DNA of 64,000 bases. Origin: Squalus acanthias. Lineage: Eukaryota. The notes beneath the pieces were generated by a model. The model was not told the origin of the DNA. It made no database searches and saw only the letters and a program-made list of their open reading frames with translations. Location of the stretch: positions 16,370,001-16,434,000 of the forward strand of contig CM059432.1 of NCBI GenBank assembly GCA_030390025.1, given 5' to 3'. Below, one piece after another: positions 1-64,000 of the stretch. How positions within the stretch are numbered: the first letter of the stretch is position 1; the number at the start of each line of letters is the position of its first letter. A program made the position numbers and the translations under genes.

Positions 1-2014
1 CTCTTTGACCAAGCTTTTGGCCACCTGTCATAACTTGTGGCTCAGTGTCAAATTTTGTTTCATAGCGCTCCTATGAATCACCTTGGGCTGTTTTACTACA
101 TTGAAGGCGCTATATAAAAGTAGTTAGTTGGAGTGCTACCACTGAGCCATGGCTGACACTTAAGGTCTCAACTTTATTTTCCATTGATAACCTAATGGGG
201 GAAACCTAAGATCCGTATACAGTAGCACTTACTCTAATCTTATGGTAGCAATCCTGTGTTAGCTATTTCCTTGAAATACACCTGCAATCTGGAGAAAGTC
301 ACAAATGCATTTTTGCTGCAGTCTAAACACTAATTTTTTTTGCCTTGGAGAGAGGAGTAAAGGAGTAATGCAAGCCAACGAGGATAATGTTGCCCAACAA
401 TCATTGTATATGGCAAGCACACATGGAAAATTTACAATTGCCTTATACACATACCAATACATCCCAGCTCTACCCGTGTGCCATCACCCTAAACTCCATA
501 ATCACAATTGCTTGCTCAGATCACTTGCTATCATGAAATCATGGACGAGCCAAAACATCTCCAACTGAACAGCAACAAAAAGCACAACCATTGCAATGAC
601 TGAATTCCCCTCCTAAATTGCTCGCTTCGGCTGGACCTAATAATGCACTCGAAGTTAAGATTCAAACACCATAATTATCCTTCACTAAGACCGCTTACTT
701 CCACCTCCATAACATTGCCCACTTTTACTGGAACCCTTCGTACCTTCCAGCTTGACTTTTCCAACACCCGTCTCACTGGTGTCCAGAGCTCTATCTACCC
801 TAACAAGCTCCAACTCATCCAAAGCTCCACCACCAATGCACAATTTAAAAATCCTTTTTTATATAAACACAAATCCCTTCATGGTCTTACTTCAATCTAT
901 CTTAGCAACCTCCTCCAGCCCTACCTCTCAACCTGTGCCTCTTCAGTCTTGACTCTGGCCTCTTGTGCACAAATCCCTCCCTCCACTCTACCAGTGGTGG
1001 CACACCCTTCAGTCAGCTTAGTCCTTCTCTCTGGAACTTCCTCCTTGAGCCCCTCCGCCCCACCTGCATATATTCCTCCAAATCTGAGCTCTTATTGCTT
1101 TAGCATCAATTATTCCTTTGTGGAGAACCATGGAATGTTTGCTTGGCAGTATGCAAGTGCAAGCTGCTGTTGTGCCATCACAACTCCACAATCCAAACAT
1201 CATGGCTTGTATGCAAAACAGTTACATCCCTTCTAACCTCTCTTGTGCAACAAACAGAATATGCACGAAAAGCCACTTGTGAAACTGATCAGAACATAGT
1301 TATCAAGTAAGCTCACTCCTAGGATACAATCCATGTCCCATAGTTCATACTGTCTATAAAAGCAGCTGTGAAATCACCATGCAATGAAGGCAGGAATAAT
1401 ATTTTACATAGTGCAGGTGAGTTCTCTGCTGAGATGGAGGTTCAAGGAATTTCATTTGAGACAATACAGTAGGTTAAACGAACCACAAAAAGCATCTAGA
1501 AAGTAAGATACCTGAATAGAAATCAGGTACAGCCAGTCTAATCAACTTGGTTGTTGCAAATACATTCCATAGATGATGATGCATGTCTTTAATCTGACCT
1601 CAGTAAAAGTGGGATCTTACTTTCACTTTAGATTTGAAATGTGTTCTTGAATGAGTACCACAAATGTTTAAACCCAGACTTGGGACTTATAGGTTTTTAC
1701 AGAAGCCACACAACATTTGGCTTTTCAACAATGGTGTACAAAATACAAGTATTTCTCTCGTAAGAGGAAAGGAATACTTCCTTTGATGCAATTCACAACA
1801 CTTTTTTCACAACGGTTCACAATGCCTACTAGCTATCTGTCTCCCATTTTGCAAATATATAAATTACAATATTTACAAGACTGTGGTGACAGAAAACCAG
1901 CACTCTACATTTTTCAAACCTCTGCATATTAAAAGGCAATATTTGGGCTGACCTAATGTAAGGGTAAGCACTCAGTGCTTTACCATTTGAAGTTCATAAC
2001 TTAATTTTACTCAC

Positions 2015-2135
2015 CCTGTCTCGCCCTATAGGAAGAGGCATTGCAGTGTAGAGGTTCTTCCTTCCATCAAACACCGGTTTCCGGTCACCAAAAATCTGAT
2101 TTTTAAAATGTTGAACCATATGTTCAACAATTTCC
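2015..2135 (-). CDS. AGO2: Argonaute-2(-like) coding exon 3, 121 nt ([40 protein letters not shown]); gene continues beyond the left edge of the window
   Basis: Acceptor ttcag, donor AGG|GTGAGT. The peptide is nearly identical to human AGO2 [40 protein letters not shown]. Confidence 0.96.
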
Positions 2136-2269
2136 CTGAAAAGTAAAATAATTATTTCACTTCTGCAGCTAACTGGATATATGCATCTTTTATCCAAGCA
2201 TATATAAAAAATGTCCCAAACTGGCTTAATTCACTCCTATTGTACAAATTCTTAATCCAAGCACAAAAT

Positions 2270-2435
2270 GTTTAACGTCTCATCCGAAAGACAGCACTTC
2301 CAACTGTGCAGCACTCCGTCAATACTGCACTGTAGTGTCAGCCTAGATTTTTGTACTCCAGCCTCTGGAGTGGGACTTGAACCCACAACCTTCTGACTCA
2401 GAGGCGAGAGTGCTACCCACTGAGCCACAGCTGAT
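2270..2435 (-). mobile_element. SINE 5' fragment (same family as 37340)
   Basis: Reverse-complement match to the head of the 37340 copy. Confidence 0.8.
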
Positions 2436-4029
2436 CACCTCCATTTACAGGAGTGTGTCCAATTTAATAGCAAATTTTCAAATTGTTACCAAAATTTGGA
2501 TCGTGCCAGTACCGTACTATTTTGCAATATATCCTGATGTTCAAGCTATGTATTGTTACTACATTGAACTACAGCCTCTTTTACCCTCAATTCTATACGG
2601 CCTAGTTGTACTTGCACAAGATATTGCACCTCCCTCCACTGACGGCACTACTACAAACATTTTCTAACAAAAGAATTTGAACAGAAGAGTTAAAAGCTTG
2701 TGGTATAAATGCAGTGTCACTATGTATTATTTAGAATATTACTTGTCTGTCATGTATGGCGAATTTGTCAGCTTAATCATAGTCAACGTCAATTTATTTT
2801 TCATTATTATAAATGGTTCAGTGTCTGTATTCTTTTCCTTTCTTGCTGATTATTTTCTACTTTCATTATAACAGGTCAATCTGCCATGGCATTGCACTTA
2901 GGAAGTCAAGATCAAGTACAGTCTTTGGAGTGAGAGAGCAGGGATGAAGGAACCAGGTTACGTAGACTTAATTCAATCCCCATTTTAAAGTCATACATTC
3001 TGGGAGGAAAGGAATGCTTGCTACCCTGGGTGTTCCAATTTATTTATCCGGTGAGATGAAAGATCATACCTCAGGAGCAGGGAATTTTAACAGAGTACAA
3101 GTTCCATTCAAGAACAGCTTTCCAGCTTGAGAGAAAACAATGTTTTAATCAATTTATTGTTCAATATTTAGTACTTCTGCCTTTGGGTGGTTTTGGATTG
3201 CTACAGTTAACGTGATATAAATGTGGCAAATGCGTTAGGAATCAGTGTCATGTGAAATCCAGATTTAATGTGGTATAGATTTATGCCTAATGCATTTGGC
3301 ACGTTAAGAGTATTAACACAAGGACAGGGCTAGGATGAGGGAGAGGGGCAGGCAGGGAAGAAACAATAATAAAAAAATTAATGTATTCTAATTTTTAACA
3401 GTGAAGAAGAAACAGAGGCCTCAGAGACTCTAAAAAGAAACAAACTAGCTAAAGTTAAAATTAAACTTAAAAAAAGTATGAGGAAAAGGATAAAAACTGA
3501 AAGCAAAACTTACGCAAAAGGAAAATAAGATGGCTTTGTACCCACTCTGAACATCCTCATTGTTTCAGAGAGGGACAATAAGGATGTTCAGACTGGGCAG
3601 GAAAGTTTCCGAGCAGCCAGAATGTGCAATTATAACAAGTTTACATAGGCAAATCCCATACTAAATGTGGATGGATGAAATTATAAATGGGAAAAAGTTG
3701 ACATAGACAGTAACAGCACAGAAATCCAATCAGCTCATCTTTTCTAGAGCACTCTAAATCTAATCTCACTGGCATTTATCTTCCTCTGCTTCAAGTGTTT
3801 ATCCATTGCCCTACAAGACTGATGATCATGATAATGTTCAAGCAACCAGACCACAATTCCCAGAAGCCATTGTACAGCACTAGATTTCCCTGCCTCTACC
3901 CTAAGCAGCCCCAGGCCCCATACTTGCTCCTTTTTTCCTGGCCTTAACCACAATGTGGCTACTTCCCACTCATAGAAGCCCCACTCTCCTGATTTGCAAG
4001 TCCCCCCACCCAAACTGCTGTTATTCCTC

Positions 4030-5030
4030 ACATAAGCCCCACTACTCCTGCCACTATCTCTCTCGCTCTCTCTCTCTCAATATTAGCCCCACTCCTGCCA
4101 CTCTCTCTCAATATTAGCCCCACTCCTGCCACTCTCTCTCAATATTAGCCCCACTCCTGCCACTCTCTCTCTCTCAATATTAGCCCCACTCCTGCCACTC
4201 TCTCTCTCAATATTAGCCCCACTCCTGCCACTCTCTCTCTCAATGTTAGCCCCACTCCTGCCACTCTCTCTCTCAATGTTAGCCCCACTCCTACCACTCT
4301 CTCTCAATATTAGCCCCACTCCTGCCACTCTCTCTCTCTCAATATTAGCCCCACTCCTGCCACTCTCTCTCTCAATATTAGCCCCACTCCTGCCACTCTC
4401 TCTCTCTCAATATTAGCCCCACTCCTGCCACTCTCTCTCTCAATGTTAGCCCCACTCCTGCCACACTCTCTCTCAATGTTAGCCCCACTCCTGCCACTCT
4501 CTCTCAATATTAGCCCCACTCCTGCCACTCTCTCTCTCTCAATATTAGCCCCCTCCTGCCACTCTCTCTCTCAATATTAGCCCCCTCCTGCCACTCTCTC
4601 TCTCAATATTAGCCCCACTCCTGCCACTCTCTCTCTCAATATTAGCCCCCTCCTGCCACTCTCTCAATATTAGCCCCCTCCTGCCACTCTCTCTCTCAAT
4701 ATTAGCCCCACTCCTGCCACTCTCTCTCTCTCTCAATATTAGCCCCCTCCTGCCACTCTCTCTCTCAATATTAGCCCCCTCCTGCCACTCTCTCTCTCAA
4801 TATTAGCCCCACTCCTGCCACTCTCTCTCTCTCAATATTAGCCCCACTCCTGCCACTCTCTCTCTCTCAATATTAGCCCCCTCCTGCCATTCTCTCTCTC
4901 AATATTAGCCCCACTCCTGCCACTCTCTCTCTCTCTCTCAATATTAGCCCCACTCCTGCCACTCTCTCTCTCTCTCAATATTAGCCCCACTCCTGCCACT
5001 CTCTCTCTCAATATTAGCCCACTCCTGCAA
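4030..5030. repeat. Minisatellite, unit CAATATTAGCCCC(A)CTCCTGCCA(CT)n, about 30-40 bp, roughly 30 copies, in AGO2 intron 2
   Basis: Direct tandem repetition visible in the sequence. Confidence 0.97.
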
Positions 5031-5326
5031 TCCAATCCAGGCCTCATTGCCACCACTGCTTCAGGTCCTGCACCAGACACAGACTTTACTGTTCACTTTT
5101 TCCTTCCTTCTGGTCCCACGCATGCTCAGGATTGGAATAATTGCTTCACAAGACTAAATTTATGGAGAATCCTCTAAGCAATCTTTTAACACCAAGATCC
5201 TGAAAAGAGCGGTAAAAATTATGGTTAACAAGTACTCAAGCAGCAGAAATTTCCCATTCAGGAAACTTATGTTAAAACATAATTGACACTATTTCATATT
5301 TCAAAATTAACATTATTTCATATTAC

Positions 5327-5516
5327 CTGTTTACTCTTCTTGGGCATTTATCTGGTTTTATGTCTATATCATAATGGTAGATTTCAATTTTTGGAATGTC
5401 CACCTCAAAGAAGTTGGCCTGCAGCTTGATTGGTCGACCCATAGTGCCAAAATCAGGTCTCACAGGTGGTTTGAAAGTTGACAGTGTCTGCACTGGCGGC
5501 GTTGGGGAAGATGGAT
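5327..5516 (-). CDS. AGO2: Argonaute-2(-like) coding exon 2, 190 nt ([64 protein letters not shown])
   Basis: Acceptor tttctctgctag, donor AG|GTAATA. Translation matches the Argonaute N-terminus (AGO2 [23 protein letters not shown]...KCPRRVNR). Phases fit exons 1 and 3. Confidence 0.95.
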
Positions 5517-5980
5517 CTAGCAGAGAAACGCAATTGCACGAGAGAATTAAAGAGATTTTACGTATAAATCACATCTACAGTTAACTCAAAATTTCTAGTA
5601 TTTCTAGAAAGACACACAAGACTTGAATAATTCTGACCAAGCTAGGTAACTCCTGTAATAATCAGTGCGCTTTCATAGAATGAGGCCATTGTACCTGAAT
5701 TATTCAATTAGTCCCATTCCCTCGCCTCGTAAATTTTTCCATTTCAAGTAAATATTCTCTGCGTCAAGGAGAACAATTCCAGTTTCTCTAGTCTCACCAC
5801 ATAACTGAAGTCTCTCATTCCTGGTATAATTCTGGTAAATCTTCTCTGCACCCTTTCCAAGGTCTTGACATCCTTCCTAAAGCATGGTGCCCAGAATTGG
5901 ACAATATTCCAGCTGAGACCTAACCAGTGTTTTATAAAGGTTTAGCATAACCTCCTTGCTTCGTATTCTATGCCTCCGTT

Positions 5981-6075
5981 CACCTGAGGAAGGGGCGATC
6001 GATAGCTCCAAAAGCTTGTGATTTCAAATAAAACTGTTGGACTATAACCTGGTGTTGTGCGACCTCTCAATTTTG
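5981..6075 (+). mobile_element. Penelope-like terminal fragment inserted in a CR1 remnant, TSD TCCGTT
   Basis: CTGAGGA-stem-(A)AAAGCTT hammerhead-like core; TCCGTT at 5975-5980 and 6076-6081. Confidence 0.6.
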
Positions 6076-7844
6076 TCCGTTTATAAAACCAAGGATCGCA
6101 TATGCTTCAACAGCTTTATCAACTTGTCCTGCTACCGTCAAAGATTTGTGTATGTAAACCCCCAGGATTTTTGAGAACACAAACATCTAACGAACCAAAT
6201 TATGATCACATTTTAGCTTTCAACTATTAGCAACCCAACCAGCAGGGCTGTCACTCGGTTTATTGTACTGGTACAATTACACTACTTGCGTAATCCTCCT
6301 AACTCATCACCTTAAATTGCTCCCACCACCACCAGCACCAAATCTATAAGCAATATTTATCCTCATGTTACTTAGCTTCAAATGGTCTCCTCAGACATAA
6401 GGAGTTGGGAGAATAAAATCTATAATCTGACTATGTTGCTGCATATTTTCTGCAGTTCAAGTGAACATAGTATGAAATTTTAAAACTAACCATTGCACTT
6501 TACCTAAATCCTAGTTTTTTTTAAAGTCTAGAATTTGGTAACATAAAAAAATTTCACACTTGCCATTACTCTTTGCTAAAATCATTATAAATCTGAGTGC
6601 ATTTTTTTCTCTGTAGAAAAATACTAAAAATGTACATATATGGAAACAGCACTGCATAATCAACAAAAACGCACCAGTATAAAATGTGCATCAGGCAATG
6701 AGAATGCTCCACGCATAAATAGTGACTATCTCCTTCAACAGCACTCTTCACTGGTCCTTATCTAATTTTAAAGACATGCTCCTCCTAGTAGCGCCTTGCC
6801 TTATACACAACGATAAAGAAACTAGCAAGTCTGATCAAGCAAACTAAGGAATCATGGACTTCTGTTAGTGTAAACTTATCACATGGCTGTTTACACCACT
6901 GCTTAGGTTATCCTGGCCAGCAACTTATTATGTTCCCTTCCTTGATCTCACCAAGCCATACACCATCCTCTAGTCATTCATCCATCCATACATACATCAA
7001 GGGGCAGCTTATTCCCATGCTTCCACTCTGTGGATATTCACAGAAATCTAGAATATTCACTCCCTACCCATCCTTTTAAGGAAGTGGTTCGCCACTGCTC
7101 ACCCCCTTCCCCATGATAATCTGGAAAAAACTAAAGTAAATGAACAGTATAAACTATTACAGAACTACTTCTGTAGTATGATGTTTTACCAGTGCTGTGC
7201 AATGCACCCCATTTACCTTGCAGGGCAGATTTCAAGGCACCAGACAGCAATAGAAAAACAATTGTAAAAGTTCAATCTTTTGCGCACACAGTACTTGAAA
7301 AGTTGTGATCTGTAACTTTTATATTTGACCCCAAAGCTTCGGGGATGGCTGGGGCGGGGGGGGGGGGGGGGGGGGGGGGAGTCCTGAAAATGCAAACACA
7401 GTATCCCCAGACTGAGAACTGACTGAGTAGTCAAGCCTTTCTGTGGCCAGGAAAATGGCATTTGTTTGCCACTTCTGCCTCCAGAAGAGGAAACAAAGCT
7501 TCAGACAAAGCTATTGTGAATGTTGCTTACTAGTTAAAGACAGCAGAGCGAGAGACTGCAATTAACATTTCCATACAGAACGGCAAGCATTATAGATGGA
7601 GATAAATTCACAGATAAGGGACTGGTTATCAGCCCTAGGAAGATATACAGCTTAGCATAGGGCAAACTGGAGGAAGTGAATGAGAAACTTGTAGGGAAAT
7701 ATTGCTCAGGATTGAACAAAAAGTACTGCCTAGATTTTTTTAAAAACAAGCCAAATCTGACAATGGCAATTACATGTTTATTAGCCTATCAAAATGGGTA
7801 AAATAATGGAAACGATTCTAAGGAATAGGCTGGAGCAGTACCTA

Positions 7845-8035
7845 AGCAAAATACTGCGGATGCTGGAAATCTGAACTAAAAACAGAAAATGCTGGAAATA
7901 CTCAGCAGGTCAGGCAGCATCTGTGGAGAGAGAGAGAGAGAGAGAGAGTTAACGTTTCAGGTCGATCTGAAACATTAACTCTGCTTCTCTCTCCACAGAT
8001 GCTGCCTGACCTGCTGAGTATTTCCAGCATTTTTT
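7845..8035. mobile_element. Fold-back element derived from a Penelope-like terminus
   Basis: Inverted arms AAAATGCTGGAAATACTCAGCAGGTCAGGCAGCATCTGTGGAGAGAG and its reverse complement; the centre matches 48571-48615. Confidence 0.7.
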
Positions 8036-9411
8036 GTACCTATATAGCAACGACTGAATTAAAAAAATAGATTTAGAACAGTTACAGGCCATTACCCTAT
8101 TGTCTGCCAAATGTGAAACTTTAACATTTTGCTTACTCGATTTCTTTAAATGAACTACTTCTAAGGAAATCATAGAAATAAGCATCCCAGGTCTGGCTAC
8201 TAGTTTTTAAGTTCACCGAGTTTCATGGGCATTTGAGCTTCACGTACTTCATGTAAAACATCTCATCCCAAATATACATTTCAAGACTGTTTTCATTTTA
8301 CCAAGAAACAAGTGACGGTTCAGCTGATTCGACCAAAGAAATTGTCCCATTCCAAGAAACTAGGGGAAAAAAACATTCCGAAAAGGGTGGACTAACCCTT
8401 CTCTTATACAAGTACTGCACGGTTTAGTATTTTGCCTGTAGTCTTTTTACTTCTGTGAATCATTTTTAATTATTAAAATAACTTGATTAGTTTAGCCTGT
8501 AAGCAGGAGTCAAGCAATGATATTTTCTAGCTTTCAAAATGCCGAGACACAGTGGGCACTGGGCACCCTGCTTGTTCTCCAGTAACTTATCGAGATTGGA
8601 TTTAATCGTTCGAACAGGGCTACACTGAATCAGTGGCAGAAAATTTTATAAACACAGGTTTCAATACATAGTAGATGCGGTCTGCTTACGGAAATGAGCG
8701 AACTAAGAAAAAGATGTTGAAGAAAATGGCATTTGATAAGCTAGATTTTTTTTTTTAAGATGATGCTGAACAGAGTAGTGCAGGGGATATAGCGCTTGGA
8801 TCCACTGTTTCTTAACCACATCAGTTACCTGGATTCAGAAGCGAGTGCAGGTTTGTTAAATTTATGGACAGCACTAAAGTAAGGGAGCAGTAGTGACAGC
8901 TGATGTAGTCAATCTGGATTTAGATCAGTATGCATTTGGAGAGACGAATGGGAATTTAAATTTAATACTGATTAATGTACAGTATTATATATTGAGCAGA
9001 AAATGCAAAAAATAGATTTACAGTGATGAGAATAGAATTAACAAGAAAAATGCCCGGAAGTCACAATCGACCCTTTGTTTTCAATGTCGAGACCATGTGA
9101 ATAAGTAATTAAAAAATCAAATAGAATTCTGAAGATATCAACTCAGAACAATAAAGTGCAAATCTAGAGGTAATGGTAAGGTTTTATAATGCACTGCTCA
9201 GACCTCACGTGCCTTAAACTGAGTTCAAATTTTAATAAAATTCCTTTGTTGGCTATTTTAAATAAGACATGAACCATTTATTAAAAATGAGTTAGTGCAT
9301 CTGTTAAAATAGCAGATATAGGAACTTCATACAAATGAATTAACTATTTAAATGCTAAAATTCAGAGTCCAGTTTCAAAGCATTGCAGTACTACAAACAA
9401 TTTTAGTCAGC

Positions 9412-9810
9412 ATAGAAAGAACAAACTTGCCTTTATATAGTGCCTTTTACAACCTCAGAATGCCCCAATACGTTTTACGGCCAATGTAGTACTCTTGAAG
9501 TGTAGTCACTGTTGTAATGTAGGGAACCGTGGCAGCCAGTTTGCACACAGCAAGCTCCCACAAACAACAATGAGATAAATGACCAAATAATCTGTTTCAG
9601 GTGTTGGATGAGGGATACATATTGGCCAGGACACCGGGAAACTCCCCAGCTCCTCTTTGAATAAAAAGTCATTGGATCTCTTGCATCCAGCTGACAGGCC
9701 AGAAGGTGCCTCAGTTTAACGTCCCATCTGAAAGACGCCACCTCCGACAGTGCAGCGTGCCCTCAGTACTGCACTGAAGTGTCAGCTTGGATTATGTGCT
9801 CAAGTCTCGA
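9412..9810 (-). mobile_element. SINE (same family as 37340), head missing
   Basis: Reverse-complement match to the body and tail of the 37340 copy. Confidence 0.8.
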
Positions 9811-10037
9811 GTCATTTGGAGTATGTGCTCATACTTCAAATGTGACATACACTGCATTACAGGGAGTGCAGGGAAAAGCTACAAGAATTATGCCAAGTGT
9901 AAAAAGGATAAGCTTTGAGGAACGATGATAAACTTAAGCTTTACAGTTTTTACATAGAAATTTAATGGGAGGGGAAACCTCAGTGCAGAGAGGTTTAAGG
10001 AAGAACCATCAAGGTATATGAAGTATTAAACTATATA

Positions 10038-10401
10038 CAGGAAACTCTCTTTTAACCGGCACCCAAATAACCGGAAATCTCTCTTAACCGGCAAAATTCT
10101 TGAGTAGGTAACCAGGGTTTTCCTTCATCTCTCCTTTAAAAATAACTTTAAAAAAACCCCCGAGGCGTTTGCCTTGTATCGGAGCGTGTAGATTGGGAGG
10201 GGAATGTGCAGCCCGGGTAGGCAGCGGACACGACAGATGGTCAGCTGGCGGTCCCCGGGGAGACGGAGCTCCGAATGCAGGCGCAGGTCAGTGTGTACGG
10301 GGCTCTCGTACGTTGGGAGATATAACTCTCCGTTATCCGGACTTTTTGATTAACCGGCACCACGCCGGTCCCGTCGGTGCCGGTTAATAAAGAGTTTCCT
10401 G
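10038..10401. mobile_element. Tc1/mariner (Tigger/pogo-like) MITE
   Basis: TIR CAGGAAACTCTCTTTTAACCGGCACC / GGTGCCGGTTAATAAAGAGTTTCCTG flanked by a TA duplication. It sits inside a decayed CR1. Confidence 0.85.
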
Positions 10402-10914
10402 TAGATAAAGGTGAAGTCAAACTTTTACTTCAATAGAAGCTAGATCAGAAGAGGGCAGAAGCTTAAATTAAGTAACAATACATTTAAACTAATTGGGGGA
10501 AGGGGGAGACTCCTCATTCAAAGGAAGGTAAACATTTGAAATAATCTGTAAAGCAAGGCAGTTACAGTCAGCGATCGGGAAACATGTTCCACATTCGGCT
10601 GAGTAAATTCAAATATTATATGGAGCACATCTCTGCAGGAAGATTGGCCTTTTCTCATCATTAACATTTTAATGTTCTTTTGTTTTTGCATTCAAATGAG
10701 AATGTTGACATGCCTCTGATGACAAACAATAGAAATCTGAAACTTAGCTCATATCTCACTAAATTCTCCTCCTACAGTTATGGATTTTGAAGCCAAAACT
10801 GCAGCATAAATAAAATCTATGAATTGAAAAAACAAAATAATGTGCCATGAAAGTAGGGGGGGAGAGAAAGAGACCACAGATTTCCACCCATGACGATCCA
10901 AACAAAATCCTCAA

Positions 10915-11335
10915 GAATACCAGCTTGGCTCAGATGGTAGCACTTATGTCTGAATCAGAAGGTTGCGAGTTCAAGACTCACTCCAGGACTTCAGCACAAT
11001 CTAGGCTGACAATTCAGTACAGTACCAGAAGAGTGCTGTATTGTTGGAGGTGCTGTCTTTTGGAGGAGATGTTATGAGGTCCCATCAGTCTGCTCCCATG
11101 ATTCAGGTAGGCATAAAAGGACCCATGCACTAAGCAAAACATCAAAAAAATTCTCCCAGTGTGCTGACCAACATTTCTATCAACAAATAAAACTAAAAAC
11201 AGATAGCTTTGCTGTCTGTGGGATCTTGATATGCAAAATTAGTTACTGTATTTGCCTATGACTCGCTTCAAAATCAATTCATTAGTTGTGAAGTGCTTTT
11301 ACACATCCTGAGGATGTGATAAAGTGTCATAAGTT
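10915..11335 (+). mobile_element. Diverged SINE (same family as 37340)
   Basis: GGCTCAGATGGTAGCAC..GAGTTCAAGACTC head plus body similarity. Confidence 0.7.
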
Positions 11336-11529
11336 TCTTCATCCCCTTCTCCCCTGGGGAAAGTACTTGATAAATAAAGAAGCTCAGACAAAGACATTAT
11401 CCAGTGGCCACCGAGTCAGAGCAGACTGATCACATAATCGGCCATTAATGGCACATGATATGCAGACACCAACAGGAAAGAAAAGTAAAGCTAGAATTAT
11501 AAACAGCTTAAAAGAAAAGCCAAAAGGTA

Positions 11530-11970
11530 CGGTAGTGTAGTGGTTACGTTACTGGATGAGTAATCCAGAGGCCTGGGCTGATAGTCCACAGAACGCAAGC
11601 TCAAATCCTACCATGGCAGTTTGAGAATGTGAATTCAGTTTTAAAAAACACTTGGAATTAAAAAGCTAACATCAGGCAAAGTGGCCATGAAGCTGTTGGA
11701 TTGTTGTAAAAACCCAACCAGTTCACTAATGCCCTTTAGGGAAGGAAACCTGTCTGGCCTATTTGTGACTCCAATCCCACACCAATGTAGTTGACTCTTC
11801 TAACCGTCTTTTAAAGTGGCCTAGCAAGCCACTCAATTGTATTAAACCTCTATCAATGGTTCAAGGTAGCAGCTCACCACCACCTTCTCCATACAACTAG
11901 GGATGCATAATAAATGCCGGCCTTGCCAGCACGGCCCACATCCAGAGAATGAATATGGAAAAAAAAAACT
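11530..11970 (+). mobile_element. tRNA-derived SINE whose 3' tail matches the LINE at 14905-16942
   Basis: A-box-like TAGTGTAGTGG and B-box-like GCTCAAATCC; tail TGGTTCAAG..GCTCACCACCACCTTCTC..AATAAATGC..GGCCTTGCCAGCA..CCCACATCC. Confidence 0.8.
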
Positions 11971-13599
11971 AAAAACATGCCTTTGCAGAATAAAATGAAC
12001 ACATTGACATTGGAAAGATGCAGAGCTCAGGGGACTGCAAATTAGTACTGCAAAGGTGGAAGCCTCTCACTCACTCACGGTAAGAACACAAAATGCAGCA
12101 ATAGAAACTGAAGGTTTGTTGGGCCATTTTATGTATAGAGCAAAAGTCACATCATGCATGGCTGAAATGTCTCAATTTTAACAAACCAATATCCCTAGTA
12201 CTTCATCCCACTGATATTTTGCAGACTGTACACATGATAAAGAGTAAACAAGAACAAATTTGCATCATACCAGAAACAGATATCTGTAATACGTTAAACA
12301 CTTATGCCCCAAATGTCATCAGGGCCTTGAGTCTACCTGGGTTTGGGAGGGTGGGGGGGGGTTTATTGCATCAGTCGAGGACTGGTGGGGACAGGAAACG
12401 TGGTGGAACCCAGTCTGTGCCCTAAAGATATTTACAAACAATTTTCCTAGGAGGGCAGGTGGTAGTTTTGACTATCACGTGGAAACCCGGTTGGACCAGC
12501 CACATCCACCAGAATTCCCTCTTCTCCTGGATCATCTGCCCCAAACTTAATGGACTACAAAGTGTTCCAAGCCAGTCAATTCCTACTTCAAACAAATGCT
12601 GCAGTTGGACCTACCTGCTTCCCGAGAGGTTGGCCAGCACCACATTTTTCTCCCCCCATCTAATGGGCACCCAAGATACATCAATACTGCCATGGGCACC
12701 TGCTTGTTTTATGTTAACTGCCTGACCCCAGAGATTCAAGGACAAGCTCTCAGGTCATCAGCGGGCACAATTCTAGCTCCACCATATTTACGGCAAGTGA
12801 GCCTGGTATTTAGCACTTAGAAATATTGTTACAGCTTTTTATGGTTTCTAACAGTTCTCGAGATCACAGTGGGAAGGAAGAGAAAGAAACTCAAGTGAAA
12901 TTTCATAATACGCAGTAATAATTCAAGATAGAAGCCCCACATTCACCTATAACATTCAGAAATACACAAGGTTATCACTAGGATTTCAGTAAAGTCTAAT
13001 GGTGTGTGAAGCTTTCACACAGCAGCACTGTAACCGTTTTAACACCCATTATGACAATTATAGGTTTTGTCCTTCCAATTGTGGGTTACATCTGGAGAAA
13101 GGATCGAGTTATCCAACATTTCGTTGAAGTAACAGTAGTGCTGGTGTTGGTGGCTGTGATGAAAGGTGATGAATAGTAATACACATTGCTTTAAATGCAA
13201 TTTTTTCTGCTGCATATTGGTACTAAAGAAGCCAAATTATAGCATTGCCGGGACTTGAGATGCATATTCCTCCTTTCATAAACAACTCATTTTCATCGGG
13301 GTTAACACAACAAAAGCAAAGGTTAAAAAGTGAAGTATACCAAATATTCTGCTCTAAGCCTTGTATGGACAGTATGCCTTTTGTTTTTCCAGCTGTCTCA
13401 AGTTCTCACATTAAAACCAAATGATTTGTAATTACAGGATTCAATGGATAGAGGTTAGAAACCCATTAAAATTGAAGATGAGGGCTTATAAGAATTATAA
13501 TAATGAAAAACTGAGAATATGATAAGAAAATAAGTTAATAAGCAGGATAAGGATAGCTACAAGGGGATACGAGGAAAATATTTTTAAAAAATCAAAAGA

Positions 13600-14700
13600 A
13601 CTGTATTTTACAAATACATCAATAAAAAGAAAATTGTTAAAGGCAAGGTTGGACCCCTGAGATCATCAATTTGTAGATGATGATTAAAAAATGGCATAAG
13701 TATTTAATAAGTACTTCACATTGGTCTTTACTAAAGGAGAAGGATATCTAAGAGGTGAATCCTGAACTGGTTGAGAGCAAGATGAGCGATATTCTGATGG
13801 ATAAAAGGAAAATTTTAATTAATTTAATCAGGCTAAAAGGAAGACTGAACCTCAGGCCAATGGAATACATCCGACAATCCTGAGGGAGATGAGGGAGGAA
13901 ATTGCCGGGCCCCAGAAATTATATTTCAAGGATCTATTAAATATGGATATGTGCTGGAGGACTGGAGAGTGGTCAAGCTGGTACCCACTTTCAAAAAGGG
14001 AGACGGAGCTAATACAGGCCCGTGAGTTTAACACATGGTGGGGAGAAATTTTAGAGTTACTAATTAAGGATGAAATTACCACATATCTGTATGAAGAGAA
14101 AACTATTATAAGTAGCGAGGATATCAAAAGGGACAATCTGCTTGACAAAACTCTGAATTTTTTGAAGAGGTAACAGACATGGTAGAGGGGGGAAATGCAG
14201 TGAAAAGTAATTTTAGGAAAGCCTTTGACAAGGTACTAAATAGGTCAAGATTAAGACACATGGAATTAGGAGAAGAATAGAAAACTAGATTTAAAGTTGG
14301 TTAGGAAAGAGAAAAGAGTAGGAGTTAACCTAAAAGCAGCACCTCAAGTTGAAAAAGGTGAGAAAAAAAATGCTAATGGCATTCAAGGTTTTATTACAAG
14401 ACAGTTTGGATATAAAAGCCAAGATGCAGTGATGAGCCATATAAAACCTTAAAACCTGGTTATAGTGTGTGCAGTATTGGATTTCACATTGTAGGAAGAA
14501 TATCGAGGCTTTACAGAGGGCACAATGCTGATTCAGTAGGATGCGCCTGGTAATCAGGAAATACTATAGTAAAAAAAAGTGAAAAACTGGGGCTTCCTCC
14601 ATCCAAACAGATTACAGGGCAAGTGTTTAAAATTATTTAAGGATGGGACATGATAGATGGAAGTAGACAGTTTTCAATCTAGAACAAGGGCCACAGATAC
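13600..14700 (+). mobile_element. Old decayed CR1
   Basis: Recognisable remnants such as GGAATACATCCGACAATCCTGAGGGAG and AAAGCCTTTGACAAGGTAC. Confidence 0.7.
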
Positions 14701-14904
14701 ACAATTAATATGAAATAGGAATTGCTAAATGAAAAAAGACCCATGATAGAGTTCACCTTCTATCATCCTAGTGATCGCATGATACAACAATAAAAGAGTT
14801 GTTAACTTTATGTTGCAATCAATTTCTATCAATTAGTCTACAACAGACCCACACGAGGCGAGGATAACCCGCCAATGGTGGAGTGCTTTGGGAACCATAG
14901 GTCC

Positions 14905-16942
14905 GCAGTCTACCATTACCATCAAGCCAGGGGACCGACCCTGGTTCAATAAGGAACGTAGAAAAGCATGCCAGGAGCAGCACCAGACGTACCTGAAAAC
15001 GAGGTGCCAACCTGGGTAGGCTGCAACACAGGACTACATACATGCTAAAAAGCGGAAGCAGCATGCTATAGACAGTGCTAAGCGATCCCACAATCAACAG
15101 ATCAGATCAAAGCTCTGCAGTCCTGCCACATCCAGCCGTGAATGGTGGCGGAACTTTAAACAACTAACAGGAGGAGGCTCCATGAATATCCCCATTCTCA
15201 ATGATGGTGGAGCCGAGCACGAGTGCAAAAGACAAGGCTGAAGCATTTGCAACCATCTTCAGCCAGAAGTGCCGAGTGGATGATCGATATCGGCCTCCTC
15301 CTGAGGTCCCCACCATCACAGAAGCCAGTCTTCAGCCAATTCGATTCACTCCACGTGATGTCAAGAAACTGCTGAGCACACTGGATACAGCAAAGGCTAT
15401 GGGCCTCGACAACATCCCAGCTATAGTGCTGAAGACTTGTGCTCCAGGACTAGCCGCACCTCTAGCCAAGCTGTTCCAGTACAGCTACAACATTGGCATC
15501 TATCTGACAATGTGGAAAACTGCCCAGGTATGTCCTGTCCAAAAAAAGCAGGATAAATCCAATCCGGCCTATTACCGCCCCATCAGTCTACTCTCAATCA
15601 TTAGCAAAGTGATGGAAGGTGTCATCGACAGTCCTATCAAGCAGCACTTACTCACCAATAACCTGCTCACTGATGCCCAGTTGGGTTTCGCCAAGACCAC
15701 TCAGCTCCTGACCTCATTACAGCCTTGGTCCAAACATGGACAAAGGAGCTGAATTCCAGAGGTGAGGCGAGAGTGATTGCCCTTGACATCAAGGCAGCAT
15801 TTGACCGAGTGTGGCATGAAGGAGCCCTAGTAAAACTGAAGTCAATGAGAATCAGGGGGAAAACTCTCCACTGGCTGGAGTCATACCTAGCACAAAGGAA
15901 AATGGTTGCAGTGGTTGAAGATCAATCACAGTTCCAGGTCATCGCTGCAGGAGTTCCTCAGGGCAGTTTCCTAGGCCCAACCATCTTCAGCTGCTTCATC
16001 AAAACCTTCCCTCCAACATAAGGTCAGAAATGGGGATGTTGGCTGATGACTGCACAGTGTTCAGTGCCATTTACAACTCCTCAGATAATGAAGCAGTCCA
16101 TGCCCGCATGCAACAAGACCTGGATGACGTTCAGGCTTGGGCTGATAAGTGGTAGGTAACATCCACACCACAGAAGTGCTAGACAGGGACTATCTCCAAC
16201 AAGCGAGAGTCTAACCACCGCCCCTTGACATTCAACGGCATTACCATCGCCAAATCCCCCATCAACAACATCCTGGGGGTTACCATTGACCAGAAATTTA
16301 ACTGGACCAGCCACATAAATACTGCGGCAACAAGAGCAGGTCAGAGGCTAGGTATTCTGCAGCGAGTGTCTCACCTCCTGACTCCCCAAAGCCTTTCCAG
16401 TATCTACAAGGCACAAGTAAGGAGTGTGATGGAATACTCTCCACTTGCCTGGATGAGTGCAACTCCAACAACACTCAAGAAGCTCGACACCATCCAGGAC
16501 AAAGCAACTCGCTTGATTGGCAACCCATCCACCACCTTAAACATTCACTCCCTTCACCACCGGCGACCGTGGCTGCAGTGTGTACCATCTACAAAATGCA
16601 CTGCAGCAACTCGCCAAGGTTTCTTCAGCAGCAATTCTCAAGCCCACGACCTCTTCCACCTAGAAGGACATGGGCAGCAGGCGCATGGGAACACCACCAC
16701 CTCCAAGTTCCCCTCCAAGTCACACACCATCCTGACTTAGAAGTATATCGCCGATCCTTCATCGTCACTGGATCAAAATCCTGGAACTGCCTACCTAACA
16801 GCACTGTTGGAGTACCTTCACCACATGGACTGCAGTGGTTCAAGAAGGTAGCTCACCACCACCTTCTCAAGAGCAATTATGGATGGACAATAAATGCTGG
16901 CCTTGCCAGCAACACCCACATCCCATAAACGAATAAAAAAAG
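14905..16942 (+). mobile_element. 5'-truncated CR1-group LINE (different family), frameshifted RT
   Basis: Peptide motifs YRPISLLS, LDIKAAFDRVWH, GVPQGSFLGP, QVRSVMEYS; A-rich 3' end. Confidence 0.9.
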
Positions 16943-17939
16943 TCACCTGTTCCTCACACGAATTCTACAGTTACCGCATGTTACTCATATCATTTTCTGA
17001 AAGAAATCTAATTTGCATTTGAATCAATTTTCTGCGTCTGCTGTTCCCCATGGAGCCTGTTCCATAGATTTACCACTCCCTCACTGAAATAATGTTTCCA
17101 CAGAGTAGTTTTGAATTTACCCCCTTTCAGCACAGGTTGTGTTCTCGGATTCTACTGTTCTGGACAAAATGAAATCGCTTGTTATGGTCTACATTATCTA
17201 GTCCCTTTAGAATCCTAAAAACTGCAATCATATCACTTTACAACCTTCTCTTGTCCAGTGAGAACATGCCCAATTTACATAATCGCTCATCATAATCCAA
17301 TCCCTCCCTTGTTGCTGTCTTCTGAATCCTCAATAGCTGCAATATCCTATTTGTACTACAGTGACCAGAACAGTACACAGTATTCCAAGTGTGGTCACAA
17401 TGATTTATAAAGGGGCAGAATTATCCCACAATTTCAGCTTAATATTGACCTTATGATACATCCCAACATCTGATTTGCTTTACTCAATGCTACTGAACAT
17501 TATCACGATAGCTTCAATTTATTGTCAATCATGACCCCCAGATCTCTTTCATTTTACATAGAAAGCAAGAGAAACCTCTTTAGAGAAGTGTGAAGCTGTG
17601 GAATTCACTACTGGAGCTACTAGTTGAGGCAGAATCTGTCTCAGCATTCAAAACTAGACTGGATAGATGGATGAAGGAATGTGGGAAAGATATTTATGAT
17701 TAGGACTACATGCTTGGATTGAGGGTAAATACCAACATGAAGAGTCTTTTACCGTGTTGTAACTTCTTTGTGTCTCTGTGGATGGTTGCGATCCCTTTTA
17801 TTTAGGTTAATGCATCAAATTAATTGACTTTTGCCAAAAGTATTCCATAAACACTGCACTGCGAAACAAGTCATTATACTTTCACACTTTGAATTCCACA
17901 ACAGACAATCCTTGTTCAAAGTCAAATTATAGTAAAACA

Positions 17940-19950
17940 GTAAAAGAATAACTAACGGGCAAGGCTTGCTAGAGACAAAAGGAAACCTTCTCATGAACGA
18001 AGGAATGGGTACTAAATGAGTACTTTGCCTCGACTTTTTATGGAAATTAACAGTGGAAATGAAAAAATACGAGAGGTGGAGGAATTAGTATAACTATAGA
18101 TAAGGAAGTATTATCAAAAAAAATTGGAACTCAAAAGTGGAAACGGCAACAGGCTGAGGGCAAAAAGGTAAAAGGATAAACTAGGTAACTATAGGCCAGT
18201 CAGCCTAACATTGGTAGTAGTAAGTTTCTAGAGGCCATCGTCAACACTTAGAAAGACAGGTTAATTAAGATCAGCCAGTACACATTTGTTAAAGGCAGGT
18301 CATGCCTGACAAATTTCAGAGTTCTCTGAAGTAGTAACAGAATGGAATGATGAAGGAAATTCAGTGGATATTGTGCATATAAATTTACACAAGGCCTTCA
18401 ATAAGATGTCACATAGGAGGCATGTTGATAAAAATCAAGGTAAAGGAAATTTGGCAGCATGTGTAGGAAGTTGGCTAAAGCAAAATAAAAGTTGTTAACA
18501 TGCTCTTCGTATGAGAGGGATGCCAATAGTGGTGTCTTCCAGTACAAGTTGGCTGCTGCGTTTGGCTACATAACTTACATTCATATAGCATCTTTAACAT
18601 AGTAAAAACGTTCCAAGGAGTTACACAGGAGCGTAATCAGAAGTAAAATTTACACCGAGCCAAAGAAGGAGAAATTAGGACAGGACGGGTAGGTTTTAAA
18701 CAGCATCTTAAAGGAGCAGAGGGAGGAGAGGAAGAGAGGTTTGTGAAGGGAATTCCAGACCTTAGGGATGGCTGAAGGCACGGCCGACAATGGCGGGCCG
18801 AAGGAAGTGGCAGATGCAAAAGAGGCCAGCGTTGGAAGAACGTAGAGTTCTGGGAGGGAAGGAGGAGGTTAGAGTTAGGGAAGGGCAAGGCCATGGAGAG
18901 ATTTTAATATGAGGATGAGATTTTAAAATTGCAGCGTTGATGGACCAGGAGCCAATGTAGGTCAGTGAGTACAGGGATGATGGGTGAACGGGACTTGGTG
19001 CAAGTAACAGCAGTAACTATCTTTCAAAAGTTATTAATGACTATGATTTTTTGGGGCATCGAGAATGTGAAAAGTGCTAGACAAATGTAAGCTTTTTGTC
19101 TCTTATACATATGACTTGGACTCAGGTGTAGGGGGCGCGATATCGAAATTTGCAGCTGACAAAATAGGGAATGTGTTACTTTAACTATATGCAATTTCAG
19201 GGAAAAAGGGTTAACAGATTGGGCAGATGGATATCAGATGAGACTTAATGCAGAGAAATGTGAGGTGATACATTGCAGAAGAACAAGGAAAGAAAATACA
19301 AACTAAATAGTAACACATTAAAAGGTAGAAGACACACATTTAGGGATTCAGATACAGAAATCTTTAAAAGTAGGACAAATTCAAAAAGCACTTGGAATCC
19401 TAGGTTTTATAAATGGTGGTAGAGTCAAAAGCAATATAGAGAAATTAATTAAGCTATAGTTAAGATTGTATATCTAGTTTTGGGCAGCCCACTTTAAAAA
19501 AGATGTTAATGCCGCAGAGGGGTTGCAGATGAGATTTACTGAGATGATACGACATTTAGTTTTGAGGAGATATTACAGAAGCTTTTTCACAAACAATAAA
19601 AGTTAGAAGATCTAATAGGTGCCCAAAATGATACACTGTTTTGATAAGGTAAATAGGGATAAACTATTTCCACTGGTCATTGAGTCAATAACTAATAGGC
19701 ATAAATTTAAGATAATCACAAAGAATGAAGGGAGGTTCTGTGAATTTTACACAATAGTTTTAAGACATGAAATATTCCAACAGATAGAGTGGTATGAACA
19801 GAGTCCATAATTGCATTCATAAAGGGAAATGGATAAATACTTTAAATATCAACATTTAAAAGGGTATGGGAATAAGTAGATCATTCTTTCAGAGAGCCCG
19901 CATAGGGGTGATGGTCTAAATCGCCTCTGGTTCTGTAGGATTCTATGAGG
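17940..19950 (+). mobile_element. Old decayed CR1 interrupted by a minus-strand L2 3' fragment (about 18575-19015)
   Basis: Remnants AACTATAGGCCAGTCAGCCTAAC, AAATTTGCAGCTGAC and GAAATGTGAGGTGATACAT; TTCTATG-type end. Confidence 0.7.
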
Positions 19951-20829
19951 ACACTAAAAATCAAAAACTTACAACAGTAGCAAACCCAACTGCAGACCAT
20001 TCTAGCATCATAGCAAAATATACAAGGTTACATTTAGTGTGGATCTTTGTAGGCTACATAAAAGGTCTTGCACATTTCTCTCAAAAAAAATCTAACAGCA
20101 AAGTTCTCTTTCTCCAAGTGTCAAGTTGAAATGTGTTATGGTGAATATTTAGTTATAGTGCAACCTCCTTTTTTTTCTCTCTCGCTCTCTCTCTCTCACA
20201 CACTCACACACTTTATGTAACCTATAATCTCTTTTCACTTATGAAACCACCCAATCCAGTTTACTTTCTCCGGTAATTTAAGACCGAATAGCGAACAACT
20301 GTCCACTTCTCATCAAATCTTGCAAGTTAAAGTTAAAATACTTGCGAAGTACCATCGAGTGTTTGCGTCCATGAGTTGAACCATCACAACAACATTTGAT
20401 GGTAAACCCCACACCGCACTCCTTTTGCTGTATTTAGAAAAACAACAGAGCCTCTCCTTTTTGGTCATGTTTGATTTGGGAAAAGCGAAAAAAAAACACC
20501 TATCAAATGTAAAGTAAACCAGAGAAAATTCTCTTAAACCCCTTCCCATTTACTGCACTGAATGCTGGCGGCAAGGAACTCGGCCTGACTTGCCAGAGGA
20601 GGTCAAGGCTTCCCTTTGCACTCAATCCGCCTTGGCCCCCTCATCGCTTGCAGTGCCCGAGCCCGAGGCTTGCGTGAGGCCTAGTGCAAAAACAGGTAGG
20701 GGACAGAGGCTGGGTGCAAACCCAACACCGGGACATCAGAACAAAAAAACACTCCTCCACCTTAAAAACAAACAAATAGATTTTTTTTTTTAAAACACAC
20801 ACATTTTTACAAACCCAACAACGACTTAC

Positions 20830-20851
20830 CGGGATCGGCTGCCGAATACAT
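20830..20851 (-). CDS. AGO2: Argonaute-2(-like) coding exon 1 (MYSAADP + 1 nt)
   Basis: Reads ATG TAT TCG GCA GCC GAT CCC G|GTAAGT on the minus strand. The 22-nt coding exon resembles human AGO2 MYSGAGP, lies next to a CpG island, and its phase 1 fits exon 2. Confidence 0.88.
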
Positions 20852-21039
20852 GTTCGGTTTCAATGGGAGGGAAGCAGTTTATATATAAAATTATATGACA
20901 GACGGGAACAAAACAACGCGCCTGAGAAGAAAACGGGTAGGGAAGAAGAAAAACATCAATAATTCCCCCCGATGGACCGACAGATTATAGAAAAGGAGAC
21001 AGAGAGGGGTTGAGAGTGAGGGGGTGTGTGTGAGAGAGA

Positions 21040-21400
21040 GAGAGAGACGCCAACTGCCTGCTGGCCGGCCGCCCGCTGGGGAGATGGCTCCGCGCGCAGG
21101 CGCAGGAGGAGGCGGGCGAGCGCCCGGCGTGCTGACGTCGCCGGCTCCCGCCTCTGGCAGGCGCGCCCGGCGTCCTGACGTCAACGGCTTTCACACCCAA
21201 CCCCCCCCTCTCCTCCTCCGCTCCCGCTCCCGCCCCCGCCCCCGCCCCCGCTGGGACCTCGCGCCTCTGACACGCGCGCCCGCCATTCGAAACAGGCGAG
21301 GGCGCCAAAGCGGCGGCGGCGGCGCGCGTGCGGGGCGGGGCTAGTGGTGGGGGTGGGGGGGGAAGGGTGCGCGTGCTCCAGGCTGGCGTTCCATTGTCGC
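21040..21400 (-). promoter_or_regulatory. CpG-island promoter of the AGO2-like gene with GC boxes and CRE motifs
   Basis: Very GC- and CpG-rich stretch immediately 5' of exon 1. TGACGTCA at 21176-21183, TGACGTCG at 21133-21140, repeated CCCGCCCC at about 21230-21250, GGGGCGGGG at about 21331-21340. Confidence 0.8.
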
Positions 21401-21603
21401 CAGCAGCTGCTGTTAACCACTTGTAACCGAGAGTACGCGGCAGGCACTGGAGAAGGAAGGAAGGCAGGCAGGCGTGCCGTGCAGCACAGTTTAGCTGTAC
21501 ACGGTTGCACACCTGTGCATGTTGCAACTCTTTTGGTTCAAACTTAAATTGCCATCACCCATTAGGAGGAAGTAAGTGCCACCCCCACCCCCACTTCTTA
21601 AGT

Positions 21604-22470
21604 AAAAGAAAAGACTTGCATTTTTATATAGCACCTTTCATGACCACCGGACCTCCCAAAGCGCTTTACAGTCAATGAAGTACTTTCTGAAGCATAGTCA
21701 CTGTTGCAATGTAGGAAACACAGCAGCCAATTTGCGCACAGCAGGCTCCCACAAACAGCAATGTGATAATGACCAGATAATCATTGTTTTGGTTATGTTG
21801 ACTGAGGGATAAATATTGGCCAGGACACCGGGGAGAACTCCCCTGTTCTTCTTGGAAATAGTCTTCTCTTAGGCAGTCCCTCGGAACCGCGGATGAATTG
21901 CTGCCACATTAAAAATGAGTTCTCAGGTGACTGATGAGTCCAATGCGGGACCTACAGTCTCTGTCACAGGTGGGGCAGACGGTGGTTGAAGGGGCAGGTG
22001 GGTGGGGTGCTTGGGTTGACGTGCGCTCCTTCCGCTGTTTGCGTTTGGCTTCCGCTTGCTCCCGGCGAAGAGACTCGAGTGTTCGGCGCCTTCCCAGATG
22101 CTTCTCCTCCACTTTGTGCGGTCTTGGGCCAGGGATTCCCAGGTGTCAGTGGGGATGTTGCACTTTTTCAAGGAGGCTTTGAAGGTGTCCTTGAAGCGTT
22201 TCCTCTGCCCACCTGGGGCTCTCTTGCCATGCCGGAGATAGTGAAAATAGTGCCACGGGATCTTTTACATCCACCTGAGAAAGAGGAGACGGGGCCTCAG
22301 TTTAACGTCTCATCCAAAAGACGGCACCTCCGACAGTGCAGCACTCCCTCAGCATTGCACTGGAGTGACAGCCTAGATTTTTGTGCTCAAGTCTCTGGAG
22401 TGGGACTTAAACCCACAACCTTCTGACTCAGAGGCAAGTGTGCTACCCACTGAACCACTGGTTGACACAT
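21604..22470 (-). mobile_element. SINE (same family as 37340) interrupted by an RTE fragment
   Basis: The two halves are colinear with the 37340 copy once 21863-22244 is removed. Confidence 0.8.
21863..22244 (-). mobile_element. RTE/BovB-like LINE 3' fragment with AAATAGT target-site duplication
   Basis: Peptide WESLAQDRTKWR...CPTCDRDCRSRIGLISHLRTH (RTE-type C-terminus); AAATAGT at 21856-21862 and 22245-22251. Confidence 0.8.
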
Positions 22471-22539
22471 GACAGAGGTGCATGTTGACTCTTATAGCAG
22501 GCAGTTGCCTATTTGAAGTTAAGCATGTAAGGGGCACAA

Positions 22540-22690
22540 CCAAGAAAAACTAACTTAAACCAAAATTAATGGAAACTTAACAAATTAAATCAAAATTCTC
22601 TTTTGGGGGGGTGATGAAGCACTCCACTCCCTCCGGTGCCCACCGGTCGCGGAAGGCCCCAAGCGTGCCGGTGGACACCCAAGGGCGAAC
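22540..22690 (-). mobile_element. Probable Tx1/L1-clade LINE 3' end fragment
   Basis: Minus-strand peptide VSTGTLGAFRDRWAPEGVECFITP resembles Tx1-type ORF2 C-termini (from memory of the family). Confidence 0.5.
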
Positions 22691-22989
22691 AGACATGTGC
22701 ATGTTGCTACACTTTTGCTGATCATACTACTGTAACAACTTGCATTCATTTAGTGGATTTACCCCCTTCTGAAACTGTGATGTGGTGGAACACATTATCT
22801 TCCTCTCCTTTGTTCATAGAATCATAAAAATCATTCGGCTCGTCGTGCCTGTGCTGGCTCTTTGAAAGAGTAGTCGTGCTTAGTCCCACATCCCCACTTT
22901 TTGACTGTAACCCTGTAAGTTCCTCATCTTCAAGTACCCGTCCAAATCCCTTTTAAAATTATTGATGGAATCAGCTCCCACCTCGTTTG

Positions 22990-23690
22990 TTTCTATTCTT
23001 ATCAAATCATAATCAGATTATCTACAGCAATGGCTTCTCTTTCCGCCACAGCACCGTTACCTCCGGAGTCCCGAAGGATCTATCCTTGGCCCTGTTCTCT
23101 TCCTCGTCTACATGCTGCCAATTTGTCACATCATCTGAAGACATGGGGGTCAGTTTCCATATGTGCATTGATGACGCCCAGCTCTATCTCTCCACCACCT
23201 CTCTCAACCTCGGCATTGCCTCTGTGTCATCAGACATCTTATCTGACATCTAGTCTTCGGATTTTCTCCAGTTAAACATTGGGGAAACAAAGCCATTGTC
23301 TTCGGCTCTTCCACAAACTCCGTATCCATACTACTGATTCCATCCCCTTCACAGGCCATTATCTCAGGTTGAATCAGATTATTCACGACCTCAGCATCCT
23401 AGTCAACTCTGCCCTCATATCCTCCATCACAATGGCCACCGACTTCCATTTCTGTAACATCGCCTACCACCACCCCTGCTTCAGTCCTTCTGCTGCTAAA
23501 GCTCTCATCCACGCCTTTGTCACCACCCGACTCAACTATTCCAATGCTCTCCCGGCCAATCCTTCATCCTAGTTGCTCTGTAAAGTTCAGCTCATCCAAA
23601 ACTCTGCTATCCATATCCTATTCCATAACAAGTATTGCTAACCCATCGCTCCTGTCCTTGCTGATCTACATTGGCTCCCAGTCCCCCAAT
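22990..23690 (+). mobile_element. Decayed L2 fragment
   Basis: Peptides TSGVPK.., DDAQLYLS, LIHAFVTTRLNYSNAL. Confidence 0.75.
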
Positions 23691-23747
23691 GCTCACTTTG
23701 ATGGTCTCTCAAGCGCTATCCTACACCAACTCTATACAGGACACCTA

Positions 23748-24551
23748 GGGGGCAATTTTGCCAATGGGGGCGCATTGGAGGCGGGACTGCTGCTTGTCGG
23801 GTTTTAGTCCCGCCTCCATCGACTTGTGGCCAACCCACGCTATTTTCCCTTGATTGACCTTGTTAAGCCCGCCCAGCGGGCTTAGCAGGCCAATTAAGGG
23901 GAAGCCGGTTACAGCGTATGACGTTTCATCTGTCAAAAAATTTTGATAGATGAATTGTCATCGTTTGACAGCTCTGTGAAGCTGTCAAACACTGACATTC
24001 TATGTTGTTTGATGATTTCTTGTATTCAAGACTCATCAAACCTCTTTTGTGAGCAGAAATTAGATGGTTGTTGTATTGGAGAATGCAGCAGCCATCTGTC
24101 ATCTCTGCCGGTGAGATGCGAGAGTCTCCGCATCCCCAACTGTTGAAGCCTGCAGGAAGAAACAAAGGTAAGTAAACATTTTCTATCACTTTTCACTCAC
24201 CTCACATACTTACCTCTCCACACTTGCACCCATCACTCACCTCCACAGCGCACTTTTGCACCCCGCAGACCCACTGCTCGCCTCGGTGACCCTAGCGGGG
24301 TTTCCCAACATCGGGAAGCCCGCGCCTCTGTTGGAAAAATGGAGATAATCCTCTTAACAGGCAGTTAAGTGGCTGTAATCCCCTTCCTGCCTCCAGGAGA
24401 CGGGACCCGGCGCGGGTCGGCTACCCGCCTCCTGGGAAGATGGCACGGAGGCGGGTTGGGGGGCGGGATGGGCACCCGCCCCCAGATTCTGCCATTTTCC
24501 CGGCAGTCCCGCCTCCATACCCGCCTCCCCAGGGCTGGCAAGATCGCGCCC
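23748..24551 (+). mobile_element. PIF/Harbinger-like MITE with internal palindromes, inserted in an L2
   Basis: GGG...CCC termini; homologous in opposite orientation to 49375-50207. Confidence 0.7.
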
Positions 24552-25094
24552 TATATCCCTGTGCTCTTACCAACCTTCACTGTGTCCTATTACCTGATGT
24601 CAAATTTAAAATCTTTGCTCCGCAATACCTCTTTAACTTCCTCCAACATACCAGCTCGTTCCTGTTTGGACTATTCTGCATCTCCCCTACCTCCGCTGTA
24701 CCATCTGTGGCAGAGCCTTCAGCCCAGTAGCATAGGCAGGGGATGTTCAGCGTATTCAAACACAGCCTGAAATTTCTATGATTTTTTTTTTACTGGACCA
24801 CCCCTTATTTCGAAAGAACATGCCTTAGATCAATCACTTGATAGATTACAGAAACAATGACTGTTCTTCCAGAGCTGGTCAGTTCCGCAGTTTAATCAGT
24901 GAAAAATGATTAGTTGGGCTTGTGCTTCTAAATGTTCACCAAGATATTGCAGTGAGTAGGAGCAAAGTTATTGATAAACTCGTGACACATAACCAGCGCC
25001 TGGACTTTGTGCGTTAGAGTTTTTGTCCGACATGACTGTTTTTCTTTTCACTTGATTTATTTGAATTGATAGATTAATGCAAGTAATAATGTTT

Positions 25095-25400
25095 CTCTTT
25101 GACCAGGAGTGCGTTGGAATAGTCAAGTCTAGCAGTAACAAAGGCATGGATGAAGGTCTCAGCAGCAGATGAGCTGAGGCAGGGGCGGAATCGGGCGAAG
25201 TTACGGGGGTGGAAATAGGCGGTCTTACTGACGGCGCGGCTATGTGGTCGGAAGCTCATCTCGGGGTCAGATATGTCACCAAGTTTGCGAACTTAGGGCC
25301 TAGGCAGCTGAAGGCACAGCCGCCAATGGTGGGGTGGTTAAAATCGGGGATGCGCAAGAGGCCAGAATTGGAGGAGCGCCGAGATCTCGGAGTCTTGTAG
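25095..25400 (-). mobile_element. L2 fragments
   Basis: Peptide AETFIHAFVTARLDYSNALL. Confidence 0.75.
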
Positions 25401-25759
25401 GGTTGGGGGAGGTTACAGAAACCACTTCTCCACACTTACCCGAGTGGCAGCGGGTGGCCAATATGCCCAATTTTGCGGCGGCCGGCTGCTGCTTCCCTCC
25501 TAATTCCCGCCTGATCTGGGCGGGAGGTGGACTAGCGGCATATTAATGAGTCCTGCCGGTTATCACCACTCTGGCCTCATACTGCACAGGCAGGCGGGAA
25601 ACTAACTGAAACAGTTAAAAGCCCCCCGCCCCCTTAGTATATGTAGAACGATGTATAAGTCCTAAACCAATTAAACTTTTAATTCTCCCTTAATTAAGCC
25701 TGGAGGCAACTATACATGTTCTTTTTGTCATCTGTTGTGAATTTTTTTCAAAGTCTGTA

Positions 25760-27730
25760 ACAGGAAAATAACTAAAGAAAAAGGGTGGGACTAACAAATC
25801 TAGAGCTCCCTGGTTGTCAAGGGACATACAGGTTAGGATAAAAAAAAAAGGGAGGCTTATGACAGATACCGAGGGCTCAATACTGCAGAAACTCTAGAGG
25901 AGTATAGAAAGTGCAGGGGTGCAATTAAAAAGGAAATTAGGAAAGCAAAGAGAGAGCATGAAAAAATGTTGGCAAGTAAAATCAAGGAAAACACAAAGAT
26001 GTTTTATAAATACATTAAGAGCAAGAGGATAACTAAAGAAAGAGTAGGGCCTATTAGAGACTATAAAGGTAATCTGTGTGTGGAGGCGGATGGTTCTTAA
26101 TGTATACTTTGCGTCTGTTTTCACAAAAGAGCGGGCGATGCAGACATTGCAATCAGGGAGGAGTGTGACATATTAGATGAAATAAACATAGTGAGAGAGG
26201 AAGTACTAAGGGGCTTAACAGCTTTGAAAGTGGATAAATCCCCAGACCCAGATGAAATGTATCCCAGGCTGTTAAGAGAAGCAAAGAAGCAAAAGAGGAA
26301 ATAGCAGAGGCTCTGACCATCATTTTCCAATCCTCTCTGGCTACAGGTGTGGTGCCAGAGGACTGGAGGACTGCTAACGTTGTACCTTTGTTTAAAAAGG
26401 GAGAAAAAGATAGACCGAGTAATTACAGGTCAGTCAGCCTAACCTCGGTGGTGGGAAAATTATTGGAAAAAGTTCTGAGAGACAGGATAAATCTTCATTT
26501 AGAAAGACACGTGTCTGACTAACTTGATTGAATTGAGGAGGTAACAAGGAGGGTCGATGAGGGTAGTGCGTTTGATGTAGTGTATATGGATTTTAGCAAG
26601 GCTTTTGATAAGGTCCCACATGGCAGACTGGTCACGAAAGTGAAAGCCCATGGGATCTAGGGCAAAGTGGCAAGTTGGATCCAAAATTGGCTCAGAGGCA
26701 GGAAGCAAAGGGTAATGGTTGATGGGTGTTTTTGTGACTGGAAGGCTGTTTCCAGTGGAGCCCCGCAGGGCTCAGTATAGGTCCCTTGATTTTTGTGGTA
26801 TATATCAATGATTTAGACTTGAATGTAGGGGGTATGATTAAGAAGTTTGCAGGTGATACTAAAATCGTCTGTGTGGTTGATAATGAAGAAGAAAGCTGTA
26901 GACTGCAGGAAGATATCAATAAACAGGTCCAGTGGGCAAAACAGTGGCAAATGGAATTCAATCCGGAGAAGTGTGAGGTAATGCATTTGGGGAGGGCTAA
27001 CAAGGCAAGGGAATACACATTAAATGAGAAGTGTAGAGAAACAAAGGGACCTTGAGTGCAGGTCCACAGATCTCTAAAGGTAGCAGGCCAAGTAGATAAG
27101 GTGATTAAAAAGGCATACGGAATACTTGCCTTTATTAGCCGAGGCATAGAATACAAGAGCAGGGAGGTTATGCTTGAACTGTATAAAACACTAGTTAGGC
27201 CTCAGCTAGAGTACTGCATGCAGTTCTGGTCACCACATTACAGGAAAGATGTGATTGCACTAAAGAGGGTACAGAAGAGATTTACGAGGATGTTGCCTGG
27301 ACTGGAGAATTTTAGCGATGAGGAAAGATTGGATAGGCTGGGTTTATTTTCTTTGGAACAGAGGAGGCTGCGGGGAGACCTTATTGAGGTGTATAAAATT
27401 ATGAGGGGCCTCGATAGAGTGGATAGGAAGGACCTATTTCCCTTAGCAGAGAGGTCAACATACAGGGGTATAGATTTAAAGTAATTGGTAGGAGGTTTAG
27501 AGGGGATTTGATTGGAAATTTTGATGGGGGTCTGGAACTCACTGCCTGAAAGGGTGGTAGAGGCAGAAACCCTCACCACATTTAAAAAGTACTTGGATGA
27601 CCCGTAACCTACAGGGCTAAGGACCAAGAGCTGGAAAGTGGGATTAGGCTGGATAGCTCTTTGTCTGCCGGCACGGACACGATGGGCCGAAATGGCCTCC
27701 TTCCGTGCTGTAAATTTCTATGATTCTATG
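25760..27730 (+). mobile_element. Decayed 5'-truncated CR1
   Basis: Broken RT peptides (YINDLD, KFAGDTK, LVRPQLEYC); 3' TTCTATGATTCTATG. Confidence 0.9.
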
Positions 27731-28194
27731 ATATCTGTCATGGTAACTTTGACCAAACAAAGAACAGGTTATTTGTGCACTGTTGGATTGGTTCGCTCTA
27801 GAACACAATACAAATGATTTGGTTTCATGTGGGAAACACAGCATTTCTGGGCCTGAACAAAGAGACGAATGTCACTTGCAAAAGACAGCATGATAAATGA
27901 TCAGAATATTAAATTACCCCCTAATTTGCTACTTATTATTGACAAGAAGAATAGCAGTAACTACAACTGAAACTAACAAATGGGTGGGTATATTATAACT
28001 AGTATATCAAATTTCACATGCATCAGTGGAAAGTAATTCTTTTTGAGAAATTATATTTTGCTGGGTAAAATCAACAATTCTTCATTTTCTAAGGTTAAGT
28101 GTTAACATTTATAACCAATATAGTACACCCACAAAACTGATCAGGTACAAAATAGTTTGGATACATTAAGGATGAAATAATGGCCCGCATTTTC

Positions 28195-31100
28195 GCGACG
28201 CTGAGAACGTCGTGGATACCACGTTTAGCGAGTTGGTCACACCGCAGGCAAAGGGTGTACAGGCAGGAAGTGAATGGGTGACCACCAGGCAGAGTAAGAG
28301 GTGCAGGCAGGTAGTGCAAGGGTCCCCTGTGGCCATCCCCCTCTCAAACAGATATACCACTTTGGATACTGTTGGGGGATGACTTATCAGGGGAAGGCAG
28401 CAACAGCCAACTTCCTGGCACCATGGGTGGCTCTGCTGCACAGGCTGGGAGGAAAAAGTGTGGAAGAGCTATAGTGATAGGGGATTCAATTGTAAGGGGA
28501 ATAGATAGGCTTTTCTGCGGCCGCAAACGAGACTCCAGGATGGCGTGTTGCCTCCCTGGTGCAAGGGTCAAGGACGTCTCGGAGCGGCTACAGAACATTT
28601 TGGAGGGGAAGGGCGAACAGCCAGTTGTTGTGGTGCACATAGGCATCAACGATATCGGTAAAAAACGGGATGAGGTCCTAAAAGCAGAATATAGGGAGTT
28701 AGAAGGTAAATTAAAAAATAGGACCTCAAATATAGTAATCTCAGGATTGCTACCAGTGCCACGTGCTAGTCAGAGTAGAAATAGGAGGATATTTCAAATG
28801 AATACGTGGCTAGAGGAATGGTGCAAGGGGGAGGGATTCAAATTCCTTGGACATTGGAACCGGTTCTGGGGGAGGTGGGACCAGTACAAACGGGACGGTC
28901 TGCACCTGGGCAGGGCTGGGACTGATGTCCTAGGGGGAGTGTTTGCGAGTGCTGTTGGGGAGGGTTTAAACTAAAGTGGCAGGGGGTTGGGAACCTGAGC
29001 AGGGAGACAGAGGAAAGGGAAACAAGGATAAAAGCAAAAGACAGGAAGGAGAAAAACAAAAGTAGAAGGCAAAGAACTCAATGATTTAAATCAAACATGG
29101 TCACAGTAAATAATAATTCATATAGGTCTGAGAGCGTTAAAAAAACAAGCCTGAAGGCTTTGTGTCTTAATGCAAGGAGCATTCGGAACAAGGTGGATGA
29201 ATTAGCTGCGCAAATAGAGGTAAATGAATACGATTTGATTGGGATTACAGAAACATGGCTCCAGGGTGGCCAAGGCTGGGAACTCAACATCCAGGGGTAT
29301 TCAATATTTAGGAAACATAGGCAAAAAAGAAAGGGAGGTGGGGTAGCATTGCTGGTTAAAGAGGGGATTAACACAATTGAAAGGAAGGATATTAGCTCTG
29401 ATGATGCAGAATCTGTATGGGTAGAACTGAGAAATAACAAGGGGCAGAAAACGTTAGTGGGAGTGGTATATAGACCTCCAAACAGTAATACGGAGGTTGG
29501 GGACGTCATTAAAAGGGAAATTAGAGAAGCATGCAGTAAGGGCACAGCAGTCATCATGGGTGACTTTAATTTACATATAGATTGGGCTAACCAAATTAGT
29601 AAAAATACTGTGGAGGAGGAATTCCTAGAATGTTTACAGGATGGTTTCCTGGAACAATATGTCGAGGAACCAACCAGAGATCAGGCAATCTTAGACTGGG
29701 TATTATATAACGAGAAAGGATTAATTAGCAATCTTGTTGTACGAGGCCCCTTGGGTCAGAGTGATCATAATATGATAGAATTCTTCATTAGGATGGAGAG
29801 TGAAGTAGTTGAATCAGAGACTAGGGTCCTGAATTTAAATAAAGGAAACTACGATGGTATGAGGCGCGAATTTGGTAGGATTGATTGGGGAATGTCACTC
29901 AAAGGGTTGATGGTGGATAGGCAATGGCAAACATTCAAAGACTGCATGGATGAACTACAGAATTTGTGCATCCCAGTGTGGCATAAGAATAAAACAAAAA
30001 GGGTGACTCAACCGTGGCTAACAAGGGAAATTAGGGATAGCATAAGATCCAAGGAGAGGGCATATAAATTGGCCAGAAAAAGCGGTAACCCTGAGGATTG
30101 GGAGCAGTTTAGGATTCAACAAAGGAGGACAAAGGGATTAATTAAGAAGCGGAAAATTGAATATGAAAGTAAGCTTGCAGGGAACATAAAAACTGACTGT
30201 AAGAGCTTTTATAGATATGTGAAGAGAAAAAGATTAGTGAAATCAAGTGTAGGTCCCTTGCAGTCAGAAGCGGGGGAAGTTATAATGGGGAACAAAGAAA
30301 TGGCAGACCAATTAAATGCATATTTTGGTTCTGTCTTCACAAAGGAGGACACAAATAACCTCCCAGAGATGCTGGAGAACATACGGTCTGATGAAAGGGA
30401 GGAACTGAAAGAAATCAGTATTTGCAGGGAAATGGTGTTAGGGAAATTGACGGAATTGAAGGCCGATAAATCCCCAGGGCCTGATAATCTACATCCTAGG
30501 GTACTTAAGGAAGTGGCCCTAGAAATAGTAGATGCATTGCTGATCATCTTCCAACATTCGATGGAATCTGGAACTGTACCCATGGATTGGAGGGTAGCTA
30601 ATGTTACCCCACTATTCAAAAAGGGTGGTAGAGAGAAAGTGGGGAATTACAGACCGGTAAGCCTGACATCGGTAGTGGGGAAAATGCTAGAGTCCATTAT
30701 AAAGGATGTAATAGCAGAGCACTTGAAAAACAGTGACAGGATCGGACAAAGTCAACATGGATTTACAAAAGGTAAATCGTGCTTGACTAATCTACTGGAA
30801 TTTTTTGAGGATGTAACTGGGAAAATAGATAAGGGAGAAGCAGTAGATGTGGTGTATTTGGACTTTCAAAAGGCTTTCGATAAGGTCCCGCATAAGAGAT
30901 TAGCGTGTAAAGTTAAGGCACATGGGATTGGGGGCAAGGTATTGACTTGGATAGAGAACTGGTTGGCGGACAGAAAGCAGAGAGTAGGAATTAATGGGTC
31001 TTTTTCCGAGTGGCAGGCAGTGACCAGTGGGGTACTGCAGGGTTCGGTCCTTGGACCCCAGCTATTCACAATATACATTAATGATCTGGATAAGGGAACT

Positions 31101-32028
31101 AAATGTAATATCTCCAAGTTTGCAGATGACACAAAGCTGGGTGGGTGTGTGTGCTCCGAGGAGGATACTGAGAAACTCCAGGATGATTTGGACAGGTTGG
31201 GTGAGTGGGCAGAAGCGTGGCAGATGCAATATAACGTGGATAAATGCGAGGTTATCCACTTTGGTGTCAAAAACAGAAAGGCAGACTATTATCTGAATGG
31301 CAATAGATTGGGAGAAGGGGAAGTGCAACGAGACCTGGGTGTCCTTGTGCACCAGTCGCTGAAGGTAAGCATGCAGGTGCAGCAGGCGGTGAAGAAGGCA
31401 AATGGTATGTTGGCCTTCATAGCGAAAGGGTTTGAGTATAGGAACAGGGATGTCCTGCTGCAGTTGTACAGGACCTTGGTGAGACCACACCTTGAGTACT
31501 GTGTGCAGTTTTGGTCGCCTTATCTGAGGAAGGATGTTCTTGCCATGGAAGGAGTTCAGCGAAGATTCACAAGGCTGATACCTGGGATGGCAGGAATGAC
31601 ATATGAGGAGAGATTGGGTCGATTGGGCTTATACTCGCTGGAGTATAGAAGAATGAGAGGGGATCTCATCGAAACATATAAAATTCTGACAGGTCTGGAC
31701 AAACTAGATGCAGGAAGAATGTTCCCGATGGTTGGAGAGTCCAGAGCCGGGAGTCATAATCTAAGGATGGGGGGTAGGCCATTTAGGACAGAGATGAGGA
31801 AGAATTTCTTCGCCCAGAGAGTGGTGAACCTGTGGAATTCTCTACCACAAAAGGTAGTTGAGGCCAAGTCTTTAAATATATTCAAGAATGAGTTAGATAT
31901 ATTTCTTAAAGCTAAAGGTATCAAGGGATATGGGGAGTTTGGATGATCAGCCATGATCTCATCGAATGGCGGAGCAGGCTCGAGGGGCTGAATGGCCTAC
32001 TCCTGCTCCTATCTTCTATGTTTCTATG
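28195..32028 (+). mobile_element. 5'-truncated CR1 LINE: partial ORF1 (SGNH esterase), full ORF2 (APE endonuclease + RT), 3' UTR ending in (TTTCTATG)-type repeats
   Basis: ORF1 motifs VIGDSIVR, HIGIND and DGLHL, with an apparent frameshift near 28375. ORF2 motifs [37 protein letters not shown]1-type 3' end. Confidence 0.95.
29097..31946 (+). CDS. CR1 ORF2 endonuclease/reverse transcriptase (949 aa)
   Basis: Uninterrupted ORF with APE and RT motifs. The usual GVPQG reads GVLQG here. Confidence 0.9.
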   Translation: MVTVNNNSYRSESVKKTSLKALCLNARSIRNKVDELAAQIEVNEYDLIGITETWLQGGQGWELNIQGYSIFRKHRQKRKGGGVALLVKEGINTIERKDISSDDAESVWVELRNNKGQKTLVGVVYRPPNSNTEVGDVIKREIREACSKGTAVIMGDFNLHIDWANQISKNTVEEEFLECLQDGFLEQYVEEPTRDQAILDWVLYNEKGLISNLVVRGPLGQSDHNMIEFFIRMESEVVESETRVLNLNKGNYDGMRREFGRIDWGMSLKGLMVDRQWQTFKDCMDELQNLCIPVWHKNKTKRVTQPWLTREIRDSIRSKERAYKLARKSGNPEDWEQFRIQQRRTKGLIKKRKIEYESKLAGNIKTDCKSFYRYVKRKRLVKSSVGPLQSEAGEVIMGNKEMADQLNAYFGSVFTKEDTNNLPEMLENIRSDEREELKEISICREMVLGKLTELKADKSPGPDNLHPRVLKEVALEIVDALLIIFQHSMESGTVPMDWRVANVTPLFKKGGREKVGNYRPVSLTSVVGKMLESIIKDVIAEHLKNSDRIGQSQHGFTKGKSCLTNLLEFFEDVTGKIDKGEAVDVVYLDFQKAFDKVPHKRLACKVKAHGIGGKVLTWIENWLADRKQRVGINGSFSEWQAVTSGVLQGSVLGPQLFTIYINDLDKGTKCNISKFADDTKLGGCVCSEEDTEKLQDDLDRLGEWAEAWQMQYNVDKCEVIHFGVKNRKADYYLNGNRLGEGEVQRDLGVLVHQSLKVSMQVQQAVKKANGMLAFIAKGFEYRNRDVLLQLYRTLVRPHLEYCVQFWSPYLRKDVLAMEGVQRRFTRLIPGMAGMTYEERLGRLGLYSLEYRRMRGDLIETYKILTGLDKLDAGRMFPMVGESRAGSHNLRMGGRPFRTEMRKNFFAQRVVNLWNSLPQKVVEAKSLNIFKNELDIFLKAKGIKGYGEFG

Positions 32029-33458
32029 ATCGGAGGCTTCCTGCGTGCGGAGGCCTCCAATCTGGAAAAAATCTACGCCCTTACCTGAGAGCTCCGAAGG
32101 TCTGGACATTTCCACTCCTGGTCCTCTGCTGTACGAAATGCACAGGGCCCAGGTATCCCAGGGGCGCATGTGGTTCGCAAGCGTCCCTGGGATCACATGG
32201 GCCATGGGGAACCAATGGAAGAAGGGAATCCCCTTCATACTTTTGACAGGTCTCTCAGCTTAGACCCGTCAAAAGTATGAATGGGGATCACTCAAAAAAC
32301 ACATCAAAACATTAAATAATTTTTTTTTTAAATCACTTTTTTTAAATTAGTTAAAATTACATTAAATTAAATATTTTAAACAAAAATTTAATTTTTTGAA
32401 AAAAAAATTGGCCCGGATATTCCGATCCCTATGGGTGGGTAATTTCAGCTGTGTACCCGCATGCGCTGAAAACCGGCATTTCCAATCTGTCAAGAATGCT
32501 CTTGACAGATCGGACGCCTGCCCTGGAGAAGGGCCTCTGCGGGCGGATAGTTCCGCCTTCTGGAGTCCGTCCGCCTGCAGAAAATCTTTAGAATTCTTAT
32601 GCCTGGTAAAAGCAGGCGCAGGCGTAAGGCCTGCTTTTACCAGGATAAGAGTTGAAAAAAAGTTTTTTTAAAAATTTAAAAAAATTTCAGGCATTTATCA
32701 TTTAAAAATACTTTAAAAATAAGTTTATTTTTAGCCCTGTAAAAAACTTTAATTTCTTTTGTTTAAAACATTTAATTTATTGTAATTTCAACTAATTTAA
32801 AAAATGTGATTTAAAAAAAATTTATTTAATGTTTTAAAGTGTTTTTGGGGTGATCTCCATTCATGTATTTGACAGGTCTATCTGTCAAGTGTATGAAGGG
32901 AGATTCCCTTCTTTGATTGGCTCCCCATGGCCCACGTGATCCCAGGGACGCTTGCGAACCGCATGTGCCCCGGGATACGTAGGCCCTGCACACTTGGAGT
33001 TCGAGAGGCCCAGTATCGGAACTATACGCTCCTCGGGAGCTCTCAGGTAAGTGCGTAGATTTTTTCTCCGATCGGAAAATACGGCCAAAGTTTTTTTCGG
33101 GGCTAAAAGTAAACTTACCTTTTTTATAAGTATTTTAAAATTATAAATGAGTGAAAAAAAATATTTTTTTACTTTTTTAAACTCTTATGCTGGTAAAAGC
33201 AGGCCTTACACCTGCTTTTACAAGGCGTAAGATTTTTAAGGGATTTCAGCGGGCGGAGGTTCTGCAGAAAGTGGAACTCTCCACCCGCAGAGGCCCTTCT
33301 CCAGGGCAGGCGGATGATCTGTCAAGAGGGTTCTTGACAGATCAGAAGTGCCGGTTTTCAGCGCATGCGCTTCGCATGCCTGAAACCGGCACTTGCAAGG
33401 TCCCTACGGGTATGTACACAGCTCGTACACACCCGTAGGGATCGGAAAATACGGGCCA
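32029..33458. mobile_element. Non-autonomous TIR element (left tip at 28181-28194) with an inverted copy of the same family (32409-33087) nested in it
   Basis: TIRs TGGCCCGCATTTTC|GATC...GATCGGAAAATACGGGCCA and TGGCCCGGATATTCCGATC...GATCGGAAAATACGGCCA; the internal segments are reverse-complement homologues. Confidence 0.8.
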
Positions 33459-34215
33459 TGGTTATCTTATTACATGTAGGCTAATAACTAACCAGACTGG
33501 AGCTAAACTGATGATTTAGAATATATTTAAATGAGGCTTGATTGATGTAAAACATAGGGTAAAATGTGCAAGTCTCCACTTGCGACCTAGAGTGAAAGGC
33601 CGGTGTTCCAACCAGTGTTTAACCCCGCCCCCAAGCACATAATTACTTCAAAATCAACAATGTCTTTATTAAATGTCAGCCATTAATTGACCATGCTGAA
33701 AAAAGAATCAGCATTTTTTTTAACAGTGAAAGACTGAAGAAAGTTGATTGATTCTTACCAAATTCTAGTTTTGTTTTATCAAATTCAAGATGTAAAACAT
33801 CAAAATTCACATCATTTGGTGAAATTCACTCCCATGGGAGTCAAAGGTTACGGAGAACAGGCAGAAAAGTGGAGTTGAGGCCAAGATCAGATCAGCCATG
33901 ATCTTATTGAAAGGCTCGAGGGGCCGAATGGCCGACTCCTGCTCCTGTTACTTATGTTCTTATGCAATGGAGACAGATTAATATCTAGGCAATGGTAATA
34001 CAACAGGAATAAGATTGGAGATTAAAACAAATCTTTTTATATTCAAATTCATTCATCTTTAAATAATACATGTGAATGTCAATTATATGGTTAAAATACC
34101 TGCGATCAATTATCTTCCAGTAAAGAATTTAGTACGTAACCTTTCTATTATAGTTATAGTTATAGTGATTCTAATTAAATGGCAACAATCACTAACAACA
34201 TTTCCACATAGCATT

Positions 34216-34221
34216 TATAAA
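34216..34221 (+). promoter_or_regulatory. Candidate TATA box of the Ly6 gene
   Basis: TATAAA about 50 nt upstream of the ATG at 34269. Confidence 0.5.
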
Positions 34222-34268
34222 GGAGAATTATTTTTCCACATGAACACTTGCACAAACCGTGAGACAAG

Positions 34269-34320
34269 ATGAAGACTGTTTTATTCCTTCTGCTCGTGAA
34301 TTACCTCTGTACAAGTTCAG
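34269..34320 (+). CDS. Ly6/uPAR (three-finger) gene exon 1, signal peptide MKTVLFLLLVNYLCTSS
   Basis: 52-nt phase-1 exon ending CAG|GTAATA. Hydrophobic signal peptide typical of the Ly6 family; joins in frame to 48892. Confidence 0.8.
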
Positions 34321-35170
34321 GTAATATGTTTTTTACAGACTTAAATTTAACATAGTACTTTTCATGATTCAGAAATTTTAAAATTAATATTTTGGTGCTT
34401 TACAAATGTATTTTTGGGAACGTTGTGCTCTGGGTTAGGATATGAGGGACAGCTGTCCAAGTTTCCGCTGCAGTTAGGGACCTCACATGATGGGCGTGCA
34501 TATCAGGGAATCACCTCCTGCTGCTCTCAATTTTCCATTTCTTCATTTTAATGGATGTAAAATCATCAATATGTATATTCATTCCTACACTTTGTGTCAC
34601 TCAACAGGGATGCCCTCTCCCTTCTTTGCTGTTTGTTGCAGTGATTGACTCCTTGGCATTAGTCAGGACAAACTCAATATACCCGAGTTCCACTTTCTCA
34701 ATGACTTGGGACAGAAGATAATACATGTGGATGATGTATTCCAGGTTTTCCTGTACGTATTGGATCGTCTGGACACAGCACACTGAGGAAAATCGAGCAG
34801 GGAAGATTGCATGCACACAAAGCAGCCCATCCGATATTCCTCCGCACACTGCACCCAGGCAATCCAATACTTTGAAGCACAATAACATTTACCATATGTC
34901 CCACAGCTGGTGTTTCTTGACCTTGGGTCTGTTCATAAACATGCTTTCCTTTCAGGGTATTAAATTAAATATGTTTGGGTCAAGAAATTTCATAAGGAAA
35001 TTGATGAATTGTTCCATCTGATTGGGCGCCCAAGGGATCCAAAACTTCGGTAAGCATTGCCTGTTATGGCAGAATTCAAACAGCTACTTAAAACCATCTG
35101 CCATGATCTGGAATGGTGAGCTTCCCTTCCAATAACATAGTCTGATCTGATCAACACTATAAAGATCAAT

Positions 35171-35620
35171 GGGGGTTAAATTGGGTGCCTTTGCGCCTCC
35201 CGTTAGGGGGGCACTAACGGGGCACAAATGGCTTTGCGACCGGGCACGACGCTGACATCGTCTCCCGCCATATTCGGCGGGAGTTTTGCGGCGGCGTTGC
35301 ACCCTGATCTCCTTCATCCGGAGATCGTGACGTCATCGCTGTGCGCATCCCCCCAGTAGCGCCCCGGACCCGAAATTGACCTCTGACCCCCTGCCAGGAG
35401 GCGCAAAGACAAAAACGCCGACAGCTGCAGGAGGCGTGCATCGGGCGGCCGGCCACTTCGGGGGGCGATGATTAAAGGCGAGGTGGCCGAGGTAAGTAAA
35501 AAAAAACTTACCTTTATTGTTCCAGGTTTTTTCGCAGGCTCCTGCCGGCAATCGATCAGCCCGGCACTCTGCTTGAGTGATGTTAACGCCCCAAAATGGT
35601 CGATACCGAATTATTCCCCC
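35171..35620. mobile_element. Harbinger-like MITE
   Basis: Termini GGGGGTTAAATTGG / CCGAATTATTCCCCC; GC-rich interior; related to 48354. Confidence 0.65.
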
Positions 35621-37339
35621 CATGTATTTTCCAGGTTATTGTATTTCTTTCAGGTGTCCCCTGTTCCCTTCCGCAGGGGTTTATTTTTTCCTCATTACTG
35701 TGTGAAATTAATGCATTCCATTTGGAGTAGGAGTAGGAAGACTCCAAGAGTAGCACTTAAAACTCTTCTAAGCCTTAAAAATCAGGGAAGTGTTGGTGCT
35801 TCTAAGATTCCCTATATGCTTCTGACCAGCTTCATTACACAAATCAAGTATTAATATGAAGACAGCAGCATTTAGCATTTACCATTTTACATTTTTTTGT
35901 TCTTGGATTGATGATGGGGCAGTAATTGTTCGGGCTTGGATTTAAAAGGTACAGGTATTATCAAAATTGTTATAGTTAGAGTAGGTATATTTTCTTATAA
36001 TCATTATTTTTAGAAAAACCAGTGGATGTGAGTATGAAGCGGAGACGCCTGCTATGTACCCACATCTATATCTTCTTCCACTAAAAATAGCAGAGTAAAA
36101 TACCCGCCATGTTTTAAAACACCATAATCTGATCCGTAGAAGATTTTGGGATAGCATTTCCATGGGAGTTCTCCCAACTTCCTGCCCTAACTTTGGCTGT
36201 TTAGCTAAATGGCTGTTTACACTGTTTCTCCAGGGTTTCTATTGATCTTCCAGGCAGGAGATTGGGAGAATCTACCCGGAAATCCCAGGTGCTTGTTCCG
36301 AAGTGAAGTTTTAAATTAACTCAAATTTCATTTTTTAATAGAGGTGGCGTGCCCTTTATAACAAAATATTTACTCAAGACAAATGTATTTTTCAGTAGAT
36401 CTACTCTGAGTGAACTAAGATGATTACAGATCCCTGTGTCACGTGCATATGTCACAATTAAATACCCATTAATGAAACATTTTGTGATTGAGACTGCCTC
36501 ATCAGCCACCATTTAATCACATGTTATCTGGTTTAATCCGTACCAATAACCACCTAAGTGATTATTTTTATTCTTAATCATTTTATGTTCATATTGAGGC
36601 CCACAGCTACATCAACATAAAATATTATACTGATTGATGTGTCATGTCACTTCAGTAAATAAATAAGTTTGGAGGACTGGATAGTGTTGCCTTTCAAGTC
36701 TGGGAACTGGCCTCAAATTCAGCTCAGTCTAAGGGGATGAAAATGGCTTTCTCTCCTGGTTATAAGAATCCTATTTGAAATAACTTTGGGCTGTCTCAGT
36801 TTAGTGGGTCACAGGACAAAAATGGATGTAAGCGGTATACTTTTCTCTGTAAAAAAATCTCCCCAGCTTTATACTTACATTTACTGCTTCACTAAAACTG
36901 ATGAACAGAGAAAAATTGCTCTTAAATTGCCAATCTCATTCAGTCAGGCCACAGGATGAAAGATGTGGGAAATAGAAAAATGTTACACTGGTATATCTTT
37001 TGAGTTTGGGGCTGAGGCACATTGCTTGGGTAAAGAGAGTCTTATTCTGCATACAACTGTGCTATACCTGACCTGGAAGTGCTGGATGCCCAAAATGGAA
37101 AGTTTTCCATTCTCCAATATCCCTCCCCTTGATAAGTTAAAAACTTCACAAAATGTCATTAAAAATATGGCCTAGAAATTCGTCTAAGACGGTGGCGAAA
37201 AACGGGCGGTATCAGATCGGCTGCCCGTTATATGCAGCACCTCATATTCAGTTCCATTGCAGTCTCTCCAAATGTTGTCCCTCCCAGTGACCATAGGCTG
37301 ATGTGCCAGTTTCTTCCAGTCACTGATGGTTTTCATTGA

Positions 37340-37805
37340 TGTGTCAGCCAGTGGATCAGTGGGTAGCACCCTTGCCTCTGAGTCAGAAGGTTGTGGGTTC
37401 AAGTCCCACTCCAGTGACTTGAGCACAAAAATCTAGGCTGACACTACAGTGCAGCACTGAGGGAGTGCTGCACTGTCAGCGGTGCTGTCTTGCAGATGAG
37501 ATGTTAAACCGAGGCCCTGTCTGCTCTCTCAGGTGGATGTAAAAGATCCCACGGCACTATATTGAAGAAGAGCAGGGGAGTTATCCCCGGTGGCCTGGCC
37601 AATATTTATCCCTCAATCAACAGCACTAAAACAGATTATCTGGGTCATTATCACATTGCTGTTTGTGGGAGCTTGCTGTGCGCAAATTGGCTGCCGTGTT
37701 TCCTACACTACAACAGTGACTACAATTCAAAAAGTACCTCATTGACTGTAAAGCTTTGGGATGTCCGGTGGTCGTGAAAGGCGCTATATGAATGCAAGTC
37801 TCTCT
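37340..37805 (+). mobile_element. Near full-length tRNA-derived SINE with L2-like tail
   Basis: Head GTGGATCAGTGGGTAGCAC...GGTTCAAGTCCC; same family as the copies at 2270, 9412, 10915 and 21604. Confidence 0.85.
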
Positions 37806-38421
37806 TTTTTTGTATTTAGTCTAGATCTCCATGGTAAGGATCCACAGCAGCCTGATCCTTGAGTACTCTTTCTAAAAATGCATCCCCAGTATTTTTATTT
37901 ATGTATCTTAAAAAGTTATTTAGAAGTGAAAGTGTTATGCGAGTATGGAGCAGCAGCGTGTGGTGCTTACTCTGCCAAGTTCCTAAACTGCAGGGCAGTG
38001 CCAAACAGAAGCCAGGTGCTACCCCTACAGCTCGAGGGAATATCGGAGGAACGTTGCCAATGGACTGCTCTCACACAACCCTTGGCAGCCAGCTAACAGC
38101 AGCTTTGGCAAGGCCCCAAGAACAGACTGACTGCCCTTTGTTCTCAGACAATGGGGGGGGGGGGGGGTATTCCGAGAAACTTCTCTTAACTCCTACACGG
38201 CCTTGGGGAAGGAATCAGCGAAGGTAAGATACTGGGAGTAAATAAATGAATGTGTGATCCTATTGGGGTCTAATTGGGAGGACAGCCAACATAAGTTAAT
38301 AAGTTTACATGATAGGTTGATTTCAAATACATTTTAAAATAAACTATTCCTTTAAGAATTGTGTTAGTTCTCAATGATGGCTTAGTTTGTGTAATCACTG
38401 TAAAAGTAAAACTGAGCCATA

Positions 38422-38700
38422 CAACAACAACAACTTGCATTTATATAGCACCTTTAACGTAGTAAAACGTCCCAAAGCGTTTCACAGCAGCGTTATTAAA
38501 CAAAATTTGACACCGAGCCACATAAGGAGATATTAGGGCAGGTGATCAGAAGCTTGGTCAAAGAGGTAGGTTTTAAGGAGCGTCTTAAAGGAGGAGAGAG
38601 AGGTAGAGAGGCGGAGAGTTTTAGGGAGAAAATTCCAGAGCTTGGGGCCGAGGCAGCTGAAAGCACGGTGGAGCGATTAAAATCAGGGATGAGCAAGAGA
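38422..38700 (-). mobile_element. L2 3' end
   Basis: Reverse complement of the tail seen at 52808-53135 and 1-125. Confidence 0.75.
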
Positions 38701-39174
38701 TCAGACAAGGAAGGGTCAAGGTTCAAAGGTTCTTGTGCTGAGATAGCTGACCTCAGCTGGGGCAATACCAGGGGGTGCTACAGTTAGTCTCAGTGCTCTG
38801 GGCGAGGAAGAGGAAGAAAACCAGGTTTCCCTCTCCTGGTTGTTACCTGCTGACTCTTGGTAGAAAGGACCTATGTTTGTGGAAATTGAGTGAGAACAGC
38901 ATCTGATGCCCTCCATGGGCGAAAAGCTAGCCTATTTCTGAAATCTAGACCAATACATGAAAAATGGCCAGCATCAGTGGAACTACACCCCAGCACAGAT
39001 CATCAAGTTTGAGAAGAGCAGAGATTATTAGAGGGTAGGAACATAAGAATGGTGTTTAAACATGATTGTAACCTTAGTAGTTAGAGCTACAGAGTTTCTA
39101 TCCATTGTTGGGCATTGTAATAGGACCGCCTGCAGGGTCGGCTCCTGGATCTGGTGAAATCCATCATGCACAGA

Positions 39175-42100
39175 TCCAGAGAGTGACAGACAGTGCTGAT
39201 CCAGAGGAACAGAGAGAGAGTGACAGACAGTGCTGATCCAGAGTAACAGAGAGTGACAGACAGTGCTGATCCAGAGGAACAGAGAGAGAGTGACAGACAG
39301 TGCTGATCCAGAGTAACAGAGAGTGACAGACAGTGCTGATCCAGAGGAACAGAGAGACTGACAGACAGTGCTGAACCAGAGGAACAGCGAGAGTGACAGA
39401 CAGTGCTGATCCAGAGGAACAGAGAGAGTGACAGACAGTGCTGATCCAGAGGAACAGAGAGAGAGTGACAGACAGTGCTGATCCAGAGGAACAGAGAGAG
39501 AGTGACAGACAGTGCTGATCCAGAGTGACAGAGAGTGACAGACAGTGCTGATCCAGAGGAACAGAGAGAGAGTGACAGACAGTGCTGATCCAGAGGAACA
39601 GAGAGAGAGTGACAGACAGTGCTGATCCAGAGGAACAGAGAGAGAGTGACAGACAGTGCTGATCCAGAGTGACAGAGAGTGACAGACAGTGCTGATCCAG
39701 AGGAACAGAGAGAGAGTGACAGACAGTGCTGATCCAGAGGAACAGAGAGAGAGTGACAGACAGTGCTGATCCAGAGGAACAGAGAGAGAGTGACAGACAG
39801 TGCTGATCCAGAGGAACAGAGAGAGAGTGACAGACAGTGCTGATCCAGAGGAACAGAGAGACTGACAGACAGTGCTGATCCAGAGGAACAGAGAGAGTGA
39901 CAGACAGTGCTGATCCAGAGTAACAGAGAGTGACAGACAGTGCTGAACCAGAGGAACAGAGAGAGAGTGACAGACAGTGCTGAACCAGAGTAACAGAGAG
40001 AGAGTGACAGACAGTGCTGATCCAGAGGAACAGAGAGAGTGACAGACAGTGCTGATCCAGAGTAACAGAGAGTGACAGACAGTGCTGAACCAGAGTAACA
40101 GAGAGTGACAGACAGTGCTGAACCAGAGGAACAGAGAGACTGACAGACAGTGCTGAACCAGAGGAACAGAGAGAGTGACAGACAGTGCTGAACCAGAGTA
40201 ACAGAGAGAGAGTGACAGACAGTGCTGATCCAGAGGAACAGCGAGAGTGACAGACAGTGCTGAACCAGAGTAACAGAGAGAGAGTGACAGACAGTGCAGA
40301 ACCAGAGTAACAGAGAGAGAGTGACAGACAGTGCTGATCCAGAGGAACAGAGAGAGTGACAGACAGTGCTGAACCAGAGTAACAGAGAGTGACAGACAGT
40401 GCTGAACCAGAGTAACAGAGAGTGACAGACAGTGCTGAACCAGAGGAACAGAGAGAGAGTGACAGACAGTGCTGAACCAGAGGAACAGAGAGTGACAGAC
40501 AGTGCTGAACCAGAGTAACAGAGAGAGAGTGACAGACAGTGCTGATCCAGAGTAACAGAGAGTGACAGACAGTGCTGAACCAGAGTAACAGAGAGAGAGT
40601 GACAGACAGTGCTGAACCAGAGGAACAGAGAGTGACAGACAGTGCTGAACCAGAGTAACAGAGAGAGAGTGACAGACAGTGCTGATCCAGAGTAACAGAG
40701 AGTGACAGACAGTGCTGAACCAGAGTAACAGAGAGAGAGTGACAGACAGTGCTGATCCAGAGTAACAGAGAGTGACAGACAGTGCTGATCCAGAGGAACA
40801 GCGAGAGTGACAAACAGTGCTGAACCAGAGTAACAAAGAGTGAGTGACAGACAGTGCTGAACCAGAGTAACAGAGAGACTGACAGACAGTGCTGAACCAG
40901 AGTAACAGAGAGAGTGACAGACAGTGCTGAACCAGAGTAACAGAGAGAGAGTGACAGACAGTGCTGAACCAGAGTAACAGAGAGAGTGACAGACAGTGCT
41001 GAACCAGAGTAACAGAGAGAGTGACAGACAGTGCTGAACCAGAGTAACAGAGAGAGAGTGACAGACAGTGCTGAACCAGAGTAACAGAGAGAGTGACAGA
41101 CAGTGCTGAACCAGAGTAACAGAGAGAGAGTGACAGACAGTGCTGATCCAGAGGAACAGAGAGAGTGACAGACAGTGCTGATCCAGAGGAACAGAGAGAC
41201 AGACAGTGCTGAACCAGAGTAACAGAGAGAGAGTGACAGACAGTGCTGATCCAGAGTAACAGAGAGTGACAGACAGTGCTGATCCAGAGGAACAGAGAGA
41301 GAGTGACAGACAGTGCTGATCCAGAGGAACAGAGAGAGAGTGACAGACAGTGCTGATCCAGAGGAACAGAGAGAGAGTGACAGACAGTGCTGATCCAGAG
41401 TAACAGAGAGAGAGTGACAGACAGTGCTGATCCAGAGGAACAGAGAGAGAGTGACAGACAGTGCTGATCCAGAGTAACAGAGAGAGAGTGACAGACAGTG
41501 CTGATCCAGAGTAACAGAGAGAGAGTGACAGACAGTGCTGAACCAGAGGAACAGAGAGAGAGTGACAGACAGTGCTGATCCAGAGTAACAGAGAGAGAGT
41601 GACAGACAGTGCTGATCCAGAGTAACAGAGAGAGAGTGACAGACAGTGCTGATCCAGAGTAACAGAGAGAGTGACAGACAGTGCTGAACCAGAGTAACAG
41701 AGAGTGACAGACAGTGCTGATCCAGAGTAACAGAGAGAGAGTGACAGACAGTGCTGATCCAGAGGAACAGAGAGTGACAGACAGTGCTGATCCAGAGTAA
41801 CAGAGAGAGTCACAGACAGTGCTGATCCAGAGTAACAGAGAGAGAGTGACAGACAGTGCTGATCCAGAGTAACAGAGAGAGAGTGACAGACAGTGCTGAA
41901 CCAGAGTAACAGAGAGTGACAGACAGTGCTGAACCAGAGTAACAGAGAGAGTGACAGACAGTGCTGATCCAGAGTAACAGAGAGAGAGTGACAGACAGTG
42001 CTGAACCAGAGTAACAGAGAGAGAGACAGACAGTGCTGAACCAGAGTAACAGAGAGAGTGACAGACAGTGCTGAACCAGAGTAACAGAGAGAGAGTGACA

Positions 42101-42600
42101 GACAGTGCTGATCCAGAGTAACAGAGAGAGAGTGACAGACAGTGCTGATCCAGAGTAACAGAGAGAGAGTGACAGACAGTGCTGAACCAGAGGAACAGCG
42201 AGAGTGACAGACAGTGCTGATCCAGAGTAACAGAGAGAGAGTGACAGACAGTGCTGAACCAGAGTAACAGAGAGAGAGTGACAGACAGTGCTGAACCAGA
42301 GTAACAGAGAGAGAGTGACAGACAGTGCTGATCCAGAGTAACAGAGAGAGAGTGACAGACAGTGCTGATCCAGAGTAACAGAGAGAGTGACAGACAGTGC
42401 TGAACCAGAGGAACAGAGAGAGTGACAGACAGTGCTGAACCAGAGTAACAGAGAGAGAGTGACAGACAGTGCTGAACCAGAGTAACAGAGAGAGAGTGAC
42501 AGACAGTGCTGAACCAGAGTAACAGAGAGAGTGACAGACAGTGCTGATCCAGAGGAACCAGAGGAAAAGAGAGACTGACAGATGGTGGTGATCCAGAGTA
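39175..42600. repeat. Minisatellite, unit GTGACAGACAGTGCTGA(T/A)CCAGAG(G/T)AAC(AG)n, about 35-40 bp, roughly 90 copies, in Ly6 intron 1
   Basis: Direct tandem repetition visible in the sequence; it accounts for the spurious 300-1200 aa minus-strand ORFs. Confidence 0.98.
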
Positions 42601-43010
42601 ACAAGGACCGGCAGACAGTGGTTTGGACTTTATCACAACTTAGCCTCTTCCCTAGGACACCTTCTCCTGCAATCATCACACTTTGTTCCATCACTCTCTC
42701 TTCTCCTTTAAAATCCACGTTATCTCCTGCCCCCTCCCAAGCCCTACCCAGAAATTCTCCCTGGGATAACCTCCTTCCTTTCCTCCCGTAGCATCAGCTC
42801 GACTCCTCATCCTCAATTCCACTCAATTTCCATTTCAACTCCCCTTGTCTTCTTTTCTTTGAATTCACAGGCCTCCCTAAACCTTTCCCTCCATACAAAT
42901 GCTCCTACCCATATTCAAGGCCACCCCCTTGACTTTGCCATCTCCTGTGGCCTCTCTACTTTCATGGTCTTGATCATTGCATCACAACATTACATTACAA
43001 CGGTAACTAT

Positions 43011-44737
43011 GGCCAGAATTTTGCGGGAGGTCAGTGGGCGGGATTGGTGGCGGGTCAGGTGGGAAATTTGATATTTTTGACAGTGGGTTGGGAACCCGCT
43101 GGCAACCCGCCCGCCACGCGCCTTTCCCGATGTCAGGCCTGTCAGCGCTGAGCAGACCCGACAGGCAGCGGTGGGTGACCCGATTCAGGTAATTAGTGGC
43201 TTGTTTAGAGCCACTTAAGAGTGATTTTCAGCTCACCTTTTGCATTTGACAGCTCGCCCACGGGGTCCACGCTGGTCAGGAGTTCAGTGGCCATTGAATC
43301 AGCTGTTGACTTGACAGCTTCAAATGTAAAGTAAAAGCTCCCACCTTACAGAGATATCTTCCCTCAGCCACAAGCTGTTCCTCACTGCATTTCCACAACA
43401 GATTCACCATGCTGCAAGTCTTTACACAAGTCTCCATCCAGTATAACCTCATTACCTCTCTCACCATTGACAGACCGCTTCTGTCATCTCTGTTTCACCT
43501 GCCATCTGTTCCATCAGCATCGGTGCCCTTGAAACTCTCTCACCTTGATCCTCAGTATCCCACCACTATCAGCCCCAACACCAGCAGCACCAACAACAAC
43601 ACCAACCTTCTCCGCAATCAACTGATGCTGCACAGGACAGAGGGCATCAGCACCCGACCACATTGCTGCCCGGGAGGCCAGGGATGGCCTCACCATGACC
43701 AGATTTACTTCACTTGACGCTGTACACCCTGGCTGCCACATGATGCGCCACGTTGACACCACCCCACACCAACACCTTAAAGCATCCCTACAATGCCCAA
43801 GCCATCCCTTTCACACTCATCACCATTGCGGGGGTACCGTTATGTCTCACCATTCACTGCAACTCACGAAGCCACTTCCAAAGGTGCACACAAATCTGTC
43901 CAAGAACACAAAGTGTTGAAAATAAAGTTTGCAATGATTGACACCACATTAACAGAAACTTTGCATGAACATTGGATAAAACACCTAAGTGCCTACCCTT
44001 GTGTGTTGTTAGTTGGTATGATTGCACTAGGATGAGGGTGAGTGTGAGGGGTGGCTAGTTAGATGGGGATGTGATAATATATATAGAGAGGGATGGGTGG
44101 ATGTCTAAGGTAAGTTTGTGTGAGTAAGGATGTGCAGGAGTTGGGTAGGGAAGGCAGAGTGATGGGGACGTGATGAGCAGCACAGCAAGATGAGGTAGAG
44201 TGTGGCTTTGTACCAATGTTTCGTGATCTACTGAGATCATTGAAATGTTTGTGGCACTGCAGCCAGGTCCGCCTGACCACATCCCTGCTTGTGCCCTCCT
44301 GTGCAATGTGCAACCAGGCTGTGTTGATCTCCTGGGGAGGTCTCTTCCACCCATGGGAAGGGAAGAGAACCTCCCTGCGTGATGTGCCTCCCTCCATAAG
44401 CATATGGAGGGAGTCATGGGAGAGCTTGGGTGCAGCCCTGTGCCTGTGTGCAGTGATTGTCAGTGTTTGCAGTGCCTCAATGCTGTAGAACACTGACAGC
44501 ACAAATGTCAATATAAATTTGGACTTGGTCCCTTTAAGGAAACCGGCTGATGACGCGTCATCAAATGACATCACCAGACCCGCTTCCTCTAATTGGCCAG
44601 GAAAGGCGCTGGGCGGGCTTAACAAGCCCTATCAAGGGAAATTCATTTCACAGAGCGGGATGGAGCCAGCAGTGGGGTCAGAACCCGTCACTGACGTCAC
44701 CCGCCACAGACTTGTCGAGGTCAGCAAAATCGTGGCC
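43011..44737 (-). mobile_element. Harbinger deletion derivative with a Myb/SANT-like remnant, nested in a SINE tail that is itself inside an L2
   Basis: Termini GGCCAGAATTTTGC / GCAAAATCGTGGCC; minus-strand peptide APKLSHDSLHMLMEG..RREVLFP..AWLHIAQE..RTWLQCHKHFNDL. Confidence 0.7.
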
Positions 44738-44829
44738 TACACTTCAAAAGTACTTCATTGACTGTAAAGAGCTTTGGGGCGTCCTGAGGTCGTGAAAGGT
44801 GTTATATAAAAGGTCATTCTTTCTTATTG

Positions 44830-47080
44830 GTAAGGCCATCACTGACCACTTCCTAGATCTGTCACTGCCCACATCCCCCTGCCCTCTCTGCACTTCCTAC
44901 TGAGTCCGCCCCGGGAAAACTCTCCTCTGAGTTTTAAGCTCCCAGCATCCTAGCCTTTGGCCTTCCATTCACCATGATACTTCTGCAGGAGTCAACTTGG
45001 CCAAACACTCCCTCATCTTTGAAGCCCTTGACCCCAGCAAAACCTTTACTCTCTCCTAGCCTGGTCATTCCCCCTGGTAAGGCCCCCATCTATGCTCCCT
45101 CAAGTCCAAAGGGGTGCAGACTTGAATGTATCTGGTGCACATCAGGTTTAACCTTCCATCACTAGATCCGGCGGGACCACATCATGCATTATCGGGCCTC
45201 ACTCTCCTGCCAAAACCATCCACTACTCCTGGGTCATCGTGGAGAGCAAAGATAACCTTTGGCTTCCTTTTCTCCACGATCACCCATCTCCTTAAACCCT
45301 TCTCCCTTGCCATTCTACCACCTCACCTGCAGTAACAAGTGGACTAAGATTGAGACTGTCCATTCAGCTGCCTCTCCTGCTTCCCCACATTCCCTCTGCC
45401 TACCAAGTCAAACCTCCTCCGAGGGTCCTCCCTGCTCTAACCCTGAGCCCGTTTCTCTCTCATCTCTCCTTATGCTCTCTCTACGCTCATCTCGTCTATT
45501 AGAACCACCTCCTGTTCCTTTGACCCCAAACCCCTACTAAACTGCTGACCACCTTTCCTTCCTGGCACCTCTGCTAGCTGACATTATAAATAGTTCCCTC
45601 TACTCAGTTACTGTACCCTCTTCCTTTGAAACCACCCTTCTCAGAAAACCCACCCTTGACCCCTCTGTCCTTGCAACCCAACGCTCCATCTCCAATCTTA
45701 ATTTTCTTTCCAAAGTGCTTGAACATGTTGACGCCTCCCAAATTGGTGCCCATCTTTCCTGCAATTCCCGGTTTGAATCTCTACAATCAGATTTCCACCC
45801 CTGCAACAGCACCAAAACACGAAACAACGAAAGTCACAAATGGCATCCCCTGTGACCTTGCCCGTGGTGCAACATCCCTCCTCCTCGTCCTCTCGGCAGC
45901 CGTTGACCACACCATTCTCTTCCAACACTTCTCCTCCATTGTCCAGCTCAGGGACTGCCCTCGCTTGGCTCCACTCTTACCTACCATAGCCAGAGCATCT
46001 CCAGCCATGGTTTCTCCTCTCACTTCCACACCGTTAACTTCAGCGTTCCCCAGGGATCTATCCTTGGCCCCAATGTTACCTTTAAGCTGTGCGGTCACGC
46101 GGCCACGCCGCATTCTAAAGGTCCCGCGCAGCCGGCTTCCCAGCTTTTAAATAGAAACATTTTTGAATGGGCCGCGCAGCCCCTAAAATAATCACAGGGA
46201 ACATTGCTTGCCCCCCCCTCCTCTTTCCAATCTACATGCTGCCCCTTGGTAACACCATCAGCAAACATGGGGTCAGCTTCCACATGCTGAGGGCAACTAG
46301 CTCTACTTCTCCACCACAACTCAACTCCTCCACTGCCTCTGTGCTCTCGGACTGCTTGTCCGACACCCAGTCTTGGTTGAGCCATAATTTCCTCCAGTTA
46401 AACATTGGAAAGACCGAAGCCATCATCTTCAGCCCCCGCCACAAATTTGGTATGCTTCCATCAATTCCATCTCCTGCTCCAGCCATTGTCTCAGGCTTGA
46501 GCAGACTGTACACAACCTCAGCATCCTATTTGACCCCGAGCTGAGCATCCGGTCTCATATCCTTTCCATCGCAAACACCAACTACTTCCACCTCCGGAAT
46601 ATTGCCGGCCTTCACCCCTGCCTCAGCCTATCTCCTGCTGAAACCCTCATTCATGCTTTTGTCACCTCCAGACTTGAGGCTCTGCAAACTTCAACTTCTC
46701 CAAAACTCTGCTGATCCTATCCTATTCTGCACCAAATACAGCACACCCATTACCCCTGTCCTTGCTGACCTACATTGGCTCCTGGTCACCCAATATCTCA
46801 AATTTAAAAACTCTCATCTTTCTGTTTACCTTCCTTCATTGCATTCCCCCTCTCTTTGTCCGCAACCTCCTCCAGCCCAAACCTCTGTTCCTCTCACTCT
46901 GGCCGCCTGTGCATCCATCCCCCTTTACCATTGGCTGCACTTTCAGCCACCTAGGCCCCACACTCTGAAATTCCTCCCCTAATCCTGCTCTCCATCTCCC
47001 GCTCTTCCTTTAAGACCCTCCTTCAAACCCATCTCTTTGACCGCGCTTTTATTCATCCCTTCTAATATATCCTTCTTTGG
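44830..47080 (+). mobile_element. Decayed L2 LINE
   Basis: C-rich strand; peptides ISNLNFLSKVLEH, LSAAVDHTIL, WLSHNFLQLNIGKTEAI. Confidence 0.8.
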
Positions 47081-47459
47081 AGATGTTAGAATTCTCGTGA
47101 AATTAAGGTGGGGGAAACCTTCAAAGCCAAAGTGGGGATGATTCTCAGGATATAATCAAAGACATTCAAATGGAGATAAAAGAATAGAGGACTGAAGAGA
47201 ACAATGGCTAGGTAGCTCTTAAAACTTCCAAAAATGTAGTGGGGTAGGACTTCTACATGCCCACGTGACACCACAGCAAGCCTTCCATATTATCCTGGAG
47301 TGGGTCAAACAATTTATGCCGGTGGGTTCATTGCTGATATTGCTGCTCCTGACAGGCTAACTGCTGCTGGGAGGGTAGAAAATGCTGTGGTGCTACATTT
47401 AAAACTTGTTCACAGACGTAAGATGAAGGTGGGACAGCCTCCCAGAGCATGAGACAAGC

Positions 47460-48095
47460 AAACATAGAAACATAGAAAAATAGGAGCAGGAGTAGGCCAT
47501 TCAGCCCTTCGAGCCTGCTCCGCCATTCAATATGACCATGGCTGATCCTCTGTCTCAATACCATATTCCCGCTCTCTCCCCATACCCCTTGATGCCTTTT
47601 GTGTCTAGAAATCTATCTGTCTCCTTCTTAAATATATTCAGTGGCTTGGCCTCCACAGCCTTCTGTGGTAGAGAATTCCACAGGTTCACCACCCTCTGAG
47701 TGAAGAAAGTTCTTCTCATCTCAGTCCTAAATGTCCTACCCCGTATCCTGAGACTGTGACCCCTCGTTCTAGACCCCCCAGCCAGGGGAAACATCCTCCC
47801 TGCATCCAGTCTGTCTAGCCCTGTCAGAATTTTATACGTTTCCACGAGATCCCCTCTCATTCTTCTAAACTCTAGTGAATACAGGCCCAGTCGACCCAAT
47901 CTCTCCTCATACGACAATCCTGCCATCCCAGGAATCAGTCTGGTGCACCTTCGCTGCACTCCCTCTATGGCAAGTATATCCTTTCTTAGGGAAGGAGACC
48001 AAAACTGCACACAGTACTCTAGGTGTGGTCTCACCAAGGCCCTGTATAACTGTAGTAAGACATCCATGCTCCTGTACTCAAAACCTCTTGCAATG
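47460..48095 (-). mobile_element. CR1 3' fragment
   Basis: Peptide LYRALVRPHLEYCVQFW...GIKGYGE; CATAGAAA repeats at the left end. Confidence 0.9.
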
Positions 48096-48353
48096 AAGCC
48101 CCATAAGAAAGCTGTGCAGGCATTATGGAGGGAGGTGGCTGGGGCAATCGGTGTTACTTTCATCACCCATATTCAGCTACACAGTGCTGGAAATGGTTTA
48201 ATGACGTCATGAGGTTGGCCGAAATAAGTGAAGGCGCCGGTCCTGAAAGAATGATAGAGGCATGATTCAGGAGTTCTATAACTACTATGCATCACAGTGT
48301 ATGGGTATGATCGCATAGTACTTATGGTACTGAGGCAGCAACCCAGAGATCAT

Positions 48354-48507
48354 GGGGGAAAAATTGGGTATCGCCCATTTTGGGGCGTTAATATCGGCCG
48401 GGCGCAAAGTTTAGCGCCCGGTGCTAATTATCACCTCCAATTGCTAAGTTCCTAGCGACTCCCTGGAGGCGCTAACGGGAGACGCTAACCAACCGAATTT
48501 TTCCCCC
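48354..48507. mobile_element. Short Harbinger-like MITE with 3-bp TSD (CAT)
   Basis: cat-GGGGGAAAAATTGG...CCGAATTTTTCCCCC-cat, splitting a SINE head. Confidence 0.75.
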
Positions 48508-48891
48508 CATGAGTTCAAATCCCTCCATGGAAGTCGTGAAATTGAATTCAATAAATCTGATGAAAGGTCATCGACCTGAAACGTTAATTCTGTTTCTCTC
48601 TCCACAGATGCTGCCGGAACTTTTTTTTATTTTAAGTGGAACTTTTTTTCTCGGTTATCATTCATCTTAGCACCTGTGACAAAGAAGAGGCTTTAGCCAT
48701 GGAATATTTTCATCTCTGCAAATTATTTTGTTTTCTTGTAACTGCAGACATTGCACTGAAACACGATTAAAGCACTTCACACAGAAACATCATGAAACCA
48801 ACTAAGAAAGGAATAACATTTTTGTGACAGGCAGGAAATTTGCTTTGTATATGAAGTGCTAAGGTTGCTGCTGTGTTTACTCTATTTGCAG

Positions 48892-49017
48892 TTGTCTCCT
48901 TAAAATGCTACAGCTGCACTGGTGAGATGAGCAATACAATCTGCAATCTGAAGACACCTGAAACGTGCTCCGGTAATAAGGACAGGTGCATGGTAACTCA
49001 GGTCACAGCAGAGCTTT
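48892..49017 (+). CDS. Ly6/uPAR gene exon 2 (VVSLKCYSCTGEMSNTICNLKTPETCSGNKDRCMVTQVTAEL)
   Basis: Acceptor tttgcag, donor T|GTAAGT. 126 nt, phase 1-1, with the LxCYxC start of the LU domain and 5 Cys. Confidence 0.92.
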
Positions 49018-49374
49018 GTAAGTTTACATTCCTAACTATCTTATAAAAGCACTGTGAAAGCTGACATTTAAAATCCATTCTTTATAATGCCATTGTTGAA
49101 CCGAATGAGACATCCATCTGTGTTATAGGTGTTTGTGGCTTCAGATTGTTATATCAACCAGTTATATAGAAAGAGAAATGTTATAATCCTACTAGAATAT
49201 GCAGAGGTGTATAACAAAAATAGGGAGTTATCAGAGACTGTGATTCGGAGTGGTGGAAGGCAGGGAAACAACCCACAGCAAAATATTTGGAAGGAGGCAT
49301 GTTCCCTTCATCATCAGCCTCACCTCTACTGACAGCGCCCGTCATGAATATAATAAGGGAACTTTAAACCCTAC

Positions 49375-50207
49375 GGGTAGAATTTTCATTGACCCGTGGA
49401 GGCGGGTTTGGAGGCGTGTGGGGGGTTAAAATTGCAGATTCGGGGGTTCCGAACCCAACCCGCCTCCATGCCAGTTTCACAGGAGGCGGGTACCCGACCT
49501 GTGCTGGGAGCCGCCTCCCCGAGGCGGGAAGGGGATTAGTGCCAATAAACTGCCTGTTAACAGGTAGTTAACAGGCAGTTTTTTGCCTAATCCCTATTTT
49601 TAGCCCTGAAGTGTGGGCTTCCCGACAGGTCCGAACCACACCGTTTTAGCAAGGCGGACTGTGGGTCTGCAGGGGTTGGAGGGGTCAATATGTCCGGTGG
49701 GCAGGTGAGTGATGGGTGCATGTGTGCAGAGGTAAGTGTGTAAGGTAAGTGTAAAGTGTGGAAAAAAGTTTTACTTACCTTAACTTCCTCCTGCAGGTGT
49801 CAGCCCTTCAGGTCTCGGGAGTCAGAAATCTCACCGGCACAGAAAGCAGAATGGCCGTTGAGCTGTCAAAAGCTGCAGCCTCTGCTTTTTGTTCTGCAGA
49901 GATCTCTAAATCAGCCTGAGAGGAAGGAATTAACTTAGAGGACAGATTGTCAGTGTTTGACAGCTTCAAGGAGCTGTCAAACGCTGATATTTCATCTGTC
50001 AAAAGCTCTTGACAGATGAAATGTCAATCTGTGACGTCACCTGTTGCCGGATGGTCCTTAATTGGCCTGCTGAGCCCGCTGGGCGGGCTCAACAAGGTCA
50101 ATCAAGGGAAAATCGAGTGAGTTGGCCACAAGTCGATGGAGGCGGGACTACAACCCAAAAAGTGGGAGTCCCGCCTCCATCACGTCCCCATTGACAAAAT
50201 CCAGCCC
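49375..50207 (-). mobile_element. PIF/Harbinger-like MITE (same family as 23748) in Ly6 intron 2
   Basis: Its reverse complement shares GGAGGCGGGACT..AGTCCCGCCTCCATCGACTTGTGGCCAAC..GATTGACCTTGTT..GTTTGACAGCTC..GAAGCTGTCAAAC with 23748. Confidence 0.7.
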
Positions 50208-50582
50208 GACGTGTTTTTCATTTGGGCAACATCGGTAATTTTCAAAGAATGTCAAGAGGATTGATGATTGCCTACAGAACTGAGTTATCTATAAATTCTG
50301 ATTGGTAATATTAAATTACATAACACAACAAACTTTCAAAAAAGGTTTTATATTTTCTTTCTGTCTCTTCTTGGCACATGTTAACCTCAGGTGGAGGGTG
50401 AATTGATGGCCTGTTCTCACGCCTCTGTTAGTGATGCCTTTCAGTTGGCTACTAGACAATGCATGAAAGCAGTTGTGGTGATTTATTTCGGGTTCTCTGT
50501 CCATCTCTGTGGCACAACACCCAGAGTGCACTTGATTACCCTCCCAATGGCAAGGCTAAGATCGATAATACTTTGTGAGACT

Positions 50583-51570
50583 CATAAGAACATAAGAAAT
50601 AGGAGCAGGAATAGGCCACTTGGCCCCTCGAGCCTGCTCCGCCATTCAATAAGATCATGGCTGATCTTGGGCTCAAAGCCACTTCCCTGCCCGCTCCCCA
50701 TAACCCTTCACTCCCTTATCTTGCAAAAATCTGTCTATCTCCACCTTAAATGTATTTAATGACCCAGCCTCCATGGCTCTCTGGGACAGAGAATTCCACA
50801 GATTTACGACCCTCTGAGAGAAGAAATTCCTCCTCATCTCAGTTCTAAAAGGGCGACCCTTTATTCTGAAACTATGCCCCCGAGTTCTAGATTTCCCCAC
50901 GAGGGGAAACATCCTCCCTGCATCTACCTTGTCGAGCCCCCTCAGCATCTTATATGTTTCAATAAGATCACCTCTCATTCTTCTAAATTCCAATGAGTAT
51001 AGGCCCAACCTGCTCAACCTTTCCTCATAAGTCAACCCCCTCATCTCAGGAATCAACCGAGTGAATCGTCTCTGAACTGCCTCCAATGCAAGAATATCCT
51101 TCCTTAAATAAGGAGACCAAAACTGTACATGGTACTCCAGGTGTGGTCTCACCAATACCCTGTATAGTTGTAGCAGGACTTCCCTGCTTTTATACTCCAA
51201 CCCCCTTGCAATAAAGGCCAACATTCCATTTGCCTTTTTGATTACTTGCTGTACCTGCATACTAAACTTTTTGTGTTTCATGCACAAGGACCCCCAGGTC
51301 CCTCTGAACTGTAGCATTTTGTAATCTCTCTCCACTTAAATAATAATTTGCTTTTTTTTATTTTTCCTGCCAAAGTGGATAACTGCGCACTTTCCCACAT
51401 TATACTCCATCTGCCAAATGTTTTGCCCACTCACTTAGCCTGTCTATATCCCTTTGCAGATTCTTTGAGTCCTCTGCACAACTTGCTTTCCCACCCATCT
51501 TTGTATCATCCGCAAACTTGGCTACATTACACTCGGTCCCTTCATCCAGGTCATTAATGTAGATTGTAAA
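50583..51570 (-). mobile_element. CR1 3' fragment
   Basis: Peptides FADDTK and LVRPHLEY; CATAAGAA repeats at the left end. Confidence 0.9.
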
Positions 51571-51751
51571 CAGTACGTATGTGTAAACCTGTTTCCTGCT
51601 ACTCTGAGTTGTCTGCTGTTGGAACGCCCACCTGCAATGGCACAAGAACACTCAGATAATGCACACCCCAGATTAAAATGTTACCATTACTGATACTTGA
51701 AAATTAACAAGAGTTTAAATTATTTCCCCCACCCCCCCACCACCATTCTAG

Positions 51752-51960
51752 TTGGACAAGCGACATCTACTTTGACCAAAGGATGCACTGAAAGTTCGAA
51801 GTGTACTGGGACCGTCACTGCCACATTCATCAGTGCTGGTACTCAATGCTGCAACAGCGACCTGTGCAACGTGAATGGCTCGGTTATTTTCGGTGGAAGC
51901 AAACTGGTGCTTATAGCTTCTGCAGGTTTTCTCTACATAATCCACAAGTTGGCAAACTAA
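51752..51960 (+). CDS. Ly6/uPAR gene exon 3 (FGQATSTLTKGCTESSKCTGTVTATFISAGTQCCNSDLCNVNGSVIFGGSKLVLIASAGFLYIIHKLAN*); PSCA/LYPD2/LY6E-like GPI-anchored protein, 128 aa in total
   Basis: Acceptor ttctag. CCxxDLCN signature completes a 10-Cys LU domain; small-residue omega region followed by a hydrophobic tail. AATAAA signals at about 52255-52290. Confidence 0.93.
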
Positions 51961-52807
51961 GTGGAGTTTTAATACATAGAATGCAACATTTGCTTGAGCA
52001 AATCTAGTTACATATAATACTATTGATTTTACTTAGAGCTAAGGCGCAATCGGGACCAACATATGCAACAGTTATTGTATTTTAGTTTCTGTTTTCATCG
52101 CCAAAATCAGTGATTCGTGTTGAAGTTTCTATCTTTGTATTGATGATATAACTTACTGTAGTGATCTTATACCACAAGTCACCAGATACTTACTACCCTG
52201 CCACTCACAAGGCAAAAAAAAACACAAAGAGAGAAAAGAAAGAATAGCAAGATTAATAAAATATTAATAAAAGAAAACAAGATTAATAAAATAAGTTAAA
52301 GAAGCCTAGGGATAAACTGAACACTTACAGCCCTTATCAAAATGCACATTTTATACCACTCATTATCACGGTCAGGATAACTCAACTTGCAACTATTGGG
52401 TAGGAGTTAAAGTGGGTGATATTATCGTACATTTAAAATAAAAGACTTAAAGCCTCCATTAAAATAGCATAGACACAAATTTGATATAAGCTCGCATAGT
52501 ATTTGTACAATATATCGCTGACACTAATATTTATCCTCACGTTATGGCAGTTACATAATTGAATTCAATCATAATATATAAAAATTGTAAATCACTGTAA
52601 CCTGCTATGTTTCCTATGCATATCTGTAATTCTTTATTTGAACTGTAATTAGATGTATGTGGTTCTATATTTTATGAAGGATCTATTTCATTAACTTTAC
52701 TATAATTAGTTTCATGTTGTGTGACAGATGTAATCAGCAAAATGATTGAACCAGAAAGGCATTGATTGCTGCAAGGTAGAAGCTCATGGCTAATGAAGAT
52801 GATGTAA

Positions 52808-53135
52808 TGGCCTTGCCCCTCCCTATCTTTGTAACATCCTCCAGCCTTACAACCCTCCGAAATCTCTGCACTCCTCCAATTCCCCAATTTTAATTGCTCA
52901 ACCATTAGCAGCCGTGTCTTCAGCTGCCTAGGCCCTAAGCTATGGAATTCCCTCCCTAAACCTCTCCACCTCTCTCCTCCTTTAAGATGTTCCTCAAAAC
53001 TTACCTCTTTGACCAAGCTTTTGGTCACCTATCCTAATATCTCCTTATGTGGCTCAGTGTCAAATTTTGTTTGATAACGCGCCTTGGGATGTTTTACTAC
53101 ATTAAAGGTGCTATATAAATGCAAGCTGTTGTTGT
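52808..53135 (+). mobile_element. L2 3' end downstream of the Ly6 gene
   Basis: CTCTTTGACCAAGCTTTTGG..GGCTCAGTGTCAAATTTTGTTT..GCTATATAAATGCAAG(TTG)n. Confidence 0.75.
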
Positions 53136-53319
53136 TCTAATTAATAAATGCGATTTGAGTGGTTTTATTCGCTATAGTATGAACATATAAAGTATGGAAG
53201 ATGAAAAGGCCCATCAAGGCCATTCCCTACACAGACCATGTACAATCTGTCCTATCATGATGAATGTATCTGACCAACTCCTGACTAGGATGTTCAAGGA
53301 CAGGTTACAAAGGACTCAC

Positions 53320-55165
53320 CGGGTATGGTGGAAATATTAAGTGAGTACTTTGCATCGGTCTTCACTCTTGAAGATGATGCTCGACTATTAGAATTGAATA
53401 ATTTTAATAACAAAACTAGTAATATTAAATTTGACGAACATATTGTTTTAGATAGAATTAAGAACTTGAAAATAGATAGAGCAGCCTGACCGGATGATAT
53501 CCACTCGTGGGTCCTCAGGGAGATGAGACAAGCCCCCAGCCTGTATTTTTAATAGCTCACTGCACTCTGGAATGGTTCCTATAGACTGGAAGGAGACTAA
53601 TGTAGTCCCCATCTTTAAAAAAGGTGACAAGATGGACCTGGGTAACTATAGGCCCATTAGTTTAACATCAGTAATAGGCAAGATGCTTGAGGGAATCATT
53701 AGGGATGCAATATATGATTGCTTGGATAGAGAGGGACATACTAGGGACACCCAACATGGCTTTATAAAAAGGAAGTCATGTCTTACAAATCTAATTGTAT
53801 TTTTTGAAGAAGTTACGAAGATGGTGGATGAGGGAAGCCCAGTAGACATTGTCTACTTAGACTTCCAAAAAGCTTTTGATAAGGTACCGCTCAAGAGGCT
53901 GCTCTACAAGATTAAAGCCTCTGGTATTAGTGGTAATATATTGAGCTGGATTGAGAACTGGCTGGCAGGACGTAGGCAAAAAGTAGTTATAGGTGGATTT
54001 GGATCTGTTTGGAGACCGGTCACCAGTGGTGTCCCGCAGGGATCGGTGTTGGGACCATTGCTCTTTACTATTTTTATTAATGATCTGGATGTAGGTGTTG
54101 GTGGCACGATCTGTAAATTTGCTAATACATATGAAGATCTGTGCGCGTGTTAGGACTGTAGACAATGCTTGACGGCTTCAGATTGGAAGATTAGGCTCAT
54201 GGTTTGCAAATGATGTTTAATTTGGAAAAGTGCAGTGTTATGCATATAGGCAGGGCGAATGCTCAATATTCATACACCTTTCAGGAAAAAGCATTAAAGA
54301 AGGTGGAGCAAGAAAGAGATCTGGACATTCTAGTGCATAGATCTCTAAAGGTACATGGGCAATGCCGTGAAGCGATAACTAGAGAGAATAGGGTGTTGGG
54401 ATGCATTCATAGGACAACTGAGTATAAGATGAGGCATACTATTTTGTCCTTGTACAAGACCTTGGTCAGGCCTCACTTGGAATACTGAGCCCAGTTTTGG
54501 TCTCCTCACACGGTGGATGATATTGGGGCTTTGGGAAGGGTGCAGAGGAGGAGCCACAAGACTAATTCCCAGTCTAAAGCATCTTAGTTATCAAGATAGG
54601 CTAAAAGGGTTGGGACTCTACACTTTAGAGAAGCGTAGACTTAGGGGTGATCTGATTGAGGTTTATAAGATGATAGATTGTGTTCCAGTTGACAGTTGGT
54701 TCCAATTAAATAGGTTAGGGAGGACCAGAGGTCACAATTTTAAGTTGTGTAAACCCAGATCTAGGTTAGGTGTCAGGAGGTGGTTCTTTTCCCAGAGAAT
54801 AGTGGACCTCTGGAACAGGCTGCCGGCTCATGTGGTGGACACCGATTCGGTGAATTCTTTCAAACGAGAGATGGACCTGTTTCTAGCTGGGGTGGACATC
54901 ACCTCTTACATAAGGTAGGTACTGCAAGGAATTCAGGGCCAGAGTGATCTCCTGGACTAGTTTCGATCGCCTAGATGGGTCGGAGAGGAACTTTCCAGAT
55001 TTATTTCCCCCCAAATTAGCCTGGGTTTTTAATCTGGTTTCTCGCCTCTCCCAGGAGATCACATGGTTTCAGGTGGGGTGGGGAGTGTATATATTGTGAC
55101 ACATAAGGTATCACAATTGTGCGGGACAGCTTGGATGGACCAGAGGGTCTTTACCTGTCCGTCAT
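53320..55165 (+). mobile_element. Decayed CR1
   Basis: Peptides [31 protein letters not shown] with frameshifts. Confidence 0.9.
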
Positions 55166-55840
55166 TCACTTTTGAACCTCCAAAACATAAAATTTTGTTA
55201 AATTTCTGCCTGATCCCCCAAAAGCAATCAAGCAATACTCCAGAATATTAATCCAGCCTTACAACCCATGCTCACAACTGTTGCCAGTGGCATTCACAGA
55301 TGATTTATTCATGGTTACAGCAGGATATGAAGTGTCACAGTCCATACTGCATTTGGTATTTGATGTCGAAACACATTCTTATCACCTTTGAACGTGTCTA
55401 CCCAGACCCTTATGCTTTTTTAAGGAGTTGATTAATGCGTTGTCTACTTTCTTCAATGCTCCTATATGGGGAAAACATCAGATAGTCTCCAGACTAGCTG
55501 GAGGCTTTTATGTTGTCCAGGGGGGTCTCAGCAGAAGGACACTCAAACAGAGATCTGTGACCGCTGTGCACCACTTTACCTGGTGCTGCCACTCCACAGA
55601 AGCCTTACTGGAATCCGTAGATGCCACGGGTGAAAGGGAGGAAATACAGCTCTGTGGGTTTATATTTAAGTGGAGATGTGCTCGTAGCTTGGGAGAACCA
55701 TGAAAATGTGAGTCTCTGATATTGCTGGATTTCCAGAATTTGCCCGTTTCTTTTTTATTACAAAATAAGTGTCACTGACTCTGGAAGTAGCATGTGTCTG
55801 CTGTCAATGACACTTAACGTAAAGTGCCTTTAGCGTCCTA

Positions 55841-56644
55841 GGCCCCGATATTTATGGGGAGGCGGGGAGGGAGATGGGCAGCGTGTTTGCGGGGGAGAAA
55901 CCTTGAAATCATGGGAACGCAGAGGTTCCCCCCAAATTTAACGGCAGTACCTCATTATCATTTTTTTACTCCCTTTTCTGCCTGGCAGTCGGTCAGATGG
56001 ACAGGCTGGCCGGCTGCTGGGCGGGACAGCCAGCGGTAGAAGGGTACGGTCCCTGGCAATCGGCAAAGATCGCGGGGTTGGGGGGAGGGGTGTTGGACTG
56101 CGAATTGGGAGGGAAGGGGGACCAGAAGAGATTGTGGGATTGGTGGGGGGGTGTCGGACTGGCAATCGGGAGGGCGGGGTGGGGGCCAGGAGAGAGCGCG
56201 GGTTTGGAGGGGGGGGTGGGGGGTTCGGCCAATTGCGGCAGGAGATTTGCTTGAGGGGGCGGTGGGGGGGCGGGGGAAGCACTCCTGGCCCACAAGCAGT
56301 GCAATAAAAAGCACTTACCTGCTGGATCCGGCTGATCGCACCTCTCTTTAGCTGCCGGGTTTCCCGAGTCCTGGGAAACCCATGCAGGAGGCATTAAATT
56401 CAAGTCGCTGCCAAAATATCAAGCACGGGGCCTCATTTACGTATTATAATTATGGGTGCTTCTCCAGAGTGGGTTACTCGGATGCCCTGATACCCGAGGC
56501 AAATGAGCCTGCTTATGTTTTAACCGCAACGAGTTTCAGGGCTTCTGGGTCGGGTTTTGAAAATTTGCCAATTTAATGCCCCCCCAACCCTCTTTCACCC
56601 ATCGTGGGGGGCCGGGGGGGGGGGGGGGGTTAAAATCCCCCCCC
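55841..56644. mobile_element. GC-rich Harbinger-like MITE
   Basis: Termini GGCCCCGATATTTA / TAAAATCCCCCCCC; G-rich interior. Confidence 0.5.
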
Positions 56645-57601
56645 TAATGCCTAGAATAATCATAATCCACCTTCTTTGAATTCCCTACCATATGTTAATC
56701 AATGAGCGTTAATGTCTTTTATCTCGCACTGGTCTGTTACCTCAGGCATCACGCACACACATTTCTGTGTCACACTTTTAAAAAAGTAGAAGGGAAGCCA
56801 GTCATTTCCTGGTGATCATCATAGAATCATAGAAATTTACAGCACGGAAGGAGGCCATTCGACCCATCTTGCCCGTGCTGGCCAAAAAAGAGCTATCCAG
56901 CCTAATCCCACTTTCCAGCATTTGGTCCTTAGCCCTGTAGGTTGCAGCACTTCAAGTGCATATCCAAGTACTTTTTAAATGCGATGAGGGTTTCTGCCTC
57001 CACCACCCATTCAGGCAGCGAGTTCCAGACCCCCACCACCCTCTGGGTGAAAAAAGTTCTCGGCACCTGCTCTTTAATTTGTGCCGCCGTGGCCACAAAG
57101 ACGCCACCCTGACCCTGTCGGACATATCGTCTGGCGGTAGGTCAGGGGGCGCAACTGAAGTTTGTGACCGGGGCGCGAGCGGGGCGCTGCGCACGGTGAC
57201 GACGTCATCATTGGAGGCGCAGTGCCACGGGGCACTACCGGCTACCACCACCGCTAACATCCCGCTGAATTTTGCGAGAGGCGTTAGCAGCGCTGCGCCC
57301 GGTGCTAGGGGCTTTGCTCCCCATTAGCACCCTCCCCCCCGGGGCGCTAATTTCCCCCCCGCAATTGTTTGAGGTTTGCTGTTTTCTCACAATCAGTAAG
57401 TGGAATTGGAAAATCTACTGTGCTTCAACTATCTGCGATGTGAATCAGCTTAATAAAAATATACCCAAATCCAATGAATGGTCATTGAATAACTTTGTCA
57501 GAAACTTTGTGTTTTTCAATATCTAAAGTGTGGTAAGCTGTGGAAGATTATTAATAATCACACCAATAATATATATGTACACCTATGATGTAAGACATAT
57601 T

Positions 57602-58627
57602 GGGGGTTATTTTGGTGAAAGGGTGAAAACAGGTGCTAAATGGGTGCTGCGCTAATAAGACACACCTGTTTGAAAGTCTGGTTTTATCTCGCAATTTTGG
57701 TCCGAATTGCTGATTACCATAATTTGAACTTGCCTGGAGGTGCTACGACAGACAGCTGCCGGTTTAGCACTCAAGTGCTGATTAGAAACAATTGTCATGG
57801 AGCAGTATATGTGGGCTCCACGCTCCCTGAAGCTGTAAAGTGCGCTGGCTGACACACAGCGACAGGTTTCAGGACGGCTCAGGGACCGAGGGAGAGGGCG
57901 CACAGGTTCTTGTACGCGGCACTGGACGTCCTGGTGGAGGAGGTCCAGAGGAGGAGGGATGTCCTGTACCAGCAGGGGGGAAGGAGTCCACCTCGCCCTC
58001 CTGTCCCTCTCTCCTGCAGCAGCTGGTGCTGCTCTGCCTGGCCTCATCGCCTCCTCCCCCCATTCCTCCTGCAGACCAAGGGGGACCTCTAGCAAGATGC
58101 CAATGACCAAGCACTCCCTTTCCCCTGGTGACTCCTATAAGGCGCCCAATAAGGTAGAGTTGCACAGCACTCACGCGTTTTAGATGACTTCCTCAGAGAA
58201 TTTCTGGAATAAATATTGATAGAATGTTGGTGAAGTCTTGACAAAGTGTCTCAGAAAGTCTCCCGATGTGTTTCAAAAGTCCTCTTCAAACCTCCAGCAG
58301 CAAGTGAACAGTAATAGGTGATATGCCTTTAAGTGGCGATGGAAATCCTCTGCAATGCCGTGTTTACTCCCAATCAGCTGGTCGTTGTTAGGAGAGGGCA
58401 GTAGGTCTAGCACTAGCCACCAAAATGCCGTGCAGCCTCATTAATGAGCGCTAGCAGGCAATTTAAGTGGCAATCAGCCCCTTATTGATCCTCCGGGTGG
58501 TTTCAACTCCTTTACCAAGATGGTGCCTTGCGCTAAATGTGGGCTAAACCGGCGTTTCAGTTCAAGACCCATCTTGGCCACTTCGGAGACTCTTTAGTGC
58601 CTGAAGGAGTCGTCGAAAATCACCCCC
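57602..58627 (+). mobile_element. Harbinger deletion derivative with a Myb/SANT N-terminal remnant
   Basis: Termini GGGGGTTATTTT / AAAATCACCCCC; peptide RERAHRFLYAALDVLVEEVQRRRDVLY. Confidence 0.6.
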
Positions 58628-58934
58628 ACTGTGTATCACCCTACTAATAACAAAACAAATAAAAAAACGCTTTATACTGTGCCCTTGATACAAAACAAAA
58701 AGAAAAAAATGATGGCACAGTGTACTAGAGTGTAAATATTCTGTGGGTAGACTTTTAAGATGTGGGTTCACACCCATGATTTCTCCCCCCCACCCCCCGC
58801 TGCGATGACCCTCACGCCCTGGCCCCGCCCTCCCGCTCGGACCTATCCATGCTCACTCTCTCTCTCTCTTGCCGTTGCCAGTATCTGGATCTTCTGCTGA
58901 AGCAGATCCGGGACATTGTTGAGAAACAAAATTC

Positions 58935-60100
58935 TAAATTTTGTATGTTTCAATTAGATCACCTCTCATTCTTCTAATGTTGGGAAATGTTGGTGTTCAG
59001 AGGGACCTGGGTGTCCTTGTACACGAATCACTGAAAGTTAACATGCAGGTACAGCAAGCAATTAGGAAAGCTCTAGAGAATATAGGCCTAGTCTACTCAG
59101 TCTGTCCTCATAGGACAATCCCCCATCCCAGGAACCAGTCTGGTGAACCTTCGTTGCACTCCCTCTATGGCAAGTGTATCCTTCCTTCGGAAAGGAGACC
59201 AAAACTGTACACAATACTCCAGGTGTGGTCTCACCCTATATAATTGCAGTAAGACGTCTTTACTCTTATACTCAAATCCTGTTGTAATAAAGGCCAACAT
59301 ACCATTTGCTTTCCTAATTGCTTGCTGTACCTGCATGTTAACTTTCAGTGATTCGTGTACAAGGACACCCAGGTCCCTCTGAACACCAACATTTCCCAAT
59401 CTCTCACCATTTAAAAAATACTCTGCTTTTCTATTTTTCCTACCAAAGTGGATAACTTCACATTTCTCCACTTAATATTCCATTTGCCATGTTCTTGCCC
59501 ACTCACTTAGCCTGTCTATATCCCCTTGAAGCCTCTTTGCATCCTCCTCACTACTTACATTCCCACCCAGCTTTGTATCATCAGCAAACTTGGATATATT
59601 ACATTTGGTCCCCTCATCCAAATCATTGATATAGAATGTGAATAGCTGAGGCCCAAGCACTGATCCTTGCGGTACCCCACTAGTTACAGCATGCCAACCC
59701 AAAAATGGCCCGTTTATTCCTACTCTCTGTTTTCTGTCCATTGACCAATCCTCAATCCATGCTAGTATATTACCCCCAATCCCATGAGCCCTAATTTTGT
59801 TCAATAATGTGTGGCACCTTATCGAATGCCTTCTGAAAATCCAAATACATCACATCCACTGGTTCCCCCTTATCTATTCTGATAGTTACAAGCTCAAAAA
59901 ACTCTAACAGATTTGTCAAACATGATTTCCCTTTCATAAATCCGTGTTGACTCAGCCCAATCCTATTATTATTTTCTAAGTGCCCTGTTACCACGTCCTT
60001 AATAATAGAGTCTAGCATGTTCCCTACTACTGATGTCAGGCTAACTGGTCTGTATTTCCCCGTTTTCTCTCTCCCTCCTTTCTTAAATAGTGGGGTTACA
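58935..60100 (-). mobile_element. CR1 internal fragment containing a 92-bp inverted templated insertion
   Basis: RT peptides on the minus strand; 58980-59071 is the reverse complement of 59308-59399. Confidence 0.88.
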
Positions 60101-60292
60101 TTTATATAAGAAAGAAAACACTTACATTTATCTAGCTCCTTTCGCGTTTTCGAGATGTCCCAAAGTGCTTCACAGCCAGTTAATTATTTTTGAAGTGCAG
60201 GCACTGTTAGGCATAAGCGGCAGCCAATTTGCACACAGCAAGGTCCCATAAACTAAAACTAGAAAATTAAAAAGTAATATAAGGGTTAAGTC

Positions 60293-61240
60293 ATGGCAGT
60301 AGAGCTCGGACCTGTGTCATGCTCCTCCTGTAACATGTGGGAAATCAGGGACGCTTCCTGTGTCCCTGACAACCATGTGTGCGGGAAGTGTGTCCAGCTG
60401 CAGCTCATGTGGGACCGCATGACGGCCCTTGAGCTGCGGATGGACTCACTTTGGAGCATCCACGATTCTGAGAGGGTTGTGGATAACACATTTAGTGAGT
60501 TGGTCACACCGCAGGTTAAGGCCAGCGTAGATAGTACATGGGTGACCAAAAGGCAGAGCAAGGGCAGGAAGGTAGTGCAGAAATCCCCTGGGGTTGTCTC
60601 CCTTAGCAACAGGTTCACCGCCTTAGGTGCTGTTGTCGGGGGGGATGACTCATCGGGGGAAGGCACCAGCAGCCAGGCTCATGGCACCATGACTGGCTCT
60701 GTTGCAAAGAAGGGAGGGAAAAAGAGTGGCAGGGCTATAGTAATAGGGGATTCGATTGTAAGGGGAATAGATAGGGGTTTCTGTGGTCGCGACCGAGACT
60801 CCAGGATGGTATGTTGCCTCCCCGGTGCAAGGGTCAAGGATGTCTCGGCGCGGGTGCAGAACATTCTGGAGGGGGAGGGGGAACAGCCAGTTGTCGTGAT
60901 ACATGTTGGTACCAACGACGTAGCTAAAAAAAGGGAAGAGGTCCTACAAGTAGAATTTAGGGAGTTAGGAGCCAAGCTAAAAAGTAGGACCTCGAAGGTA
61001 GTAATCTCTGGATTACTACCAGTGCCACGTGCTAGTAAGAGTACTGAGAACAGGATAGTTAGGCTAAATACGTGGCTTGAGCAGTGGTGTAAGAGGGAGG
61101 GTTTTAAATTTTTGAGGCATTGGAACCAGTTTTGTGGTAGGTGTGACCTATACAAAAGGGACGGTCTACACCTGTGCAAAGATGGAACTGATGTTCTCGG
61201 GGTAATTTTTGATAAAGCAGTTCGGGAGCATTTAAACTAG
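60293..61240 (+). CDS. CR1 ORF1: CxxC..CxxC zinc finger, leucine zipper and SGNH esterase (315 aa)
   Basis: CSSC...CGKC followed by heptad-spaced hydrophobic residues; GDSIVR, HVGTND and DGLHL motifs. Confidence 0.92.
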   Translation: MAVELGPVSCSSCNMWEIRDASCVPDNHVCGKCVQLQLMWDRMTALELRMDSLWSIHDSERVVDNTFSELVTPQVKASVDSTWVTKRQSKGRKVVQKSPGVVSLSNRFTALGAVVGGDDSSGEGTSSQAHGTMTGSVAKKGGKKSGRAIVIGDSIVRGIDRGFCGRDRDSRMVCCLPGARVKDVSARVQNILEGEGEQPVVVIHVGTNDVAKKREEVLQVEFRELGAKLKSRTSKVVISGLLPVPRASKSTENRIVRLNTWLEQWCKREGFKFLRHWNQFCGRCDLYKRDGLHLCKDGTDVLGVIFDKAVREHLN

Positions 61241-64000
61241 TATGGCAGGGGGCTAGAAACCTATGTAGTGAAATAGAGGAAAGTGAAAGGCAGACAGAAA
61301 TAAATGGTAAAAGAGTGAGGAACAAAAAACAAAGGGCCAAACTAAATCATAAAAAATGTGAGCATAAAAAAAGCCTGAGGGTTTTATACCTTAATGCGAG
61401 AAGCATCAGGAACAAGGTAGATGAATTAGCTGTGGAAATAGAGGTTAATAATTATGATCTAATTGGGATTACGGAAACATGGTTGCAGGGTGAGCAGGGC
61501 TGGGAGCTTAACATACAGGGGTATTCAGTATTTAGGAAGGATCGACAAAAAAGAAAGGGAGGAGGGGTAGCATTGCTGGTAAAAGAAGGGATAAATGCAA
61601 TTGAAAGGAAGGATATTAACTCAGTTAATACAGAATCTATATGGGTGGAGCTAAGAAATAGCGAGGGGCGAAAAACATTAATAGGAGTGGTATATAGGCC
61701 TCCAAATAGTAAAATAGAGGTTGGGGAGGGCATCACGAGGGAAATTAGAGAAGCGTGCAATAAGAGCACAGCTGTCATCATAGGTGACTTTAACTTACAT
61801 ATAGATTGGAATAGCCTAATCAGTAAAAATAATGAGGAGGAGGAATTCCTTGAGTGTTTAAGGGATGGTTATCTGGATCAATATGTCGAGGAACCAACTC
61901 GGGAACAGGCTATATTGGACTGGGTACTGTGCAATGAGAAGGGACTAATTAGTAATCTTGTTGTACGGGGACCCTTGGGTCAGAGCGATCATAACATGAT
62001 CGATTTCTCACTCGAAATGGAGAGCGAAGAAATTGACTCAGATACTAAGGTCCTGAATTTAAACAAGGGGAATTATGATGCCATTAGACGGGAACTGAGT
62101 AGGTCTGATTGGACAACGTTCCTGGGAGGACTGGAGGTAGATAAACAATGGCAAGCATTTAAAGATAGAATGACAAAATTGCAAAAATTGTTTATACCAA
62201 TCTGGCATAAAAGGAAATCTAAAAAGGTGACTCAACCGTGGATAACAGGGGAAATTAGAGACAGCATAAAATCCAAAGATAGGGCGTATAAAATAGCCAA
62301 AAAAAGCGCCAGAGCGGAAGATTGGGAACAGTTTAAGATAGAACAAAGGAGGACAAAGGGCTTAATCAAGAGGGGCAAAATAGCTTACGAAAGCAAGCTG
62401 GCGGAAAATATAAAAACTAACTCCAAAAGCTTTTATAAGTATATCAAGAGGAAAAGACTGGTGAAAACCAAAGTTGGCCCATTGCAGTCAGATACGGGGG
62501 AATATATAACGGGAAATAAGGAAATGGCAGACCAACTAAATGCATACTTTGGGTCAGTCTTTACGAAGGAAGACACAAAAAACCTCCCTGGGATATCGGG
62601 AAAAATAGGGACATTTGCAAAGGAGGAACTGACGCAAGTCAATATCTCTAAGGATATGGTGTTAAGGAAGCTAAAGGGATTGAAGGCGGACAAATCCCCA
62701 GGGCCTGATAACATGCATCCTAGGGTGCTGAAGGAGGTGGCCCTAGAGATAGCGGATGCACTAAGTATGATTTTTCAGAATTCATTAGACTCGGGAACAG
62801 TGCCCATGGATTGGAGGGTAGCTAACGTTACCCCACTATTCAAAAAGGGGGGTAGGCAAAAAGCAGGTAATTACAGACCTGTAAGCCTTACATCAGTTGT
62901 GGGCAAAATGCTGGAGTCCATCATTAAGGATGAAATAGCGGAGCACTTAGCAAATGGGGACAGGATAGGACAGAGTCAACATGGATTTACAAAGGGTAAA
63001 TCGTGCTTGACTAATCTATTGGAATTTTTTGAGGGAGTAACTGGTAAAATAGATGGGGGAGAGCCAGTAGATGTGGTGTACCTGGACTTCCAAAAGGCCT
63101 TCGATAAGGTCCCACATAAAAGATTAGCAGGGAAAATTGAAGCTCATGGGATAAAGGGGAAAGTATTGACGTGGATAGAGAACTGGCTGTCAGATAGAAA
63201 ACAGAGAGTTGGAATAAACGGCTCATTTTCTGAATGGCAGGCAGTAACAAGTGGGGTACCACAGGGATCTGTCCTGGGTCCCCAGCTGTTCACAATTTAC
63301 ATTAATGACCTGGATCAGGGAGTCGGATGCAGCATTTCCAAATTTGCAGACGACACTAAACTAGGAGGGGGGGTGGGCTCAGAGGAGGAGACCAGGAAGC
63401 TCCAGAGCGATTTGGACAGACTGGGTGATTGGGCGGATAAATGGCAGATGCACTATAATGTGGACAAGTGCGAAGTTATCCACCTTGGGTGCAGGAACGG
63501 GAGGGCAAATTATTATTTAAATGGCAATAAATTGGGAGAGGGGGAAGTACAGAGAGACCTGGGTGTTCTTGTACACCAGTCACTGAAGGCGAGCATGCAG
63601 GTGCAACAGGCGATCAAGAAGGCAAACGGTATGCTGGCCTTCATAGCAAAAGGGTTGGAATACAGGAACAGGGATACCTTGCTGCAGCTGTACAGGGCAC
63701 TGGTGAGACCACACCTCGAGTACTGTGTACAGTTTTGGTCGCCTCATCTGAGGAAAGATGTTCTTGCCATGGAGGGGGTGCAGCGGCGATTCACCAGGCT
63801 GATACCAGGAATGGCGGGATTGACCTATGAGGAGAGACTATGTAGTTTAGGGATGTACACACTGGAGTTTAGAAGATTGAGAGGGGACCTCATAGAAGTG
63901 TATAAAATTCTGACAGGTCTAGACAGACTAGATGCAGAAGGAATGTTTCCCTTGGCGGGTGAGAACAGAACTAGAGGACATAATTTAAGGATAAGGGCTA
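61231..64000 (+). CDS. CR1 ORF2 frame (partial), in the -1 frame relative to ORF1, lacking an initiating AUG
   Basis: Frame opens after TAA at 61213-61215 and reads FKLVWQG...SLRVLYLNARSIRNK...; the first ATG is at 61996 (SDHNM). Confidence 0.9.

What the first reader, a model, noticed from the sequence alone, without database searches (positions are those of the whole stretch)
61213..61998. CR1 LINE ORF2 appears to be reached by -1 programmed ribosomal frameshifting at a U_UUA_AAC slippery site
Seen: ORF1 ends GAG CAT TTA AAC TAG, so the heptamer T_TTA_AAC (61231-61237) is in the X_XXY_YYZ phase and abuts the stop. A -1 slip gives TTT AAA CTA GTA TGG CAG..., which is the ORF2 frame and stays open to the window end. 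That frame begins after a TAA at 61213-61215 and has no ATG until 61996, after the whole APE endonuclease domain. The diverged second copy has the same geometry: GGT TTA AAC TAA at 28965-28974, then nnTGGCAGGGGG, in frame with its ORF2. Established: U_UUA_AAC is the coronavirus ORF1a/1b slippery sequence; mammalian L1 ORF2 is instead made by termination-reinitiation. Inference: these CR1s make an ORF1-ORF2 (esterase-endonuclease-RT) fusion in gag-pol style. I am not aware of this being shown for CR1, but could not check the literature.
Basis: partly seen in the sequence, partly recalled or inferred. Interest (0 to 1): 0.85.

Follow-up and report, generated by a model that had tools for sequence, protein, structure and literature searches.

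The report
CR1 LINE ORF1-ORF2 frameshift site
A young jumping gene (CR1-type LINE) ends its first gene with the classic slippery sequence UUUAAAC placed so that a ribosome slipping back one base reads on into the second gene, and the same signal is kept in every related lineage sampled, from this fish-like genome to bird-like copies.

Summary
ORF1 (60293-61240, SGNH esterase type) ends CAT TTA AAC TAG. The heptamer T_TTA_AAC (61231-61237) is in X_XXY_YYZ phase. ORF2 (endonuclease plus reverse transcriptase) lies in the -1 frame, opens only five codons upstream, and has no in-frame ATG until 61996, the end of the endonuclease domain.

Comparison supports the reading. The window's family is very young: 14 of 30 fetched copies differ by 4-11 bases in 2,645. 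TTTAAAC followed by a stop sits at a fixed distance from the esterase DGLHL motif in every lineage sampled in this 3.7 Gb genome, and in bird-like CR1 copies from metagenome contigs (ORF1p 31-35% identical). The codon before it varies (CAT, GAT, GGT, GCT, ACT, TCT) but always ends in T, while neighbouring third positions are 46% identical. All 36 full-tailed ORF1 proteins of sharks, rays and an alligator end in Leu-Asn. ORF2-frame AUGs are not conserved.

No RNA structure stimulator was found. A G-run 8-11 nt downstream is conserved. Frameshifting itself is not shown. Nine literature searches found no such report for CR1, but -1 frameshifting is claimed for Dictyostelium TRE5-A LINEs. This scan noted a similar junction before on other DNA (e1-7350016). 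Verdict: probably real, and a new member of a known kind.

The parts
60293..61240 (+). ORF1 of the young CR1 copy (family A): 315 aa, with cysteine-rich N-terminus and SGNH/GDSL esterase domain, stop TAG included
   Evidence: (Pfam Lipase_GDSL_2 4.4e-11, OSK 1.3e-8)
61213..61215 (+). TAA that closes the ORF2 (-1) frame five codons upstream of the heptamer. It limits the two-frame overlap to 61216-61240.
61231..61237 (+). slippery heptamer T_TTA_AAC in X_XXY_YYZ phase of ORF1
61238..61240 (+). ORF1 stop TAG, directly 3' of the heptamer
61248..61252 (+). G5 run starting 10 nt 3' of the heptamer. This is the only 3' feature shared by all lineages and is a candidate stimulator, unproven.
61231..63999 (+). 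ORF2 frame from the slip site to the window end (endonuclease plus reverse transcriptase). It runs off the window.
   Evidence: Exo_endo_phos, Exo_endo_phos_2, RVT_1
61996..61998 (+). first ATG in the ORF2 frame, at the end of the endonuclease domain
28315..28974 (+). ORF1 remnant of the second, decayed copy (family B), ending GGT TTA AAC TAA
28965..28971 (+). slippery heptamer of the family B copy, in the same phase
28982..28986 (+). G5 run of the family B copy, 10 nt after the heptamer
29082..29084 (+). TGA that breaks the ORF2 frame in this copy between slip site and endonuclease. It is absent from the intact family B copies L036, L058 and L060.
29085..31946 (+). ORF2 of the family B copy (953 codons), in the same frame as the -1 frame at its heptamer

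Best explanation
The element is a recently active CR1-clade LINE. I propose that its ORF2 protein (endonuclease plus reverse transcriptase) is made by -1 programmed ribosomal frameshifting.

The proposed steps are these. Ribosomes translating ORF1 reach U_UUA_AAC with tRNA-Leu and tRNA-Asn on UUA and AAC. A minority slip back one base to UUU and AAA and read on as CUA GUA UGG..., which gives an ORF1p-ORF2p fusion with the junction ...REHLN|LVWQG.... The majority terminate at the stop codon that directly follows and yield free ORF1p. This would set a high ORF1p to ORF2p ratio, as gag and gag-pol do.

Shown here: the geometry, the nucleotide-level conservation of the heptamer across deep CR1 lineages, the lack of a conserved ORF2 AUG, and the recent spread of an AUG-less family.

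Inferred: that slippage occurs, that the fusion is the active form, and that the adjacent stop and the G-run 8-11 nt downstream raise the efficiency.
For: (1) Geometry. The heptamer is in phase and ORF2 is in the -1 frame. The -1 frame is closed by a stop 1-5 codons upstream of the heptamer in the genome's lineages, so an overlap of only 10-25 nt holds the heptamer.

(2) Family A has spread recently without an ORF2 AUG. At least 40 genome hits are about 100% identical over 501 nt. Of the 30 fetched, 30 carry the site, 15 have an intact ORF1, and 26 have the ORF2 frame open for 590 codons. In 27 the first in-frame Met is at codon 255, after the endonuclease. Fourteen copies differ from the window copy by 4-11 of 2,645 nt.

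(3) Samples of the genome that did not use the heptamer as a search term still carry TTTAAAC at the expected place.
- Family B anchor: 1,558 hits against 0 control, 27 of 30 loci.
- DGLHLN pattern: 3,143 hits against 23 control, 23 of 30 loci from at least five lineages.
- CCLPGARV pattern: 23,741 hits against 1 control, 15 of the 17 regions with a readable ORF1 tail, out of 20 fetched.
- An old lineage whose two first copies lacked it: 10 of 20 at the expected offset, one more shifted by a deletion, and four one-base variants.

(4) Nucleotide-level constraint. In 18 real copies the codon before the heptamer is CAT, GAT, GGT, GCT, ACT or TCT, always ending in T. Leu is always TTA and Asn always AAC. 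Third positions of the 23 preceding codons are only 46% pairwise identical.

(5) Other animals. Bird-like CR1 copies on metagenome contigs carry NNT TTA AAC TAG, then 6-7 nt, then GGGGG(G)AAGGGG (L092, L097, L098, L101 and the decayed L091). Their ORF1p is 31-35% identical to the window's. In L092, L097 and L098 the -1 frame runs into the endonuclease.

(6) Proteins. All 36 shark, ray, skate and alligator ORF1p homologues with a full-length tail end in Leu-Asn. In 35 of the 36 the residue before it can be encoded by a U-ending codon.

(7) ORF2-frame AUGs are not conserved. They lie at codon 255 (family A), 44 (B), 16-18, 7 and 51 in other lineages. At the position 5 nt past the stop the codon is ATG in 3 of 5 bird-like copies, TCG or TGG in the other two, and TGG in the shark families.

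(8) In family A a scanning 40S subunit would meet 14 out-of-frame ATGs before the first in-frame one.
Against: - No frameshift product, ribosome-profiling data or reporter data exist.
- No significant RNA structure follows the site. Fold z-scores were 0.92, 0.30, 0.33 and -1.15. The 18 copies share no common minimum-energy fold. There was no Rfam match. The 3-sequence consensus hairpin in bird-like copies has 0 compensatory pairs.
- Some lineages do have an ORF2-frame AUG soon after the stop, so reinitiation could serve them.
- Human L1 shows that LINE ORF2 can be translated without an AUG and without frameshifting (cited in PMC3708506 and PMC5009743, passages read).
- The 18 copies were chosen because they carry the heptamer, so their 100% identity at the heptamer is by selection. 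Only the samples under point 3 are unbiased.
- Copies within one family are not independent.
- One ORF1p tail (P0004, ...EELN) cannot have a U before UUA.
- Teleost esterase-type ORF1p homologues end differently (...ET...QT), so the signal is not universal among esterase-bearing LINEs.
- Expression was not shown. The one library on record as RNA gave no laid contig, and the other three runs are only guessed to be RNA.
Confidence: 0.7

Rival explanations
1. ORF2 is translated by termination-reinitiation, or by L1-like unconventional AUG-independent initiation, after ribosomes finish ORF1. On this view the heptamer plays no part in decoding, and ORF1p and ORF2p are separate proteins.
For: The stop-start distance is short. 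Three of five bird-like copies have ATG in the ORF2 frame 5 nt after the stop, and other lineages have ATGs 7-51 codons downstream. SART1 uses UAAUG coupling, and L1 ORF2 translation does not need its AUG (passages of PMC3708506 and PMC5009743). The scan has earlier notes of AUG-less stop-start LINE junctions on other DNA.
Against: This model does not explain why TTTAAAC is invariant at synonymous sites and in phase in all lineages. It does not explain why the frame overlap holds just this heptamer. The AUG near the stop is not conserved: it is TGG or TCG in other copies. In family A the nearest ATG (61242) is in the wrong frame and is followed by 13 more out-of-frame ATGs.
Confidence: 0.2
2. 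The conserved UUUAAAC-stop and G-run form an RNA or protein signal unrelated to recoding. Examples would be a C-terminal Leu-Asn needed by ORF1p together with a binding site for ORF1p or ORF2p on the RNA. The slippery appearance would then be incidental.
For: Leu-Asn is invariant at the protein level. The G-run is conserved without any structure that would mark a classic stimulator.
Against: A protein-level need for Leu-Asn would allow six Leu codons, two Asn codons and any wobble base in the preceding codon, yet none varies. The element would still need some route to an ORF2 that has no AUG and sits in exactly the -1 frame.
Confidence: 0.07
3. The heptamer is there by chance, or simply inherited from one ancestor without selection.
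For: TTTAAAC is common in this AT-rich sequence (18 in 64 kb against 11.2 expected). All the lineages descend from one ancestor.
Against: The flanking codons have diverged to 46-54% identity while the seven bases have not. Decayed copies lose the heptamer readily (3 of 30, 7 of 30, 2 of 17 and 9 of 20), yet every lineage's other copies keep it. It persists in copies whose ORF1p is only 31-35% identical.
Confidence: 0.03

Closest known systems
gag-pol -1 programmed frameshifting of retroviruses and animal LTR retrotransposons
   Same: There is an X_XXY_YYZ heptamer near the end of the upstream gene. The polymerase gene is in the -1 frame without its own start, and a fusion protein is made at a low set ratio. 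The Atkins 2016 review (PMC5009743, passage read) reports that 28 of 51 animal LTR elements have pol in the -1 frame, many with classical heptamers.
   Different: This element is a non-LTR element (LINE) with no protease to cut the fusion. The upstream protein is an esterase-type ORF1p, not Gag. The stop abuts the heptamer, and no pseudoknot or hairpin was found.
Nidovirus ORF1a/1b frameshift site U_UUA_AAC (coronaviruses; equine arteritis virus uses G_UUA_AAC)
   Same: The slippery heptamer is identical.
   Different: Those viruses rely on a pseudoknot 5-7 nt downstream, and the ORF1a stop is not adjacent. The nidovirus facts are recalled from general knowledge. PMC8499926 was seen only in a search listing.
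Dictyostelium TRE5-A / TRE3-A LINEs
   Same: These are endonuclease-type LINEs with overlapping ORF1 and ORF2. [quoted passage not shown]
   Different: They belong to a different LINE clade and host. I did not see their sequence, so I cannot say whether they have a heptamer. The lead came from the earlier scan note e1-7350016.
SART1 (Bombyx) UAAUG translational coupling and calicivirus-type termination-reinitiation
   Same: The RNA is bicistronic and ORF2 begins at the ORF1 stop. In SART1 a downstream structure modulates efficiency (passage of PMC3708506).
   Different: Here there is no AUG at or near the stop in the ORF2 frame in family A. The conserved element is a slippery heptamer upstream of the stop.
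Human LINE-1 ORF2 translation (unconventional, AUG-independent)
   Same: ORF2 of a LINE is made at low level from the same RNA as ORF1 without depending on an AUG (as cited in PMC3708506 and PMC5009743).
   Different: L1 has a 63-nt spacer (figure recalled) and no slippery site, and ORF1p and ORF2p are separate proteins.
2A-like peptides at the N-terminus of ORF2 in some CR1, L2 and Rex1 elements (PMC3708506)
   Same: This is another recoding device at the same place in the same clades, and it implies that ribosomes enter ORF2 from upstream coding sequence.
   Different: No NPGP motif is seen by eye in the ORF2 N-terminus printed (no motif search was run). The 2A elements mostly lack ORF1 (passages read).

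Membership tests
-1 programmed ribosomal frameshift signal | X_XXY_YYZ heptamer in the phase of the upstream ORF | tested here: met
   T_TTA_AAC at 61231-61237 and 28965-28971, phase checked
-1 programmed ribosomal frameshift signal | Downstream ORF in the -1 frame, overlapping the upstream ORF, without a start codon of its own ahead of essential domains | tested here: met
   for family A. Other lineages do have ATGs at non-conserved places.
-1 programmed ribosomal frameshift signal | Heptamer conserved at synonymous positions among diverged relatives | tested here: met
-1 programmed ribosomal frameshift signal | Stimulatory RNA structure (hairpin or pseudoknot) 5-9 nt downstream | tested here: not met
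   No fold better than shuffles, no common fold in 18 copies, no Rfam hit, and no covariation. Pseudoknots were not searched. A conserved G-run at 8-11 nt is the only shared 3' feature.
-1 programmed ribosomal frameshift signal | Measured trans-frame product that depends on the heptamer | not testable with these tools
   Needs a reporter assay, proteomics or ribosome profiling
CR1-clade LINE | ORF2 with apurinic-type endonuclease followed by reverse transcriptase | tested here: met
   Exo_endo_phos 1.4e-9, Exo_endo_phos_2 1.8e-10, RVT_1 1.1e-31
CR1-clade LINE | Esterase (SGNH/GDSL) type ORF1, the only ORF1 type reported for vertebrate CR1 and L2 (PMC13343379, passage read) | tested here: met
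   (Lipase_GDSL_2). Homologues in sharks, rays, skates and alligator.
CR1-clade LINE | Placement in the CR1 rather than the L2 branch by reverse transcriptase phylogeny, and a CR1-type 3' end | not tested
   The window ends inside ORF2 and no tree was built. The name CR1 rests on ORF1p and ORF2p similarity to bird-like copies, which I recognised from their ORF2 motifs, and to the alligator protein.
Termination-reinitiation junction (SART1 / calicivirus type) | Start codon of ORF2 overlapping or within a few bases of the ORF1 stop, in the ORF2 frame | tested here: not met
   In family A the ATG at 61242 is out of frame and there is no in-frame ATG before 61996. The feature is met in 3 of 5 bird-like copies, so it is lineage-specific.

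The most novel reading that the evidence does not exclude
All CR1 sensu stricto LINEs, from cartilaginous fishes to birds and crocodilians, make their polymerase only as an uncleaved ORF1p-ORF2p trans-frame fusion. The signal would be an ancient three-part one: U_UUA_AAC, an abutting stop (often a tandem stop), and an unstructured G-tract 8-11 nt downstream. That tract would act as a linear stimulator, through the ribosome itself or a bound protein (possibly ORF1p, which would give feedback), rather than through a pseudoknot. This would be a gag-pol logic in the LINE class that dominates bird and reptile genomes, with a new type of eukaryotic frameshift stimulator.
Probability: 0.3. Interest if true: 0.85.

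Novelty: new member of a known kind. Interest (0 to 1): 0.66.

Why it matters
How LINEs translate ORF2 from a bicistronic RNA is a long-standing open question. PMC3708506 states that the mechanism 'is not clear', and the 2016 recoding review lists no LINE with a classical heptamer.

A conserved canonical slippery site gives a concrete answer that can be tested directly. It predicts an ORF1p-ORF2p fusion, which would change how CR1 ribonucleoprotein assembly, cis-preference and ORF1p:ORF2p stoichiometry are pictured.

It also offers a simple annotation rule for CR1 ORF2 (join at TTTAAAC). It would add a vertebrate, cell-encoded, highly repeated example of -1 frameshifting that lacks an obvious structured stimulator.

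Tried and rejected
- RNA structure 3' of the site. Single-sequence folds of families A and B were not better than shuffles. Folds of 18 copies, with and without G-quadruplexes allowed, gave no shared structure, and a quadruplex was predicted in only 5 of 18. The RNAalifold consensus of three bird-like copies pairs the G-run with CCNGGCCUC but has no compensatory change. Rfam gave 0 matches at E up to 1. Pseudoknots were not searched.
- Expression. Runs were found and contigs of four runs were laid. Contigs of X1 and X5 bridge the junction with few differences, and no skipping joint touches it. Three runs are only guessed to be RNA, and the one true RNA library (X12) laid nothing. Nothing can therefore be said about transcription, splicing or RNA-level changes. 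None of the 40 listed variant places lies in 61213-61256, but 101 further places were not shown.
- Natural in-frame ORF1-ORF2 fusions. A search among longer proteins gave five hits, three of them carrying names of unrelated host genes (chimeric-looking gene models). P0035, P0060 and P0121 read ...FKL... across the site, which is TTTAAAC read in the -1 frame. This shows the same geometry in rays but says nothing about frameshifting.
- Earlier scan notes. A search by sequence found no look-alike window.
- Kapitonov and Jurka 2003 could not be read. Haas 1997 and Kajikawa 1997 (recalled, not seen) were not looked up. If the overlap and heptamer were noted there, the novelty falls.
- The two copies L074 and L080 looked at first like a lineage without the heptamer. 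Sampling 20 more copies showed the lineage has it.
Full report
**What is there**

The last 3.9 kb of the window hold the 5' part of a LINE. ORF1 runs from 60293 to 61240 and encodes 315 residues. It matches Pfam Lipase_GDSL_2 (4.4e-11) and OSK. The following frame matches Exo_endo_phos, Exo_endo_phos_2 and RVT_1.

ORF1 ends GAG CAT TTA AAC TAG. TTTAAAC occupies 61231-61237, and its first T is the third base of CAT, which is the X_XXY_YYZ phase. The ORF2 frame is the -1 frame. It opens after TAA 61213-61215 and stays open to the window end.

Between 61216 and 61995 there are 14 ATGs, none in the ORF2 frame. The first in-frame ATG is at 61996, just past the endonuclease match at residues 60-259.

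The second copy ends GGT TTA AAC TAA (heptamer 28965-28971) and has the same frame relation to ORF2 29085-31946. It carries a TGA at 29082-29084, so it is a decayed copy.

One detail needs correcting. With tandem slippage the two heptamer codons are decoded in the ORF1 frame, so the fusion would read ...REHLN|LVWQG....

TTTAAAC is not enriched in the window as a whole (18 against 11.2 expected). What matters is where it lies and whether it is kept.

**The window's family is young and lacks an ORF2 AUG**

The genome holding the window has 3.7 Gb. A 501-base query around the junction found at least 40 places at about 100% identity. Of the 30 fetched copies:
- all 30 carry the identical junction;
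- 15 have an intact ORF1;
- 26 have the ORF2 frame open for all 590 codons held;
- 27 have their first ORF2-frame Met at codon 255 from the heptamer;
- 14 differ from the window copy by only 4-11 of 2,645 bases.

A family that spread this recently must express a complete ORF2, so it uses a route that needs no AUG.

**Is the heptamer kept? Samples that did not use it as a search term**

| Sample | Genome hits (control) | Loci read | TTTAAAC at the expected place |
|---|---|---|---|
| 17-base anchor of family B in the esterase DGLHL motif | 1,558 (0) | first 30 | 27 of 30; three differ by one base |
| Degenerate pattern for DGLHLN | 3,143 (23) | first 30, at least five lineages | 23 of 30, 71 bases from the anchor start; six of the other seven are variants differing at up to three of the seven bases, one is a deletion |
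| Degenerate pattern for CCLPGARV, about 410 bases upstream | 23,741 (1) | 20 small regions (first 22 listed places minus two already held) | 17 have a readable ORF1 tail; 15 of those 17 carry it; three are interrupted by other sequence |
| Anchor specific to the old lineage of L074 and L080, which lacked the exact heptamer | 166 at up to one mismatch (0) | 20 of the remaining 38 exact hits | 10 at the expected offset, one more shifted by a deletion, four one-base variants, five rearranged |

Old copies therefore lose the heptamer at about the rate expected for dead DNA, but no sampled lineage lacks it.

**Nucleotide-level constraint**

I lined up 18 real copies without gaps, from the DGLHL codons to the stop: 14 from this genome and four from other animals. 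They were chosen because they carry the heptamer, so identity at the heptamer itself is by selection. The flanks are the informative part.
- The codon before the heptamer is CAT, GAT, GGT, GCT, ACT or TCT. That is six codons for six amino acids, all ending in T.
- Leu is always TTA, one of six possible codons.
- Asn is always AAC.
- Third positions of the 23 preceding codons are 46% identical pairwise.
- The third positions of the Gly and Leu codons of the conserved DGLHL motif vary freely (GGA, GGG, GGT; CTA, CTG, CTC, CTT, TTG, TTA).

In this genome's lineages the -1 frame is closed 1-5 codons upstream of the heptamer; in one lineage the sequence there reads TAG GGC TTT AAA C. The overlap of the two frames is thus little more than the heptamer.

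**Other animals**

A scan of metagenome contigs with an ORF1p alignment gave 27 loci. Most were cut at the match, and six reach the junction. By their ORF2 N-termini these are bird-like CR1 copies. That label is my recognition of the motif, not a tool result. Their ORF1p is 31-35% identical to the window's.

| Locus | Sequence at the junction |
|---|---|
| L092 | TCT TTA AAC TAG, then 6-7 bases, then GGGGG(G)AAGGGG |
| L097 | GCT TTA AAC TAG, then 6-7 bases, then GGGGG(G)AAGGGG |
| L098 | GCT TTA AAC TAG, then 6-7 bases, then GGGGG(G)AAGGGG |
| L101 | GCT TTA AAC TAG, then 6-7 bases, then GGGGG(G)AAGGGG |
| L091 | decayed, but keeps the heptamer and stop |
| L111 | decayed, heptamer changed |

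In L092, L097 and L098 the -1 frame runs from the heptamer straight into the endonuclease.

At the protein level, 123 homologues of ORF1p were found and 120 were listed. Among P0001-P0061 plus the alligator protein P0075, 39 have the DGxH motif. Of these, 36 have a tail of 22-28 residues, and all 36 end in Leu-Asn. The residues before that vary, and 35 of the 36 residues at position -3 can take a U-ending codon. The remaining three are two read-across gene models and one truncated protein.

Teleost homologues (P0062-P0120 apart from P0075) end ...ET, ...QT and the like, so they have a different junction, which I could not inspect at the DNA level.

**The AUG is not conserved**

In the ORF2 frame the first Met lies at codon 255 (family A), 44 (family B), 16-18, 7 and 51 in other lineages.

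In bird-like copies the codon 5 bases past the stop is ATG in L092, L097 and L091, but TCG in L098 and TGG in L101. It is also TGG in the shark families at the same place. This ATG probably underlies the usual description of CR1 as having two closely spaced ORFs (recalled). It may allow reinitiation in some lineages. It comes and goes while the heptamer stays.

**What could stimulate slippage**

No structured stimulator was found.
- Folds of the 63-100 bases after the site are no better than shuffles (z 0.92, 0.30, 0.33, -1.15).
- The 18 copies have no common fold, and G-quadruplexes are predicted in 5 of 18.
- Rfam has no match.
- A consensus hairpin of three bird-like copies has no compensatory pair.

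Two features are shared. First, the ORF1 stop abuts the heptamer in 16 of the 18 copies. In the other two it follows one codon later; the old lineage, which shows TAG TAA and TAA TAA beside CAA TAA and CAG TAA, suggests that such copies have lost the first stop of a tandem pair. Second, a run of at least four G starts 8-11 bases after the heptamer in 18 of 18 copies, which is the distance at which stimulators usually begin.

My inference is that slow termination at the abutting stop, together with the G-tract, raises a basal slip rate on one of the most slippery eukaryotic heptamers. The ranking of the heptamer is recalled from the frameshifting literature. A low efficiency would suit a LINE, which needs far less ORF2p than ORF1p.

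**Rivals**

Termination-reinitiation or L1-like AUG-independent initiation remains possible (about 0.2). It fits the short distance and the nearby ATG of some lineages. It leaves the phase and the synonymous-site invariance of the heptamer unexplained. In family A it would have to pass 14 out-of-frame ATGs.

A non-decoding role for the motif (about 0.07) and chance (about 0.03) fit the data poorly.

**Comparison with what is known**

Nine full-text searches found no paper that links a CR1 or L2 LINE to a slippery heptamer.
- The 2026 survey of CR1-group elements (PMC13343379) and the 2014 study of Jockey-superfamily ORF1 (PMC4120745) contain none of the words frameshift, overlap or slippery (term searches). 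Suh et al. 2014 (same three words) and the chicken Dicer paper (frameshift and overlap) also gave no hit.
- The 2016 recoding review discusses HeT-A, TART and L1 but no CR1 (passages).
- PMC3708506 says that the way ORF2 is translated in bicistronic non-LTR elements is not clear (passage).
- A figure legend in PMC5911963 states that Dictyostelium TRE5-A and TRE3-A require a -1 frameshift for ORF2, so the idea exists for LINEs.
- Kapitonov and Jurka 2003 is not held, and I did not see the original chicken and turtle CR1 papers. An earlier remark there cannot be excluded.

**Verdict**

I file it as a new member of a known kind: gag-pol-style -1 frameshifting, here in CR1 LINEs. It has two unusual traits, an abutting stop and a G-tract in place of a visible structure.

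Noticed in passing
L064, L066, L128, L135, L151 (genome copies); window 61248-61252: The G-run after the slip site varies greatly in length among decayed copies, reaching 13-19 G where intact copies have 5-7. It behaves as a hypermutable homopolymer.
   Followed up: no
P0062-P0105 (teleost ORF1p homologues): Esterase-type ORF1 proteins of cyprinids, characins and loaches end ...SLRAET...AQT or ...NNAKV instead of ...LN. Those LINE families must join ORF1 and ORF2 differently. Their DNA could not be fetched.
   Followed up: no
L087, L143, L157, L149, L140, L150, L153, L156, L082, L083: Many lineages have tandem ORF1-frame stops after the heptamer (TAG TAA, TAA TAA). In some the first is replaced by a sense codon (CAA, CAG, TAT, TCG) and the second then ends ORF1 one codon later.
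   Followed up: partly
window 61216-61995: All 14 ATGs in the first 780 bases of the ORF2 region are out of frame, so no Met is encoded in 260 codons. This may reflect selection against internal starts that would give endonuclease-less ORF2p.
   Followed up: partly
P0009, P0024, P0058, P0059, P0099, P0121, P0122: Public records name CR1 ORF1 sequences as unrelated proteins: 40S ribosomal protein S24 isoform, transmembrane protein 204 isoforms, ABHD14A-like, hydroxyacid oxidase 2 isoform, and an SGNH hydrolase filed under Pseudomonas aeruginosa on a 4-kb contig. These look like chimeric gene models or host contamination.
   Followed up: no
window 59097-60183 (-) and 26738-27484 (+): 5'-truncated reverse transcriptase fragments of other CR1-like families lie directly beside the 5' ends of both full-length copies, so the region is a cluster of LINE insertions.
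   Followed up: no
genome-wide: The pattern for the esterase motif CCLPGARV has 23,741 matches against 1 for the control. The genome therefore holds tens of thousands of ORF1-bearing CR1 copies.
   Followed up: no
L036, L136, L118, L120, L127, L081, L133: The pentamer UGGGA, or AGGGA in other lineages, often follows the G-run. UGGGA is the core of the calicivirus reinitiation motif that pairs with 18S rRNA (recalled). Here it lies downstream of the stop and is absent from the young family A, so its meaning is unclear.
   Followed up: no
Runs labelled with at least six coded organisms hold 72-84% of the sampled words of this 1.7-kb stretch. Near-identical copies of family A therefore seem to occur in several related species or samples.
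   Followed up: no
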